A stretch of 63,654 nt of DNA, from contig CAYWFK010000007.1 in assembly GCA_964457375.1 (NCBI GenBank), positions 1-63,654 on the forward strand, given 5' to 3'. This DNA comes from an uncultured Anaerolineales bacterium. Lineage in GTDB: Bacteria > Chloroflexota > Anaerolineae > Anaerolineales > UBA11858. Under the pieces are notes generated by a model. The model was given only the letters and a program-made list of their open reading frames with translations. It ran no database searches and was not told the DNA's origin. Shown here in pieces: positions 1 to 63,654 of the stretch. Positions within the stretch are counted from its first letter, which is position 1; every line of letters starts with the position of its first letter. Made by a program: the position numbers and the translations under genes.

Positions 1-1
1 T

Positions 2-421
2 AAAATTACAATCATCGAGGGGCCTCCCCCAACTTTCGAAGAAACCAGCGAATACTGGGCAGAGAGCCTCACGGATAGTTTTTATGTCAGCCGGATTGTG
101 TATACCAAGCTGAGGACTTTCAACGGCAGGGAACTGGTGGAACGCTGCAAACGTGCCTGGCAGGAGCGGGACACCATTTTTCTGGAATACAAGACTTTCG
201 AGGGGCTGGAAAGCCGTGCCCCGATTATCGCTGCCCGGCACATCGAAACGGGGGACGGGGATGTGCTTTTGTTGTGGCTGCGCATCGTTGATCGTGCCGT
301 CGAACTGGAAATCGGTTATGAAGATGAACTGGATCTCGACGATGACGATGATGAGGACAGTGACAGGGATGAAGATGATATTGATTTCGGTGATTTTGGG
401 TTTATGAATCCTCTGAATTGA
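2..421 (+). CDS. Hypothetical protein (5'-truncated by window edge) with very acidic C-terminal tail
   Basis: Frame is open from base 2 (KITIIEGPPPTFEETSEYWAESLTD...) into the ORF-track 98..421 protein; the D/E-rich tail is followed by a terminator-like hairpin. Confidence 0.75.
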   Translation, partial: KITIIEGPPPTFEETSEYWAESLTDSFYVSRIVYTKLRTFNGRELVERCKRAWQERDTIFLEYKTFEGLESRAPIIAARHIETGDGDVLLLWLRIVDRAVELEIGYEDELDLDDDDDEDSDRDEDDIDFGDFGFMNPLN

Positions 422-449
422 TGGTTTGCTGCCAAAAATGAAATATATA

Positions 450-490
450 CGCCCCGAAGGTTGTTTTCTTCGGGGCGGTTTTGTTTTCGG
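450..490 (+). terminator. Intrinsic terminator
   Basis: Perfect 10-bp stem CGCCCCGAAG/CTTCGGGGCG (450-459/468-477) followed by GTTTTGTTTTC. Confidence 0.7.
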
Positions 491-525
491 TGGATGCCGG
501 TGACGGTACAAACGGCCTGGCTGGG

Positions 526-1323
526 TCAGTGATGCTGGATGTAGATTGTACCTGCGGCAAGGATGATGAAGAACAAGGGAACGACAATCAGAGCCAGACG
601 GATATCCTCACGCGAACGTTGGTCGCTCAGGCGCAGTTCCGGCGGTATGCCTTCCAACCCCAGCAGGGGACCGGCAAGCCATGCAAATGAAACCCCGCCA
701 ATCAGCCCGCCGATATGTCCCCAGTTGTCGATGTGGGGAGATAGCCCGATGAGCAGGTTGATCACTGCCACGCTGATAATCGAAGTAAGGGCGCGCGAAG
801 CCTTGTTGCCGAGCATTTTGCGGTTGTGGTGGATGAATACGCCTTGTGCACCCAGCAAGCCAAAAATGGCTGTGGATGAGCCAAGCGAAGGGGCCGGTGA
901 GAACATCATCGAAAAGACATTTCCTCCAAAGCCGCTGAGAAAATACAGCGCCAAAAACCGGAAACGGCCATAGTATCGTTCCAGCCCGGGCCCGAACAAA
1001 TACAGGGCGTACATGTTGAAGGCGATGTGGAGCATCGAACCGTGAAGGAAGACGGGGGTAATCAGCCGCCAGTATTGACCGCGCATAATCAGGTCGTTGA
1101 TTTTTATGCCCAGAGCGGCGGGAAAGTCGATTTTGAAGAGGTATTCGGTGCCGATTTGAAGAAAATATATGGCAACTGTGATTGCCATGATGGTGTACGT
1201 GGCGTATGGTTTGTTGGTGATGGGGCGAACGATGACTTTTCTGGCGGGAGATGACGGATGGGACACCCCGCTTGATGCACCGGGCGGTTGTTCTCCGGGT
1301 GTTTCCGGTGTGTGCATGTTCAT
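526..1323 (-). CDS. Rhomboid family intramembrane serine protease
   Basis: WRLITPVFLH, HIAFN, GSS (catalytic Ser region) and HIGG motifs; multiple TM segments; 4-bp overlap with gmk. Confidence 0.9.
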   Translation of the reverse strand: MNMHTPETPGEQPPGASSGVSHPSSPARKVIVRPITNKPYATYTIMAITVAIYFLQIGTEYLFKIDFPAALGIKINDLIMRGQYWRLITPVFLHGSMLHIAFNMYALYLFGPGLERYYGRFRFLALYFLSGFGGNVFSMMFSPAPSLGSSTAIFGLLGAQGVFIHHNRKMLGNKASRALTSIISVAVINLLIGLSPHIDNWGHIGGLIGGVSFAWLAGPLLGLEGIPPELRLSDQRSREDIRLALIVVPLFFIILAAGTIYIQHH

Positions 1324-1949
1324 AGGGTAACCTTTCGCGGGTGGACACGATGGTGTTCGGCACGGATGATTGCCTGAATGGTATCTACGGTTTCGCCCAG
1401 ACGGTCTTCCCGGTTGAGGACAACGTAGTCGAAAATCGGCAGGCGTTTGAGTTCCTGGCGGGCGGTTGCAATGCGTAGTTTGAGGCTTTCCGGGTCTTCG
1501 GTGTTGCGTGCCCTCAGCCTGCGGGCGAGTTCTTCTTCATCGCTGGTTGTCAGGAAGATCAGCAGCGCATCAGGACAAATTGTGCGGATGGTTGCAGCCC
1601 CCTGAACATCGATGCGCAGGACCACATCTTTGCCGCTGGCGAGCGCTTTGCGGACTTGTTCTTTGGGGATTCCTTTGAAGTCTTTGTAGACGATAGCATA
1701 TTCGAGCAGTTCGTCTTTGTCGATCATCTCGGCGAACTGGTCTTTACTGATGAAGAAGTAATCTCTGCCGTCGATTTCGTCGGCACGGCGGGGGCGTGTG
1801 GTGGCGGTAACTACGAAGTGGATGGGGAGTTTTCTTTTCTTCATGGTGTGGATTACGGAATCTTTCCCCACACCGGAAGGACCCGAAATGATGATCAGCA
1901 ATGGTTCCTGATGCAGCGGGTTGAAGTTGTGGGTGTTTTCTTCGGTCAT
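1320..1949 (-). CDS. gmk: Guanylate kinase
   Basis: P-loop SGPSGVGKD, TTRPRRADEIDGRDYFF GMP-binding signature, IDVQGA. Confidence 0.95.
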   Translation of the reverse strand: MTEENTHNFNPLHQEPLLIIISGPSGVGKDSVIHTMKKRKLPIHFVVTATTRPRRADEIDGRDYFFISKDQFAEMIDKDELLEYAIVYKDFKGIPKEQVRKALASGKDVVLRIDVQGAATIRTICPDALLIFLTTSDEEELARRLRARNTEDPESLKLRIATARQELKRLPIFDYVVLNREDRLGETVDTIQAIIRAEHHRVHPRKVTL

Positions 1950-2022
1950 GAAATTTCCTTGCTATAATGATTTATAATTAATCCCGGCATCGAATGGTTT
2001 GATTTTGGAGGTTGTTTGAAAT

Positions 2023-2415
2023 ATGCCGGTTTATGAATACAAATGTTTGACCTGCAAGCAGGGTTTCGAAGTGAATATTCCTTATGCGAAATATGGCAGA
2101 GTGCAGGTAAGATGTTCTCATTGTAACAGTAAAAACGTTGTCCGTCTGATTAGCCGGGTGCGTGTTGCGCATTCCGAAGAAAGCAGGCTTGATTCGCTGG
2201 TTGACCCTTCTGCGCTGGACGGTCTGGAAGACGATCCGAAGACGCTGGGAAGGATGATGCGCACAATGTCCAAAGAGCTGGGGGAGGATATGGGACCCGA
2301 ATTCGATGAAGTGGTAGGCAGGCTGGAAAAAGGACAAAGCCCCGATGAAATCGAAAAAGCACTGCCCGATTTGGGGGGCGAAGGCGGTGATTCGGGCGCT
2401 TTGGACAATTTGTAA
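2023..2415 (+). CDS. FmdB-family zinc-ribbon protein
   Basis: MPVYEYKCLTC...RCSHC N-terminal CxxC-CxxC ribbon; GGAGG RBS. Confidence 0.8.
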   Translation: MPVYEYKCLTCKQGFEVNIPYAKYGRVQVRCSHCNSKNVVRLISRVRVAHSEESRLDSLVDPSALDGLEDDPKTLGRMMRTMSKELGEDMGPEFDEVVGRLEKGQSPDEIEKALPDLGGEGGDSGALDNL

Positions 2416-2423
2416 AACGGATT

Positions 2424-3047
2424 CTACCCCGATTGTTTGTCGATAAAAGCCAGCACAGCTTTGCGTATCCGCTTTTCGACTTGTTCGATGGGCAGCGTGC
2501 CGTCGATGACTACCCAGCGGGACGGATTCTGTTTGATGAGTTCCTTGTAGCCTTCACGGACGCGCCGATGGAAAGCCAGCTCGTAGGCTTCCATACGATT
2601 CCAGCCGCCATCTTTGTTCCTGCGTTTTAATCCCTCTTCTGCATCGATATCCAGCAGGATGGTCAATCCGGGGGTGAGCCCGCTTGTGGCAAAGTTGACG
2701 ATGGTATGTAATTGCTGCAAATCGATTCGGTGCCCGTAGCCTTGATAGGCGATGGTTGAATCTGCATAGCGGTCGCAAAGGACGATGGCACCGCTTTCGA
2801 TACTTGGCTTGATCAGCTCTTCGACATGTTGGGCACGGGATGCCTGAAAGAGCAGGATTTCGGTACGCGGGTGCATGCCGGTGTTTTTCATGCTGAAGAG
2901 CAAATGCCGGATTTGGTCGCCGATGGATGTGCCGCCGGGTTCCCGGGTCGAGACGATTTTATATCCCCGCTTTTGCAGGAATGCCGACAGTTTTTTGAGC
3001 TGGGTGGTTTTGCCGCTCCCGTCCGGTCCCTCGAATGTGATAAACAT
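2424..3047 (-). CDS. tmk: Thymidylate kinase
   Basis: FITFEGPDGSGKTTQ, TREPGG, CDRYADST motifs. Confidence 0.95.
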   Translation of the reverse strand: MFITFEGPDGSGKTTQLKKLSAFLQKRGYKIVSTREPGGTSIGDQIRHLLFSMKNTGMHPRTEILLFQASRAQHVEELIKPSIESGAIVLCDRYADSTIAYQGYGHRIDLQQLHTIVNFATSGLTPGLTILLDIDAEEGLKRRNKDGGWNRMEAYELAFHRRVREGYKELIKQNPSRWVVIDGTLPIEQVEKRIRKAVLAFIDKQSG

Positions 3048-3088
3048 GCGTGTGAATGCTGCCTTTCACCAGTAATAATTTTTCCGGT

Positions 3089-4684
3089 CTATTCCCTGAA
3101 AATCCGCACACGCCGATTGGGTTCTTTGCCATAAGAATGCGAGACCAGATTGGCTTCACGTGCCATCTGATGCTGCAAACGGCGGATGTACGAAGATGCC
3201 GGGGTAAGTTCGACCCAGCGATCGCCGTTTAGTACAGCTTCGATAGCTTGCCGGGTTTGATAAAGAATTTGCTCTTCGGAAGCGTTGGGAGATTGTTCCG
3301 TCGAAAGGTTGAAAAGCCCGCTCAGAAAGCGTTCCATCTGGTTGATTGTGTTCGAGCGCAGCACGTAAATCGGGGTGCCGCGGTTTTCGGCGCTGACGAT
3401 AGAACGGGTGTGTTTGCGGTAGTGGGTGCGCAGGGTGACGACAACCTGTGCGTCTTTGATTTCGTTGATTAGCAGAATGGGAACCCCCAGACGCTTTGCC
3501 GCCTGGTTCAGCCTGTTGCGTGCGACACCGTAAGGGAAAATGCGGACGATGTCTTCTTTTTTCCAGGTGCGGTAAGCGGGCTTGCCTGAGATTTCTTCTT
3601 GCGGGTGCTCCGGTTTTTCCCAGCTGCTGCCGTTGGTTTGCCTGTGCAAACCCAGCCCCCGCTGAGTGCTGCGGGGTTGGGGCAGGTGCTGCTTTTCGGT
3701 GCGTATCTCTCCGTTTTCATCACGAAAACGAATTTCAGGCTGGGGGTAGTTGCCGCGCAGCAGGGAATCGACCGCGGTGGCAACATCCGGGTGGACGGCA
3801 ACGCGGTCACGTGTCTGGATTTCGATGAGGACATCGAAGGTGGGCGGAGACCGGCGTTCGAGCACGGTTTTTTGGGTGCCGCGGCGGCGGGCTTCTTCAT
3901 CCGAAAGTGTTACGGATTCGATGCCGCCGACCAGGTCGGAAAGTGTCGGGTTGAGCAGGAGATTTTCAAGGGTGTTGCCATGGGCGGTGCCAATGAGCTG
4001 CACACCTCTTTCCGCGATGGTGCGCGCTGCTTCCGCTTCCAGCTCCCTGCCGATTTCGTCGATGACAATCACTTCCGGGTTGTGATTTTCCACTGCTTCG
4101 ATCATCACTTCGTGCTGCAAGGCGGGTTGTGAAACCTGCATACGCCGGGCACGTCCGACAGCCGGATGAGGTACGTCGCCGTCACCGCCGATTTCGTTGG
4201 ATGTATCGACGATGATCACGCGCTTTTTCTCGGCGAGGATGCGTGCCGCTTCGCGCAGCATGGTAGTTTTTCCGACGCCGGGGCGTCCGAGAATCAACAG
4301 GTTTTTTCCGCTTTCGATCAGGTCGGTAATGATATCCGTGGTGCCGTAAACCGCCCGCCCGACGCGGCAAGTCAGGCCGACGATCATCCCCCGGCGGTTG
4401 CGGATTGCGGAAATGCGGTGCAGGGTACGTTCCAGGCCGGCACGGTTGTCTTCGTCGAAGTTTCCTACTCTTTTTACAACGTAGTCGATATCTTCCCGGG
4501 TAATTTCCTTTTCGCTGAGGTTTTTCTCGCCGGAGAGGTATCGCGCGGTTGGCACGCGCCCCAAATCGAGAATTGCTTCGAGCAGGTTGTCGCTGTCATT
4601 CACCTCGGTGATTGCCGCAGCAATTTCCGGGGGTAAAACGCCCAGCAGCGTATCCAGATTGTCGGTAATTTGTTTTTTCGTCAA
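3089..4684 (-). CDS. SpoIIIAA/Ycf45-like AAA ATPase with C-terminal R3H domain
   Basis: Walker A GRPGVGKTT, VDTSNEIGGDGD, Walker B VIVIDEIG, C-terminal RRLQH R3H motif. Confidence 0.85.
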   Translation of the reverse strand: MTKKQITDNLDTLLGVLPPEIAAAITEVNDSDNLLEAILDLGRVPTARYLSGEKNLSEKEITREDIDYVVKRVGNFDEDNRAGLERTLHRISAIRNRRGMIVGLTCRVGRAVYGTTDIITDLIESGKNLLILGRPGVGKTTMLREAARILAEKKRVIIVDTSNEIGGDGDVPHPAVGRARRMQVSQPALQHEVMIEAVENHNPEVIVIDEIGRELEAEAARTIAERGVQLIGTAHGNTLENLLLNPTLSDLVGGIESVTLSDEEARRRGTQKTVLERRSPPTFDVLIEIQTRDRVAVHPDVATAVDSLLRGNYPQPEIRFRDENGEIRTEKQHLPQPRSTQRGLGLHRQTNGSSWEKPEHPQEEISGKPAYRTWKKEDIVRIFPYGVARNRLNQAAKRLGVPILLINEIKDAQVVVTLRTHYRKHTRSIVSAENRGTPIYVLRSNTINQMERFLSGLFNLSTEQSPNASEEQILYQTRQAIEAVLNGDRWVELTPASSYIRRLQHQMAREANLVSHSYGKEPNRRVRIFRE

Positions 4685-4771
4685 TTGTCAATTCACTCGT
4701 TTTTCATTCGTTCCGCGATGCATCGATGCATGGGAACGGATACGTTTTCTTGTTCTTTATCAAGTATAACA

Positions 4772-5728
4772 TCAACTTTTGCCGGATGTTTTGGAAAAGG
4801 GTTTTACCTGTGCCAGGGGAATGGGGGCGTCAGGCTGGCTTTCGATTTGCCGAAGGGGAACGGTTTTCCTGACGTGGGCGGGAATTGCCAGACGTTTGAC
4901 CATGACTGCCTGCAAAGCGCTGGATGTTGCACCAAGTGCCTGAATGGCTGTTTCCAGCCAGGATTGGTATGTGCGGATGCACAGGTGAATTGCCCGATTG
5001 TGCCTGGCGGGGATCGATTGAAGCAGACTGTAAAGAAACTCTTCCGGGTCTTCTACATCCAGATGAACAATGGGATGTACCCAGATTCCGCGTGACCCGT
5101 AAATCAGGTCGGCGTATCCGAGCATTTTATCTTTGGTGTATTGCACAAGCCAGTAACGCCGGGTGTCCCGCGGTTGTTCCATTTGTTTGACGATGCCGGG
5201 GACGATGTTGTTGAACAGGGCAATTTTATCGGAAAAGTTTTGTTCTGCTGCATACTGCCAGCGGATTCCGGTTTTATGACTATTTTCTTCCGCCAGGTGA
5301 ACTTTCCAGATTCTTTGGCGGGCGTAGGTTGTGAAGCCGGCACTGCGCAGGATCTGGAATGCGGAAGAGCGTTCTTCCGGCTCGGCAATCAGATGCGTGG
5401 CGCCGGTCGTGGCGGCGGTTTGGCAAAGGTGACCCAGCACATCCCGTGTGTTGTGTGTATCGATGCCATCTGCGGGCGCCAGGATCGACATGCGCGCGAA
5501 AGTTTCGTTTTCCAATTGAACAATTTGACCGATTACAGGTTCGCAGCTGTGATTTTCCGGCGTGAAAATCGATGTGAAGAAACCGCTGGTTGGGGAAAGG
5601 CAGGAAAGCAGAACCCCGGAAACGAAATATGTTCCGCGGGTTGCAGACAACGCGCTGCTGAGATACAGCTCTTTGCTGCGGTAGCGGTGCAGGATGGGAA
5701 TATCACGCCAATCGAACGATCGGATCAT
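4772..5728 (-). CDS. Hypothetical protein, possibly a degenerate GNAT-like fold
   Basis: 318-aa ORF filling the gap; AFQILRSAGFTTYARQRIW resembles a GNAT motif B; no firm family. Confidence 0.55.
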   Translation of the reverse strand: MIRSFDWRDIPILHRYRSKELYLSSALSATRGTYFVSGVLLSCLSPTSGFFTSIFTPENHSCEPVIGQIVQLENETFARMSILAPADGIDTHNTRDVLGHLCQTAATTGATHLIAEPEERSSAFQILRSAGFTTYARQRIWKVHLAEENSHKTGIRWQYAAEQNFSDKIALFNNIVPGIVKQMEQPRDTRRYWLVQYTKDKMLGYADLIYGSRGIWVHPIVHLDVEDPEEFLYSLLQSIPARHNRAIHLCIRTYQSWLETAIQALGATSSALQAVMVKRLAIPAHVRKTVPLRQIESQPDAPIPLAQVKPFSKTSGKS

Positions 5729-5779
5729 TTTCGGTGCCCTCAGGTGGAGGCGGGGAGAACCGGAATGGCGGGCTGCCTG

Positions 5780-6364
5780 TCAGGGGGATTGGACAAGGGA
5801 GAGAAAGTAACGGTGAAAGCGGTCGTCGCCGGTGAGTTCCGGATGGAATGATGTGGCGAGAAGGCGCCCCTGACGCACGGCTACGATGCTTCCGTCTTCC
5901 AGTGTGGCAAGCGGTTCGGCGTCTCCCTGAATTGATTCGATGAGGGGGGCGCGGATAAAGACGGCGTGGAAGGGTGCCCCGGAGGAGTCAACAGCTTTCA
6001 GCGCGGGGATGTCCAGATCGGTTTCGAAGCTGTCAATTTGTCTGCCGAATGCGTTGCGTGCTACTTGAATATCCATCAGGGAGAGCAAGGGCTGTGTGCG
6101 GTGGGCATCTTTGGAGAGGAAGATTGCTCCGGCGCATGTACCCCATATGGCTTTTTCTTTGCCGAAAGATCTGAGCGGTACAATCAGGCCAAATTCATCA
6201 GCCAGCTTGCCGATGGTTGTGGACTCGCCCCCGGGGATAATCAGCCCGTCGATGTCATCGAGTTGTTCCGGCAGACGAATCTCCGTTGTTTCTACGCCGA
6301 TTCGTTCCAGCATCCCAAGATGTTCGAGGAAATCCCCTTGCAGGGCGAGTACACCGATTTTCAT
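5780..6364 (-). CDS. pdxT: Pyridoxal 5'-phosphate synthase glutaminase subunit
   Basis: MKIGVLALQG start, IPGGESTT, GTCAG (catalytic Cys), FHPE (His-Glu); directly downstream of pdxS. Start moved from 6388 to 6364. Confidence 0.95.
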   Translation of the reverse strand: MKIGVLALQGDFLEHLGMLERIGVETTEIRLPEQLDDIDGLIIPGGESTTIGKLADEFGLIVPLRSFGKEKAIWGTCAGAIFLSKDAHRTQPLLSLMDIQVARNAFGRQIDSFETDLDIPALKAVDSSGAPFHAVFIRAPLIESIQGDAEPLATLEDGSIVAVRQGRLLATSFHPELTGDDRFHRYFLSLVQSP

Positions 6365-6368
6365 GGTT

Positions 6369-7256
6369 CTACCAGCCTCGTGTGGCAATCAGCTCTTCTT
6401 TTGGAATGCTGGTAACCTGGCGCCCGACCATCGGTTCGCCAAGGTTACGGCTGACCTCTGCGAGAATGGCGGGGTCGTTGTAATGGGTTACCGCTTTGAC
6501 GATGGCGGCAGCGCGCTTTGCGGGATCACCGGATTTGAAAATGCCGGAGCCGACGAAAACACCATCCATACCCAGCTGCATCATCAGGGCTGCATCAGCC
6601 GGGGTGGCAATGCCGCCGGCGGCAAAGTTGACAACCGGTAAATGGCCGAGGTCACGGGTTTCCTTGAGCAGCTCGAAAGGTGCCCCGAGGTCTTTGGCGA
6701 AGGTCATCAATTCTTCGTCGGGCATATTTTTCAAACGGCGGATGGCATCCATCACGGTGCGGGCGTGACGTACGGCTTCAACGACGTCACCTGTGCCGGC
6801 TTCACCTTTTGTGCGGATCATTGCCGCGCCTTCGCCGATGCGGCGGAGTGCTTCTCCCAGATTTCTGCATCCACAAACGAAGGGAACGCTGAATTCATGT
6901 TTGTTGATATGGTGCTCTTCATCTGCCGGGGTGAGTACTTCGGATTCGTCGATATAGTCCACCCCGATAGCTTCGAGGATTTGGGCTTCGACGAAGTGAC
7001 CGATTCGTGCTTTGGCCATCACCGGGATGGAAACGGCATCCATGATTTCGAGAATCAGCTGGGGGTCGCTCATGCGGGCTACCCCGCCATCGGCGCGGAT
7101 ATCTGCGGGAACTCTTTCGAGCGCCATCACGGCTACGGCACCGGCTTCTTCGGCAATGCGGGCGTGCTCGGCTGTTACCACATCCATGATTACGCCGCCT
7201 TTGAGCATTTGTGCCAAACCTTTTTTGACTTCGAACGTAGCAACTTGCTTTTCCAT
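6369..7256 (-). CDS. pdxS: Pyridoxal 5'-phosphate synthase lyase subunit
   Basis: [49 protein letters not shown] signatures. Confidence 0.97.
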
Positions 7257-7591
7257 GGTTACCTTCCTTCACGCGAAACCCAACCCGTTTCTGTTTTTAC
7301 GCATCAAAAAATGGGGTTTGTTTCGTAAAATGTTTGTGCATCGGTAAATTGATTACCTGAATCGATTCTACCACACAGGGGATAGCGAGGCAATTTGGAA
7401 AGCCCCTGGAAAGGTGCCTTGGAGAGCTTTCTTACGAATAATTAATAATTTATTGGAGACATAGAAAAGAAACCCGCCGGTATTTTCCCCTGGTGGGTTG
7501 TACAGGAGCGGCTTTGAGCCCGCGTTTTACCATCCCTTCAGTCAATCAAACAATCAAGACGGGTTGGCAAGCCGTGCCTGTGTGTGCTGGT

Positions 7592-7882
7592 TTATCGCGG
7601 TTCGACGGTGAAGCGGATGGCTGTGCGTACTTTCCCGTCGATTTCTACATCCACGAATTCGGGCATGCAAATAAGATCGTAACCGTCGTCGACAACGTAC
7701 CCCTTGGCCAGCGCCAGGGCTTTGACGGCTTGATTGACTGCACTTGCTCCGATTGCTTGCACCTCAGCATGTTGGTGTTCTCGAATGACACCCGCAATTG
7801 CACCGGCAACTGATGATGTGCGGGAAGTTGCTGAGACCTTGATGATATCGATACGTTTTTTGTCTCTGTTTTCGTTGTCCAT
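7592..7882 (-). CDS. spoVS: Stage V sporulation protein S family (Alba-like nucleic-acid-binding protein)
   Basis: IIKVSATSRTSSVAGAIAG...VQAIGASAVNQAVKA signature. Confidence 0.9.
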   Translation of the reverse strand: MDNENRDKKRIDIIKVSATSRTSSVAGAIAGVIREHQHAEVQAIGASAVNQAVKALALAKGYVVDDGYDLICMPEFVDVEIDGKVRTAIRFTVEPR

Positions 7883-7943
7883 GATGGCATCCTTATTGGT
7901 GGGTTTGCGAAGGTACTAACCAAAACGATGTTGTGATAGTTTG

Positions 7944-7972
7944 ATTGTACAGGATTTTGGGTTAAGAATCAA
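7944..7972 (-). promoter_or_regulatory. Putative sigma70 promoter of spoVS
   Basis: Minus-strand TTGATT (7972-7967), 17 bp, TACAAT (7949-7944). Confidence 0.55.
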
Positions 7973-8118
7973 GAAGAATTCGATAGGGGTTTGAACGCGA
8001 AAAAGGCGCTGAAAAACGAATTACCCGATGGCAAATCGATTATAATCAAATCAAGGCAGGTGCATGGCTTGCGTTCAATCCCGGTTTTGGGAAACAAAAC
8101 GGCTCGAAGGAACTGGTT

Positions 8119-9243
8119 ATGGGAAGACCCCGGTTTGAAGATTTGAATTTGTCAACCCGCATTTTGCTTGGCCCGGGACCAAGTATGGTGCCGCCGCGGG
8201 TTTTGAATGCCCTGGCAACACCGCCTGTGGGACATCTTGACCCCCGGTTCCTGAGCATCATGGCGGAGGTGAAAGAACTTCTGCGTTTTGTGTTTCAAAC
8301 CGAAAATGCGGTAACTTTTCCGGTTTCAGGCACGGGCAGCGCAGGTATGGAAGCCGCTTTGTGCAATTTCATCGAGCCCGGAGACAGGGTGTTGATTGCC
8401 ATCAACGGGTATTTCGGTGAGCGGCTGGCGGAAATTGCGGGGCGCTATGGCGCCCGGGTTGATCGTCTCGAACGCCCGTGGGGCGAGGTATTTACTCCCG
8501 ATGAGGTCGAAGCGGCTTTGCGCAAGGCATCGTATAAATTGTTTGCGCTTGTTCATGCTGAAACTTCCACCGGCACTTTGCAAAATCGTATCGGGGAAAT
8601 CGCTTCTGTTGTCCATCGTGTGGGTGCACTTTTCGTTTTGGATACGGTGGCTTCTTTGGGCGGCGTTCCGGTCAGGGTAGACCGGTGGCAGGTGGATGTT
8701 TGTTACAGCGGTTCGCAAAAATGTCTTTCTGCACCACCAGGCCTGGCGCCGGTTACGGTTTCAGAACGCGCAATGGACGTTCTGCGGGCGCGGAAAACGC
8801 CGGTTGCCAACTGGTATCTGGATTTGGCGGCACTCATGCGCTATTGGGGAGAGCCGCACGTCTATCACCATACCGCTCCGGTGAATATGATCTTTGCGTT
8901 GCGGGAAGCGCTGCGCCTGGTTTATGAAGAAGGGCTGGAAATGCGTTTTGCCCGGCATCGTGCCAATGCGGAAATGCTTTGGCGCGGGCTTGAGGATTTG
9001 GGCTTGTCGCTTCGAATCCCGCCGGAGCACCGGCTGGCGACATTGACGACACCCGATTTGCCGGAGGGTCTCGATGAAAGGGCGGTTCGCAGGCAGCTGC
9101 TGACGGATTATAATGTGGAAATATCCGGCGGGTTCGGACCGTTTGCCGGGAAAATCTGGAGAATTGGGCTGATGGGCTTCAGCAGCCGGCGCGAACATGT
9201 TGCCTTGCTGCTTGCTCTGCTTCGGCAGTTTTTGGCAGCATGA
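8119..9243 (+). CDS. Alanine-glyoxylate/serine-pyruvate aminotransferase family (class V PLP enzyme)
   Basis: LLGPGPS, HAETSTG, DTVASLGG, SGSQKCL (PLP Lys). Confidence 0.9.
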   Translation: MGRPRFEDLNLSTRILLGPGPSMVPPRVLNALATPPVGHLDPRFLSIMAEVKELLRFVFQTENAVTFPVSGTGSAGMEAALCNFIEPGDRVLIAINGYFGERLAEIAGRYGARVDRLERPWGEVFTPDEVEAALRKASYKLFALVHAETSTGTLQNRIGEIASVVHRVGALFVLDTVASLGGVPVRVDRWQVDVCYSGSQKCLSAPPGLAPVTVSERAMDVLRARKTPVANWYLDLAALMRYWGEPHVYHHTAPVNMIFALREALRLVYEEGLEMRFARHRANAEMLWRGLEDLGLSLRIPPEHRLATLTTPDLPEGLDERAVRRQLLTDYNVEISGGFGPFAGKIWRIGLMGFSSRREHVALLLALLRQFLAA

Positions 9244-9288
9244 CCACCGCACCGCCGTGGCAATGGATGATTTGACAAGGATAGACTA

Positions 9289-9645
9289 GTGAAACGCTGG
9301 ATATGGTTTTTTATCATGATCGCCATCGGGGCAAGTCTGGGGCTGGTTTACGGCTGGACAATCAACCCCGTGGAATATGTGGATACCACACCGGAGAGCT
9401 TGCGCGCGGATTACCGCACGGATTTTGTCTTGATGGTGGCGGAATTGTATGCGGATGATCACCATGTCGATTACGCCGTTCAGCGCCTGAAGTTTCTGGG
9501 TGATGATGACCCGAAGGAAATTGTTCAGGATGCGTTGCTTTTCGCTTCACAGAATCATTATGCGCTGCCCGATTTGACCTTGCTGAAAGATTTGTTCGAC
9601 GCTGTGCAGCATTGGACCCCGCTTTCCGGAGAGCCTTCATCATGA
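9289..9645 (+). CDS. Hypothetical membrane-anchored protein (paralog of next gene's N-terminal domain)
   Basis: N-terminal TM, then GLVYGWTINPVEYVDTTPESLRADYRTDFVLMVA; 4-bp overlap with next CDS. Confidence 0.75.
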   Translation: MKRWIWFFIMIAIGASLGLVYGWTINPVEYVDTTPESLRADYRTDFVLMVAELYADDHHVDYAVQRLKFLGDDDPKEIVQDALLFASQNHYALPDLTLLKDLFDAVQHWTPLSGEPSS

Positions 9646-10556
9646 ACGAGAAAAAGGGTTCCTGGTATTTGTTGACCGGTTTGGTTGCTGGTCTTGTCTT
9701 TGGTTTGGTGTATGCCTGGGTGATTTCTCCTTTGGCTTATGTGGATACTACGCCGGCAACATTGCGGGATGATTACAAAGATGCATATCGGCTGAGCATC
9801 GCTCTGGTTTACCGCAGTACGGGGGATTTGGCACGCGCAGAGGCGCGCTTGCATTTGCTGGAAGATGCCGACCCGGCTCAAGCGCTGGCAGCGCAGGCAC
9901 AGCGCTATCTGGCGGACGGTAAAGCGGAATCCGATGTCAAGGCGCTGGGTATTCTTGCCGCAGCTTTACGGGCGACGCCAATGCCGGGCGGGACGGCTTC
10001 GCAGCCAGAAGGTGCCCCCGCGAGTTCACAAGATGCGCAGGATGTGCCTGAAACGCCTGCGCCTGAAACGCAGGATACTGCTTCTTTGGATGAGGCAACG
10101 CCGCTTGAAACGACGAGTGAGCAGGCGGCTTCCGGAACGGAAAGCGCCGCTGCCGGGACTGCTGCGGAACCTGTTGTGACAATGACACCGTCTCCAACGG
10201 TGACTCCTTCGCCAACGGCGGGCTTGCCTTTTGTTTTGAAAGAAAAGAAACAGATTTGCAATCCGGATTTGCCGGCGCCTTTGATTCAGGTGGTGGTGAT
10301 GGATGCAGCGGGCACAGAAGTGCCCGGCGTTACGCTGGTGATCAATTGGGATGAAGCGGAGGAAAAATTCTTTACCGGCTTGAAACCGGAGATGGGGATG
10401 GGGTATGGCGATTTTACGATGGTGCCGGAGAAGCAATACACCGTACATGTTGCCGATGGCGGCGAATTGGTGAAGGATTTATCTGTGCATGAGTGCCGGA
10501 AGGAAAACGGTGATGCTTACCAGGGGGGATGGCTGCTCGTCTTCAACCAGCCTTGA
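9642..10556 (+). CDS. Hypothetical membrane-anchored protein with Thr/Pro/Ala linker and C-terminal beta-rich domain
   Basis: Same domain (GLVYAWVISPLAYVDTTPATLRDDYKDAYRLSIA); ATG at 9642 overlaps the upstream TGA. Confidence 0.75.
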   Translation: MNEKKGSWYLLTGLVAGLVFGLVYAWVISPLAYVDTTPATLRDDYKDAYRLSIALVYRSTGDLARAEARLHLLEDADPAQALAAQAQRYLADGKAESDVKALGILAAALRATPMPGGTASQPEGAPASSQDAQDVPETPAPETQDTASLDEATPLETTSEQAASGTESAAAGTAAEPVVTMTPSPTVTPSPTAGLPFVLKEKKQICNPDLPAPLIQVVVMDAAGTEVPGVTLVINWDEAEEKFFTGLKPEMGMGYGDFTMVPEKQYTVHVADGGELVKDLSVHECRKENGDAYQGGWLLVFNQP

Positions 10557-10807
10557 TTGCGGAGCCGGAAGAAGGATTGGCCGCTGTCAGGGTGGAGCCG
10601 GCCGGCGGCGCACACTGCCTGGGGAAAGTATGCCTGTGATGAAAAACAAGGGGGAACGGGATTGGCAAAATCAGTAATTTCAACCGGATGATGTTCGTCT
10701 GAAAGCGGGTGGGGAATGGCTGCTGGCCGAAGAGCGGCAGGGTTATTCGCGGCGCGTTGGTCTGCGCTTAATGGGCGCGGCGGGCTGATGAAGAACGGGG
10801 AAAACCT

Positions 10808-10842
10808 GCCTGCAACAACACCGGGCAGGCGTTGTTGCAGGC
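10808..10842. terminator. Stem-loop between convergent genes, probable terminator
   Basis: Perfect 12-bp inverted repeat GCCTGCAACAAC/GTTGTTGCAGGC; U-tract weak. Confidence 0.45.
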
Positions 10843-10861
10843 AATAAAAAAAGCGCAGAAG

Positions 10862-11482
10862 TTATTTGTTCTTACAGGTGAGATATAACGGCTGGTTTGC
10901 TCTGGCTTTGTAATATCCGGACTGGAGTTTGCCGCAAGCAACGAAGCTGTATACGTATTGTTCCCGGAAGACCAGCAGGGAAGCCCATTGTTTGGGTTCC
11001 ACGGTTGCCCAGTAGTTTCTCTTTTTGTTGCGAATGTAAACGGTGATTTTTTCGTGGGTCTTGTTCTTGACCCGCATGCGAATGCTTTTGATGTATTGCG
11101 TGGTGTCGAAATTGTGGGGGTTCTTGCGTTTGTTGAGCGCCGAGCCACCGCACACCGGTACGATGACATTCCGGAAGAGGTTCAGGTTGATCGTTCCGGT
11201 CTCTGTGGCATTGCAGGCATGCATGACGAAGGAGTAGGTCCCGCGTTCGACGATGACCGATTTGTCGCTGCGGGGGCTCAGTTTGAGTTTGTAGTCCTTT
11301 TTCCCGAAAATTGCTATGGTGAAATCGAATTGACTTTTGTTGATGACATGCATTCGGACATAGGGGGATTTGTCTTCGGTATTGGCATTGGGGGAAGCAA
11401 TGGCCGGCGAGGTGATGACCCCGAAAATGGCGAACAGGACGATTGCCATGCCAGCCAATTTGATGATATTGTTCTTTTTCAT
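10862..11482 (-). CDS. Secreted basic protein with two tandem Cys-paired beta-domain repeats
   Basis: Signal peptide MKKNNIIKLAGMAIVLFAIFGVITSPAIA, AGAAAGGA RBS at ATG 11482; two ~75-aa repeats each with two Cys. Confidence 0.7.
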   Translation of the reverse strand: MKKNNIIKLAGMAIVLFAIFGVITSPAIASPNANTEDKSPYVRMHVINKSQFDFTIAIFGKKDYKLKLSPRSDKSVIVERGTYSFVMHACNATETGTINLNLFRNVIVPVCGGSALNKRKNPHNFDTTQYIKSIRMRVKNKTHEKITVYIRNKKRNYWATVEPKQWASLLVFREQYVYSFVACGKLQSGYYKARANQPLYLTCKNK

Positions 11483-11680
11483 TTGATTATCCTTTCTGTA
11501 AGAACTTGATAAGTCAAGCGCTTTTCTGCGAACAGCATAATTTGTAAATGAAGGGTGCATGTTTCATGCCATGGTTGGTTAAATAATCATACCTCATCTT
11601 TGTCTATTATTGTATGGCATTTTTGTGTATGCTGTAACCGGCAGTGTTTTATCCGTGCAGGTATTCCGGCATGGATTGGT

Positions 11681-11718
11681 AAAAAAGAAAGGACGGTGCA
11701 GACTTCGCACCGTCCTTT
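11681..11718 (-). terminator. Intrinsic terminator of clpB
   Basis: 12-bp perfect inverted repeat (11688-11699/11707-11718) running into a U-rich tract on the minus strand. Confidence 0.8.
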
Positions 11719-11742
11719 GCTGGAAGGATAACCGTAATCGAT

Positions 11743-14334
<2,592 letters not shown>

Positions 14335-14537
14335 AAATATCTCCTCAGGATTTAGTATAAAACTAAAACAAACTGATGATTCCTTCGTTTATCGTTTATA
14401 CCGATTGTAATGGAGGTTTGTCTGAGTTTGGTAAACGATGTATTAGAGGAAGGTATGAGGAAAACAGGCTGCCGGGGACGCAGACGGCTTGTCCCTGTGC
14501 GTTATAATTGCGTAAATTGTTGACGGTGGTGGTGAAA

Positions 14538-15461
14538 ATGACCAATGCACAAAGCCCTTTGGATGTCGTGGTAGCAGGCAATGTTACTCTGGATGTGCTG
14601 TGTCATCCTGTGGATGATGTGCCCCGCTTCGAATCAATCGGGTTCGAAGATGTTCGGGTTTCTCCGGGCGGATGCGGATCGAATACGGCAATCGGGCTGG
14701 CTGTGCTTGGCATGAGAACAGCACTGGCGGCTTGTATGGGGCGTGATGATACGGCGGAGCTTCTGACGGCGTATTGGAAAAGGGCGGGGGTGGATTTGCG
14801 TTTTTTGGTGCGGCAGCCGGAAGAGAAAACCGGTGTGAGCGTTGCCCTGGTCGATCATGATTATCAACCGCGTTTCATCCATACGAGCGGCGCAAACAAA
14901 CTGCTGACAACGGAATCGCTTGATCCTGATGCTTATGCGGCGGCGGGAGCAAGGTATTTGCATGTTGCCGGTTATTTCGTGCTGCCGGGTTTGTATGACG
15001 AACGGCTGGCGGAAGTGCTGGCACGGGCGCAGGCACGGGGTTTGCATACGTCTTTGGATGTGGTCACCTCGCCGCGGATGGAAGATGTTTCGCCTTTGCT
15101 GCCTTGCCTGGAATATCTCGATGTGTTGATGTGCAACGATCATGAGGCTGCCCGGCTGACCGGTGAGAAGAACCCGGAACAGGCGGCAGCCCGCCTGCGG
15201 GCATTGGGTGCCCAGTCGGCGATTGTCAAACTGGGTGCGAAAGGGTGTCTTGCAGACAGCGACGAATTCCGGGGCATTGTGCCGGCTCAGGCGGCAAGAG
15301 CGGTGGATACGACAGGGGCGGGGGATGCTTTTGCTGCCGGGTATCTTGCTGCGCGTGCAGCCGGGGCAGATATCGAGAGCGCTTGTAAAAAAGGAAACCA
15401 GGCGGGTGCACGCGTGGTGACTGCTTTGGGTGCTGTAACTGCCTGGTTTCCCGAAGTGTAG
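14538..15461 (+). CDS. PfkB-family carbohydrate kinase
   Basis: PGGCGSNTAIGLAVLG and DTTGAGDAF signatures; start moved to ATG 14538 because TATAAT at 14503-14508 overlaps the TTG start. Confidence 0.88.
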   Translation: MTNAQSPLDVVVAGNVTLDVLCHPVDDVPRFESIGFEDVRVSPGGCGSNTAIGLAVLGMRTALAACMGRDDTAELLTAYWKRAGVDLRFLVRQPEEKTGVSVALVDHDYQPRFIHTSGANKLLTTESLDPDAYAAAGARYLHVAGYFVLPGLYDERLAEVLARAQARGLHTSLDVVTSPRMEDVSPLLPCLEYLDVLMCNDHEAARLTGEKNPEQAAARLRALGAQSAIVKLGAKGCLADSDEFRGIVPAQAARAVDTTGAGDAFAAGYLAARAAGADIESACKKGNQAGARVVTALGAVTAWFPEV

Positions 15462-15494
15462 GCTGTTTCGGTTGTGACCTGTTGGCGGGCAGGC

Positions 15495-16169
15495 TTACCA
15501 GCGGGGTCGTAGCTCGTGCCGTTGGCGGTTGACGAAGACTTTTGCCAGCAAGACACCGGCAACGAATCCGCCGATGTGTGCCCAAACCGCTACGCCGCCG
15601 GTGTTGCCGCTGCCAAGAGAAAACATCCCGTTGAAGAATTGCAGTACGAACCATAGCCCTAAAACAGCGATGGCGGGGATGGCTGTTATCCGCATGGAGT
15701 ATCCTGTTGGAACGAGGGTGTGAACCTTGCTGTGGGGGTAGAGCACAAGATAGGCACCGAGCACTGCGGCAATTGCCCCGCTGGCGCCGATGGTGGGGAT
15801 GGGGGATGCGGGGTTGGTGAGAATATGGGTGAACGAGGCGATGACACCGCCAAGCAGATAAAACACAAGAAATCGAAACGACCCCATGCTGTCTTCGACA
15901 TTGTCCCCAAAAATCCACAGGTAGAGCATGTTTCCGCCGATGTGCATCAAACCGCCATGCATGAACATACTGGTAAAGATGTCGGTGATATCCCCCAGGC
16001 TAATGCCGTTGGTGAAGTGAGCGGGGATGACAGCCATTTGTTGAACGAACGCTTCTTCATGGCTCCCCAGCATGATTTGGAATAAAAATACGAGGATATT
16101 AATACCGATTAAAGTGTAAGTAATAATTGGAAATCGTTTTGTTGGTATTTCATCACGAATTGGAATCAT
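15495..16169 (-). CDS. Rhomboid family intramembrane serine protease (second copy)
   Basis: TSMFMHGGLMHIGGNM, GASGAI (catalytic Ser), AHIGGF (catalytic His). Confidence 0.92.
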   Translation of the reverse strand: MIPIRDEIPTKRFPIITYTLIGINILVFLFQIMLGSHEEAFVQQMAVIPAHFTNGISLGDITDIFTSMFMHGGLMHIGGNMLYLWIFGDNVEDSMGSFRFLVFYLLGGVIASFTHILTNPASPIPTIGASGAIAAVLGAYLVLYPHSKVHTLVPTGYSMRITAIPAIAVLGLWFVLQFFNGMFSLGSGNTGGVAVWAHIGGFVAGVLLAKVFVNRQRHELRPRW

Positions 16170-16326
16170 TCTATTACCTCCTTGATAGCTACCGATAACA
16201 GCATGCCATAATTTTACGGGGGAAAATCGAATGCGTCAAAGGATTATTCTCATGTATCTCCGGATTGTGGATGTATGACGGGGAAAAAGTAACCGTCTCT
16301 AAGCATTGCAAAAAGGTGCTGCGGAT

Positions 16327-16366
16327 AAAAAAAGAACCGGGTCGGCAAGACCGCGGTTCCCGGTTC
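16327..16366 (-). terminator. Intrinsic terminator of slyD
   Basis: GAACCGGG/CCCGGTTC 8-bp stem followed by a T-run on the minus strand. Confidence 0.6.
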
Positions 16367-16402
16367 GATACAGTAATGATGCTCTGGTGTGATTGTCAAG
16401 CG

Positions 16403-16891
16403 TCAATGATGATGGACGTGACCGTGTGCCAGTTCCTCGGATGTGGGTTCACGAATGGCGACGATGGTTACTTTGAAATGCAGTGTTTGTCCTGCAAGCG
16501 GATGGTTGAAATCCAGTTTGACAGTTTCTTCCTCGATGGAGACGACACGGGCAAAGAGAATATTGCCTTCCTGATCCTTCATTTGTAATTCGAGGCCGGG
16601 TTTCAGTTCGATGGTTTCGGGAAAATCGTCTTTGGGTACGTTGACAATGCGTGCCTGGTCGACTTCTCCGTAAGCGTCTTTTGCTTCGACGGTTACTTCT
16701 TTGCTTTCATTGGTTTTCATGCCGTACAATGCTTTTTCCAAACCAAGGATGATGTTGCCTTTCCCTTGCAGGAAATCGATCGGGCCTGCTTCTTCTGATG
16801 TGTCGACAACCTCGCCATCGACCGATAATTCATATGCCATGCTGACAACCATGTCATCAGCTACCAGCAAAGGCTCTTTTTCTTTACTCAT
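16403..16891 (-). CDS. slyD: FKBP-type peptidyl-prolyl isomerase, SlyD family
   Basis: GLEKALYGM, DAYGE, DFNHPLAGQTLHF, His-rich end ELAHGHVHHH. Confidence 0.92.
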   Translation of the reverse strand: MSKEKEPLLVADDMVVSMAYELSVDGEVVDTSEEAGPIDFLQGKGNIILGLEKALYGMKTNESKEVTVEAKDAYGEVDQARIVNVPKDDFPETIELKPGLELQMKDQEGNILFARVVSIEEETVKLDFNHPLAGQTLHFKVTIVAIREPTSEELAHGHVHHH

Positions 16892-17103
16892 AGTATCTCC
16901 TATCGTATAGTGAACACGTTCAAGGCTTGATGCTGCCGAAAGACTACCGGATGATTATATCATGCCGGGTGGGGTTGGATTCGGTTACCTGAGCGGTGAA
17001 AAATATACTGCGCCGGGTGTTTTCTGCCTGATGAGCCTTTGGAAAAGGGAAAATGGTTGCCGGCAAGATGAATGTGACTGGGTTTACAAGACTGGAACAG
17101 GTG

Positions 17104-17120
17104 TGTAATAATATTGTAAC
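17104..17120 (+). promoter_or_regulatory. OmpR-family (WalR-like) tandem direct-repeat binding site
   Basis: TGTAAT-AATAT-TGTAAC (11-bp period) upstream of the Yip1/ABC operon; TTGTAACA...TGTTACAA inverted pair at 17114-17152. Confidence 0.5.
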
Positions 17121-17175
17121 AATAGGTTGTTAAACTGCGGGTGATGTTACAAGTCTATTCTGGAAAGGAAGGCCT

Positions 17176-18048
17176 ATGAACGAGAGTCAATTATCGGAGA
17201 ACAATGCTGGATTCAAAGACCAGTTGAAATGGTTGTGGGGTATTTTCATTCTTCCAAAGAAGACTATGGCTGAAATCATCGGGCAGACGAAGAAAGTATG
17301 GTTGCTGCCATTATTGATTATGAGTATCACAGCAGTTCTTTATGCTAATGCATCTGTGAAGGTGATGACGTCCGGTTTTCAGCCGAATTTTGGTGCACCG
17401 GGGGCGGGCATGCCGATGGAAGAGGGCGCTCCGATAGGTATGGAAGTGCAGGAGATGGAAGGTATGCCGTCTAATGATGCTGTGCTTGACGAGTATGGCG
17501 AGCCGCTTGATGCGCCGGGGGCAGAAAAATTCCCCGGGCAGCCAACGAGCCCAAACGGGTTGCTGAGCGGGGTCGGAAAAGTCATCCGTGTGTGGGGCAG
17601 CTGGATTGTGCTTGCCGCAGTGCTGTATCTTGCCCTGACGCTTTCAGGGGGCAGAATGGGGTTCAACAATGTGATGAATATTGTTGCCTGGTCGGGAATG
17701 CCATTGGCTCTGCGGGATGTCGTTCGTATGGTTTATGTGAATATGAAGCATCTGCCAATCAATAGCCCTGGTCTTTCCGGATTGGTTACCGGTACTCCGC
17801 CGGATAATACTTACTACTTCATGATAGCTTTGTTCACTTTGGTGGATGTTTATCTTTTGTGGAGTATTGCATTGCTGGTGATTGGCGGTAAGGAAGCCGG
17901 TAATTTGAGCCTGGGGAAGGCGATCAAGGCAGTGGTCATTCCTGTGGTTCTGCTGCTTGTTTTGTATGCAGTTGTTAGTGCCGGGGCAACGGTCGTGATT
18001 GCTCAAATGAAAGAAGGGGCTGCTGCAGCTGCCGGCGGAGGATTCTGA
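17176..18048 (+). CDS. Yip1-family membrane protein
   Basis: IFILPKKTMAEI Yip1-like start, ~5 TM segments, long acidic/Pro loop; first gene of the ABC operon. Confidence 0.75.
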   Translation: MNESQLSENNAGFKDQLKWLWGIFILPKKTMAEIIGQTKKVWLLPLLIMSITAVLYANASVKVMTSGFQPNFGAPGAGMPMEEGAPIGMEVQEMEGMPSNDAVLDEYGEPLDAPGAEKFPGQPTSPNGLLSGVGKVIRVWGSWIVLAAVLYLALTLSGGRMGFNNVMNIVAWSGMPLALRDVVRMVYVNMKHLPINSPGLSGLVTGTPPDNTYYFMIALFTLVDVYLLWSIALLVIGGKEAGNLSLGKAIKAVVIPVVLLLVLYAVVSAGATVVIAQMKEGAAAAAGGGF

Positions 18049-18049
18049 T

Positions 18050-18754
18050 TTGGAAAACGAGTTCATCGTAATCAAGGATTTAAAACGGTCATTTCAAATT
18101 GGTGATCAGGTGGTCTATGCGCTTCGCGGGGTCGATTTGACCATCGGACGCGGCGAATTCTGTATCATCAACGGGCAATCCGGCTCCGGAAAAAGCACCT
18201 TGCTGTATTTGCTGGGCGGGCTGGACAGGCCGACCTCCGGAACTGTGGAGATCAATGGTGTTGTCATCGATCATTTGGACGAAAACCAGCTGGCTGAGTT
18301 TCGAAGCAAAACGATCGGGTTCGTGTTTCAGAGTTACAACCTGATTCCGAGTATGACCGCTCTGGAAAATGTGATGTTCCCGATGATTTTTTCGGGGATA
18401 CCCAAAGCCAAGCGTGTCAAGCGCGCCAAGGAAGTGTTGCTGCATGTCGGGCTGGAGAAAAGAATGGAACACCGCCCGTCGGAATTATCGGGTGGTCAAC
18501 AGCAGCGTGTGGCCATTGCGCGGGCGCTGGTAAACAATCCTTCGCTTATTCTGGCTGATGAGCTTACCGGTAATCTGGATTCGGCCAGTGGTGAAGCTGT
18601 GATGGAAATTTTGAAGAACCTGAATGAAAAAGACGGCGTTACGATTGTGATGGTAACGCATAATCCCAATCTTGTAGATTACGCAACACAGGTGGTGGAA
18701 ATTTTGGATGGAAAAATTTTGAGAAACAAGATGTTGAAAGGACGTAGTAAATGA
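18050..18754 (+). CDS. ABC transporter ATP-binding protein (MacB/LolD-like)
   Basis: GQSGSGKST, LSGGQQQRVAIARAL, ILADELTGNLD, VTH. Confidence 0.95.
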   Translation: MENEFIVIKDLKRSFQIGDQVVYALRGVDLTIGRGEFCIINGQSGSGKSTLLYLLGGLDRPTSGTVEINGVVIDHLDENQLAEFRSKTIGFVFQSYNLIPSMTALENVMFPMIFSGIPKAKRVKRAKEVLLHVGLEKRMEHRPSELSGGQQQRVAIARALVNNPSLILADELTGNLDSASGEAVMEILKNLNEKDGVTIVMVTHNPNLVDYATQVVEILDGKILRNKMLKGRSK

Positions 18755-20328
18755 GAATATTCAAACGTTTGTCATCGTTATCGATTTGGTTAATTCCTTT
18801 GGTTGCTTTGCTGATGGTTGCGCCGGTGAGCGCACGTTCGTTGCATGAAGACGGGGCGCAAAATACTGCGGCTCCAACTGCCGAAGCCGCTACATCGACG
18901 CCGGTTCCTCCGACAGCGGTTCCGCCCACACCGACGCGGGGGGTAACGGTTTTCCCGACAACGGCACCGAAAGATCCCCCGTCGCCTGCTCCGACAGATG
19001 ACGGCGGTTCTCCGACCGACAGGCCTATTCTGGTTGTCAAGAAATATAAAATCGTTCCCGAGATACCCAAAATCGGGCAGGATTTCAAAATCAAGATCAC
19101 TGTTCGCAACGAAGGAACAGCAGAAGCGCGCAACGTGATTTTGACGTTCGATGCAAGTACGTTCCTGCCGCGGCAAACGGGCGGTGTGCTGGCGAAAGAC
19201 AATATCTATCAGCACAATGCCGGTAATTTTGTGCAGACTTTTAATGTGAGTTCCAATGCAAGAAGCGGCGCAAATCTTTTGACTGCAGCGATTTCTTATA
19301 CTGATGCGGACGGGAATGCGTATAGCACAAATTATACGTTTACGATCAATGTAAAAAGCAACTGGAGCGGTGTTGCCAGAGCGACGAAAACTCCTGTGCC
19401 TTCGAACAAGTCACAGCTGTTGATTACATCATACAGCACCGAATCCAAAATCGAGCATCTGCGCCCGGGCGATATCTTCACGCTGAAATTACAGGTTGCC
19501 AACATGGGCGGGCAGGAAGCGCGCAATGTCAAGATGGCAATCGGGGGCGCAACTGCCAGCAGCAGTGGACAAACATCTGATGATGGCAGCGGAGGCGATA
19601 CGAGCGTTTCTCTGTCCGGTGGCGATTTCTCGCACTTTGCACCGATTGGTGCTTCCAACGTGCAGACACTGGGCACGATTCCGGCCGGTGAGAACAAAGA
19701 TGCTTCTCAAAAACTGATTGTCGGGTTGGGAACGACAGCAGGTGCCTATTCCATGAAGATATCGTTCGTGTATCAGGACAAAGATAACAAAACGCATATC
19801 GATGATCAGGTGATTACGCTGTTGGTGTACGAACCGGCGAATCTGGAAATCAGCTATTATGAGCCGTTGAATATGGTCATGGTGAACCAGCCGGGGAAGA
19901 TTCCCGTACAGGTTGTCAATTTGGGCAACAAATCCGTCGTTTTGGGCAAGATTCATGTTGTGTCGGACGATGGCAGCGGGTCGTGGGAAAAGAACGAGGC
20001 AACAATTGGCGCAGTAGGCGGCGGTGATTTTTACTCACTTGACGCGGTTTTCACTCCGGATCATGCCGGCCCGCAGAAAATCAAGGTGATTGTGGAATAT
20101 ACGGATGCTTTCAACAATCCGCAGACGATCGAAGAAAAGTTGGATGTAAACGTGCAGGATATGCCCGAACCTTCTGCTGAAGAAGGGCAGGATGAGTTTT
20201 CGCCTGAGATGCAGCAGCCGACCCAACCGCTATCTTTGTGGGATCGTGTCGTTCAGTTTTTCAGCGGGTTGCTGGGTTTCGATAGCGGCAACTCGGATGC
20301 GGTCAAAGACGTGCAGATAACGAAATGA
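18751..20328 (+). CDS. Secreted Ig-like/CARDB repeat protein (COG1361 S-layer-domain-like) with C-terminal anchor
   Basis: Signal peptide, T/P linker, repeated 'I/L-x-V-x-N-x-G...A-x-N-V' beta-sandwich units. Confidence 0.7.
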   Translation: MRIFKRLSSLSIWLIPLVALLMVAPVSARSLHEDGAQNTAAPTAEAATSTPVPPTAVPPTPTRGVTVFPTTAPKDPPSPAPTDDGGSPTDRPILVVKKYKIVPEIPKIGQDFKIKITVRNEGTAEARNVILTFDASTFLPRQTGGVLAKDNIYQHNAGNFVQTFNVSSNARSGANLLTAAISYTDADGNAYSTNYTFTINVKSNWSGVARATKTPVPSNKSQLLITSYSTESKIEHLRPGDIFTLKLQVANMGGQEARNVKMAIGGATASSSGQTSDDGSGGDTSVSLSGGDFSHFAPIGASNVQTLGTIPAGENKDASQKLIVGLGTTAGAYSMKISFVYQDKDNKTHIDDQVITLLVYEPANLEISYYEPLNMVMVNQPGKIPVQVVNLGNKSVVLGKIHVVSDDGSGSWEKNEATIGAVGGGDFYSLDAVFTPDHAGPQKIKVIVEYTDAFNNPQTIEEKLDVNVQDMPEPSAEEGQDEFSPEMQQPTQPLSLWDRVVQFFSGLLGFDSGNSDAVKDVQITK

Positions 20329-21662
20329 AGACGAAAGATTTTATCGTACTGATATGGGAAAACCTGATGCGGCGCAAGGGGCGCGTCGTGCTGACCTCGA
20401 TCGGGGTTGTTGTCGGGACTGCGTCGATACTCATTCTCGTTTCTCTGATTGCTGCATTGCAGCGCAATGCTGCGCAAAGCATCTTTGGAATCAGCGAAAT
20501 GATGAAAATTACTGTCAGCCCGGGTTATGGCGAGACGGATAATCAGGACGATCAAATGGGGATGATGTTCAGTGAAGGCGAAATGGATGATGGGGGTGGA
20601 AAACGCAAACCGACAGCTCCGATCAACAAACAGGCGTTGGAGTTCATGAAATCTCTTCCTGACGTGGATAAAGTCATTCCGATGGATTCGGCGTCAGGTA
20701 TGCTGAATTATCACAAGATGGAAGCGTACCCCCAAATTACCGGGTACGACATCGATGATCTGAAAGAAGTGGGTGTGAAATCTGCCCAAGGGACAACGGA
20801 GCTGGCGAGCGGAACGATCATTCTTGGGGGAGGTATACCGGAAAGTTTCTATGGCGGGAAAAAACGTCCGGGCGAGAAACGCTCATCCACTCCCGACTTA
20901 TTGGGAAAAACGCTCACACTGGTTTTGACGAAGAATTCTTCCGACGGAACGGAAATGCGCAAAGTGCTGCGCTTTCGGGTAACGGGCATTCTCAAGAAAA
21001 CACAAGGTATGGAAGATTGGGGTGCCTTTGTAACAATGAAAGATGTGGAAAAGATCAACCAGTGGATGAAAGGCAAGCGGGTTAACCGCAATCGCGATGG
21101 TTACCAGCAGGCTGTCGTGTTCGTCAAGGATTCCAAGAAGACTCTTGAAGTTTCCAAGAAGATTCACGAGAAAGGGTACCAAACTTTTACAGCACAGTCT
21201 TTTCTGAAAGGAATTAATAGTTTCTTCTTCTTCCTGCAGGTAATTTTCGGGGGTATCGGTGCGGTTTCACTGTTGGTTGCCGCTATCGGGATCTCCAATA
21301 CGATGACAATGGCGATTCTGGAACGTACCCGCGAGATCGGGTTGATGAAAGCGATTGGTGCAACCAACCAGAATGTGCTGACTATCTTTTTGGGGGAGGC
21401 CGGCGGGATCGGATTCCTGGGGGGCGTAGGGGGTGCTGCGCTGGGCGCTTTGGTGAATATGGTCATCGGGCTCGGTATCGGGATGGCATTCCCTGCAAAA
21501 GGTGGCAGCGGCGGTGGTATGGGGGCGGTAACGGTTACCACTTCGCTGACGACAGTTCTGTTTATCATTGTCTTTTCCACTGTTATTGGTGTGTTATCCG
21601 GTGTTTATCCGGCTTTACGGGCAGCTACACTTATCCCCGTTGAAGCGCTACGGACAGAATAA
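20325..21662 (+). CDS. ABC transporter permease (MacB/FtsX family)
   Basis: RKGRVVLTSIGVVVG, large extracellular domain, ERTREIGLMKAIGA, C-terminal YPALRAA..PVEALR. Confidence 0.92.
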   Translation: MKTKDFIVLIWENLMRRKGRVVLTSIGVVVGTASILILVSLIAALQRNAAQSIFGISEMMKITVSPGYGETDNQDDQMGMMFSEGEMDDGGGKRKPTAPINKQALEFMKSLPDVDKVIPMDSASGMLNYHKMEAYPQITGYDIDDLKEVGVKSAQGTTELASGTIILGGGIPESFYGGKKRPGEKRSSTPDLLGKTLTLVLTKNSSDGTEMRKVLRFRVTGILKKTQGMEDWGAFVTMKDVEKINQWMKGKRVNRNRDGYQQAVVFVKDSKKTLEVSKKIHEKGYQTFTAQSFLKGINSFFFFLQVIFGGIGAVSLLVAAIGISNTMTMAILERTREIGLMKAIGATNQNVLTIFLGEAGGIGFLGGVGGAALGALVNMVIGLGIGMAFPAKGGSGGGMGAVTVTTSLTTVLFIIVFSTVIGVLSGVYPALRAATLIPVEALRTE

Positions 21663-21702
21663 TTAAATTATTATAGTAACGATGTGAATGAGATAACGAA
21701 TT

Positions 21703-23007
21703 ATGAATAAGAAGATATTACTAGGATTGTTGACAGTTGTTGTTGCGCTGGGGATTTTTTATCTATCGCGTTTTGCGTGGGTATTGTTGAGAAATCAACC
21801 TGAATTTACTTATGCCACCTACGCTGAGGCTCAAAAAGACGGAATGATCGAGAAAGGCTGGATTCCGGCATTTGTTCCGGAAACAGCGACAAATTTGCAT
21901 TTGGCAATTAATCTGGATACAAATAACAGCTTGCTTTCTTTCGAAGCACCCGAGAAGGCACTTGACGATGTGGCGGATTGCGCTGCTGTTTCGCAAAAAG
22001 GAAGCCACGCGTTGAACGCCCGGTGGTGGTCGGATGAGTATTATAACGACTCTGCCACTCGGTTTTATCGCTGCGGTAAAGAAAAGTGGCTGGCGGTCAA
22101 TAAAAACAAGGTGTGGTATTGGGTTGGAATGAAGCATTTGACAGTCAAGGAACTTGTCCGTCATGCGAAGTCCTATACCTACCTTGACAAAATGGATGTG
22201 ATACTTTCCGGATATGTGGACTTGTCCAATGTGTTCGATATCCGCACGCATGACGAGAGTAATACGTTTGGACTGGTTCCTGATTTCCGGAAAGGGGGTG
22301 AGAATGATGTTTTTGTGATTTTCGATAATACAGATGATGCTTATGCTGTATTGGACCAAATCCACAACGAGACGCCGAGTTGTACTTCTACGGATATTGC
22401 CATCCGGATGGAGATGGAGGGAATGCTGCGCAAGTTTGAAATGCCGATGAATTTCAATACCGATATCGGTTATCAAATTCAGGTGCATGACTATCAGGAC
22501 ATTGTTTTCCTTTCCAAAATGGGTGACCCGTTACCCAGCAGCAAAGCCGAATTCAGAACCAGGATTAGGTTGTTGTTGCCGGATGGAAACAAGTTGAAAC
22601 TGCCGTCGAAAGCCTGGCAGCTGATGCAAGCCGGTTTTACCGTTTCTCCTGTCGTGGAATCTTTCGCTCAGCTTTGGCGTGTTCGCGCTGAAAAGATTTC
22701 CGCAGGTGATATAAACGGAGATGGCAAAGAAGATGCGGCGGCTTTGATTCGTGTCAGGAATGACGGGGAAGCGCCGTTGTTGTATCTTGTGGCTGCGGTT
22801 GCCGAAAATGAATTCACTCTGCCTGAGGATGCGACGTATATAGGCAAGAACCTGAAAGTGAAAGGGTTGGAGATACACGATGGCACGATCGAACTTCATT
22901 ATTCGATGGCGCCGGCGGGCAAAGCGGATTCCAGTGACTCGGCAGGTAATGTCGTCCGGGTTTTCAAACTGGTCGATAACCGCCTGGTCGAGGACTCTAA
23001 ACCTTAA
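21703..23007 (+). CDS. Hypothetical multi-domain membrane-anchored extracellular protein
   Basis: N-terminal TM; C-terminal GDINGDGKED DxDGDG-type Ca-binding motif. Confidence 0.7.
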   Translation: MNKKILLGLLTVVVALGIFYLSRFAWVLLRNQPEFTYATYAEAQKDGMIEKGWIPAFVPETATNLHLAINLDTNNSLLSFEAPEKALDDVADCAAVSQKGSHALNARWWSDEYYNDSATRFYRCGKEKWLAVNKNKVWYWVGMKHLTVKELVRHAKSYTYLDKMDVILSGYVDLSNVFDIRTHDESNTFGLVPDFRKGGENDVFVIFDNTDDAYAVLDQIHNETPSCTSTDIAIRMEMEGMLRKFEMPMNFNTDIGYQIQVHDYQDIVFLSKMGDPLPSSKAEFRTRIRLLLPDGNKLKLPSKAWQLMQAGFTVSPVVESFAQLWRVRAEKISAGDINGDGKEDAAALIRVRNDGEAPLLYLVAAVAENEFTLPEDATYIGKNLKVKGLEIHDGTIELHYSMAPAGKADSSDSAGNVVRVFKLVDNRLVEDSKP

Positions 23008-23063
23008 AAGGTAAAATTTATTAGTGAGTGTGCAAAGATGTTATGTTTACGAGGAAATGCGTG

Positions 23064-23750
23064 ATGGACCGGCCGAATGTTTTAATTGTCGAAGATGAAA
23101 AACGAATCGCCCACTGGGTGAAAACTTATTTCGAGCGGGCAGGTTTCGAGGCAAAAACAGCCGAGAATGGTACAACCGGATTGGACATGGCTCTTTCTGA
23201 ACAGCCCGATTTGGTTGTGCTCGATTTGATGCTGCCCGGAATGGATGGACTTGCAGTTTGTCGTACACTGCGGGAAGAAACCAGTGTACCGATTATCATC
23301 ATGACTGCGCGGGGGAGTGAGCAGGACAAAATCCTTGGCTTGCAACTTGGCGCAGATGATTATGTTGTCAAGCCGTTCAGCCCCGGCGAGTTGATTGCCC
23401 GGGCAGAAGCAGTTCTTCGAAGAACCCGAGGACAGAACGGCAGCGGGCAGTCATTCCGTGTGAATGGCGTTGAACTTGATGTCAGTGCACATATCTGTAT
23501 TGTCAACGGGAAGGACGTGCCTTTGAGCCGTACCCAGTTCAATTTGCTGGCGGTTCTGATGAAGAATGCCGGACGTGTACTCACACGTGAGCAAATGGCG
23601 CAGGCAGCGTTTGATTCGGGTTATGAAAACTATGGCCGCACAATCGATGTCCATATCCGCCGCTTGCGCAAGCAAATCGAAAAAGACCCTTCGAGACCAC
23701 GGCGCATCCAAACCGTTTATGGTATCGGGTACAAGTTTTGTAAAGATTGA
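23064..23750 (+). CDS. OmpR/PhoB-family response regulator
   Basis: LIVEDE, LDLMLP (phospho-Asp), KPF, winged-helix RTIDVHIRRLR and TVYGIGY; GAGGA RBS before ATG 23064. Confidence 0.95.
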   Translation: MDRPNVLIVEDEKRIAHWVKTYFERAGFEAKTAENGTTGLDMALSEQPDLVVLDLMLPGMDGLAVCRTLREETSVPIIIMTARGSEQDKILGLQLGADDYVVKPFSPGELIARAEAVLRRTRGQNGSGQSFRVNGVELDVSAHICIVNGKDVPLSRTQFNLLAVLMKNAGRVLTREQMAQAAFDSGYENYGRTIDVHIRRLRKQIEKDPSRPRRIQTVYGIGYKFCKD

Positions 23751-23756
23751 GTATCC

Positions 23757-25565
23757 ATGAAAAAGATCTTCTCACGGAAACTGAAATGGGAACTGGCAGG
23801 GATTTTAAGCCTGGTGGTTGTCCTGACTGTTGCTTTGAATAGTCTGTTTTCCTTATGGCAGACTAGTCAGGGTTTCGAAATCTATGTTTCCGGCGAGAAC
23901 AGGGCGAATGCCGAGACGATTGCGCCTGTGTTGGAAAAATACTATGATTTTTACGGAAACTGGGACGGATTGAAAACTTTACTCGACCAGCAAGCGAACT
24001 ACGACAAAGCTTATTACGATTGGACCAGTGGGGTCGACTGGCTAACTGTCGCCGTGGAAACGATCGGTATTGATGAAAAAAAATTCTATGATGAATATGA
24101 TCGCACGTGGTACGTTGCGGGAATTGCGCGTAAGTATGGTGTTGATCCTGAAAAAATCGTTCAAAACATCATCGATGCCGAACAGCGCGCAGTTGACAAA
24201 GCAGTGACGGATAGAATACTTCCAGCGAAAACTGCCGAGCAAAATATGGTAATAGCCAAGGCTTTCGCTGCCGCTTTTGTATTTTCGAATGATGATAACA
24301 ATATCGGGGAACTCATGAATTTTGTGTATACCCCTGATGTTGTGAATGTTTTGCTTGGGACGCTGGTTATGGGGGACCAGCGGATTGTGGTGGTTTCTAC
24401 CAGCGGTTTCGTGGTGTATGACAACCTCCAGGACGAAGAGAAAAATATACTGGGCAGCCATCTGGATGAAAGAAGTCTGGAAATCGGCGTACCGCTCTAT
24501 GATAAAAGTTCCAAAAAGAGGATCGGTACGGTCATTGTCGGGTCGTTCTCGGGTACTTATGGACCTCAACAGCAAATCTTTCTGGAAAAAATCAACCAGT
24601 CTTTTCTCATGAGCGGGCTTTTGGCAAGCATCATCGGGGTGTTGATCGGTATCTGGACTTCACAGCGAATTACGGCACCGGTTACCGCTTTGACTGAGTC
24701 GGCGCGCAGGATGGTGGACGGGAATCAACCGATGAGATTGTCCGTTCGCTCTAATGACGAGCTGGGGCAAATGAGCCAGGCGTTCAACAAGATGATCGAC
24801 GCTCTGGAAGAGCAGCAGGCGTTAAGAAGCCGTTTGCTGCATGATGTTGCCCATGAACTGAATACACCGCTCAGTGTGATTCAACTTGAACTGGATGCCA
24901 TGAACGATAAGCTGCAGGCGCCGGAGGATGCTGCTGTGCATGTGTTGGAAGAAGTGGTGCATCTGCGGAATATCATCAATGACTTAACCTGGCTTTCGGA
25001 GACGAATGACGGTGAATTGCAGCTGGAATCACATCCGCTTGATATCTGCGCCGAGTTGCAGGAACGGGTGGCTTATTGGCAGCCGGTGGCAGACGCGAAA
25101 AGTGTCAGTCTGGTGCTGGATATTGCGCCGGAACTGGATGCGGAAGCACCGTTTGTGCAGGCGGATGAATTTCGGCTGGCACAGGTCTTCCGGAATTTGA
25201 TGGATAATGCCTTGCGTTATACCCCATCCGGGGGAACGATCACCGTTTCACTCAAACGGGAAACTCTTGAAACCCCGGGTGAGAAGAAGCAGTATCTGGT
25301 GACACGCGTAGAGGATTCCGGTATTGGCATTCCTCAGGAAGATTTGCCGCATATCTTCGAGCGGCTTTATCGTGTGGATCCTTCACGAAGCCGCGAGAAA
25401 GGGGGACATGGTTTGGGGCTTTCGATTGTGAAGCGGATCATCGAGGGGTACGGGGGTAAAGTATGGGCGGAAAGTACGTATCTTCAAGGGGCGACGATCG
25501 TTTTCGCTTTGCCTTGTTATGCAAGGGAAGATACTATGGGGAATACGCCCAAAGCCGAAGGTTAG
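23757..25565 (+). CDS. Sensor histidine kinase (BaeS-like) with enlarged extracellular domain
   Basis: Two TMs, HAMP (SNDELGQMSQAFN), H-box DVAHELNTPL, N/G boxes NLMDNA, DSGIGI, GHGLGL. Confidence 0.93.
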   Translation: MKKIFSRKLKWELAGILSLVVVLTVALNSLFSLWQTSQGFEIYVSGENRANAETIAPVLEKYYDFYGNWDGLKTLLDQQANYDKAYYDWTSGVDWLTVAVETIGIDEKKFYDEYDRTWYVAGIARKYGVDPEKIVQNIIDAEQRAVDKAVTDRILPAKTAEQNMVIAKAFAAAFVFSNDDNNIGELMNFVYTPDVVNVLLGTLVMGDQRIVVVSTSGFVVYDNLQDEEKNILGSHLDERSLEIGVPLYDKSSKKRIGTVIVGSFSGTYGPQQQIFLEKINQSFLMSGLLASIIGVLIGIWTSQRITAPVTALTESARRMVDGNQPMRLSVRSNDELGQMSQAFNKMIDALEEQQALRSRLLHDVAHELNTPLSVIQLELDAMNDKLQAPEDAAVHVLEEVVHLRNIINDLTWLSETNDGELQLESHPLDICAELQERVAYWQPVADAKSVSLVLDIAPELDAEAPFVQADEFRLAQVFRNLMDNALRYTPSGGTITVSLKRETLETPGEKKQYLVTRVEDSGIGIPQEDLPHIFERLYRVDPSRSREKGGHGLGLSIVKRIIEGYGGKVWAESTYLQGATIVFALPCYAREDTMGNTPKAEG

Positions 25566-25596
25566 ATCGCTTCGGTTGCCTCTTTTCGATGCCGAA

Positions 25597-25628
25597 TGAC
25601 GCCCCGCCAAGTGCACAGCGGGGCGTCA
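25597..25628. terminator. Stem-loop between the convergent kinase and polymerase genes
   Basis: 11-bp perfect inverted repeat TGACGCCCCGC/GCGGGGCGTCA. Confidence 0.5.
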
Positions 25629-25724
25629 ACGATTCTGGCGGGCTTCTTGTTCTGAGCCGGATGGCAGCGGTGATTTTTCGAACCGGCAGCACGGGTTCCC
25701 GGCCGGACTGCTGCCGGACGCATT

Positions 25725-28040
25725 TTATGGTGCGCCTGGCTGATGGTCCCGAAGAGGAGCGGCATTGTTTACAGACCATAGCGGGAAGTCGCTTTTCCCG
25801 TTGGGAGGAATCCCCGGCGGTGCAGCATACCCGGCATTCGACAAAAGCCAGTTGCGCAGGATTTTTTCGCTTACTCCGAACGGCTGGAATACCGTGGATG
25901 CGGCGCGTATCAGCAGAATGATGTAGCGATCGATATCCAGAGATGCCGGGTCAGGCCGCTCCGGAAGATCCCAGGCGTGAACACCGGGGCTGCCGATGGT
26001 GTACAGGAAGCGCACGCGTTGCCCGGGTTTTGTCTTTTTGCCGATTGCCTGGAGCTGGATGGCGGCGCGTGCAGCCGGCGGCAGGGTGCGGTATTCGTCG
26101 ATGGTGCGGCTGATTTTTTGCGAAACGAGCAGTTCCTGAAGGGGAATGCGGCCGGCGCGCAGATCCTGCAAGCGGTGGCGCAGCATGTTCGTCAAATCGG
26201 GCAGCGCCCGGGTGAGATGCCCGGGTGTTTGAATCCTGGCGAGGCGTTCGAGCATGGCTTGCTGGATGCCGGCGATGAAGGGGGGTGTATCACGGCGGCG
26301 GGCTTCGATACCGCGTATTTTCAGGGTGCCGTTTTGGAAAACGCCGAAAAAACGGTTGGCTACCGGCACCCGGTCGTCGATGCGGGAGGGCAGAAAAGCA
26401 ATCCAGCGGTATATGCCATCCAGCGCAATCGGCAGACCGGTGCGTTCCGAGATGGCATTCAGCACGGGTTGAAAATCTTCTGCGCATGATGCACCCGGTT
26501 TTTTGATCCACATGCCATCCACATACATGTGCAGAACGGTAAATCCGTGGCCTTCGACGATTTCCTTGGCGAGCAGAATGGCTTCGCGCCCGTAGGCTGT
26601 AACGGATTCGTGCGCCTCGATGCGGCCGAAGCGTGCGTTTTTATACCCGAGATAGCCAAAACAGGTAACCAGCAGCCACTTGTGGGCTGATGCATAAGCA
26701 CGATAGCGCCTGATGCGCGGATCTTTGGGGTGCAAGGATGCAATGCGCGTTTTCAGGTGTATGCGTTTTTCCAGAAGCGGTTGTAGAGTACGCGGCACCA
26801 GCCCTTTTTTGTCGGTGTCGATGTACAGATTCAGCGCCGGCACGCGGCGGGCGGACGGGATGTGCTCCCCCACCGTTTCCGGCGAAATATTGAAGTGTGC
26901 CATAATGCTCGGATACATCGAGGTGAAATCGATTTCCGCTACGTTTTTATGCAAGCCTGTCAGCGGCTGGTAGACGAGCCCGCCGCGGTCGGCGTGAATC
27001 AGTTCCAGCGCGGATTTGGGGTGTTCTGCCTGCTGTTTGTGCCAGGGAACCAGGATTTTGCTTCGTAGTGCTGTGGTGATTTCCATGGATGATATTCCTG
27101 TGCCGGGTGATAGACGGGCGGCACTTTGCAATGAAAGCCCGGTTACACGTGCCATTTCGAGTACGCCATCCAGGCCATAGTTGCCGAAAAGGACGGTGTT
27201 GCATACATCGATATGCCCGCGTCCGAACAGGCGGATTTGCCCGCCGCGATAAATCACCTGACCGTATGAAAAATAAGTGCGGTCTTTGCGTTTGTCGATT
27301 TTCAATGAGGCTTCGCGGTTGAGTGGCAGCGGGATGTTGGCTGTGCGGGAATGTTCCAGAAGGTAAGCGAGCAGCCAGGTATCTCCCCAGGCGGTGAGAA
27401 GCAAATCGGGGTCGCAGCGGCGCAGCAGGGCAGAGACCCCGACCAGCAGGGAACGCGCCGGTTCGAGCGTGAGCGTGTAATCGTTTTGCCCGCAGTGTAC
27501 CCGGAGTGCCCGGGGCGCTGCGTGAGACGGGTCGCAGTCCGGTTTGATGGTAAGCAAGCGCAGCGGAGGCGGTACCGGGTTGATATCCCATGGTGAATCG
27601 AGTGCTTCGATATGCAGGATTTGGTTGTCTTCACCGATTTGCAATCGGCAGTGTGCCAGTGGAAAGGTGCTGTGAAGAGCGTGATAGCGCAGCGCCAGGG
27701 GAATATCGGCATCGTAATAGGTCAGGTCGGGGAATGCTCTGGCAGCAGCCCTGAATACATGTGGCTGGCTGGCGGCATCTGCCACGCTGGCGGAAAGAAC
27801 GCGGATGGGTCCGGAATGAAAGATGTCGTTGCGTTCGGTGCGTGAAAGTTGTACGGGGATAGGCTGGTTTCTCAAAAATTTCCAAAGGGCACGCAATCGC
27901 GGCGCTGCCCCGGCGGCGTAGAAAGTGACCGGGAAATCCTGCCGCAGGCGGTAACGTTTTCTGTCTTCACCGATGAGCCAGATGATGACCCCCTCTTTGG
28001 GAACGGCGAAGATATCAAGCAGCCAACCGCATATTTCCAT
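25725..28040 (-). CDS. Family B DNA polymerase, PolB2 (Dpo2-like) subfamily; exonuclease motifs lost
   Basis: Motif A DFTSMYPS; motif B KWLLVTCFGYLGY; motif C reduced to HMYVDG; RGIEARRRDTP thumb; no DxE/NxxxFD exonuclease motifs. Confidence 0.9.
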   Translation of the reverse strand: MEICGWLLDIFAVPKEGVIIWLIGEDRKRYRLRQDFPVTFYAAGAAPRLRALWKFLRNQPIPVQLSRTERNDIFHSGPIRVLSASVADAASQPHVFRAAARAFPDLTYYDADIPLALRYHALHSTFPLAHCRLQIGEDNQILHIEALDSPWDINPVPPPLRLLTIKPDCDPSHAAPRALRVHCGQNDYTLTLEPARSLLVGVSALLRRCDPDLLLTAWGDTWLLAYLLEHSRTANIPLPLNREASLKIDKRKDRTYFSYGQVIYRGGQIRLFGRGHIDVCNTVLFGNYGLDGVLEMARVTGLSLQSAARLSPGTGISSMEITTALRSKILVPWHKQQAEHPKSALELIHADRGGLVYQPLTGLHKNVAEIDFTSMYPSIMAHFNISPETVGEHIPSARRVPALNLYIDTDKKGLVPRTLQPLLEKRIHLKTRIASLHPKDPRIRRYRAYASAHKWLLVTCFGYLGYKNARFGRIEAHESVTAYGREAILLAKEIVEGHGFTVLHMYVDGMWIKKPGASCAEDFQPVLNAISERTGLPIALDGIYRWIAFLPSRIDDRVPVANRFFGVFQNGTLKIRGIEARRRDTPPFIAGIQQAMLERLARIQTPGHLTRALPDLTNMLRHRLQDLRAGRIPLQELLVSQKISRTIDEYRTLPPAARAAIQLQAIGKKTKPGQRVRFLYTIGSPGVHAWDLPERPDPASLDIDRYIILLIRAASTVFQPFGVSEKILRNWLLSNAGYAAPPGIPPNGKSDFPLWSVNNAAPLRDHQPGAP

Positions 28041-28049
28041 GACGACCGG

Positions 28050-28313
28050 CTATATTTCCTTGCGGGAGATGGATTCAAGTGTGCGGCGCAAGCGCAAGAC
28101 TTCTTTGTGTTCTTCCAGAAGCATGGCAAGCAGGAATACCTCGAAGGGGAGGGCGTGTGCTGCGTAGGATGCGGCTGCCAGATGACGGCGTGCCGAGACG
28201 AACAAATCGTCCAGCGCACGCTGGTCTTCACGACGCAGGGCGCGCCGAAAGCGGGCGAACGCTGCCTGTTCTTGCAGGAATACCTGGGTGATGGATGATA
28301 ATGTGCGTCCCAT
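28050..28313 (-). CDS. Small helical protein of PolB2 operons (arCOG07300-like)
   Basis: MGRT...FRRALRREDQRALDDLF..AR.H..A......P.E..LL.MLLE pattern, as recalled for the small gene upstream of archaeal polB2. Confidence 0.8.
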   Translation of the reverse strand: MGRTLSSITQVFLQEQAAFARFRRALRREDQRALDDLFVSARRHLAAASYAAHALPFEVFLLAMLLEEHKEVLRLRRTLESISRKEI

Positions 28314-28388
28314 GATTCGTTTCCTCGGTTTCGATAGTTTTGGTTACAGTTTGGGTGTTGAAGCGACCGGCTGTTTGCCTGCGGAATA

Positions 28389-28922
28389 TCAAAACAGGCG
28401 GGGGTGTTGTTGTGCTGTTGCCTCAGGCGGAATATAGAGCGTATCGGCGGCCTGTTCGAGCGTTTCGAGAAGGCAGGTGCGCTCCGGCTGGGAAGTGCGG
28501 GGCGGGGATGCGCTGACGAGCACCGGGCCCCCGCGGCTCAGTCGCCGCAGGGAAACCAGGCATTCGTCCAGCAGGCGTTGGCATTCTTTCAGTTCCACGC
28601 TTTCATCGTAGAATGTGGCTAACAGATCGATCAGCACAATGGGAAAAGAAGTTGTCGAGGTTTCTTTCAGGAGTGTGTGCATCTGATAACAGGTAAATGC
28701 CCGCGCAACGTGGATTTGCTGAAGCACACGGCTGATGCCGGCTGTTTCGCGGCGGATATGCCGTGCTACGGCATAGGCGTTGAAAACATTTCCGCCATCC
28801 AGTACGTGCACCGCCCCCCTGCCACCAAGGCGGGCAATGGCTTTCAGGAGAGGAGCGTGCCCGTGCCTGGGGTAGATGGCCAGTGCCAAACCGTTTGCTG
28901 CGTGTGTTTCGAGTAGTTCCAT
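28389..28922 (-). CDS. Inactivated RadA/RecA-like protein (PolB2-associated; ImuA-like)
   Basis: LDGGNVFNAY, IHVARAFTCYQ and Walker-B-like IVLIDLLATFYD; Walker A absent. Confidence 0.75.
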   Translation of the reverse strand: MELLETHAANGLALAIYPRHGHAPLLKAIARLGGRGAVHVLDGGNVFNAYAVARHIRRETAGISRVLQQIHVARAFTCYQMHTLLKETSTTSFPIVLIDLLATFYDESVELKECQRLLDECLVSLRRLSRGGPVLVSASPPRTSQPERTCLLETLEQAADTLYIPPEATAQQHPRLF

Positions 28923-28957
28923 AGTTTTAGCTTAGCACGGTGCGATGCCGGAAACAA
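28923..28957 (-). promoter_or_regulatory. Putative promoter giving a leaderless mRNA for the RadA-like gene
   Basis: Minus-strand TTGTTT (28957-28952), 17 bp, TAAGCT (28934-28929), 6 nt, ATG; no Shine-Dalgarno. Confidence 0.45.
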
Positions 28958-28966
28958 TCCCTTGCA

Positions 28967-29008
28967 GGGGGTGTACGCGGGGGATATGGCGGGGTACCCC
29001 CGCGGGGG
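28967..29008. repeat. Phased G-run array G5-N7-G5-N7-G4-N9-G5 with overlapping palindromes
   Basis: G runs at 28967-71, 28979-83, 28991-94, 29004-08; palindromes GGGGTACCCC (28991-29000) and CCCCCGCGGGGG (28997-29008). Confidence 0.7.
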
Positions 29009-29024
29009 ACAAGTGCTTGCGGGT

Positions 29025-29444
29025 TCAGATGGATGTGTCAAGCCATTCGTGAAAGTCCCAGTCTGCCAGTGCCTGGCGCAAGGCTATTTTGCTGTGTGTA
29101 TTCGTCTTGCTGAGAATGTTGCGGACATGGCTTTTGACTGTTTCGGGTGCGATGATCAGCCTGCGGGCAATTTCGCGGTTGGTGTAATTGAGGCAGATAA
29201 GTGCGGCAACTTGTTTTTCGCGTGGTGAAAGTTCCTGCCAGCGTTCAAGGTTGGCTTCGGCTTCCTGCCGCCGTGTGGCGGCAATGCGCAGTAATTCGGA
29301 AGCGACTTTCTCGACGGCATGTCGTTCTTCGGCGGCGAGGCTTTCCAGAATCTCCCGGGTTTCCCGGTCGAGGCTTATGCTGATTTGCCGCCCGGGCGGA
29401 CGGCGGATGGTGTTTTGCAGACGCTGCCAGATAGATGTGTTCAT
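29025..29444 (-). CDS. LuxR/NarL-type HTH regulator with N-terminal ribbon-helix-helix-like segment, no receiver domain
   Basis: C-terminal LSPREKQVAALIC..YTNREIA.RL.IAPETVKSHVRNILSK; N-terminal QISISLDRETREILESLAAEE. Confidence 0.85.
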   Translation of the reverse strand: MNTSIWQRLQNTIRRPPGRQISISLDRETREILESLAAEERHAVEKVASELLRIAATRRQEAEANLERWQELSPREKQVAALICLNYTNREIARRLIIAPETVKSHVRNILSKTNTHSKIALRQALADWDFHEWLDTSI

Positions 29445-29527
29445 CGTTCGTATCCTGTGTTTTCGATTTGTTTGCGGGTGATGGTTTGCCGTGTGTTTCC
29501 CGGAAAAGGCGAACCGCTTTTTGTTCT

Positions 29528-29557
29528 ATTATATTAGAACATCTGTTCTGGTGTCAA
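29528..29557 (-). promoter_or_regulatory. Consensus sigma70 promoter containing a LexA (SOS/Cheo-type) box
   Basis: Minus-strand TTGACA (29557-29552), 18 bp, TATAAT (29533-29528); spacer holds the perfect palindrome AGAAC-ATCT-GTTCT (29536-29549). Confidence 0.85.
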
Positions 29558-29840
29558 GGCATGGAATGGCGTTTCGGATGAATCGGCAAGGCAGCAGCAA
29601 TCATTCCGGGGGAAAGTGTTGTGCGGCTGCTGAAAGCAGGGGGCGCTTTTTTTTCGAATAGCGGTCAACAATTGGCAATGAGGCTGGTATAATCTAGCGT
29701 TTGGGGCTGCATGGGCGCTGTTTTGCGGTGCGGAACATTGCCGATGTGAGTTTTCGAAAAGTAAGATATGATAGGGTAATGAATGAATTCAGGGAAAGCA
29801 TCTATTGGTGCTTCTCTCTGCGAGGGAAGAAGTTGGAGAA

Positions 29841-30545
29841 ATGAATATGAGGAAAGTTTTGGTTACCGGAGCCAATCGGGGGCTTGGCCTGGAATTTACA
29901 CGTCAGTTTTTAGGGCGTGGCGACCGTGTGTTTGCTGCGTGCCGAAAGCCGGAGGGTGCAGTTGATTTGCAGCATTTGGCATCGGCGTATCCGAAGAGAA
30001 CGACTGTCTTGACGATGGATGTGACGAAGGAAGAAGACCTTGCGACCGCCTATGATATTGTTGCCGAACAAGCCGGAAGTCTGGATATTCTGGTCAATAA
30101 TGCGGGGATAATTTACCGCGGGGAGACACCCGAAAATATTCGTGCGGATGTTTTCAGGCAGAGTTTCGAGGTCAATGCGATTGCCCCGATGATGGTTGCT
30201 CAAAAATTCCTGCCGCTGCTGGAAAAGGGAACGGCGCCGAAAATCATCAATCTTACTTCGCAGCTGGGGTCATTGACCCGGAAAACGTTCGGCGGGCATT
30301 ATTCGTATAGCAGCAGTAAGGCTGCCCTGAATATGTTCACGCGAACATTGGCGTTCGATATCCGTTCCCGGGGCATTGTCGTGGTTGTCGTTCATCCGGG
30401 TTGGGTGAAAACCGATATGGGCGGAGAGGCTGCACCGTTGCGCGCTGCGGATGCGGTTCACGGGATGATGGAGTTGATCGACCGTTTGACGATCGAGAAT
30501 ACCGGCGCTTTTTATTCCTGGGAGGGCGAAACACTTCCCTGGTAA
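29841..30545 (+). CDS. Short-chain dehydrogenase/reductase (CsgA-like)
   Basis: VLVTGANRGLG, NNAG, YSSSKAALN, HPGWVKTDMGG; GGAG RBS before ATG 29841. Confidence 0.93.
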   Translation: MNMRKVLVTGANRGLGLEFTRQFLGRGDRVFAACRKPEGAVDLQHLASAYPKRTTVLTMDVTKEEDLATAYDIVAEQAGSLDILVNNAGIIYRGETPENIRADVFRQSFEVNAIAPMMVAQKFLPLLEKGTAPKIINLTSQLGSLTRKTFGGHYSYSSSKAALNMFTRTLAFDIRSRGIVVVVVHPGWVKTDMGGEAAPLRAADAVHGMMELIDRLTIENTGAFYSWEGETLPW

Positions 30546-30870
30546 GGGGGGATGCATGTAGGGGTGAATGGAGAAGTTTTCCGATAAGCAGGTTCGCTGC
30601 ACTGGCGGCTGTCGAAAGCAAGCGGTATTTTGGCGTTTGGAAAGAAAGGCGCTTGCGCTGTTTGCGGCTGACCAGCTGAAACAGTGCGGCGGCAGTTGCC
30701 GCATGTGCGGTTGATGCCCGCATTTTGCTGCCGAGCGGCAGGGTGGCGGCATTCGCCTAAGGCGCTTGCGCCGGTGTGGCGGGTAATGTGTTATGGGGAT
30801 AGTAAAAATGCTTTCCGAATTGATAACAGGTTTTCGTTATAATTGATTGTATAATTGTGCAGGTATCTGA

Positions 30871-32517
30871 ATGATGTCAATTGACAAAGAAAGATTATTG
30901 GCTACGCTAAAACGTATCGACAGGGGGAAAATCAGGGAAGAAGATGTATTCTTCCTGAATGATGCCTGTCGTGAAATGATGGAAATTATCGACGTTCAGG
31001 GGAAAATGCAGGGGAGCAGCTTCTGGGCTGACCGGGCAATCAGCCTGGTGAAGGCTTTGGTGGAAATCTCTTCTTTGCAGCAGGGAGAAGCGATTGCCAG
31101 GGCTGCTGTGGAGAGTATTACCCGTTATTGGGGAATGGACTCCGGGGCATTGATTGTTTGGGATGCCGACATGGACAAACCGGTCAACCGGGTGACTTGC
31201 GGGGACGTCGACTGGGAAGGGCTTCTTTCACCTTATTTGGAGATGAAGACGGAAAATATGCCGCTGGCGGCGTTGTTCGACAGGGACTATACCCAGCTGC
31301 CCTGGGTGTTCAATGGCTTCGATGATGAAGGCCTGACCGATGCGGAAAAGGACTTCATTCGCAAGAATGGAATCAAAACGTTGGTGACGATTCCGATAAT
31401 GGCGGATGGCATGGTGATTGGTTTGATTTTGACCGCAGATGTCAGCAAGGAGCATGCGCTGACCGAGCAGCAATTGGCATTGGGAGGTTTGTTTGCCAAT
31501 CAGGCGGGTATCCTGATTGAGAGGACACGGCTTTACAAGGCGACGCAGAAACGCGCTGCTGAATTGCAGGCATTGCATCAAATCAGTTTGAGTCTCACTG
31601 CCAGCCTCGATTTGCAAAAGGTGCTGCAAGCCATTCTCGAAAGCACCTTGCGAATGCTTGTGGATGCCGAAGATGCTCATATTTTCCTGTTCGACGGCAG
31701 AAAACTGAGTTTTGGGGCTGTTTTGTGGCTGGATGGTAACAAGGAAAAAGTCTGGTCTCAACCCCGCGAAAACGGCTTGACGAATACGGTTGCGCAGAGA
31801 GGAAACTTGATTTATATTCCGGATATGCAGCGTCATGAATTATTCAAGGGGATGCCGTCCAACTGGAAAGGATCGATTATCGGTATGCCATTGAAAATCG
31901 GACATCGGGTTGTGGGGGTGATGACGGTCGCGCATCCGGAAACGAATGCATTTACGGCGGATGAAATCCGGATTTTACGTTTGATTGGCGATCAAGCGGC
32001 GATTGCTATCGAAAACGCCCGTTTGCATGATTTAGCCAATCGTCAGGCTCATACGGATATGTTGACGAATTTGCCGAACCGCCGGGCTTTGATCGAACGC
32101 CTGGAAGATGAAATCAGACGTTCGAAACGATACGAGCATTATTTTACGATTGTCATGATGGATCTGGACCGTTTCAAGCGCGTCAACGATACTTTCGGAC
32201 ACCCGACCGGTGATGCGGTGCTCAAAAATATTGCGGAAAGCATGAGTGATGTGATTCGCGAAACCGATTTTCTGGCGCGATATGGCGGCGATGAATTTAC
32301 CCTTTTGTTGCCTGAAACGGATTTTGCAACGGCAAAGGCCTTAAGTGATCGCTTGAAAGAGGTCATTGCCGGTTATTGTGACAAGAACCGGCTGATTGGG
32401 TCTATTAAACTTGGCTTGTCAGTCGGTATTGCAACTTTTCCGGAACATGGGAAAACAGTGCGGGATTTATTGGCGAGTGCAGATTCGAAAATGTATCGAG
32501 ACAAAACGTTAGGTTGA
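30871..32517 (+). CDS. GAF-GAF-GGDEF diguanylate cyclase
   Basis: Two GAF domains, DMLTNLPNRR, DLDRFKRVND, I-site RETD and intact RYGGDEF. Confidence 0.92.
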   Translation: MMSIDKERLLATLKRIDRGKIREEDVFFLNDACREMMEIIDVQGKMQGSSFWADRAISLVKALVEISSLQQGEAIARAAVESITRYWGMDSGALIVWDADMDKPVNRVTCGDVDWEGLLSPYLEMKTENMPLAALFDRDYTQLPWVFNGFDDEGLTDAEKDFIRKNGIKTLVTIPIMADGMVIGLILTADVSKEHALTEQQLALGGLFANQAGILIERTRLYKATQKRAAELQALHQISLSLTASLDLQKVLQAILESTLRMLVDAEDAHIFLFDGRKLSFGAVLWLDGNKEKVWSQPRENGLTNTVAQRGNLIYIPDMQRHELFKGMPSNWKGSIIGMPLKIGHRVVGVMTVAHPETNAFTADEIRILRLIGDQAAIAIENARLHDLANRQAHTDMLTNLPNRRALIERLEDEIRRSKRYEHYFTIVMMDLDRFKRVNDTFGHPTGDAVLKNIAESMSDVIRETDFLARYGGDEFTLLLPETDFATAKALSDRLKEVIAGYCDKNRLIGSIKLGLSVGIATFPEHGKTVRDLLASADSKMYRDKTLG

Positions 32518-32523
32518 TGAATA

Positions 32524-33672
32524 GTGGTGAGTGACAAGTTGAAAATTCCAGGTGTTCAGGCTGCTGTTGATGTGTGGAAGAATATTCAGGAAGTCGATTT
32601 GCGTCCCGTCCGTGAGGAGGCGGAACGCAATGTGCGCATCGCTATTGTCGGAAAGGCGGGAACGGGGAAACAGGCACTTGCGGCACAGATGCGCTATGAT
32701 CCTGCACTTCCGGAGCAGCGTACCCATACCCCCGTTTGGTTGCTGGAACCGGTGGATGCAGGTGATGACCTCGACGCAGACCTGATTATCTTGCTGGTTG
32801 ATTTATTTGATCAAAAGTACGCGCGTGAAGCGGAACTGCTGCGGCAATGGCAGCAACTTGGGAAGCAGGTGCTGACGATTTTTGTCTTGTCGGCAGATGA
32901 GAATATTGATATGGCGGAAGAAAAACTGGCCAAACTGACCTCCGGCAATGTGTTGGCAGGCTGCATTGGAAACCCCGAGTTTATCAAACAACATTTCGTC
33001 CCGTCTGTAATCAGCCTGCTTGCGGAAGATTTGCTCTCACTTGGCAGGCAATTTCCTCTCTTTCGCTTGCCGATTGCCCGCAAACTAATCAATGACGTTT
33101 CTTTTTCCAATGCCATGTATGCTTTCAGCACGGGAATCGGTGAAATCGTTCCTGTGCTGGATATTCCGCTGAATGTGGCGGATGTTGTCGTGCTGACAAA
33201 AGCGCAGGCATTTTTGGTGTATAAACTTGGGCTGCTGTTCGGGTATTCCGTTCATTGGCGGGATTATCTTGCGGAGTTCAGCGGTATTTTGGGCGGTGGT
33301 TTTCTGTGGCGGCAGATTGCGCGTCAATTGATTGGCTTGATTCCCGTTTGGGGAATTGTTCCGAAGACGGCAGTGGCATATGCAGGCACTTATGCGGTGG
33401 GGGAGGCTGTTCTGGCGTGGTACATAACCGGGCGACAGGTAACGAAAGAGCAGCTGCGCCGGCTGTACCGAAAGGCATTTGCATCGGGAAAAAACCTGGC
33501 GAAATCACTGGCTTCCAAAGCCGCCCCTTCACGCCTGAAACTCTTCAAACGGAAAACGAAAAATGCACTGTCTGCCGGCGGGAAAACAAACAACAAACCG
33601 TGCCCGGCTTGCGGGAAAAACAATCAGCCGGATGCGCGGTTCTGCCAGTATTGCGGGAGGGTGCTCGAGTGA
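32524..33672 (+). CDS. Degenerate P-loop GTPase-like + DUF697/YcjF-like domain + C-terminal zinc ribbon
   Basis: IAIVGKAGTGKQ, IVPVLDIPLNVADVVVLTKAQ, CPACGKNN...FCQYCG. Confidence 0.65.
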   Translation: MVSDKLKIPGVQAAVDVWKNIQEVDLRPVREEAERNVRIAIVGKAGTGKQALAAQMRYDPALPEQRTHTPVWLLEPVDAGDDLDADLIILLVDLFDQKYAREAELLRQWQQLGKQVLTIFVLSADENIDMAEEKLAKLTSGNVLAGCIGNPEFIKQHFVPSVISLLAEDLLSLGRQFPLFRLPIARKLINDVSFSNAMYAFSTGIGEIVPVLDIPLNVADVVVLTKAQAFLVYKLGLLFGYSVHWRDYLAEFSGILGGGFLWRQIARQLIGLIPVWGIVPKTAVAYAGTYAVGEAVLAWYITGRQVTKEQLRRLYRKAFASGKNLAKSLASKAAPSRLKLFKRKTKNALSAGGKTNNKPCPACGKNNQPDARFCQYCGRVLE

Positions 33673-36600
33673 ATTGGCAAATCACCCGCCCGAAGGTCAT
33701 CGTTCCCCGGCGAAGGTCCAATATCCTTTCACGCAGAAGGCTGCTGGCTGCTTTCGAAGATATTCTGGATTACAAGCTGATTTTGCTGATTTCTCCCCCC
33801 GGTTATGGAAAAACGACATTACTCGTCGATATGGCGCACCAGTCTGAGCTGCCGGTTTGCTGGTATTCGCTTGATCCGCTGGATGAAGAGCCTCAGCGTT
33901 TTCTCAGCCATTTCATCGCATCGATTGCCCAGCGTTTTCCTGAATTCGGTGAACGCTCTATGGCGCTTGTTCAGGATGATTTTCAGATCGAGGCAAACCT
34001 TGTTCAGATTGTCAATGCGATTGTAAACGATGCTTACGATCATATCCATGAGCATTTCATCATGGTGCTGGATGATTTTCATACTGTCGAAAATAACCGG
34101 ACGGTGATCGACTTCATCAATCGTTTCATCCAGCAGGTCGATGAAAATTTCCACCTTGTGATTTCTTCGCGCACCCTGCTTTCACTGCCGGATTTACCCC
34201 TGATGGTCAGCCGGTCTCAGGTTTGGGGGTTGAGCTTCGAAGAACTTGCTTTTCGTCCCGATGAAATTCAGGCGCTGGTTTCGCAAAACTACAGGCTTTC
34301 ACTTACCCGTGCCGAGGCGAACGCGCTGGAGCAGCGTACCGAGGGATGGATTACGGGGCTGATTCTTTCTGCTGAAACGGATTGGGTAAACAGGGACGGG
34401 CAGGTTTTGTTTAGCCGTATCTCCGGGGTGAATTTGTATGAGTACTGGGCGCAGCAGGTGCTCGAACGACAACCCCCCGAAGTCAGGGATGCTTTGCTGC
34501 GCACCTCCTTGCTGGATGAGTTCAACGGGCAAATTTGCGGCGAGGTGATCGGGAAACCGCCGAAAGGGTTTACCTGGGAAAAAATAACCGCTGTGCTGAT
34601 GAAGAATAACCTCTTCGTTCAGACAATTGATGATCAAAGTACGTGGCTCAGGTATCATCGTTTGTTCCGCGATTTTCTGCGTGCCAAAATGGCTGAGTTG
34701 TATCCGAAAGAAAGAGCGGCGATTCTTTGGCGTTTGGCACAGTATTTTGTAAAAAAGGATGAATGGGAACAAGCGTATGCGATTTACCTGCGTTTGGAGG
34801 ATTATGATGCGGCTGCGCAATTAATCGCCAGCGCGGGGCGTTCGTTGCTGGGCAGCGGGCGGCTTTCGGCTTTGGCAGACTGGATCGATCGTTTGCCCAG
34901 GCAGACGCGGGATTCCTACCCGGTGCTGTTGTCGCTGCGTGGGTATGTGGCTGCCATGTTTGGCGATGGCGACGAAGGGCTGGCGCTGCTCAATCAGGCT
35001 GCGGAGCGTTTTCAGGCACTGAATGACAAAGAGCGTCTGGCTGGTGTGCTTTCGTGGCGCGCTGCCGTGCATCGGATGATGGGGTATTACCAAACCTCGA
35101 TTGCGGATTCGAAAAAGATCATTGCTTTGGCTGCGGAAATCGAAAATCCTGATATGTATGTTGCCGAGGCATACAGGAATTATGGACTGAGCCTTTATCG
35201 CCTGGGGGAAATCAGGAATAGTGTCGAATATGTGGAGAAAGCGCTGGATACTTACCTGAGAATTGGAGAAGATGATCTCGCTGCTCAGACGAGTGCAGAT
35301 TTGGGGATAATTTTCAGAAACCTTCAGGTATATGAAAGAGCGGAAAAAGCTTATACCCGGGCGCTTGACCATTGGCGGGAAACAGGAAATTATGTTCAAC
35401 AAGTGTCAATCTTGAATAATCTGGGTGTGCTGGTGCAGTCTCAGGGAGATTACAGGCGGGCTCATGAATTGTTCGAAGAAGCCATGGGCAAAGCACACGG
35501 GATCGGTTATTTGCGGGCTGAATCTTTTGCCTTGACGAGTCTTGCTGATTTGTATCTTGAGCTGGAAGCCTACCAGGCAGCCCGAGATGCTTATGCCAAC
35601 GCTGAGGCTCTTGTGGACCAAACCGAAGACCGCTATTTGATGCTTTATATCCTCTCGAAGAGGGTGTTCCTGGCAAATCAGGGCTTCGACGCGGAAGAAG
35701 ACCCTCGCGTCCTGTTGGGAACGATGGCAGGTATCATCGGACGTGACAGCTCGGATTATGAATGTGGTATGCTGGCATTGACTGCCGGCACCCTGGCTGT
35801 CGAATGCGAAGCGTTTTCAGAAGCGGAGCAGCAGTTTGTGCAGGCGGTCGAGTGTCTTTCAAAGGGTGGAAAACCTCTTGAATGTGCACATGCCGGTTTT
35901 TCGCTGGCGAATCTTTGCTTTCTGCGCTCGGAACAGGATAAAGCACTGGAGCATTTGCAGAAAGCGTTCCAGTGGCTTGAAGTCAGCGGGTTTGATTGTT
36001 CCATGGCTGTACTGGGCCGGGAATTCAAGGACTTGTTTGTTGCCTTCAAGGAAATGCCTGCGGTCAGTCGGAAGATTGTCCCGCTTCTTTCGAGAATCGA
36101 AGCATTCGAGAAGCAATTACCCGGCATTCGAAAAGAAATTCGCCGTATGGTGGCATCGAATGCTTTTGCGCCTCCCAGGCTTGAAATCCGGGCGTTTGGC
36201 ACTGCCCGGGTAGAAATCGACGGAAAACCGGTAACAGGCTCGGACTGGATGCAGCAGCGCATTGTACGAAGCTTGTTTTTTTATCTGCTTGCCCATCCGT
36301 CGTATGGGGTTTCGAAAGATGTGATTGGGACGGTGTTTTGGCCTGAAAGCAGCAGCACCCGGCTGAAAAGGCAATTCAAGAATGCGATTTATCGGCTGCG
36401 GCAGGCTTTGGGCAAGAATGTCGTGTTGTTCGATGGTGACGTGTATTGGTTCAACCGCGAGCTGGATTATGAGTATGATGTGGAAATATTCCGCGAAAAG
36501 CTGGAAACCGCCGAAAAAATGGAGGATCCTGAAATCCGCCTGAATGCTTATCAAGAGGCTATCGAGTTGTATCGTGGTGATTATTTGCAGGATATCGGTG

Positions 36601-36905
36601 ACGGGTGGGCTATTCTGGAACGGGAGTTGCTGCGCAGGGCTTATCAGGATGCCTTGTTACATGCGGCAGAGATACGCTTTGAGCGCGGTGAGTATGAAAA
36701 GGCACTGGATTTGTGCGAGAAAGCACTTCATACGGATAACTGCATGGAACCGGCTTATCGCCTTGAAATGCAAGTTTATGATGCGCTGGGAAACCGCTCG
36801 GGGGTTGTGAGAGTTTACAAGCGTTGTGTGAATACACTCGAAAAAGAACTGGGGGTTGTCCCTTCGCCGCAAACGGAAAAGCTTTATTTGTACCTGACGC
36901 ACTGA
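33669..36905 (+). CDS. MalT-like (STAND) ATPase-TPR-BTAD transcriptional activator
   Basis: Start reassigned to GTG 33669 (overlaps upstream TGA). RPKVIVP...SPPGYGKTT Walker A, MVLDDFH Walker B, central TPR repeats, C-terminal SARP-like wHTH (LEIRAFG) and BTAD (AIELYRGDYL..W...ERE.LR). Confidence 0.88.
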   Translation: MNWQITRPKVIVPRRRSNILSRRRLLAAFEDILDYKLILLISPPGYGKTTLLVDMAHQSELPVCWYSLDPLDEEPQRFLSHFIASIAQRFPEFGERSMALVQDDFQIEANLVQIVNAIVNDAYDHIHEHFIMVLDDFHTVENNRTVIDFINRFIQQVDENFHLVISSRTLLSLPDLPLMVSRSQVWGLSFEELAFRPDEIQALVSQNYRLSLTRAEANALEQRTEGWITGLILSAETDWVNRDGQVLFSRISGVNLYEYWAQQVLERQPPEVRDALLRTSLLDEFNGQICGEVIGKPPKGFTWEKITAVLMKNNLFVQTIDDQSTWLRYHRLFRDFLRAKMAELYPKERAAILWRLAQYFVKKDEWEQAYAIYLRLEDYDAAAQLIASAGRSLLGSGRLSALADWIDRLPRQTRDSYPVLLSLRGYVAAMFGDGDEGLALLNQAAERFQALNDKERLAGVLSWRAAVHRMMGYYQTSIADSKKIIALAAEIENPDMYVAEAYRNYGLSLYRLGEIRNSVEYVEKALDTYLRIGEDDLAAQTSADLGIIFRNLQVYERAEKAYTRALDHWRETGNYVQQVSILNNLGVLVQSQGDYRRAHELFEEAMGKAHGIGYLRAESFALTSLADLYLELEAYQAARDAYANAEALVDQTEDRYLMLYILSKRVFLANQGFDAEEDPRVLLGTMAGIIGRDSSDYECGMLALTAGTLAVECEAFSEAEQQFVQAVECLSKGGKPLECAHAGFSLANLCFLRSEQDKALEHLQKAFQWLEVSGFDCSMAVLGREFKDLFVAFKEMPAVSRKIVPLLSRIEAFEKQLPGIRKEIRRMVASNAFAPPRLEIRAFGTARVEIDGKPVTGSDWMQQRIVRSLFFYLLAHPSYGVSKDVIGTVFWPESSSTRLKRQFKNAIYRLRQALGKNVVLFDGDVYWFNRELDYEYDVEIFREKLETAEKMEDPEIRLNAYQEAIELYRGDYLQDIGDGWAILERELLRRAYQDALLHAAEIRFERGEYEKALDLCEKALHTDNCMEPAYRLEMQVYDALGNRSGVVRVYKRCVNTLEKELGVVPSPQTEKLYLYLTH

Positions 36906-36957
36906 CCGGGGGAAGCGTAAGCCTCAACCGGCAAACAAAACGGGGGAAAGCAATCGC

Positions 36958-36993
36958 TTAAGAGCCACTTTCGGAGACTGGCATTTGCATAAT
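36958..36993 (+). promoter_or_regulatory. 21-bp element copy 1 plus CATAAT -10 box
   Basis: TTAAGAGCCACTTTCGGAGAC at 36958-36978; CATAAT at 36988-36993 (9-nt gap). Confidence 0.7.
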
Positions 36994-36999
36994 AGAACT

Positions 37000-37133
37000 A
37001 ACCGGCAACGGTTTTGTGCGACTGGATACAGGAATGTTTCTGTATCCATAAACGTGGTTAACTGCTTGATAATAAAAGGCACCTGACCCGGTTGGGGGCG
37101 CGAGGGGAAACGCTCCCAACCCCCTTTTTTATT
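37000..37133 (+). ncRNA. Candidate small RNA (~130 nt) between promoter copy 1 and an intrinsic terminator
   Basis: Putative promoter upstream, perfect 9-bp hairpin 37023-37048, terminator 37090-37133, no usable ORF. Confidence 0.4.
37090..37133 (+). terminator. Intrinsic terminator
   Basis: GGTTGGGGGCG/CGCTCCCAACC 11-bp stem (one G-U) followed by CCCTTTTTTATT. Confidence 0.75.
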
Positions 37134-37189
37134 GCCTTTGGAAAAGGAGCTTGCAAGTTTGTAAGGTGCAGCGGTTTCTGAGAGACGGT

Positions 37190-37226
37190 TTAAGAGCCAC
37201 TTTCGGAGACCGCTTTTTGTCATAAT
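37190..37226 (+). promoter_or_regulatory. 21-bp element copy 2 plus extended -10 (TG-N-CATAAT)
   Basis: Identical TTAAGAGCCACTTTCGGAGAC at 37190-37210; TGTCATAAT at 37218-37226 (10-nt gap to CATAAT). Confidence 0.7.
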
Positions 37227-37247
37227 GGGAAAGTCATATGAAATTCG

Positions 37248-37263
37248 GATGTCTATAGACATC
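37248..37263. promoter_or_regulatory. Perfect 16-bp palindrome, candidate operator
   Basis: GATGTCTATAGACATC is its own reverse complement; lies in the predicted 5' leader of the peptide operon. Confidence 0.5.
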
Positions 37264-37327
37264 TATTGAAAATACAAGTTGAAATCTCGTTATCGTTTGA
37301 TGTAAAAACCGAAAGGAGCGTGTAAGG

Positions 37328-37507
37328 ATGAAAGAAATGCAGCAGAAAATGATTGGGTTGATGGGACGAGTTGACAAAAAAGCTATTCAGATTATTTTTA
37401 TCGTTGTTACGCTGAGCTTGTTGGTGATTGGCGGCGGAGCACCTGAAATTGACGGTGGGCCCAGTGGCCCTGGTCCTTTGAGCGTTTTTCTTGGGAGCTT
37501 CTTCTAA
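37328..37507 (+). CDS. 59-aa signal-peptide-like precursor peptide (not in ORF track)
   Basis: AAGGAG RBS 9 nt upstream; MKEMQQKMIGLMGRVDKKAIQIIFIVVTLSLLVIGGGAPEIDGGPSGPGPLSVFLGSFF; TAA abuts the next GTG start. Confidence 0.8.
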   Translation: MKEMQQKMIGLMGRVDKKAIQIIFIVVTLSLLVIGGGAPEIDGGPSGPGPLSVFLGSFF

Positions 37508-38101
37508 GTGATTCTATTGCTGGCCGTGATAGCCGGGCTGGTAACAGGCTGGGCGCGGGCCAGAGTCCGAAACCGACATTTGAATTACCCTGATATTCGT
37601 GAGGGATGGCTGGTGTTACTCGCTGTCATCCCTCAGTTGTTGGTATTCAGAATTCCGGCAGTAGCGAAAAGGCTGCCTTTGTCTCTTGTAATCGGTATTC
37701 TGGTTGTCTCTCAGGCGGTGCTGGTCTGGTTCGCATGGCGTAATCGTCACCAGCAGGGTTTTACCTTTTTATGTGCCGGTTTGTTTTTGAACTTACTGGT
37801 AATGTCGCTAAATGGCGGGTTGATGCCTATTCGTCCTGAGGCAGTTGTCAAAATATTCCCTGCGCTATCACCCGATGTCTGGCAAGTTGGTGCCCGCCTT
37901 GGTTATGGCAAGGATATTGTTTTGACTTTGGAACAAACCAGGTTGTGGTGGCTTTCAGATTATTTCGTTCTTGCAGATAACCCCTGGTTTCGGATGGCTT
38001 TCAGTGTCGGGGATATCTTTATTGCCGTTGGGGCGTTTCTTTACTTATGGTCACTTGGAGGGCCAAATCTACAATCCGAGAAAGGAATGAATCTATCATG
38101 A
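37508..38101 (+). CDS. DUF5317-family membrane protein, putative LspA-like aspartic peptidase
   Basis: LNLLVMSLNGGLMPI...LWWLSDYF...FSVGDIFIAVG motifs characteristic of DUF5317; several TM helices. Confidence 0.8.
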   Translation: MILLLAVIAGLVTGWARARVRNRHLNYPDIREGWLVLLAVIPQLLVFRIPAVAKRLPLSLVIGILVVSQAVLVWFAWRNRHQQGFTFLCAGLFLNLLVMSLNGGLMPIRPEAVVKIFPALSPDVWQVGARLGYGKDIVLTLEQTRLWWLSDYFVLADNPWFRMAFSVGDIFIAVGAFLYLWSLGGPNLQSEKGMNLS

Positions 38102-38448
38102 ATGCAAACTTTGCAACCGCGACGACTTATCGCGATGTTGCTACCCGCAAGCCATTTTCTGTTTCCACGCTTACGGAAAAGCGCACGGTGATCAACGACA
38201 GAGAAATCGGACGTTTGATTGCTGCTGCTGTGATCAATAAAAGATTTTGTGATTTGCTGCTTTCTGATCCATCTCAGGCAATCACTCAGGGGTTTCAGGG
38301 GGAGTCGTTTCACATTGCGGGCAAAGATCGCGAACTGATTCTCTCGATAAAAGCCAAGACACTTTCCGATTTCGCACAACAACTTGCAAACTACCAACAC
38401 ACTGGAAAAAGGAATGATTACCATCGTACCGACCGCGGACGGTTTTAA
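38098..38448 (+). CDS. Small protein resembling NHLP/Os1348-clan leader-like proteins
   Basis: ATG 38098 overlaps upstream TGA; IGRLIAAAVINKRFCDLLLSDPSQAI resembles the NHLP 'I..A..D..F...LL.DP..AL' motif. Confidence 0.6.
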   Translation: MNANFATATTYRDVATRKPFSVSTLTEKRTVINDREIGRLIAAAVINKRFCDLLLSDPSQAITQGFQGESFHIAGKDRELILSIKAKTLSDFAQQLANYQHTGKRNDYHRTDRGRF

Positions 38449-40411
38449 CGAAGCAGATGTAAATCGCAGCCTGTTCTTGCTGGATGAAAATAACCCGCTG
38501 CCTCCCAAGTCTTTCTTGCAGTTTTCCAACACGGAAGAAACGATTATCTGGCTGCTCGACAAAGAGGGTGTATTTACCTTTTCCGAGGGGGACGGGCTGG
38601 CACTTTTGGACTTGAAATCCGGCGGACTGGTGGGAAAATCGATTTTCGATATTTTTGCAAACTATCCCGATATTACAAAATGCATCCGCCAGACCATGAA
38701 GGGAAAATCCTGCCAGTCTATCGATGAAATCAATGGCAAACTGTGGAAGATGTGGGCTTATCCGGTGCGGGATAAAGGAAACAACCTGACCGGAATTAGC
38801 GGAGTGTTTGTCAATATCACCGAGCAATATCAGCGTGAACGGATACAAAAGATCGTTTTGAGTCTTTCGAACACGCTGCGGAATGTGGAAACTTCCGGGG
38901 ATATTCCCGCGGTTATCCTTGACCGGATCATGAGCATTGTCTCGGCAGATGCGGCAATGTTGTTCTGGCGCAAGGGGGTTGCAGGGGTGATGCGGGTCGA
39001 GCTTGGACGCGGCGCCTGGGAATCGTGGAGCGGGAAAACTTTCGATGAAAAAAACGAAACTTTGCGCAGCAAAGAAGCCCGGCGTGTTTTTCGGAGCGGC
39101 AAACCGTACCTTGGTAGTACGCCTGCCTTTTTGGCGGAAAATACGACGGGGCAGCATAGCCCGCTGCATGTGTATGGGGTGCCTCTGGTTTCCATGAATA
39201 ACGTTGCCGGTGCAATTTGGGTGGGCAGAGAAAAACCGTTTTTTGACTATGAGACAATGCTGCTCAAAGCCATTGGGGAAATTGCCGCAAATTCGATACG
39301 TAGTGCCACGCAGCACACTACGACGCAGCGCAGGTTACAGCGCCTTGTCGCTTTGCACAATATCGACAAGGCAATCAGCAACAGCCTGGAATTGCACGTT
39401 ACATTGAATGTGCTTCTCGAGCAGGTCGTTACCCAGCTGGGGATTCATGCCGCCATGGTTTATCTGGTGAAGCCGTATACCCAGACGATGGAATACGCTG
39501 CGGGAAGAGGCATTCAGATGATTGACCTTGTCCAGACGGAATTGCCGCTGGGCGAAGGGCTGGCGGGGCAGGTTGCTGTCAACCGGAAGTTTTTGTATAT
39601 TCAGGATTTGCACAGTGTCAGTGATGCCGGGCGACTGGTGAGAAAAAGTTTCTTCGAAAAGGAAGGCATCGTTTCTTATTGTGGTATTCCTTTGCTGGTA
39701 AAAGGGCAGGTGAAGGGCGTTTTGGAAATTTATTCCCGCCAGGTACTCAATCCCGAAGCGGAATGGGTTGATTTTCTGGAAACACTGGCTACCCAGGCAG
39801 CGATTGCCATCGACAATGCGGAATTGTTCCAGAACCTGCAAAAGACGAACGCGGAGCTTTCGGTTGCTTATGATGCCACCCTGGAAGGCTGGGTTCATGC
39901 CCTGGATTTGCGTGATAAAGAAACCGAGGGGCATACGAAACGGGTGACGGAAGTTACTTTGCGTTTGGCGCGGGCACTGGGCATCGGGGAAGCTGATTTG
40001 ATGCACACGCGCCGGGGAGCATTGCTGCATGATATTGGAAAAATGGCTATCCCCGATGCGATTTTGTATAAACCGGGTCCCTTGAACGAGCATGAATGGG
40101 AAATCATGCGTAAACACCCGGTATATGCATACCAGCTGCTTTCTCCCATCCGGTTTCTGAGACAAGCGCTGGCTATTCCATACTATCACCATGAGAAATG
40201 GGACGGGAGCGGTTATCCCTTTGGGTTGAGCGGGGAGCGCATCCCTCGGATTGCCCGTATTTTCGCCGTGGCTGACGTATGGGATGCCCTGCGCTCAGAC
40301 AGGCCTTATCGAAAAGCCTGGCAGGATAGTGATGCCAAGGATTACTTACGGGAAAATGCGGGGAAGCATTTCGACCCCGATGTTGTTCATATGTTCTTTC
40401 GGATTTTTTAG
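38414..40411 (+). CDS. PAS-GAF-GAF-HD-GYP c-di-GMP phosphodiesterase
   Basis: RDKETEGHTKRV, LHDIGK, HHEKWDGSGYP, ADVWDALRSDRPYR; start 38414 (or TTG 38384). Confidence 0.92.
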   Translation: MITIVPTADGFNEADVNRSLFLLDENNPLPPKSFLQFSNTEETIIWLLDKEGVFTFSEGDGLALLDLKSGGLVGKSIFDIFANYPDITKCIRQTMKGKSCQSIDEINGKLWKMWAYPVRDKGNNLTGISGVFVNITEQYQRERIQKIVLSLSNTLRNVETSGDIPAVILDRIMSIVSADAAMLFWRKGVAGVMRVELGRGAWESWSGKTFDEKNETLRSKEARRVFRSGKPYLGSTPAFLAENTTGQHSPLHVYGVPLVSMNNVAGAIWVGREKPFFDYETMLLKAIGEIAANSIRSATQHTTTQRRLQRLVALHNIDKAISNSLELHVTLNVLLEQVVTQLGIHAAMVYLVKPYTQTMEYAAGRGIQMIDLVQTELPLGEGLAGQVAVNRKFLYIQDLHSVSDAGRLVRKSFFEKEGIVSYCGIPLLVKGQVKGVLEIYSRQVLNPEAEWVDFLETLATQAAIAIDNAELFQNLQKTNAELSVAYDATLEGWVHALDLRDKETEGHTKRVTEVTLRLARALGIGEADLMHTRRGALLHDIGKMAIPDAILYKPGPLNEHEWEIMRKHPVYAYQLLSPIRFLRQALAIPYYHHEKWDGSGYPFGLSGERIPRIARIFAVADVWDALRSDRPYRKAWQDSDAKDYLRENAGKHFDPDVVHMFFRIF

Positions 40412-40429
40412 GAAGAGCAGCACGGACGC

Positions 40430-40456
40430 CCGCCGGCAGCACCGGCGGTTTTTTTT
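40430..40456 (+). terminator. Intrinsic terminator of the peptide/HD-GYP operon
   Basis: CCGCCGG-CAGCA-CCGGCGG followed by T8. Confidence 0.85.
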
Positions 40457-41852
40457 ATCCGGAGGGTAATGGCGTTTTTCGAAACCACGCCGCCGCCTTT
40501 TCGTAAGCGTAGGCAGCTTGCAGCAAGCGGCTTTCCTGCCACCAGGGGGCGATGATTTGCAGGCCGATAGGCAGCCCATGGGATGTGAAACCACAGGGAA
40601 GGGAAATCGCGGGCAGACCGGTTAAATCGAAGATGCCGGTGAAACGGGTGAGTTGTTTTGCGCGCTCGACAGCTTGTGCGGTGTTGGAGAGCGGCGCGGT
40701 GACAGGTGTTGTGGGAAGCAGCAACAAGTCGGCTTTTTCGAAAAGCGACCTGAACCATCGCTTTCCGGTGTGTTGCAGGTGGCGTGCCTCGATATAGCCG
40801 GTTATGGATGTTTGCTTGCCCTGTATCAGGCGTGTGAGTACGTCCTGCCCGAAATTCCCGGGGTGTTGCGCGATACGTTCCGAATGGAATGCGGCTGCAT
40901 CGCACTTCGTGATGAGGCTATTGGCTTTTGCCATGCTTTCTGCGTGCGGCATGCGGGTTTCGATGAGAATTGCGCCGAGGTCTTTGAATGTATTGGCTGC
41001 CGCTGCAATAGCTTTGGATACTTCGTCTTCTGTTGTGTGGAAGTAGTCGCCGACAGGAACAGCGATATGCCAGCCGCGAATACTTTTCCCCAAACGTGAC
41101 GTGTAATCCCCGGTGGATGTGTTTACAGCATAGGGGTCGTCGCTATCGAAGCCGGCGATGGCGTTGAGAATGAGCGCCAGGTCTTCGACTTGTCTTGCCA
41201 TTGGGCCGACATGGTCCAGGTTGCGGGAAAGGGGAATGACACCTTGCTTGCTCACTCTGCCGAATGTGGGTTTGATGCCGGTGATGCCGCAAAGTGATGA
41301 TGGTATGCGAATAGAGCCGCCGGTATCCGTACCTAACGCGCCGAAGCACATGCCTGCGGCAAGGGCGGCAGCAGAACCGCCGGAAGAGCCGCCGGGGATG
41401 CGGCGCTTGTCCCACGGGTTGCGGCAGGCACCATAGTGAGGGTTCTCGTTAGTGACACCCAGTGCCCATTCGTGCATGTTGAGTTTACCCAGAAAGACAG
41501 CACCCTGCTGTCTGAGCCTGCTGACCACGAAACAATCCCGGGCGGGGATATTCTGACGCAGGAACAGCGAACCGGCAGTTGTGCGAACCCCCTTTGTTTC
41601 GAAAAGGTCTTTAATGGCAAGCGGGATGCCATGCAGAGCGCCCCGATATTTACCTGCGGCAATTTCTTTTTCTGCCTGCTTTGCCTCCTGTAAGGCGGTT
41701 TCTCCCGTGAGGGTGATGAAGGCGTTGATTTCCGGTTCGCTTTGGGTAATCTGCTCCAGACAGCGCCCGGTTACCTCGACAGGGGAGATTTCATGTTTGG
41801 CAATCAGGGCGCTGAGTTCGTGGAGCGAGAGAGATAGCAAGCTGTTCATCAA
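40455..41852 (-). CDS. Amidase signature family enzyme (GatA-like, stand-alone)
   Basis: IKDLF (Lys), GGSSGGS, GTDTGGSIR Ser-cisSer-Lys triad; no gatB/gatC nearby. Confidence 0.88.
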   Translation of the reverse strand: MMNSLLSLSLHELSALIAKHEISPVEVTGRCLEQITQSEPEINAFITLTGETALQEAKQAEKEIAAGKYRGALHGIPLAIKDLFETKGVRTTAGSLFLRQNIPARDCFVVSRLRQQGAVFLGKLNMHEWALGVTNENPHYGACRNPWDKRRIPGGSSGGSAAALAAGMCFGALGTDTGGSIRIPSSLCGITGIKPTFGRVSKQGVIPLSRNLDHVGPMARQVEDLALILNAIAGFDSDDPYAVNTSTGDYTSRLGKSIRGWHIAVPVGDYFHTTEDEVSKAIAAAANTFKDLGAILIETRMPHAESMAKANSLITKCDAAAFHSERIAQHPGNFGQDVLTRLIQGKQTSITGYIEARHLQHTGKRWFRSLFEKADLLLLPTTPVTAPLSNTAQAVERAKQLTRFTGIFDLTGLPAISLPCGFTSHGLPIGLQIIAPWWQESRLLQAAYAYEKAAAWFRKTPLPSG

Positions 41853-41864
41853 GGCTTTTGCCGA

Positions 41865-42476
41865 TTAGGCATTGTCAGCAAGCAATTTGCTCAATTCTTC
41901 TTTCGTCTGTGCCGGCGAGACAAATTGAATTGCGTGTATGCCAACTTTGCGGGCGCTGTCGACGTTCCCGGAAAAATCGTCGATGAAAACTGTTTCTTCC
42001 GGGTTCAGGTCGAGCTGTGCCAAAGCAATTTGGTAAATGCCGGGATCGGGTTTCATCAACCCGACTTCGGCAGAAATGATGATTTCATCGAAGATGTCGG
42101 CAATTCCCCATTCGTCACTGAGCATTTGGCGCAAGTCGAGCCATGCATTGCTTAGCAATGCCGTTTTGTATTGGCTTTTCAGGGAGCGAATGAAGCTGAC
42201 AAGTTCGGTATCCAGTGCGTCGCCTCCCCAAAAACGGGATTGGACGGCTTCTTTTTGGTCGGGAGGTGCCCCGATTTCAGCAAGGACGACATCCCATAAT
42301 TTATCGGGTTTGATTTTCCCCTTTTGAGCCTGCAAGCCGGGCGGGCTGGCGAAAACCAGGAATTCCAGGGCGTAGCGTGTCATGCCGAATTCCGATGCGA
42401 GTTTCGTGCGGGGTTCGGAATTCATTGTGCGCAACAGCACACCGCCGAAATCCCAGATGATGGCTTTGATGGTCAT
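41865..42476 (-). CDS. HAD-superfamily phosphatase
   Basis: DFGGVL motif I, LLSNA, KPDPGIY, FIDD motif IV. Confidence 0.88.
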   Translation of the reverse strand: MTIKAIIWDFGGVLLRTMNSEPRTKLASEFGMTRYALEFLVFASPPGLQAQKGKIKPDKLWDVVLAEIGAPPDQKEAVQSRFWGGDALDTELVSFIRSLKSQYKTALLSNAWLDLRQMLSDEWGIADIFDEIIISAEVGLMKPDPGIYQIALAQLDLNPEETVFIDDFSGNVDSARKVGIHAIQFVSPAQTKEELSKLLADNA

Positions 42477-42539
42477 AGTTGCTCCAGAGCGGTAAGTTGT
42501 TATTGGATGAAGCGGTTTGTGCTCAATTTTATCGCAGAT

Positions 42540-43565
42540 TCAGGATGCATCATCAAGATTTTGGACGATGATTTCCTTGCCGGGGCGCAGTTCTTTCTCG
42601 AAAGAAATATAGTGCCGGTTTATGTGCATCCCGACGCGTTTGTAGAGGTCGAGTGCTCCGGTGAGGCTCTCTGAATCGACGATGAGGGAAACCTTGCGTT
42701 TGCCGCGTTCGTAAAATGCGCTGAAAGCTTTATAGAGTAAAGCAGTACCCAGCCCCTTTTTGCGCCACTGGCGTCTGACGCCAAGGCTGGAAATGTACCC
42801 TGTGTTCTTGTCATCTTCAGCCCATTTCTTGCAGAGACAAGTTGCCGCTATCTCGTCGCCATCCCAGGCAATGAACCATAAGTCAGGATCGTAGGATTCG
42901 TGCTGCGTGAAATGGTGGAGAAAATACTGAAAGCCTTCTTCGAAAGGTTCTTCCATGAAGCCGAAATGGTCGCGAAAAGCATCCTGGTCTGCCAGATAAA
43001 CAGCTTTGGCATCCCGTTCCAGATCGAAAGGCTTCAGGACGATTCCTTCCGGAAAGCGGGGTTCGGGCGGCTTTTGGGACATTTCCAGCTGCATTTCGAA
43101 CCAGCTGCGGACAGGTTTGTACCCGTGTTCCCCGAACAGGCGAATTGCAGCTGTTGCGAGATTTTCCGCTCCGGTGCGTACGGAAACGCGGAGTTCAGGC
43201 GGGGTGATGGGCAAGACATCCCGGGCGCGTGATTCCGCCCATTCGAGCAGAAAACTGCCGATACCCAGGTTCTCGTGCTGCGGATGGACGCAGCCATAAA
43301 AAAAGGGGTGAACGGGTGGTATTTCACTGGCGTATAAATCTACAAACCCTGCCAGCTTGCCATGCGGATCGAAAACCAGGCGGGTGTCTTTTTCGGGTTC
43401 ATGCCTGGGTGCGCTCCAGTCCCTGAGCAAAACATCCTTGGTCATTCTTTTGTGACCGAAGTAATGGAGTGCCTGGAAGTTAAGCAGTTCGACCACGTTT
43501 GCTGCGTCTTCCGGGGTTGCCGTGCGAAGTGTATATCCTTTGGGTAAGGATGTTTTCTTGTTCAT
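42540..43565 (-). CDS. Tandem-domain GNAT N-acetyltransferase
   Basis: VHPQHENLGIGS and VRRQWRKKGLGT acetyl-CoA-binding motifs. Confidence 0.85.
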   Translation of the reverse strand: MNKKTSLPKGYTLRTATPEDAANVVELLNFQALHYFGHKRMTKDVLLRDWSAPRHEPEKDTRLVFDPHGKLAGFVDLYASEIPPVHPFFYGCVHPQHENLGIGSFLLEWAESRARDVLPITPPELRVSVRTGAENLATAAIRLFGEHGYKPVRSWFEMQLEMSQKPPEPRFPEGIVLKPFDLERDAKAVYLADQDAFRDHFGFMEEPFEEGFQYFLHHFTQHESYDPDLWFIAWDGDEIAATCLCKKWAEDDKNTGYISSLGVRRQWRKKGLGTALLYKAFSAFYERGKRKVSLIVDSESLTGALDLYKRVGMHINRHYISFEKELRPGKEIIVQNLDDAS

Positions 43566-43703
43566 AGATATTTTCCTTTTGGACGTTTCTTAATATATAC
43601 GGATGAATTGTACTCCCGGTTGAATCGGGTAGGCGCATCTTTCCGGATTTGCCTGTTTTTTGCTCCCCCACGACAAAAAACAGGCGCCTTGTTGCGGAGC
43701 AGT

Positions 43704-44534
43704 TTATCCGTTGCGGTGCAGTTTACCGCTGCGTTTGGCATAGTGTTCGGCCAAACTGAAAATATAGAGACCGGCGGGAATGAGAAGAATTCCCATCAAC
43801 AACGCAGGCCAGATATATTCCCAGAGCAAGGGGGTCCGGACGCCTTCGAGCACTGCCTGCCGTGTGCCGTTGAGCACATATGTTGCCGGACTGAACACAG
43901 CGATTTTTTGAAGGACCTTGGGGAGCACCTGAACGGGGTAATATACACCGGAGACCAGCAGCAGGAGGGCGATGACAATATGAGTCATTTGGGCGCCCCG
44001 CTCCGGGAAGAGCAGCGGCAAGGTAGACGCCATGATGCTGATGCCGATGAACGAAAGGCTGCCCGAAATCAGGACAATCAATCCGCCGAACATATTTGCG
44101 TGGCTTACGTTCAGGTCGAAGACGAATATCGTTACGATGAGAATCACCGCAGTGAAAAACAGGCTGTAAATCACGGCAAATACGGTTTGCCCGAACATGT
44201 GGGTCAGGCGGCGGATGGGCGCCATCAGGGTGTACTCGATGGTACCTTCCCAGCGTTCGATGCTGATGAGTTCTGTAATCCAGTAGAAGATCGAGGAAAG
44301 AAAACGCCAAACAAGCGTTCCAATCACCAGATACAAAACGAGGTATTGGCTGTCTAAAGAACTGTCACCGCTGATGTATTGCATACCCAGCCCAATGAAA
44401 CTGACGGACAGGCTTTCGGCAATCGAGTAGACCATCCACACGATTTCCCATGCCCAGTATCGTTTGACCAGATTGGCGTTGCGTTCGATGAAAGCGTAGG
44501 TTGCGCGTAGTTGATGCAAAGCTGTAGTAGTCAT
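43704..44534 (-). CDS. ABC-2 type exporter permease
   Basis: ERWEGTIEYTLMAP, SGVYYPV..LP..LQ.IA...PATY; GGAG RBS before ATG 44534. Confidence 0.9.
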   Translation of the reverse strand: MTTTALHQLRATYAFIERNANLVKRYWAWEIVWMVYSIAESLSVSFIGLGMQYISGDSSLDSQYLVLYLVIGTLVWRFLSSIFYWITELISIERWEGTIEYTLMAPIRRLTHMFGQTVFAVIYSLFFTAVILIVTIFVFDLNVSHANMFGGLIVLISGSLSFIGISIMASTLPLLFPERGAQMTHIVIALLLLVSGVYYPVQVLPKVLQKIAVFSPATYVLNGTRQAVLEGVRTPLLWEYIWPALLMGILLIPAGLYIFSLAEHYAKRSGKLHRNG

Positions 44535-44554
44535 ACTATTCTCCACTTGTTGCT

Positions 44555-44601
44555 GCCCGATGCAGATTGCCGCGCTTGCCGACTGTCAATCCGCATCGGG
44601 C
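44555..44601. repeat. 15-bp inverted repeat (intercistronic stem-loop)
   Basis: GCCCGATGCAGATTG / CAATCCGCATCGGGC, one mismatch, 17-nt loop. Confidence 0.7.
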
Positions 44602-44612
44602 GCCGTTTTTTC

Positions 44613-45449
44613 TTATTCCGTTTCTTTTAGTTTTCTTCCCGTCAATGCCAGGAAAACGTCTTCCAGCGTAGGGGGACTGTCTCCGTCGGATGGCGTAAGA
44701 CGTTTTAGATTGTCCGGTGTATCCATTGCAACGACTTTTCCCTTGTCCATGATTGCCACTCTGTCGCACAGGGTATCGGCTTCAGCCATGTCGTGGGTGG
44801 TGAGCAATATGGTGGTGTTGTGTGTATCACAAAGCTCGCGAATGACCGCCTGAACTTCCAGCTTGGAACGCGGATCCAGGCCGGTGGTCGGCTCGTCGAG
44901 CAGCAGGACGCTTGGCTTGGAAAGCAGGGCACGTGCGATGGCGACTTTCTGCTGCATACCGCGGGACATTTCTTCCATCGGGCGGTAGATCGACCGTTTT
45001 TCCAGCCCCAGCCGGACGAGGATTTGCACTACTTGTTCGCGCGTGTCTTTTCCGGAAAGCCCATACAGCCTTGCTCCGTAAAGCAGGTTTTCCATAGGGG
45101 ATAGCTTTTTGAAAAAACTGGCTTCTACGGAAACACGATTGATCATTCGCTGCACTGTAAGCGTTTCTTTCTCGACATCGTGCCCGAAGATTGTAATCTT
45201 TCCGCCATCAGGGATAAGCAATGTTGCCATCAGGCGGATGAGTGTGGATTTCCCGGAGCCGTTGGGGCCCAGTACTCCGAAGATTTCCCCTTCTTCGATG
45301 GAGAAAGAAACATTCGAGACGGCGATGATTTCTTTTCTCGCAGTGAGCTTATCTTCTGAATGGTTGTTGCCAAGGATACGTTTCCAGAACGGATTTCCCG
45401 GTTTGCCGAATTTTTTGTAGACATTATCGACGACGATTGCATATGACAT
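44613..45449 (-). CDS. ABC exporter ATP-binding protein (DrrA-like)
   Basis: GPNGSGKST, MSRGMQQK signature, LLLDEPTTGLD, TTH. Confidence 0.93.
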   Translation of the reverse strand: MSYAIVVDNVYKKFGKPGNPFWKRILGNNHSEDKLTARKEIIAVSNVSFSIEEGEIFGVLGPNGSGKSTLIRLMATLLIPDGGKITIFGHDVEKETLTVQRMINRVSVEASFFKKLSPMENLLYGARLYGLSGKDTREQVVQILVRLGLEKRSIYRPMEEMSRGMQQKVAIARALLSKPSVLLLDEPTTGLDPRSKLEVQAVIRELCDTHNTTILLTTHDMAEADTLCDRVAIMDKGKVVAMDTPDNLKRLTPSDGDSPPTLEDVFLALTGRKLKETE

Positions 45450-45461
45450 GATTTCTTCTCC

Positions 45462-45503
45462 AAAAATAAAAAAACCGCGGTTGATTGCGTACTCAACCCG
45501 CGG
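45462..45503 (-). terminator. Leader terminator 2 (attenuator-like) upstream of ABC ATPase
   Basis: Minus strand CCGCGGGTTGA..TCAACCGCGG followed by TTTTTTTTATTTT, just before the GGAG RBS. Confidence 0.75.
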
Positions 45504-45521
45504 CTGTGATAGACCAAACGG

Positions 45522-45561
45522 AATAAAAAACAGCCACGGGGTTGGAATACACCTGTGGCTG
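45522..45561 (-). terminator. Leader terminator 1 (attenuator-like)
   Basis: Minus strand CAGCCACAGG..CCCGTGGCTG followed by TTTTTTATT. Confidence 0.75.
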
Positions 45562-45589
45562 CTGAAAGTCTAGTTTCTTGCCAGTCTAG

Positions 45590-45676
45590 TCAGTCAATAG
45601 GCGCATTCCTACAAGGAAAATCGTTACTGCCGTTCATGGACAGCCGGTAACGTGCTGCCGATTGTGTGTTGATCAT
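45590..45676 (-). CDS. Putative 28-aa leader peptide MINTQSAARYRLSMNGSNDFPCRNAPID
   Basis: AAGGAAGG RBS 9 nt upstream of ATG; lies between a strong promoter and two terminators. Confidence 0.55.
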   Translation of the reverse strand: MINTQSAARYRLSMNGSNDFPCRNAPID

Positions 45677-45710
45677 CGAAATACGCCTTCCTTTCGTAAG
45701 AGTTGTTGCG

Positions 45711-45739
45711 AATATACCATAACAGCGATGCATGGTCAA
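45711..45739 (-). promoter_or_regulatory. sigma70 promoter of the leader/ABC exporter operon
   Basis: TTGACC (45739-45734), 17 bp, TG-G-TATATT (-10 at 45716-45711). Confidence 0.7.
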
Positions 45740-45766
45740 GGATTTTGTGCCGGGCTGCTGATGTTT

Positions 45767-46231
45767 CTATTTTCCGGTTGTCGGATAACCGGCTTGTTCC
45801 CAGGCGTTCATACCTCCAGCCATAGAGGAAACCCGGGTGAAGCCTGCCTCGCGCAGGATGTTTGCTCCCAGTTTGCTGCGGTTTCCTGAATGGCAAACCA
45901 CAATGATTTGTTTGTCGCGGGGGATTTCCTGCAAGCGTGATGGCAGCTCGTCGAGCGGAATCAATGTGACATTCGGGATGTGTATTTTGTCCCATTCTTC
46001 TTGGGTGCGCACATCGAGCAGGAAGGCGCCGTTGGTATATGCCTGGTATGCACGCGGTACATCAACGGTTTGCACTGCGGTTTTGGTTCCGCCGGCGAGG
46101 TAAACCATGCCGGCGAGAACAAGCAGTATTGCCATTGCAATCAATGCCCAGGTCAGGCGCTGTTTCTTGCGGCGTTCTGCCCGGATTTTCTCCCGTTTGG
46201 ACTGCTTTTTGTCAGGACGTTTTCTGGACAT
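45767..46231 (-). CDS. Membrane-anchored rhodanese-like domain protein
   Basis: LLDVRTQEEW...HIP, active-site VCHSGNRS, MAGGMNAW. Confidence 0.88.
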   Translation of the reverse strand: MSRKRPDKKQSKREKIRAERRKKQRLTWALIAMAILLVLAGMVYLAGGTKTAVQTVDVPRAYQAYTNGAFLLDVRTQEEWDKIHIPNVTLIPLDELPSRLQEIPRDKQIIVVCHSGNRSKLGANILREAGFTRVSSMAGGMNAWEQAGYPTTGK

Positions 46232-46367
46232 GGAAGAATCACCTCCGCTTGGATGACCGTTTTTGCCGGTTGTTGTATTGGGTGATTAAGTATAATCCGA
46301 CAGAGGGGTTTGATGTTGATTAATTGGCGAAGCGTTCGGTGAATTGTGGGGCGCAGGGGTGCTTTTT

Positions 46368-47423
46368 CTAGGGGGCAGGGGCGGTGAGAGTGAAACGGTC
46401 GATGATTTCACCATCCCGGTTGATGAATTCGATGGTAAGTTCTGCGGGGGTTGCTTCTATGCGTAGGGCACCGTAGTTGCGGCGGTAACGGACGACACTG
46501 CCGGGCACAGTTTTCACGAAGTTATACAGGCTCGGAATGCCGCTGGCGCCAATTGTAATGTAGGGGAACCCCTCCCGTATGATGCGTTCATAGACATGGT
46601 CGTGCCCGGACAGGACCAGGGATGCTCCCCACGCCTGGAAGGGCCATTGCATCCAGTCTGTGGAGCCGTGTTTGCCGGATGAATATGGCGGATGGTGCAT
46701 GTAGACGATTTTCCAGGGCTCTTCAGCCTGTGCGAGGGTTTTTTTCAGCCATCGTGCCTGGACGGATGAAGCGCTGACACCGTCGGGTTCGCGTGAATCG
46801 CTATCCAGTGCGAAGAAGTGCACCGGTCCCCAGACGAAATCATAATACCGTTCGTTTCCGGGGAGGGTGAAATAGTCCAGGTAGGGGATGGCGTGGCGGG
46901 TAGTCCAGTCGTGGTTGCCCAAAGCCGGGAAGAAGCGCAGTTGGTCTGCTCCCTGCCCGTATTTGCCGTGATAGTTATAGATGTATGCGTGGTAATACTT
47001 GCCGATATTGCGGTCGATGGTTTCGGCAGCCCCGATAGGATTGTTGTTGTCTCCTGTGGTGATGATGAATGCGGGGTGCCAGCTTTTCACAAGAGCGGCT
47101 ATATCCGCTTCCGGTTTTCCGTCCGTGCCAAAATCGCCAATCACGGCGAATACCAGCGGGGGCCTGGCAGTTTGTGTGGCTGTCGGGGCGGGTGGCAAGG
47201 TTGCAGCGGGCTGCGTTGTGGCGGTTGGGGGTGCTGTTTCGAGAGTGGCTGTTTTGGCTGGTGTCCGGGCGTGGGTGGCGGATACCATTGGCTGTGCGGG
47301 GGCTGCTGTGGTGATGCTGCCCGGTGACACCGGAAACAGGCGGGTGCATCCGGTTATGACGGTGAGCAGCGCTGTGATGAAAAATGTGCACGTTTTCTTG
47401 TTTATCATTGTTTGTGGTTCCAT
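46368..47423 (-). CDS. Metallophosphoesterase (purple acid phosphatase-like) lipoprotein
   Basis: Lipobox ITG-C, T/P/A linker, GDFG, GDN, GNHD, HH, GHDH motifs. Confidence 0.87.
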   Translation of the reverse strand: MEPQTMINKKTCTFFITALLTVITGCTRLFPVSPGSITTAAPAQPMVSATHARTPAKTATLETAPPTATTQPAATLPPAPTATQTARPPLVFAVIGDFGTDGKPEADIAALVKSWHPAFIITTGDNNNPIGAAETIDRNIGKYYHAYIYNYHGKYGQGADQLRFFPALGNHDWTTRHAIPYLDYFTLPGNERYYDFVWGPVHFFALDSDSREPDGVSASSVQARWLKKTLAQAEEPWKIVYMHHPPYSSGKHGSTDWMQWPFQAWGASLVLSGHDHVYERIIREGFPYITIGASGIPSLYNFVKTVPGSVVRYRRNYGALRIEATPAELTIEFINRDGEIIDRFTLTAPAP

Positions 47424-47516
47424 CCGGCGGGTTCAATCGTGCCGGAACGCTTCTCTTGAACGAAAACATGAAAGGCAGCGCATGGGGCGCTGCCTGTGTG
47501 TTTTGGATGCCGGGGA

Positions 47517-47885
47517 TTATTCCTCCCGATATTCGCCATCGACGATGTTGTCTTCGTCGATTTTTTCTGGATTTTCATCAGCGGACGGCTTCCAGACCCC
47601 GTTGATTTCTTTTTCGAGAGCCTCACGGTGCTCTGCGACGATTTCGGGGGGACATAATTCGACGAATAGGTACGTTCCTGCACCGATGACCATTGCGTCA
47701 TCGACCGGACCCGGGAGGAGATCGGGAAAGATGAAATAAACCATCGTACCGATTGGGATAAGTTTCAGCAGCGGGTTGATGCGCGGGTCGGCGACCAGCC
47801 GCCAAATCAGCTTGATTTGAAAAGCAATATTCCTGAATAAACCGCGGTCTGCTTTGACGACCTGACGTTTGTTTTTATCGTTCAT
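47517..47885 (-). CDS. DUF1232/YkvA-family protein
   Basis: YFIFPDLLPGPVDDA motif; TATAAT (47910-47905) and GGAGG RBS support ATG 47885. Confidence 0.7.
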   Translation of the reverse strand: MNDKNKRQVVKADRGLFRNIAFQIKLIWRLVADPRINPLLKLIPIGTMVYFIFPDLLPGPVDDAMVIGAGTYLFVELCPPEIVAEHREALEKEINGVWKPSADENPEKIDEDNIVDGEYREE

Positions 47886-48072
47886 TGGAACCTCCAATGC
47901 GCGCATTATACCAGATGTGCGCTATTCTTATATACGCAGCGCTGTATTGCAGGTTTCGCCTGACGACGGGTATTTGTTTTGTGTGATTGTTTTGGCTTTC
48001 CGGATGTGGCGACGGGTGTTGGTTTCCCGTGTACAATTGGAAATAAATTTCGAGGCAGGTGAACGGAAGATT

Positions 48073-48771
48073 ATGGCAGAACGCACTGATATCCAAGCAA
48101 TTATTTTCGATTTCGACGGGCTGATTTTGGAAACGGAGGCACCGGTCTATCGTTCGTGGTGTGAGGTATACGAGCGCTTTGGCCTGGAATTGCCGTTTTC
48201 GGAATGGGGGAAGATCATCGGGACGGCGAACGCTGAACATTTCAACCCGCTTTCACAGCTGGAACGACTGATAGGACGGGAACTCAATCATGACGAGATT
48301 TTGCGCCAACGGCGGGAGCGGGAATTGGCAATGATTCATGCTCAGCCCGTCATGCCGGGTGTGCTGGCTTGCCTGCAGGATGCGAAAGCCATGGGGCTGA
48401 AACTTGGCGTAGCTTCCAGCTCTTCCCGTGACTGGGTTACGGGGCATCTCGAGCGGCTGGGGTTGCTGGATTTCTTTGAGTGTATACGGACTTCGGATGA
48501 TGTCGAGCGTACCAAACCGGACCCGGCGTTGTACCAGCTTGTTTTACAGGCGCTGCATGTAACTCCGCAGGAAGCCATCGTGTTCGAGGACTCTCCGAAC
48601 GGGATAACGGCGGCAAAACGGGCGGGGTTGTTTTGTGTTGCCGTCCCGAATGAAATTACCCGCCTGTTACCAATTGAGCACGCTGATATGGTGCTGGGTT
48701 CGTTGGCTGACATCCGCCTGCCGGATTTGCTTCGGCAAGTTGTTGCAAAACGGCAGGGTGACATGCTATAG
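48073..48771 (+). CDS. HAD-superfamily hydrolase (beta-PGM/CbbY-like)
   Basis: FDFDGLILETE, VASSS, KPDPALY, FEDSPNG; start moved to ATG 48073. Confidence 0.88.
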   Translation: MAERTDIQAIIFDFDGLILETEAPVYRSWCEVYERFGLELPFSEWGKIIGTANAEHFNPLSQLERLIGRELNHDEILRQRRERELAMIHAQPVMPGVLACLQDAKAMGLKLGVASSSSRDWVTGHLERLGLLDFFECIRTSDDVERTKPDPALYQLVLQALHVTPQEAIVFEDSPNGITAAKRAGLFCVAVPNEITRLLPIEHADMVLGSLADIRLPDLLRQVVAKRQGDML

Positions 48772-48818
48772 TAAATGTATCGTGCTCTTTTCGTTTGCGG
48801 ATTGAGGAGGTGTTGGTC

Positions 48819-49940
48819 ATGCGTGCAGTTGGTAAACTTTTGGCGTTTGTGCTTGTGTTGGTTTTTATCCTGGTTCTGCCGGCAGCAGTTCTTGGGTATG
48901 ATATCGGCAGTGTCATTTTCGATCAGCCGAAAATCACTGCAATCACCACGGAGATTGTCACGAAATCGGATTTGATTCCATTGGGTTTGAACTGGTATTC
49001 GGAAACCCAGGCGGAACGGCGATATGCCAGCGGTGCAGCGGAAGCATGGGTGGGCGAGCCGGATGTCGTGCAGCTGATTTCGTTTTTGGATACGGACGAC
49101 TGGCGGGCAATCCGCAGGGAAGTGCTCACGGATGAGATTTTGGCAAAGTGGACGGCAAGCACGGTCGATGGTGTGTATAAATGGCTGGATTCGCAAGAGA
49201 AGGTGCCGCAAATTACCTGGACCATGGCGGATTTTGTTCAGCGGATTGAGAGCAAGCACGGGCTGACGGCAATTACGATTGCGTACAATGCACTGCCTCC
49301 GTGCACGGATGAGCAGATAGCGGATTTCAAATCCCGTTTGGCAGCGGCGCCGGCGGGCGAGAAAGTGTTATACAATCTGTGCCGCTTCCCTGACCCATGG
49401 AAGACGGATCAGTTCGGTGATTATCAGGATGCGCTGGAAGCTGTGGCGCAGAGTATCCCCGCCCGGTTCAATCTGACCGCTGAACTGGCGCCGGTCAGTG
49501 ATCCTGACCATGGGGTTGGCGCCGAAGCAATCAGGAATCAGCTTCTTGCCGTACGCCGTATCATGATTTTGGCTCCGATTGTGGTGCTGTTTTTGCTGCT
49601 TTTGATTGCGGTGCTTGCTGTGCGTTCCTTGCGCTCTTTGGGCTTTTGGTGGGGAATCCCGCTGATTTTGGGCGGTTTGCTGGTGCTGGCCGGCGGGGTG
49701 GTATACCGGGTTGTGCTTACCGGTGTGCTTTCTGCGGGGATATTAAGCGAAGTGCCTCCGTTGATCATGAAAGAAGCGTTGAAAGGCATTCTGATTTTGG
49801 CGGGGCATATTTTCAAGCCGATGGTGTGGCAGGGGATTGTGGTTTTGGCGTCGGGTATTTTGCTTTTGGTTGCCGGAAGTGTCCGCAGGAAGAAACCCGG
49901 GACGGCGCACGATGAACCTGAAGCGGGTGATGTTCCCTGA
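48819..49940 (+). CDS. Hypothetical membrane protein with large extracellular domain
   Basis: GAGGAGG RBS before ATG 48819; one N-terminal and three C-terminal TM segments. Confidence 0.7.
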   Translation: MRAVGKLLAFVLVLVFILVLPAAVLGYDIGSVIFDQPKITAITTEIVTKSDLIPLGLNWYSETQAERRYASGAAEAWVGEPDVVQLISFLDTDDWRAIRREVLTDEILAKWTASTVDGVYKWLDSQEKVPQITWTMADFVQRIESKHGLTAITIAYNALPPCTDEQIADFKSRLAAAPAGEKVLYNLCRFPDPWKTDQFGDYQDALEAVAQSIPARFNLTAELAPVSDPDHGVGAEAIRNQLLAVRRIMILAPIVVLFLLLLIAVLAVRSLRSLGFWWGIPLILGGLLVLAGGVVYRVVLTGVLSAGILSEVPPLIMKEALKGILILAGHIFKPMVWQGIVVLASGILLLVAGSVRRKKPGTAHDEPEAGDVP

Positions 49941-50067
49941 GAAGACGGCATACCTTGCGCGGTTTTGATGGGCAGGGGATGTAGGCTGACGCGGACGTTC
50001 CCGGCCTTGATTTTGCCCCGTACGATGGAATCTGTTTCGGGGAACCCCGTGGGCTGTACCTGATTGG

Positions 50068-50736
50068 TCAGTTCCCAGCGGCAGGTTCGCGTTTTTGGGC
50101 GGGTTTGATATCGATGATTGGCGTGTTGTTGAGCGCGTCCAGCCCGCGCACGGTGAGGATTTTCCCTTCGATTTTCAACAGTTCGGCTTCCGTGCAGCCA
50201 ATTGCGTTGGGGCGTTTGGGGCTGTGTAATGAAAATACACCGCGCTGGGGTTGTGTGCGGTCACCTTGTGGGTGCTGCAACAATTCGTATCCTTGTGATT
50301 TGTGGAAATGGAATAGTACGTAAACCGACCGGTAGTTTTCCAGCCCCCGCAATCCCTGTTGAAACGCCGGTTTGAGCACCAGACGGGATTCGGCTGTTTT
50401 GAGTGTGTCGACCGGTGCGGGTTCGTCGAAGTCGTTTTCCACATGTCCGATTGGATCGTAGTGGATGCTGTCGGGTAGCGGCTCTGTTTCGCTGACGGGG
50501 CAGGCGTTGGAATAAGTAACGATCATCACTGCGTTGCTGGTTTTTTCCGTTTTCGAAAAGGCTTCCTGCAAAGCGCGAAAAACCAATGCCTGTTCTCCGA
50601 CAATCAATGTGCTCATTGCCCCGGGGGTGGTTTGCAGGTTATAGCTATGAAAAATTCTGAGTGCAGAATCGATTGCCGGCGAAAGATCCGGTTGTTTCAG
50701 CGGATAAATGCTGACTTGTGCTGAAATGATTGGCAT
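50068..50736 (-). CDS. YkoF/thiamine-binding-like domain fused to TrmO (TsaA/YaeB) beta-barrel SAM-binding domain
   Basis: N-term ISAQVSIYPL..PGAMST.I.G; C-term PIGHV...GL.GLE...VLFHFH...GVFSLHSPKRPNAIG...GLDALNNTPIIDIKP; GAGG RBS before ATG 50736. Confidence 0.8.
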   Translation of the reverse strand: MPIISAQVSIYPLKQPDLSPAIDSALRIFHSYNLQTTPGAMSTLIVGEQALVFRALQEAFSKTEKTSNAVMIVTYSNACPVSETEPLPDSIHYDPIGHVENDFDEPAPVDTLKTAESRLVLKPAFQQGLRGLENYRSVYVLFHFHKSQGYELLQHPQGDRTQPQRGVFSLHSPKRPNAIGCTEAELLKIEGKILTVRGLDALNNTPIIDIKPAQKREPAAGN

Positions 50737-50747
50737 GGTTGACCTCA

Positions 50748-51383
50748 CTACTGGTTGGTTTTGATTATGGCTGCACCGATGAAACCGCCCCAGGGGAGGC
50801 GGGAAGACCATGGGAGACAGCGGAATAAAGTCGTTCGTCGGTAATACGCATCTTTTCGAAACCCGAGATGCCGGATGAGTGAATCCAGTTCTCCGGGGGT
50901 GAACAAGTGTGCGCTTTGCCATATCGCACCGCCTTTGCGGTGCAGCGCAGCGCCGAGCAAACTTTGCCGGTTCAAGATCCCCAATATCAGGCCGCGCCGG
51001 GCAACTCTCAAGCCTTCTGTGAGTGCCTCAGCCGGGTTTTTCATGAATTCCAATGCGGTAATGTAAACGACCAAATCGAAAGCATTCTTGGGAAAGGGCA
51101 GCTGTTCAGCATTTGCCTGGAGACAGCGAGACGTTCCCTGCCTTTTTGCCTCTGCGAGCATTGGGCGTGAGCTGTCGATACCGGTGGAATGCAAGCCGCA
51201 GGACGGGAACCAGCGGGTGAAGTGCCCTGTGCCGCATCCGACTTCCAGCAGCGTATGTGCAGCCGGAAAGCGGGCAACAAGTTTCGAGAGGAGAACTTTT
51301 TCCAGCCGGTCGGCGCGTTTGCCGGATGTTGTGTACCATGCCTCGTAGTGCGAGACTGTTTCCCGGTTGTCGAATGGATTCAC
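50748..51383 (-). CDS. Class I SAM-dependent methyltransferase
   Basis: LLEVGCGTG, GIDSS, ANAEQLPF, FDLV, LEF motifs; probable GTG start 51383. Confidence 0.85.
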   Translation of the reverse strand: MNPFDNRETVSHYEAWYTTSGKRADRLEKVLLSKLVARFPAAHTLLEVGCGTGHFTRWFPSCGLHSTGIDSSRPMLAEAKRQGTSRCLQANAEQLPFPKNAFDLVVYITALEFMKNPAEALTEGLRVARRGLILGILNRQSLLGAALHRKGGAIWQSAHLFTPGELDSLIRHLGFRKDAYYRRTTLFRCLPWSSRLPWGGFIGAAIIKTNQ

Positions 51384-51681
51384 TGAAAATACCTTTGTAC
51401 GGAAGTCGCTGGGATGTGGTGGGGAACGATGAGCCGGAAACATTTTACCACGTAGTACTGTTCTTTGTTCGGCGGATGAACTTGTTCCGGATAGCTTCGC
51501 AGATGAGTGCGATACGGGATGAAAACAGGCAACATTCCGAAATTGCAAGGTGGTTGTAAATTGAATGGCACCATTGTAAACTATAATGTGTTATACTTTT
51601 TTGTTCGACGGTATGATCTATCGCAGATTTATTGCAGACTTGGATGGCATGATGGTCAATGAGAGGAGTAAATTGAAAAAG

Positions 51682-52272
51682 ATGGTAAATCCCATGAACA
51701 AAGATATTGGCGCCCGGATTCATTCGCTGCGCAAGAGCAAAGGTTTGTCCTTGCGGGCGCTTGCCCAGCGCAGTGGATTGTCAGGTAATGCAATCAGTTT
51801 GATCGAACGGGGAAAGAATTCTCCCACGATCAATACACTTTACCAGCTGGCATTGGGGTTGGAAATTCCTGTGATTGAATTTTTCCGTGACGGGAATGAG
51901 AAACATGCCATCTATATCAAGAACGATCAAGGGTTCCGATACACTTACGAATATGTCGAAATGGAAAGTTTAGGCTCCGGGCTGCCGAACCAGAAAATCG
52001 AAGCTTACCGCATCACGATCAAGCCCAACGGGAAAATGCTGCGGGATCCGATTACCCATCCGGGGCAGGAGTTCGTTTACGGGCTGGAGGGGAGAATCGA
52101 TTACATGGTTGGAGACAAGCGTTATCAGCTTGGCAGCGGAGACAGCTTGCTTCTCGATTCGACCCAGCCGCATTGCTGGTGTAATGCAACGGACAAAATC
52201 GCCAAGATTTTACTTGTGTTCTTTTCACCGCTGGAGGGGCAAATCAGCGCCCAGGGGCATTTGATGATTTGA
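51682..52272 (+). CDS. XRE-family HTH + cupin transcriptional regulator
   Basis: LSLRALAQRSGLSGNAISLIERGKNSPT HTH; HPGQEFVYGLEG and H-x-W cupin motifs; exact start uncertain (51673-51694). Confidence 0.88.
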   Translation: MVNPMNKDIGARIHSLRKSKGLSLRALAQRSGLSGNAISLIERGKNSPTINTLYQLALGLEIPVIEFFRDGNEKHAIYIKNDQGFRYTYEYVEMESLGSGLPNQKIEAYRITIKPNGKMLRDPITHPGQEFVYGLEGRIDYMVGDKRYQLGSGDSLLLDSTQPHCWCNATDKIAKILLVFFSPLEGQISAQGHLMI

Positions 52273-52563
52273 TGCGCAGCACGCGGTACACTGGCAGGCA
52301 TTGATTTCCGCGGGGTGTGCCTGATGTTTTCGTATATCCGGTGTTGGAGATAGCGGGGGAAAGGTTTTCGGCGCTTACGTGTGTTTTTGTGGAGAAGGGC
52401 TGTTGCAGTATGCAAGGTCTTTCTCCATGTTGTTTTCCGGCTGGTGGTTCATCCGGAGATAGGGGGATGGCGGTTGTCTGTGCCCCGGCTGTTTTCCGGG
52501 GGGAAGTCCTTTTGCGTTGAAGTGATGTTTGTTAGGTGTCAGCCGCAGGTGTTTGGCTGTTGC

Positions 52564-52613
52564 TTGACAGCAGATAAAAAGAGGGTATTATATATGAGCG
52601 AATGAACATATAT
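52564..52613 (+). promoter_or_regulatory. Promoter with SmtB/ArsR-type inverted-repeat operator
   Basis: TTGACA (52564-69), TATTAT (52586-91), overlapping ATATATG-N10-CATATAT (52590-52613). Confidence 0.65.
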
Positions 52614-52627
52614 GCAGGAGAAAGATC

Positions 52628-52939
52628 ATGAACGATGAAAAAACACCTATTCAGCTGGATGATCAGCTGGCGAGCCGTATGGCGGAATTGTTCCGTGCGC
52701 TCAGTGACCCCAGCAGGTTGAAAATCATCGCTGCTTTGTGTGGCGGTGGTACCAATGTCGGTGGTATTGCGAAAATGGTGGGAATTAGCGAGTCGGCAGT
52801 TTCGCACCAGCTGCGTACCTTGCGGCAAATGCGCCTGGTGCGCGCCCACCGGAAAGGGCGCGAGGTGTTTTACACGCTTGATGATGACCATGTAACGGAT
52901 TTGTTCATGCGCGGGTATGCACACAGCATTCATGCGTGA
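52628..52939 (+). CDS. ArsR/SmtB metalloregulator, alpha5 (Zn/Co-sensing) class
   Basis: LFRALSDPSRL, SESAVSHQLR; C-terminal DxH-x10-H-x2-H site (DDHVTDLFMRGYAHSIH). Confidence 0.9.
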   Translation: MNDEKTPIQLDDQLASRMAELFRALSDPSRLKIIAALCGGGTNVGGIAKMVGISESAVSHQLRTLRQMRLVRAHRKGREVFYTLDDDHVTDLFMRGYAHSIHA

Positions 52940-53006
52940 GGGTGGCGCAGAAAATGATTACGGACTCAATGAAAACAATCACGAGCATTCACAGGACGAA
53001 TGAACA

Positions 53007-55349
53007 ATGACATACGAAAAAACACTTGAGTTGGCAGTTCCTTTGCTTTTGCCTGGTGTGAAAATCGGGCAGGATGGGTATTTGGCACAGTTAGCCCGCA
53101 GTTTGCAAAACAAACGCGGTATCTTGCGCGTGCATGTCAAAGGGAAGGACGAATACCGGCAGATGTGCCTGCACTACGATGCCGCTGTGCTTTCTACAAA
53201 TGATGTATCACGCATGGCGCAGCAGGCCGGTGAAAAAATCGCCCGCCATTATCGGCGCGATGTCATTCGCCTAAGCGGTATGGATTGCTCGGATTGTGCG
53301 CTTGTCATCGAGCATGGTCTTGCGCGGATGGACGGGGTATTCGATGTGCGGGTAAGTTATCCGGGCAAACAGCTGCAAGTGGTCTATGATTCGCATTTGG
53401 TCAGCAGGAAGGCGCTGGAAAAACGCATTCGCGGGCTGGGGTATGGTGTTCCGGAAACCGGTGCCGGGCGCTGGATGCGGGAAAACAGGGAAGTGCTTCT
53501 CAGTTTTCTGGGCGGGCTTTTCTTGTCGATCGGGTGGATTGGTCAGCGGTTTGGGAACTTTTCCCCGACAGCTGCACTGGTTTTGTATCTTGCCGCTTAT
53601 GGGAGCGCCGGATTTCACATTACCCGCCATGCATTGCATGCGTTGAAAGAACGTCATTTCGATACGGATATACTGATGCTGCTTGCTGCTGCCGGTGCCG
53701 GATTCCTCGGGCAGTTTGCCGAAGGTGCCTTGCTCTTGTTTCTGTTTAGCCTGGGGCATGCGCTGGAAGAGCGCGCGATGGATAAGGCGCGCAGGGCAAT
53801 CACTGCCTTGGCTGATCTTGCTCCAAAGGTTGCCCTGGTTCGCCGCGACGGGCAGGAAACCGAATTGCCTGTGGAACAATTGCGGATTGGTGATTGGGTA
53901 ATCATTCCTCCCGGTGTGCGTATACCGGTGGATGGAAAAATCGTCGAGGGAGAGTCCGGGGTAGACCAGTCTCCGGTAACAGGGGAGTCGATGCCGGTGG
54001 ACAAAGCCTCGGGTGATATTGTGTTTGCCGGTTCTGTCAACGGGGAAGGGGCGCTGGAGGTGGTCGTGACCCGGCTTGCGCAGGATACTACGCTTGCGAA
54101 GGTGGTGGCGATGGTCGAAAACGCGCAGGCACAGAAATCCCCTACCCAGCGAATCACGGAGCGGTTCGAGCGCTGGTTCGTACCGGCTGTGCTGGTTATC
54201 GATTTGCTGTTGATTGTTCTTCCGCCGTTGTTTGGGGTACCGTTTGCTGTTTCGTTCATGCGCGCAATGACTTTGCTTGTAGCTGCGTCACCGTGTGCTT
54301 TGGCTTTGGGGACACCCTCTGCCGTGTTGGCAGGGATTGCGCGTGCAGCCCGGAGCGGGGTGCTGGTGAAAGGCGGGGCACACCTGGAAAACCTCGGGAG
54401 AATCAGGGCGGTCGCTTTCGACAAAACCGGAACGATTACCAAGGGAACCCCGGCTTTGACGGACGTGGTTGCTGTCCGTCCTGATGGTGAAAACGATGTT
54501 TTGAGGCTGGCGGCTGCGGTTGAACGCCGGTCGGCGCACCCGCTGGCGTTGGCTGTTGTCCGCGCTGCCCAAATGCGGGGAATTGATATTCCCGATGCAA
54601 ACGATGTTGTGGCTGTAACCGGAAGAGGTATGAAAGCCATGGTGAATGACCGCCCGGTATGGCTGGGAAGTGCGAAGATGTTTGCAGATGCCGGTGTGAC
54701 AGTGCCGAAAATGATTGGTGAACAGGCTGATGCACTCGAACGGGCGGGGAAGACCACGATACTGGTGGGAGAAAACGGCAGGATTATCGGGGTGATTGCC
54801 GTGGCAGATGTCATCAGGGAGAATGCCCGCCAGGCGGTGAGCGCTTTGAAAGCACTTGGCATCCGGCATATGGTGATGCTCACCGGCGACAACCCGCGTG
54901 TTGCCAAATTCATTGCCGGTGAGGCGGGTTTGACCGACGTGCGGGCGAACTTGATGCCGGAGGACAAACTGGCTGTCATCGATGATCTCATTGGAAAATA
55001 CCATTATGTTGCCATGGCGGGGGATGGGGTAAACGATGCACCGGCTTTGGCGAATGCCACCCTTGGCATTGCCATGGGCGGAGCCGGAACGGATGTTGCC
55101 CTGGAGACGGCTGATGTGGTCTTGATGGGTGACGATCTGGCAAAATTGCCTTTTGCTGTCGGGCTTGGAAAGGCAGCCCGGCGTATCATCCGCATGAACC
55201 TTTTGATTGCCCTGGGGGTAATTGCCGGATTGACGGGGCTGGCGTTGACCGGTTTGGCAGGAATTGGGCTTGCAATTGTCTTTCATGAGGGCAGTACGAT
55301 TGTCGTGGTGCTGAATGCCTTGCGCCTGCTCGGTTATCAATCCAGATAA
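53007..55349 (+). CDS. Heavy-metal P1B-type ATPase (P1B-4-like signatures) with N-terminal CxxC domain
   Basis: GMDCSDC, TGES, SPC, DKTGT, HP, GDGVNDAP, HEGST. Confidence 0.93.
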   Translation: MTYEKTLELAVPLLLPGVKIGQDGYLAQLARSLQNKRGILRVHVKGKDEYRQMCLHYDAAVLSTNDVSRMAQQAGEKIARHYRRDVIRLSGMDCSDCALVIEHGLARMDGVFDVRVSYPGKQLQVVYDSHLVSRKALEKRIRGLGYGVPETGAGRWMRENREVLLSFLGGLFLSIGWIGQRFGNFSPTAALVLYLAAYGSAGFHITRHALHALKERHFDTDILMLLAAAGAGFLGQFAEGALLLFLFSLGHALEERAMDKARRAITALADLAPKVALVRRDGQETELPVEQLRIGDWVIIPPGVRIPVDGKIVEGESGVDQSPVTGESMPVDKASGDIVFAGSVNGEGALEVVVTRLAQDTTLAKVVAMVENAQAQKSPTQRITERFERWFVPAVLVIDLLLIVLPPLFGVPFAVSFMRAMTLLVAASPCALALGTPSAVLAGIARAARSGVLVKGGAHLENLGRIRAVAFDKTGTITKGTPALTDVVAVRPDGENDVLRLAAAVERRSAHPLALAVVRAAQMRGIDIPDANDVVAVTGRGMKAMVNDRPVWLGSAKMFADAGVTVPKMIGEQADALERAGKTTILVGENGRIIGVIAVADVIRENARQAVSALKALGIRHMVMLTGDNPRVAKFIAGEAGLTDVRANLMPEDKLAVIDDLIGKYHYVAMAGDGVNDAPALANATLGIAMGGAGTDVALETADVVLMGDDLAKLPFAVGLGKAARRIIRMNLLIALGVIAGLTGLALTGLAGIGLAIVFHEGSTIVVVLNALRLLGYQSR

Positions 55350-55553
55350 AAGATACCGCGGGGATGCCGCCTGACGGGGAAGGGTTCAACACCCCTGCCA
55401 CACCGGCACAGGAAACATCCCCGCTGTAACGCTTCGGGCGGGGAGCTTGCACAGGAAAAATGCCATAGCAGACTGGCGGCTTTACAAGCCGCCAACCCGG
55501 TTTAGCGGTTCAGGGGGAAACAATGGGCTGGGGTAACGGGAAAAAATAATTTG

Positions 55554-55641
55554 CGGAGAGGGTGGGATTCGAACCCACGGTGGCACAGGATGCCACAACG
55601 GTTTTCGAGACCGCCCCAATCGTCCACTCTGGCACCTCTCC
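55554..55641 (-). tRNA. tRNA-Ser(CGA), CCA not encoded
   Basis: GGAGAGG/CCTCTCC acceptor stem, anticodon loop CT-CGA-AA, long variable arm, GGGTTCGAATCCC T-arm, discriminator G followed by CAA. Confidence 0.97.
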
Positions 55642-55672
55642 TGTTTCTTTCAACGAACGCATTATACCAAGA

Positions 55673-55704
55673 ATGAGAAGAACCGAAAGTGTGATTCTTC
55701 TCAT
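55673..55704. terminator. Stem-loop between the MBL nuclease gene and the tRNA promoter
   Basis: ATGAGAAGAA/TTCTTCTCAT 10-bp inverted repeat; minus-strand TATAAT at 55666-55661. Confidence 0.45.
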
Positions 55705-55719
55705 CCGTTATCCATCCGT

Positions 55720-57120
55720 TCAATCGATAATAGCGCTGCTGTGCGGCTCCGGAAACGATACGTTTTTCATGCCGGCCTGTGCCAGTTTTTCCATCAGCGG
55801 CTTGGCTCCGCGTGCTTCGCCGTGAACGAGGAAAACATGCTTCACTTGATCCTGAACGGCGCGGGCATATTCGACGAGAAAAGTCTGCCCGGCATGGGAT
55901 GACAATCCGCCGATGGTGGCAATTTCCGCTTTGCGGTAGAAGGTTTCGCCAAAGATTTTCACTTTGGTTTCACGCTCTGCCAGCCGCCTGCCCAGCGTAT
56001 TGGGCGCTTGCCAGGAAACGATCAAAATCGTGTTGCGCGGGTCATTGATATTGTTTCGCAAATGATGCAGGATGCGGCCGGTTTCAGCCATGCCGGAAGC
56101 GGAGATGATCACCGCAGGCCCGCGATGACGGTTGATGGCCTTGGATTCTTCCACGGAACGGGTGTAAGTAACCAGATCGAAGCCGAGCGCCGAATGATGC
56201 TTGTCAAGCCGGATGAATTCCCTGGTTTCTTTGTCGAAACATTCCGGATGTGCGCGGAAGATTTCCGTGGCGTTGATAGCCAGCGGGCTATCGACGAAGA
56301 CGGGAATTTTGGGAATGTCATGGTTTTCGATCATCCGGTGCAGGCAATAGACCAGTTCCTGGGTGCGGCCGACAGCGAATGCTGGGATGATGACGCGCCC
56401 TCCGCGTGCAATGGTATGCTTGACTACCTGGCGCAATTCTTCGAAGGCAATTTCGGGGTCGTCGTGCGGTTTGTCGCCGTAGGTGCATTCCATCAGCAGG
56501 TAGTCTGCATTGGTGGGGAGCACGGGGTCGCGTAACAACGGCAGGTCGCGCCGGCCGATGTCACCGGAAAACCACAAACGATACTGTTTGCCATTCTCGT
56601 CGATATCCAGCACAATGGCGGCAGAGCCGAGAATGTGTCCGGCATCGACAAGGTGTACTTCCAGGCCAGGTGCCGGGGAAAAGACTTCGTTGTAACCGAC
56701 CACTTGAAAGTGCTGGGCAACCCGGGCGGCATCTTCCTGAGTGTAAAGCGCAGCAAGCGGCGGTTCGCCTTTTTTGGCGCGTTTTTCATTCAGATAGCGT
56801 ACATCGGATTCCTGAATGTGCCCGGAATCGAGAAGCATGATGTTTGCCAGATGGGCGGTTGCATCGGTGGTGTAGATGGGACCCTGAAAGCCCTTTTTGA
56901 CCAGTAACGGCAGGTTGCCTGAGTGGTCGATGTGGGCATGGGAAAGCAGTACGGCGTCGATTTGGCGCGGGTCGAAAGCAAAGTGACGGTTGATGGTGTA
57001 GGCTTCTTTCCGGCGGCCTTGAAAGAGGCCGCATTCAAGCAGAATGCGGCGGCCGTTGATTTCCAGTAAATGCTGCGAACCGGTAACCGTTTGTGCAGCA
57101 CCATGAAAATGGATTTTCAC
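55720..57120 (-). CDS. MBL-fold/beta-CASP RNA-processing nuclease (YSH1-like)
   Basis: HGAAQTVTGS, SHAHIDHSG, AGHILGSA, SGD, ECTYG, SGM, SSHA; GTG start 57120 with GGAG RBS. Confidence 0.9.
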   Translation of the reverse strand: MKIHFHGAAQTVTGSQHLLEINGRRILLECGLFQGRRKEAYTINRHFAFDPRQIDAVLLSHAHIDHSGNLPLLVKKGFQGPIYTTDATAHLANIMLLDSGHIQESDVRYLNEKRAKKGEPPLAALYTQEDAARVAQHFQVVGYNEVFSPAPGLEVHLVDAGHILGSAAIVLDIDENGKQYRLWFSGDIGRRDLPLLRDPVLPTNADYLLMECTYGDKPHDDPEIAFEELRQVVKHTIARGGRVIIPAFAVGRTQELVYCLHRMIENHDIPKIPVFVDSPLAINATEIFRAHPECFDKETREFIRLDKHHSALGFDLVTYTRSVEESKAINRHRGPAVIISASGMAETGRILHHLRNNINDPRNTILIVSWQAPNTLGRRLAERETKVKIFGETFYRKAEIATIGGLSSHAGQTFLVEYARAVQDQVKHVFLVHGEARGAKPLMEKLAQAGMKNVSFPEPHSSAIID

Positions 57121-57187
57121 GTGTAGTCTCCTTTTCGGGAAGGATTGTTTTGTATTGTGTTTGTCGAAACAGATGCGGATGCGTTTG

Positions 57188-58321
57188 TCATCCCTGCACC
57201 ACAGACAGGATTTCGTCGCCGAAGTGTTCCAGCCGCCAGGGAACTTCGTACAGGATTTCTGCAAGTTCTTCCGGATTGTGCGGGGCGGCTTCGGCAATGG
57301 CGAAGAGTAAATCGCGCGGCAAGATGACATCGGAGCCGACTTTCATCGACTGCGCCTTTTCTTTCCGCCAGTGGCGCAGGTTTTCCAGGCGGTTCAGGTA
57401 GGCATCGCTCGGACGTTTGTTGCGAGGCGGATAGATGGGGTCCTGGCGCAGCCCCGCCTGAATGGCTTTCAGCAATGCCCGGCCATGCTGTTTGACCAGG
57501 TATCTGGACATCCCTTTGATGTTTGCCAGCTCGTCAAGTGTTTTCGGGCATGCTTCGGCAATGTTGTAAAGCGTTTTGTTGTTGATGACTTTGAATAGCG
57601 GACGATTGATTTTTTGGGCAATTTCGTTGCGGTAAAGGCATAATTCGCGCAGAACGGCAGCTTTTTGCGGGGTAAGAATACGGGATCCGCTGACTCGCCA
57701 AAATGACTCGTATACGCTCTTCTTTTGATTGGTGGCAGTGACGTGGCAGGCACGGCGGAAGTCTTCTTCGGCAATCGGCATGCGCCCCGATGTTTTGAGC
57801 TGCTCGATTTGCAGGCTGCGGAGCGGAATGAGAAAATGGGTATCCAGACGGGCGTAAGCCATCATTTCTGCGGTGAGCGGGCGTTTGCCCCAGTCTGCCC
57901 GCTGGAAGCGTTTGTCGGCATGAATGCCGAAATGAATCTGGAGGATGTTCCCTAAACCGACTGCTTCCCAGCCGAGGATGCGGCCTGCCAGCATCGTATC
58001 GAAAAGATTGCTGAATGTGAAGTTGTAGTCCCGTTTCATCACAATCAGGTCATACTCGGCGGCATGAAACACCTTTGTGATTTTTGGGCTGGCAAATACC
58101 GGCGCCAGAGGAGACAAATCGTCGAGTGCCAGGGGGTCGACAAGAAAATCCTGTTTGCGGGTGGAAAATTGGATCAGACAAACCTGTTCCTGATAAACGT
58201 AGAGGCTGTTGGATTCCGTATCGACGGCGATAATCTCTTGCCGGATGAGAAGATCGGCGAGGCGGTGAAGGGCGTCTGGCGTTGTGATCAGGGTCGGTTC
58301 GGGTAAGTTGTTGACTTCCAT
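57188..58321 (-). CDS. rnd: Ribonuclease D (DEDDy exonuclease with HRDC domains)
   Basis: VDTE, FHAAEYD, DTMLA, QRADWGKRPL, YARLD; two HRDC-like repeats. Confidence 0.88.
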   Translation of the reverse strand: MEVNNLPEPTLITTPDALHRLADLLIRQEIIAVDTESNSLYVYQEQVCLIQFSTRKQDFLVDPLALDDLSPLAPVFASPKITKVFHAAEYDLIVMKRDYNFTFSNLFDTMLAGRILGWEAVGLGNILQIHFGIHADKRFQRADWGKRPLTAEMMAYARLDTHFLIPLRSLQIEQLKTSGRMPIAEEDFRRACHVTATNQKKSVYESFWRVSGSRILTPQKAAVLRELCLYRNEIAQKINRPLFKVINNKTLYNIAEACPKTLDELANIKGMSRYLVKQHGRALLKAIQAGLRQDPIYPPRNKRPSDAYLNRLENLRHWRKEKAQSMKVGSDVILPRDLLFAIAEAAPHNPEELAEILYEVPWRLEHFGDEILSVVQG

Positions 58322-58335
58322 AGGAAAATTATCGT

Positions 58336-58845
58336 TTATCCTTCCATTTTCTTTTCCAGAATGATGGCATCTTCTCCATCGATGTAATAATGTGCCCAGC
58401 TTTCTATATAATGATACCCCCGCTGTTTATAAAGATTGATTGCAGGGGTATTGTGTTTGCGGACGCAGAGCCGAACAGCTGACTTGCCTAGTCCGGTTTC
58501 ACAACGGTCGAGCAGTGATGATGCGATGCCCAGCCGGCGGTAGGCAGGCAAGACTGCCAGTGTTGCAATCCATCCCGGTTGATTCCCCGATTTGATCTCG
58601 CCGGCGATGAAGCCGATCATTTTCCCGGCGAGGGTTGCCTTGAAGCGGACGACCTTGTGCATCGAGAGTATGGCAATCATATCGATGAGTGACCATTGGT
58701 CGATGGGAAAGCAAATGGCTTCGAGTGTGCGCAGTTCATTCAAATCCCGCCAGTTGGCGGGTTTGATATCGTATGTTTTTGATCCGGCTTCGGCTGTGAT
58801 GGTTTCTTCTCTCATGAATGTTTCTTCACTGGTAAAGTTCGTCAC
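58336..58845 (-). CDS. RimI-like GNAT acetyltransferase
   Basis: LAVLPAYRRLGIAS, VRKHNTPAINLY, YYIDGEDA; start could be 58815. Confidence 0.82.
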   Translation of the reverse strand: MTNFTSEETFMREETITAEAGSKTYDIKPANWRDLNELRTLEAICFPIDQWSLIDMIAILSMHKVVRFKATLAGKMIGFIAGEIKSGNQPGWIATLAVLPAYRRLGIASSLLDRCETGLGKSAVRLCVRKHNTPAINLYKQRGYHYIESWAHYYIDGEDAIILEKKMEG

Positions 58846-58909
58846 CGGCAGAGTGAGTACTCCGGATTAGACAAATTGCTGCATTTCCGGGGTTGTTTGC
58901 GTTTTGTTG

Positions 58910-59836
58910 TCATTCGCTTTTGCGTTCTTTGAGAAAATCGCTGAGCAAGCCGGTGAACTCCATTGGGAAGATGAATTTCGTTGCCGGGCTTGTTCCCAGG
59001 TTTTTCAGCGTGTCGAAGTATTGCAGGGTCATTGTCTTCGGGTCTACGGTTTGGGCAATGCTGAATATATGTTCCAGTGCTTTGGCGTACCCCTCGGCAC
59101 GCAGTTCCTGGGCTTTTCGCTCTCCTTCGGCTTCCAGAATCGCTGCCCGTTTTTGCCCTTCGGCTTTGAGAATGGCGGCTTGTTTTTCGCCTTCTGCGAC
59201 GTTGATAGCCGCTTCTTTTTTTCCGGTTGATTCGGTAACCAGGGCGCGGCGGCCTCTTTCGGCGGACATTTGCCGGTTCATCGCTTCCAGAATTTCGTGC
59301 GGAGGGATGATTTCCCGAATTTCGACATTGGTTACTTTTACGCCCCAGCGTTCGGTGACTTCGTCAAGACGGTTGCGCAGCAGGGTGTTGATTTTTTCCC
59401 TTTCGACCAATACTGCGTCGAGCACAATGCCGCCGATGACGGCGCGAAGTGTTGTGGTCGCCATCCCTTGTGCTGCGGTTTCGAAGTTGTTCACTGCCAA
59501 TACGCTTTCGGTCGCGTTCAGAACTTTGTAATACCAGATGAAATCAATCGAAATGGATGCATTATCTTTGGTGATGGCAGTTTGGTGGGGAATTTCGCGA
59601 ATTTGTTCGCGCAAGTCCACCTTGGTGCCTCTATCGAGGTAGGGAATCAGAAAAACCAGCCCGGGACCTTTGTCACCAATGCAGCGGCCCAGACGGAACA
59701 CGACCAAACGCTGGTATTCGGGGACGATGCGAATGGAAGATACGATGATAAGCAGTAAAAATATCAGGATAACGCTCATACACATCAAATTGCCCCCACT
59801 GCTCGTGGTGCTTTGGGCGAGAATCATTTGGTACAT
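58910..59836 (-). CDS. SPFH/band 7 (stomatin-like) membrane protein
   Basis: IVPEYQRLVVFRLG, ITKDNASI, TTLRAVIG, ERWGVKVTNVEI, AERGRRA; GGAGG RBS. Confidence 0.92.
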   Translation of the reverse strand: MYQMILAQSTTSSGGNLMCMSVILIFLLLIIVSSIRIVPEYQRLVVFRLGRCIGDKGPGLVFLIPYLDRGTKVDLREQIREIPHQTAITKDNASISIDFIWYYKVLNATESVLAVNNFETAAQGMATTTLRAVIGGIVLDAVLVEREKINTLLRNRLDEVTERWGVKVTNVEIREIIPPHEILEAMNRQMSAERGRRALVTESTGKKEAAINVAEGEKQAAILKAEGQKRAAILEAEGERKAQELRAEGYAKALEHIFSIAQTVDPKTMTLQYFDTLKNLGTSPATKFIFPMEFTGLLSDFLKERKSE

Positions 59837-59891
59837 CAGTCAACCTCCAATCTTGTGTTCGTATCAAAGGCGTGCGGTTTTCAGGCGGGTG

Positions 59892-60551
59892 CTAAGTTTT
59901 CTGCGGGGGGTTATCTTTCAGCGCTTCAACGACAAGCACGAACCCTTCTCTTCGCAAAACGCGTACGGGTGTGCCGGCGGTCAGGGGATGCTCGCTGCGG
60001 GCGCTCCATAACTCTCCCATAACGTAAACAGTACCCTCTTCGTGAACACGTGTTTTGGTTACCCCGACTGCGCCGGAAACTTCCCTAAGGTCATGGTAAG
60101 GCAATTGTGTTTCGGCATCCAGCACCTTGACGGCCAGGAACCACAAAACGGCGGCGGTGAGCGGGGAAACAATCAGGGTGAGTGCGGGGTGTACGGCAGG
60201 CAGCCACCATGCTGCCCCGCGCAGCAGGAAAGTCGTTCCCAGAATGAATGCCAGCAAGGATATGCCGAGAACGATGCGCTTCTTCGGCTTTCTGACCGCC
60301 AGAAAAAACATGACAGCCCCGGCAATCAGAACCCAGATTGCCCAATAGTTTATCCGCAGGTATCGGATGCTCCAGCCGATGACGAGAATGATGACAATCG
60401 CACTGATTTCCAAAGCACCGGTACCGGGGGTGAGAATTGCAAGGATGGAGAGCAACAAACCTGCAATCATCAGCAGATACACGGTGTTTGGATTGGTGAT
60501 AAACTCGATCATCCTGTTTTCCGATACAGTTTCATGTGGAAACGGAATCAA
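59892..60551 (-). CDS. NfeD-family membrane protein (short form with C-terminal OB domain)
   Basis: TPGTG..E, C-terminal G.V...GELWSARS..PL..G..VRV...EG; paired with the SPFH gene; start may be 60512. Confidence 0.85.
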   Translation of the reverse strand: MIPFPHETVSENRMIEFITNPNTVYLLMIAGLLLSILAILTPGTGALEISAIVIILVIGWSIRYLRINYWAIWVLIAGAVMFFLAVRKPKKRIVLGISLLAFILGTTFLLRGAAWWLPAVHPALTLIVSPLTAAVLWFLAVKVLDAETQLPYHDLREVSGAVGVTKTRVHEEGTVYVMGELWSARSEHPLTAGTPVRVLRREGFVLVVEALKDNPPQKT

Positions 60552-61699
60552 AATTTCTTTTCATAATACCGGTAGGTTTTGTAAACTTCGCCGCCCATCA
60601 ACCGGATTCCCCTGTTCATCATATCGTTGTTGGCAAGAATCCACGACATTTCGGCATTCGGGATGCCTTTTTTCATTGCCTGGAGTGCGGTTTCGTAATA
60701 GAACAATGCATCGATCCCGCGTCCCCGGTATTGGGGAATGACACCGAGAGCAAAAACACGTACCCAATTGACCTTGCCGCGCACTTTCCAGTGCCAGGCA
60801 AACTTTGCCATTGTCCACCATTCCGGTGTGCCGGGTTTGGGGTAAGCCTGTTTCAGGAACTGGTTTAAATCCGGAAGGGTCAGGCTGAACCCAACGGCTT
60901 TGCCTCCGATTTCGGCGACAAAGACCAGGTCCGGGTCGATGATTGGTTTGAGTTCTTCTCCGAGTTTTTCGATTTCCGCATCGGTCATGGGGATGAAGCC
61001 CCAGTTTCTTGCCCAGGAAGCGTTATAAATTTGCTTGACGTGTTCGATTTCATCATCGAAGTGTTTCATGTCGATGTGCCGGATGTGAACTTCGCCGCGT
61101 TCTTTGACTTTTTTGACCACGCGCAGCAGTTTTTCGGGGAATTTGAAATCCTTGTTTTGTGCGCCTGTGCTTGCAGCGTATGCCCAGAGGTCCATGGCAT
61201 TTTCGTATCCGCTGTTTTCGATGAAGTTGACGTAGTAGCGCGGATTGTAGGTCATCAGGATGCGCGGGGAATCGTCGAAGCCGTCGACGAGAAGCCCGCA
61301 TTCGTCATTCGTCGAGAATTGTGCGGGTCCGCGGATGGCATCGTGCCCTTGTCCGTGCACCCAGTTTTCTGCGGCTTCGAGCAAGGCATTGGCGGCTTCT
61401 TTGTCTTCGAGCACTTCGAAAAAGCCAAAGAATCCGACGTTTTCTTCCTGAAATGCGTTGTGCTGGTAGTTCGTGAAAGCTGCAATCGTACCGACGATTT
61501 CTTCTCCGCGTTTGGCGGTGAAGAACTGCACTTTGGCATGTTCGAAAAACGGATTTTGTTTGGGGTCGGTAAAAGCCAGACGTTCCGAGTAAATCGGTGG
61601 TACCCAGTAAGGATCCCCCTCGTACACTCGCCAGGGAAAAGCGAGGAAAGCGCGGCGTTCTTCCAGCGTTTCTACGGGATAAATTTTGACGGGTTTCAT
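60548..61699 (-). CDS. YghO-like GNAT-family acyltransferase
   Basis: FPWRVYEGDPYWVPP, GFFGFFE, MTYNPRYY, WGFIPMT, LGVIPQYRGRG, EMSWILANN. Confidence 0.8.
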   Translation of the reverse strand: MKPVKIYPVETLEERRAFLAFPWRVYEGDPYWVPPIYSERLAFTDPKQNPFFEHAKVQFFTAKRGEEIVGTIAAFTNYQHNAFQEENVGFFGFFEVLEDKEAANALLEAAENWVHGQGHDAIRGPAQFSTNDECGLLVDGFDDSPRILMTYNPRYYVNFIENSGYENAMDLWAYAASTGAQNKDFKFPEKLLRVVKKVKERGEVHIRHIDMKHFDDEIEHVKQIYNASWARNWGFIPMTDAEIEKLGEELKPIIDPDLVFVAEIGGKAVGFSLTLPDLNQFLKQAYPKPGTPEWWTMAKFAWHWKVRGKVNWVRVFALGVIPQYRGRGIDALFYYETALQAMKKGIPNAEMSWILANNDMMNRGIRLMGGEVYKTYRYYEKKF

Positions 61700-61902
61700 G
61701 ATTGCCTCTCGTTTTGATGGATGTAGGAAAACCGATGATAACTGCGTAATTTTGTATCTTTTGTATTGTTTTATTGTACTTCGTTTTCATCGAAACGGAT
61801 ATATGAGATGCCCGCTCTTGTGTGTTACGAGCGAGAAGCATGGCGCTGGCGTTTTTCCGGATTTTTGCCGGCCTGCCTTTTACAGGGCGGGTTACAGGTG
61901 GT

Positions 61903-62685
61903 ATGATTCGGCTGCCTATGGCCGGTTTGTGGATGGTTTCTTCGTTTTGGCTGTATCAATTTGCACTGGTGTGCGCTGCCGGCGCGGGTCTGGGGTTGTA
62001 TCTGTCGGCGGTTTCTTCCAAACGACCGGGCCGGACGATTGATTTTGGGATTGCATTTTTGCTCGGAGCGTTGATTGGGGGACGTTTTGTGTTCGTGTTG
62101 ATTGTCCGTGATGCTTTTCGGGCGCAATGGACGGACGCGTTTTTGCTATGGAACGGGGGCTTCGACTTCGCCGGGGCTGCTGCGGGCGGCTTGCTGGGGT
62201 TGTGGGTTTATGCCCGTGTAAGGAAAGCCTCGTTCCGGGATGCCGCCAGTGAAATAACCCCGCTGGCGGGTGCGCTTGCTGTGAGTGTTTGGCTGGGGTG
62301 CTGGCTGAGCGGGATTGCTTACGGCCCTGTTTCCTCAGCCGCAGGCGGCTTGCCTGCGCCTGATGCGTTTGGCGCGATTGCCTGGCGTTTTCCTTTGCAG
62401 GCGATTGGCGCTGCCGGTGGGAGTGTTTTCCTGTGGCTCGGCAGATTTCTCCGGAAAAAGTATGCACACTGCTTCGCACCGGGGATGGATTTGGGCCTGG
62501 TTTTGGCGGGAAATGCGGCGTTGGCTTTCGGTTTGTTTTTCCTGCGTGCAGATTTTTCGCCAATGTGGCATAATATCCGTGTGGAAATGTGGGAAGCGGG
62601 GGCTGTGTTCTTGATGGCGGTTTTCCTGTTCGTTATCGCCGGAGTGTATGGGCGCTCTTCTTCCTCCGGTGACACCCGGGACTAG
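61903..62685 (+). CDS. Prolipoprotein diacylglyceryl transferase (Lgt)-like protein, degenerate motifs
   Basis: GALIGGR.., LWNGGF...GA..GG, LGCWLSG.AYG, RFPLQ; start uncertain (61822-61903). Confidence 0.7.
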   Translation: MIRLPMAGLWMVSSFWLYQFALVCAAGAGLGLYLSAVSSKRPGRTIDFGIAFLLGALIGGRFVFVLIVRDAFRAQWTDAFLLWNGGFDFAGAAAGGLLGLWVYARVRKASFRDAASEITPLAGALAVSVWLGCWLSGIAYGPVSSAAGGLPAPDAFGAIAWRFPLQAIGAAGGSVFLWLGRFLRKKYAHCFAPGMDLGLVLAGNAALAFGLFFLRADFSPMWHNIRVEMWEAGAVFLMAVFLFVIAGVYGRSSSSGDTRD

Positions 62686-62752
62686 TTCCCTGCTTCGAAT
62701 GGTTTTGTTAATCCGGTTCCTATAAGAAAATGAAAAAAGCGGGTGTTTACGA

Positions 62753-63631
62753 ATGAAATTGATGATTAGTTTGGCACAAATCAACACGAAACTCGGAGAT
62801 GTGGAAGCCAATCTTGAGAAGCATCTGGCTTTGATTGCCGAGGCAAAACAAGCGGGCTCCGATTTGATTGTTTTTCCGGAGTTGTCGTTGACGGGGTACG
62901 CACTGCAAGACCTGACGCCGGTAGTGGCGCATCATGCGGTTGCCGACGACCCTGTTTTCGGCCGGCTGCTCGAAGCAAGCAAGGGTATCGATATCGTTGC
63001 CGGTTTTGTGGATGAGGACAAACGACATCGTTTTTATATTGCCGGGGCGTATCTTTCGCGGGGGGAGGTGCTGCATGTGCATCACAAGGTGTATTTGCCG
63101 ACATACGGCTTGTTCGATGAAGGACGGTTTTTTGCCTGGGGGGATGCAATCCGTGCTTTCGATACGCCGTATGGCAGGGTGGGGATTGCGATTTGTGAGG
63201 ATTTTTGGCATGCTTCTCCCCCTTACCTGCTCTGGCTGGACGGGGCTGATTTGCTGATTTTTACCTCGGCATCTCCGGGGAGGGGCTTGACTGCCGGCAA
63301 CAAGCTGGAGTCAGCCCGCTGGGTCGAGCAAATCAACAAAGCGTATGCCAATCTCTTTACGGTGTTCGTGGCGCACGCCAACCGTGTGGGGTATGAAGAC
63401 GGATTGAATTTCTGGGGCGGGTCGACTTTGTTCGACCCGGACGGGAAACTGCTGGTGCGGGGTCCTTATCACCAGGATGCATTGGTTCATCAGGAAATCG
63501 ATTTGAAGCAGCTGCATCGTACCCGGGCAAGATTGCCCCTTTTGCGGGACGAAAGGACGGCGTTGGTGCAGCGTGAACTAACCCGCATCATTGCAAAGGA
63601 TGGCACGCATGCGAGGGAGAATAACCAATGA
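62753..63631 (+). CDS. Carbon-nitrogen hydrolase, stand-alone glutaminase domain of NAD+ synthetase
   Basis: FPELSLTGY (Glu), KVYLPTYGLFDEGRFF (Lys), ICEDFW (Cys); TGA overlaps the next ATG. Confidence 0.88.
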   Translation: MKLMISLAQINTKLGDVEANLEKHLALIAEAKQAGSDLIVFPELSLTGYALQDLTPVVAHHAVADDPVFGRLLEASKGIDIVAGFVDEDKRHRFYIAGAYLSRGEVLHVHHKVYLPTYGLFDEGRFFAWGDAIRAFDTPYGRVGIAICEDFWHASPPYLLWLDGADLLIFTSASPGRGLTAGNKLESARWVEQINKAYANLFTVFVAHANRVGYEDGLNFWGGSTLFDPDGKLLVRGPYHQDALVHQEIDLKQLHRTRARLPLLRDERTALVQRELTRIIAKDGTHARENNQ

Positions 63632-63654
63632 TCGATTTGACCATCAATCCTGTT
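63628..63654 (+). CDS. nadE: Start of a coupled CDS (MIDLTINPV...), probably NAD+ synthase; truncated by window edge
   Basis: ATGA overlap with the glutaminase gene and GGGAG RBS; only 9 codons visible, identity inferred from context. Confidence 0.5.

What the first reader, a model, noticed from the sequence alone, without database searches (positions are those of the whole stretch)
37508..38101. DUF5317 protein carries signal peptidase II (LspA)-like catalytic motifs
Seen: GLFL-N-LL...LS-D-YF...FSVG-D-IFIAVG, with the two Asp 18 residues apart. Known: LspA has GALG-N-LxD...VV-D-FI...FNLA-D-SAITVG with catalytic Asp124/Asp143 (P. aeruginosa numbering, 19 apart). Inference: DUF5317 is a divergent aspartic intramembrane peptidase repurposed to mature the adjacent Cys-less peptide. 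This would give a function to a DUF.
Basis: inference. Interest (0 to 1): 0.8.

Follow-up and report, generated by a model that had tools for sequence, protein, structure and literature searches.

The report
Membrane protein with LspA-like aspartate pair
An uncharacterised five-helix membrane protein (DUF5317) carries two invariant aspartates in the same local arrangement as the active site of the lipoprotein signal peptidase LspA. It is always encoded beside a tiny one-helix peptide, and usually beside enzymes that make or break the signalling molecule c-di-GMP, so it may be a new peptide-cutting or peptide-sensing switch; no cleavage has been shown.

Summary
ORF 37508-38101 is a DUF5317 protein (Pfam E 3e-31). 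N95, D151 and D169 are near-invariant in 216 homologues from two phyla, and the two Asp lie 18 residues apart, as in E. coli and S. aureus LspA.

The LspA link is real but weak and local:
- hhalign gives P about 1e-4 to 4e-4 (probability 34-72%), confined to [VL]xD-x13-F[NS]x[AG]DxxIxxG.
- AlphaFold secondary structure shows the same Asp / beta-hairpin / Asp-at-helix-start layout in both proteins.
- An LspA HMM ranks DUF5317 first among 25,889 ORF segments.
- Against this, Foldseek finds no LspA for the DUF5317 model, while an LspA control model finds it at E 1e-12. Pfam's A8 threshold is not met, and six of LspA's 14 conserved residues have no counterpart.

The context is new. A single-helix microprotein ending in LGAGAP plus a hypervariable tail precedes DUF5317 in at least 65 of 81 Chloroflexota loci. 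A related LGAGxKW peptide occurs in Actinomycetota. The other neighbours are a STAND-TPR-BTAD regulator, an NHLP-clan small protein and c-di-GMP enzymes (HD-GYP, GGDEF-EAL, one EAL fusion).

Best reading (about 0.4): an LspA-like aspartyl peptidase acting on the microprotein within a c-di-GMP-linked module. A non-catalytic sensor is nearly as likely.

The parts
37508..38101 (+). DUF5317 membrane protein, 197 aa, five predicted TM helices (2-20, 34-55, 58-78, 85-101, 167-182) and a 65-residue outer loop (102-166).
   Evidence: Pfam PF17248 E 3.4e-31. AlphaFold2 pLDDT 89.7, pTM 0.83. 226 close homologues and 4218 clusters at E<=1e-3.
37952..38032 (+). LspA-like block L149-S-D151 ... F165-S166-V-G168-D169-IFIAVG175: first Asp, beta-hairpin (153-158, 161-165), second Asp as third residue of TM5.
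   Evidence: Residues near-invariant. hhalign to LspA P 1e-4 to 4e-4. LspA HMM aligns here in 70 of 73 DUF5317 domain hits. Same secondary-structure layout in the E. coli LspA model.
37778..37828 (+). TM4 end with invariant G91-x3-N95 and N102-G-G104-x-M106-P107. G-x3-N has the spacing of LspA's G-x3-N, but the equivalence is not supported by any alignment.
   Evidence: Conservation. Alignments do not pair it with LspA's GxxxN.
37328..37507 (+). 59-aa microprotein: basic N-region, one TM helix ending LLVIGGGAP, then a 20-residue Gly/Pro-rich tail. Its stop codon TAA abuts the GTG start of DUF5317.
   Evidence: Homologous peptides in at least 65 of 81 Chloroflexota loci, consensus TL[VA]LFVL[GA]AGAP plus a variable tail. 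Related LGAGxKW / TGAPWKW peptides in Actinomycetota. No Pfam or NCBIfam family.
38098..38448 (+). 116-aa NHLP-clan small protein: conserved about 60-residue leader-like domain and a hypervariable C-terminal tail. Its ATG overlaps the DUF5317 stop codon (ATGA).
   Evidence: NF038399 hit in 30/30 family members (best 4.6e-9, below cut-off). Pfam Frankia_peptide in 26/30. Immediately downstream in 75/78 loci. Fused to DUF5317 in P0265 and P0383.
38414..40411 (+). PAS/GAF/HD-GYP protein, a probable c-di-GMP phosphodiesterase. The start codon is uncertain (the longest ORF starts at TTG 38384).
   Evidence: Pfam HD_5 5e-38, GAF 1e-21. An HD-GYP gene follows in 46/73 Chloroflexota loci.
40430..40448 (+). 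GC-rich hairpin plus T-run, the probable end of the peptide/DUF5317/NHLP/HD-GYP transcription unit.
   Evidence: Terminator scan, 7 GC pairs. This is a consensus match only.
33669..36905 (+). STAND NTPase / TPR (MalT-like) / BTAD transcription regulator, about 1078 aa. The mechanical ORF starts earlier, at 33255.
   Evidence: Pfam TPR_12, BTAD, TPR_MalT, AAA_16. Directly upstream on the same strand in 60/62 loci with enough flank.
30871..32517 (+). GAF-GAF-GGDEF diguanylate cyclase two genes upstream of the regulator. Link to the module is looser: the arrangement is conserved only in the closest relatives.
   Evidence: Pfam GGDEF 5e-44. Same arrangement in L002 and L003.

Best explanation
DUF5317 is a five-helix membrane protein with its N-terminus outside and C-terminus inside. 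Its two invariant aspartates, D151 and D169, sit at the base of a short beta-hairpin at the outer membrane face. The local arrangement matches the catalytic dyad of signal peptidase II (LspA).

The most likely function is an aspartyl endopeptidase that shares, or has converged on, the LspA active-site core but not its whole fold. Its probable substrate is the co-encoded single-helix microprotein. That peptide's strictly conserved helix end, L-[G/A]-A-G-A-P, is a Cys-less look-alike of a lipobox and lies at the same membrane face. Cleavage there would release or remove the short variable C-terminal tail.

The pair belongs to a larger signalling module:
- In Chloroflexota: a STAND-TPR-BTAD regulator, an NHLP-clan small protein and often an HD-GYP phosphodiesterase.
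- In Actinomycetota: a membrane GGDEF-EAL protein.

Processing of the microprotein is therefore inferred to feed into c-di-GMP turnover and/or transcription.

Shown: motif, conservation, local secondary structure, gene linkage. Inferred: juxtaposition of the two Asp, catalysis, identity of the substrate, the signalling output.
For: - D151 and D169 are near-invariant (215 and 212 of 216), with S166, G168 and F165 also conserved.
- hhalign of DUF5317 against LspA gives P 4.3e-4, 1.4e-4 and 3.8e-4, with probability 34-72%. D151 and D169 fall on the two catalytic Asp.
- Controls are lower: reversed LspA 22.6, shuffles 99th percentile 19.3, a real TM family 17.4.
- Pfam Peptidase_A8 is the weak second hit at residues 151-182, in one Chloroflexota member (of 57) and one Actinomycetota member (of 60).
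- An LspA HMM ranks DUF5317 as 18 of the top 20 among 25,889 ORF segments.
- AlphaFold DSSP for DUF5317 is D151 / E153-158 / E161-165 / H167-182. For E. coli LspA it is E121-129 (D123) / E132-137 / H139-156 (D141).
- The microprotein is linked in at least 65/81 Chloroflexota loci, with a conserved LGAGAP end and 59 distinct tails among 65. It is also linked in Actinomycetota, in tandem copies in several loci.
- The stop of the peptide gene abuts the start of DUF5317, which suggests translational coupling.
Against: - Foldseek finds no LspA, or anything else, for a confident model, although the control LspA model does find LspA.
- The Pfam A8 score is 13.6 bits against a cut-off of 25, and only 2 of 117 members hit it.
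- The Actinomycetota subfamily alone gives hhalign probability 1.4%.
- LspA's other conserved residues (H1 Asp/Lys, cradle Asn-x-Gly, Asp-Arg) have no counterpart.
- In Actinomycetota the peptide tail after GAG/GAP is only x-K-W(-G), which looks more like a membrane-interface anchor than a released product.
- A DUF5317-EAL fusion and possible fusions to the cytoplasmic NHLP-like domain fit a signal-transducing domain better than a simple protease.
- Signal peptidase I could in principle cut LGAG|AP.
- I had no model coordinates, so the distance between the two Asp was not measured.
Confidence: 0.4

Rival explanations
1. DUF5317 is a non-catalytic membrane input or partner domain of c-di-GMP enzymes. 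The invariant polar residues (Q43, N79, N95, N102, D151, S166, D169) bind a ligand, a cation or the microprotein's LGAGAP end. Occupancy is passed on to an HD-GYP, GGDEF-EAL or fused EAL output. The resemblance to LspA is then convergent, or a relic as in a pseudo-protease.
For: - DUF5317 forms the N-terminus of an 846-aa EAL protein in Euzebya pacifica.
- Stand-alone Actinomycetota members sit beside a TM-GGDEF-EAL gene in 5/5 genome loci and 38/43 metagenome loci.
- HD-GYP lies downstream in 46/73 Chloroflexota loci.
- P0265 and P0383 are apparent fusions to the cytoplasmic NHLP-like domain.
- No fold match to any protease.
Against: - Most members are stand-alone 190-aa proteins with no output domain.
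- A third of Chloroflexota loci have no c-di-GMP gene within 6 kb.
- Near-absolute conservation of an Asp pair in an LspA-type motif across two phyla is more typical of an active site.
- The fusions P0265 and P0383 could be frameshift or read-through artefacts of genes that overlap by ATGA.
Confidence: 0.3
2. The LspA resemblance is a chance or purely local convergence. DUF5317 does something else with peptides, for example exports or matures the downstream NHLP-clan precursor-like protein in a minimal RiPP-type cassette governed by the BTAD regulator. Alternatively it is a small transporter or lipid-handling enzyme.
For: - The NHLP-clan small protein with a hypervariable tail is immediately downstream in 75/78 loci, with overlapping stop and start codons.
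- BTAD/SARP-type regulators are typical of secondary-metabolite clusters (general knowledge).
- The similarity to LspA covers only about 30-60 residues, at probability at most 72%.
Against: - The NHLP-like gene is absent from the Actinomycetota loci, whereas the microprotein is shared by both phyla.
- The two Asp face outside, whereas the NHLP-like domain is cytoplasmic where fused. Both points are inferred from topology.
- There is no transporter-like fold hit.
Confidence: 0.2
3. DUF5317 is a true, if divergent, member of the LspA/peptidase A8 family that processes lipoproteins.
For: Shared dyad motif and spacing.
Against: - Below Pfam threshold.
- No fold match.
- Five helices rather than four, and a 44-residue insertion between the GxxxN helix and the first Asp.
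- Six of LspA's 14 conserved residues lack a counterpart.
- The neighbouring peptide has Ala, not Cys, at the lipobox +1 position.
- The gene context is signalling, not lipoprotein biogenesis.
Confidence: 0.03
4. DUF5317 is a GxGD-type intramembrane aspartyl protease (presenilin, SPP or prepilin-peptidase type), with S-x-G-D169 as the GxGD motif.
For: The S-x-G-D motif at the start of a TM helix. An insignificant Foldseek alignment to presenilin (5fn3_B, 78 columns, 24% identity, E 8.4).
Against: - The first Asp is not in a TM helix and lies only 18 residues upstream, across a beta-hairpin.
- No Pfam hit to Peptidase_A22 or A24 even at E<=1.
- The Foldseek E-value is meaningless at that level.
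Confidence: 0.02

Closest known systems
Lipoprotein signal peptidase II (LspA; MEROPS A8, Pfam PF01252; structures 5DIR, 6RYO)
   Same: - Small polytopic membrane protein.
- Two conserved Asp 18 residues apart in [V/L]-x-D ... F-[N/S]-x-[A/G]-D-x-x-I-x-x-G.
- First Asp at the start of a beta-hairpin, second as the third residue of the last TM helix.
- Motif at the outer membrane face.
- The preceding helix carries G-x3-N.
- A neighbouring substrate candidate with a signal-peptide-like helix ending in small residues.
   Different: - Five helices rather than four.
- A 44-residue insertion before the first Asp.
- No H1 Asp/Lys, no cradle Asn-x-Gly-Ala-Ala, no Asp-Arg.
- No whole-fold match by Foldseek.
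- Candidate substrate has Ala-Pro instead of a lipidated Cys.
- Gene context is signalling (c-di-GMP, BTAD regulator), not lipoprotein biogenesis.
AgrB/AgrD and other dedicated membrane peptidase plus small pro-peptide pairs (quorum-sensing peptide maturation)
   Same: A small polytopic membrane protein encoded next to a short peptide. The peptide has a conserved membrane-associated part and a hypervariable part. A regulator is encoded alongside.
   Different: - No sequence relation: no AgrB hit in Pfam.
- AgrB is a cysteine peptidase acting at the inner face.
- Here the variable part is a C-terminal tail outside the membrane, and the regulator is a cytoplasmic STAND-TPR-BTAD protein.
Membrane input domains of c-di-GMP enzymes (for example the MASE and 5TMR-LYT types) and small membrane-protein regulators of sensors (for example MgrB-PhoQ)
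   Same: - Fused once to an EAL domain.
- Otherwise adjacent to HD-GYP or TM-GGDEF-EAL genes in two phyla.
- Accompanied by a one-helix microprotein.
   Different: - Usually a separate polypeptide.
- No Pfam relation to those domains.
- Carries a protease-like invariant Asp pair.
NHLP / Nif11-type RiPP precursor cassettes
   Same: The downstream small protein belongs to the NHLP clan (NF038399, Frankia_peptide) and has a conserved leader-like domain plus a hypervariable tail. A BTAD regulator is nearby.
   Different: - No modifying enzyme and no C39-peptidase ABC exporter in the cassette.
- No Gly-Gly cleavage motif.
- The NHLP-like gene is missing from the Actinomycetota version of the module.

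Membership tests
DUF5317 (Pfam PF17248) | Score above Pfam's gathering threshold | tested here: met
   108.7 bits against a cut-off of 25, E 3.4e-31. 57/57 and 60/60 homologues also pass.
LspA / peptidase A8 (PF01252) | Score above Pfam's gathering threshold | tested here: not met
   13.6 bits against 25, E 0.076, residues 151-182 only. Only 1/57 and 1/60 members give even this. A profile search of PDB sequences finds nothing.
LspA / peptidase A8 | Two conserved catalytic Asp, 18-19 apart, in VxD and FNxAD motifs near the outer membrane surface | tested here: met
   L-S-D151 and F-S-x-G-D169, 18 apart, 215 and 212 of 216 conserved. They align to the LspA dyad in hhalign. The outer-face position is inferred from topology. 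Catalysis was not tested.
LspA / peptidase A8 | Four-helix bundle plus beta-cradle fold, as in 5DIR and 6RYO | tested here: not met
   Foldseek of the pLDDT-89.7 model: best E 4.3, no LspA. The control E. coli LspA model finds 5DIR at 1.6e-12 and 6RYO at 9e-8. Only the local helix / Asp / hairpin / Asp-helix element is alike.
LspA / peptidase A8 | The other conserved residues of the 14 listed for LspA (H1 Asp and Lys; cradle Asn and Gly; Asp-Arg after GxxxN) | tested here: not met
   List from PMC6952399. The invariant set of DUF5317 (Q43, N79, G91, N95, N102, G104, M106, P107 ...) has no aligned Asp/Lys in the first helices and no Asp-Arg. G-x3-N spacing is the same but is not recovered by alignment.
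LspA / peptidase A8 | Substrate with a lipobox ending in a diacylglyceryl-Cys at +1 | tested here: not met
   The neighbouring peptide has L-[GA]-A-G-A-P. Of 65 tails, 13 contain Cys, but never directly after the Gly.
LspA / peptidase A8 | Peptidase activity blocked by globomycin or myxovirescin | not testable with these tools
   Needs an experiment.
GxGD intramembrane aspartyl proteases (A22 presenilin/SPP, A24 prepilin peptidase) | Two Asp on two adjacent TM helices (YD/LD and GxGD motifs) | tested here: not met
   D151 lies outside a helix, 18 residues before D169, across a hairpin. No Pfam A22 or A24 hit at E<=1.
NHLP clan of RiPP precursor-like proteins (for the downstream gene 38098-38448) | Match to an NHLP-clan model at its curated cut-off; leader plus variable core | tested here: inconclusive
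   NF038399 is hit by 30/30 members, but with best E 4.6e-9 and 19 bits for the window protein against a cut-off of 40. Frankia_peptide is hit by 26/30. The leader-plus-variable-tail pattern is visible.
Membrane input domain of c-di-GMP signalling proteins | Found fused to, or consistently next to, GGDEF, EAL or HD-GYP domains | tested here: met
   EAL fusion in Euzebya. TM-GGDEF-EAL neighbour in 5/5 and 38/43 loci. HD-GYP in 46/73 loci. This shows association only, not mechanism.

The most novel reading that the evidence does not exclude
DUF5317 and the LGAGAP microprotein form a previously unrecognised enzyme-substrate (or receptor-ligand) pair. It would be the first relative of the LspA active site to act on a non-lipoprotein, Cys-less signal-like peptide. 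It would work as a peptide-processing switch that controls c-di-GMP turnover and a STAND-TPR-BTAD regulator in Chloroflexota and Actinomycetota. The hypervariable tails would serve as strain-specific signals, making this in effect a new peptide signalling pathway in phyla where none is known.
Probability: 0.25. Interest if true: 0.8.

Novelty: new variant of a known kind. Interest (0 to 1): 0.6.

Why it matters
- DUF5317 is a large family with no known function. It has 4218 clusters at 50% identity with E<=1e-3, and three text searches found no paper that names it.
- LspA (MEROPS A8) is, to my knowledge, the sole family of its clan and an antibiotic target. A second family built on the same dyad geometry but acting on a different substrate would show how that active site evolved. 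It would also predict sensitivity to globomycin-like inhibitors.
- Independently of the LspA question, this work defines a conserved three-part membrane module: a one-helix LGAG(AP) microprotein, DUF5317 and a c-di-GMP enzyme. It is seen in 80 Chloroflexota genome loci and about 85 Actinomycetota-type loci.
- That gives a directly testable entry point into c-di-GMP input signals, most of which are unknown. It also opens peptide signalling in the poorly studied Anaerolineae, where two cultured hosts are available (Ornatilinea apprima, Anaerolinea thermophila).

Tried and rejected
- **Sequence searches of the PDB.** The single protein and the A1 profile found no LspA and nothing meaningful.
- **First hhalign, with a shallow LspA alignment (3 sequences).** Probability was only 0.75%. 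I rebuilt both sides with more diverse sequences.
- **Excising the 44-residue insertion** to join G-x3-N to the dyad block. hhalign instead paired LspA's GGALGNLxDR with G128-x-R-x-G-x-x-K-D136, which the model places in a loop, so I do not trust that pairing either.
- **The search for related loci with the most diverse alignment** failed because there was no conserved stretch. It was repeated with A1.
- **N-terminally extended homologues** (P0241 and others). I checked whether they were peptide-DUF5317 fusions. They look like over-called starts in another frame.
- **Weak LspA-HMM hits to the TM domain of the GGDEF-EAL neighbours** (VVD...AFNLAQ, E 0.04). Profile-profile comparison puts them at background (P 0.1), so I dismissed them.
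- **c-di-GMP or other riboswitch upstream of the peptide.** No Rfam match at E<=1 in 36700-40700.
- **lspA gene in the window for direct comparison.** None found.
- **Coordinates of the predicted model** were not available to me. The Asp-Asp distance and a local superposition on LspA therefore could not be computed.
Full report
**1. What is at the coordinates**

The + strand ORF 37508-38101 (GTG start, 197 aa) is real. It matches Pfam DUF5317 at E 3.4e-31.
- N95, nt 37790-37792
- D151, nt 37958-37960
- D169, nt 38012-38014

The two Asp are 18 residues apart. The closest homologues are named Anaerolineae or Chloroflexota. All 80 best genome loci are Chloroflexota of the class Anaerolineae and its allies, including Ornatilinea apprima and Anaerolinea thermophila. 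The family is large: 4218 clusters at 50% identity with E<=1e-3. Searches for DUF5317, PF17248 and IPR035168 found no paper.

**2. Conservation**

In 57 close homologues the invariant residues are N79, N95, N102, G104, M106, P107, G128, R130, L149, D151, S166, G168, D169 and G175.

In 216 sequences from Chloroflexota and Actinomycetota the near-invariant set is:
- Q43, N79, G91, N95, N102, G104, M106, P107
- L149, D151 (215/216), F165, S166 (214), G168 (212), D169 (212), G175

**3. Structure**

AlphaFold2 on the 57-sequence alignment gives a confident model (pLDDT 89.7, pTM 0.83).
- Helices: 2-20, 34-55, 58-78, 85-101 and 167-182.
- Between helices 4 and 5 there is a 65-residue loop with short strands at 106-108 and 136-138 and a hairpin at 153-158 / 161-165.
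- D151 lies two residues before the hairpin. S166 lies just before the last helix. D169 is that helix's third residue.

By the positive-inside rule (my inference), the Arg-rich loops 21-33 and 78-84 are cytoplasmic. That places the N-terminus and the long loop, and hence both Asp, outside. Hairpin register puts residue 151 opposite about 168, so the two Asp should be neighbours. I could not measure this because no coordinates are returned.

**4. Comparison with LspA: sequence**

LspA facts come from real sequences and from PMC6952399:
- four helices;
- dyad Asp118/Asp136 (MRSA) near the outer surface;
- a beta-cradle;
- 14 conserved residues: D21, K25, N52, G54, G102, N106, D109, R110, V116, D118, F132, N133, A135, D136.

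DUF5317 offers counterparts at the same spacing for eight of them:
- G91-x3-N95
- L149-x-D151
- F165-S166-x-G168-D169

It offers none for D21, K25, N52, G54, D109 or R110.

Search results:
- Pfam's Peptidase_A8 model hits the window protein weakly (E 0.076, 13.6 bits against a cut-off of 25) at residues 151-182, against profile positions 108-139.
- Only 1 of 57 Chloroflexota and 1 of 60 Actinomycetota members show that hit.
- Profile-profile comparison with a 29-sequence LspA alignment from Gamma-, Beta- and Alphaproteobacteria and Bacillota gives:

| DUF5317 query | Probability | P | Note |
|---|---|---|---|
| 107 sequences | 34% | 4.3e-4 | score 31.4 |
| C-terminal half only | 52% | 1.4e-4 | 63 columns covering both Asp |
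| Loop excised | 54-72% | not recorded here | score does not rise |
| 216 sequences | 36% | 3.8e-4 | 59 columns covering both Asp |
| Actinomycetota subfamily alone | 1.4% | not recorded here | |

- Controls score lower. Reversed LspA gives 22.6. In 150 column shuffles the 99th percentile is 19.3, with one outlier. A real unrelated membrane family, the TM domain of the GGDEF-EAL neighbours, gives 17.4 with P 0.1.
- An unfiltered search with the LspA HMM against all 25,889 ORF segments of the fetched loci puts DUF5317 at 8 of the top 10, 18 of the top 20 and 78 of the top 100. The hits nearly always align at HMM positions 122/132-155. Individual E-values are not significant, and the hits are not independent.
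- The shared signature F[NS]x[AG]Dxx[IVL]xxG occurs in 29/29 LspA sequences, 110/161 DUF5317 ORFs and 0 of 25,728 other ORF segments. It is a post-hoc pattern.

**5. Comparison with LspA: structure**

An AlphaFold model of E. coli LspA (pLDDT 71.9) has this layout:
- H3 at 95-118;
- strand 121-129 containing D123;
- strand 132-137, with N138 immediately before H4;
- H4 at 139-156, with D141 as its third residue.

This is the same local element as in DUF5317. At whole-fold level the answer is negative:
- Foldseek of the DUF5317 model against the PDB returns nothing better than E 4.3 and no LspA.
- The lower-confidence LspA control model retrieves 5DIR at 1.6e-12 and 6RYO/6RYP at about 1e-8.

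DUF5317 is therefore not a member of the A8 family by any standard criterion. What it shares is a 30-60-residue catalytic-core-like element. I put remote homology or functional convergence of that element at roughly even odds.

**6. Gene neighbourhood in Chloroflexota**

The cassette is strikingly conserved.
- **Regulator.** A STAND-TPR-BTAD regulator lies directly upstream on the same strand in 60/62 loci with enough flank.
- **Microprotein.** A small ORF abuts the DUF5317 start.
- **NHLP-clan protein.** It is immediately downstream in 75/78 loci, with an ATGA stop/start overlap in the window.
- **HD-GYP gene.** It follows in 46/73 loci.

In the window these genes are 33669-36905, 37328-37507, 38098-38448 and about 38414-40411. 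A terminator-like hairpin lies at 40430-40448.

The small upstream ORF was found in 65 of 81 loci; most of the remaining 16 were loci where my start detection failed or little upstream sequence was held. It has a basic N-region and one TM helix with the consensus T-L-[V/A]-L-F-V-L-[G/A]-A-G-A-P. Ala at +1 is present in 65/65 and Pro at +2 in 63/65. A tail of 5-20 residues (median 8) follows. There are 59 different tails among 65; they are 35% Gly, and 22 end in GG.

A conserved leader plus a hypervariable tail is the pattern of a processed pro-peptide. The L-x-A-G|A-P end resembles a lipobox with Ala in place of Cys. From general knowledge, Pro directly after A-G-A would block signal peptidase I at that bond, but G-A-G|A-P would remain cleavable by it.

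The downstream small protein hits NF038399 (Os1348 family, NHLP clan) in 30/30 members and Pfam Frankia_peptide in 26/30. All hits are below the curated cut-offs. It too has a conserved domain followed by a hypervariable tail. Two database proteins, P0265 and P0383, fuse it to the C-terminus of DUF5317. These may be genuine fusions or frameshift artefacts.

**7. Gene neighbourhood in Actinomycetota**

- A plasmid of Euzebya pacifica encodes an 846-aa protein with DUF5317 at the N-terminus and an EAL domain at the C-terminus. Both Asp motifs are intact.
- Stand-alone Actinomycetota DUF5317 genes lie next to a polytopic GGDEF-EAL gene in 5/5 long contigs. The partner gene is either upstream and overlapping, or divergent.
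- The same holds in 38/43 metagenome loci with at least 900 nt of upstream sequence.
- The GGDEF-EAL gene is itself preceded by a 28-40-aa ORF of the form MKARLYRLA...LEGLGAGxKW(G), or ...ATGAPWKW. I found it in all six Actinomycetota loci from the plasmid record and long contigs and in 30/45 metagenome loci. Several loci have two tandem copies.

The one-helix LGAG(AP) microprotein is therefore the partner shared by both phyla. The c-di-GMP enzyme is the usual third component: 88% of Actinomycetota loci and about two thirds of Chloroflexota loci.

**8. Interpretation**

Two readings fit.

(a) **Peptidase.** An invariant Asp pair sits in an LspA-type element at the outer face. Next to it is a leader-plus-variable-tail peptide whose conserved end lies at the same face.

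(b) **Sensor or partner.** This is supported by the EAL fusion, the systematic c-di-GMP neighbours, the possible cytoplasmic NHLP-like adaptor, and the very short x-K-W tail of the Actinomycetota peptides, which looks like an interface anchor rather than a released product.

The two are not exclusive: regulated cleavage or capture of a small membrane regulator could be the input. I commit to (a) within the module at about 0.4 and give (b) 0.3. A different peptide-related function with a chance motif gets 0.2. True LspA orthology and a GxGD protease together get about 0.05.

**9. Verdict**

- DUF5317 should not be filed as a peptidase A8 member, but "works like LspA at the active site" remains a live and testable hypothesis.
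- The main new result is the conserved module of microprotein, DUF5317 and c-di-GMP enzyme, which I did not find described in the searchable literature.

Noticed in passing
window 38098-38448 (+); L019-L098 immediately downstream of DUF5317: NHLP-clan small protein with a conserved core (E-x-S-R-L-L-T-A-A-V-V-N-x-x-F-x-x-L-L-x-N-P...S-L-x-D-F-A-x-Q-L) and a hypervariable C-terminal tail. Many tails end in AAD, AGD or GD, or consist of Asn-Gly repeats. No modifying enzyme or C39 exporter is nearby.
   Followed up: partly
L099-L104 and L105-L184, upstream of the TM-GGDEF-EAL gene: A family of 28-40-aa one-helix ORFs, MKARLYR...LEGLGAGxKW(G) or ...TGAPWKW, with a Glu inside the helix. Two tandem copies occur in several loci (L100, L122, L124, L127, L129, L150). 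They are mostly unannotated in the records.
   Followed up: partly
L099:5001-7541 (Euzebya pacifica plasmid NZ_CP031166.1): DUF5317 fused to extra TM helices and an EAL domain (846 aa). It directly follows a TM-GGDEF-EAL gene and a small ...ATGAPQKWG ORF.
   Followed up: yes
L106:2-1288(-), L167:373-2502(-), L140:266-2395(-): The N-terminal membrane domain of the GGDEF-EAL neighbours has no Pfam family. It gives weak LspA-HMM hits (VVD...AFNLAQ, E 0.04). Profile-profile comparison puts this at background (P 0.1), so it is probably chance.
   Followed up: yes
window 30871-32517 and 32524-33672 (+): A GAF-GAF-GGDEF cyclase and a 382-aa protein with a C-terminal zinc ribbon sit just upstream of the regulator. 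The same pair is present in the closest relatives (L002, L003), so the window's cassette is flanked by both a c-di-GMP synthase and a phosphodiesterase.
   Followed up: partly
window 36906-37327: A 422-nt non-coding gap lies between the regulator and the microprotein gene. It has no Rfam match at E<=1. I did not examine it for repeats that a BTAD regulator might bind.
   Followed up: partly
window 40455-41852 (-) and 41865-42476 (-): Amidase and HAD-hydrolase genes converge on the cassette. The same two genes follow it in L002 and L003, so this is local synteny and probably unrelated to the module.
   Followed up: no
window 55554-55641 (-): A tRNA gene is the only Rfam match at gathering score in the whole window.
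   Followed up: no
L005:5980-6498 and neighbours: In loci that lack the HD-GYP gene, other signalling genes follow the NHLP-like gene: a 172-aa protein of unknown family, a MarR-like protein and a dCache-HAMP protein. The output of the module may vary between lineages.
   Followed up: no
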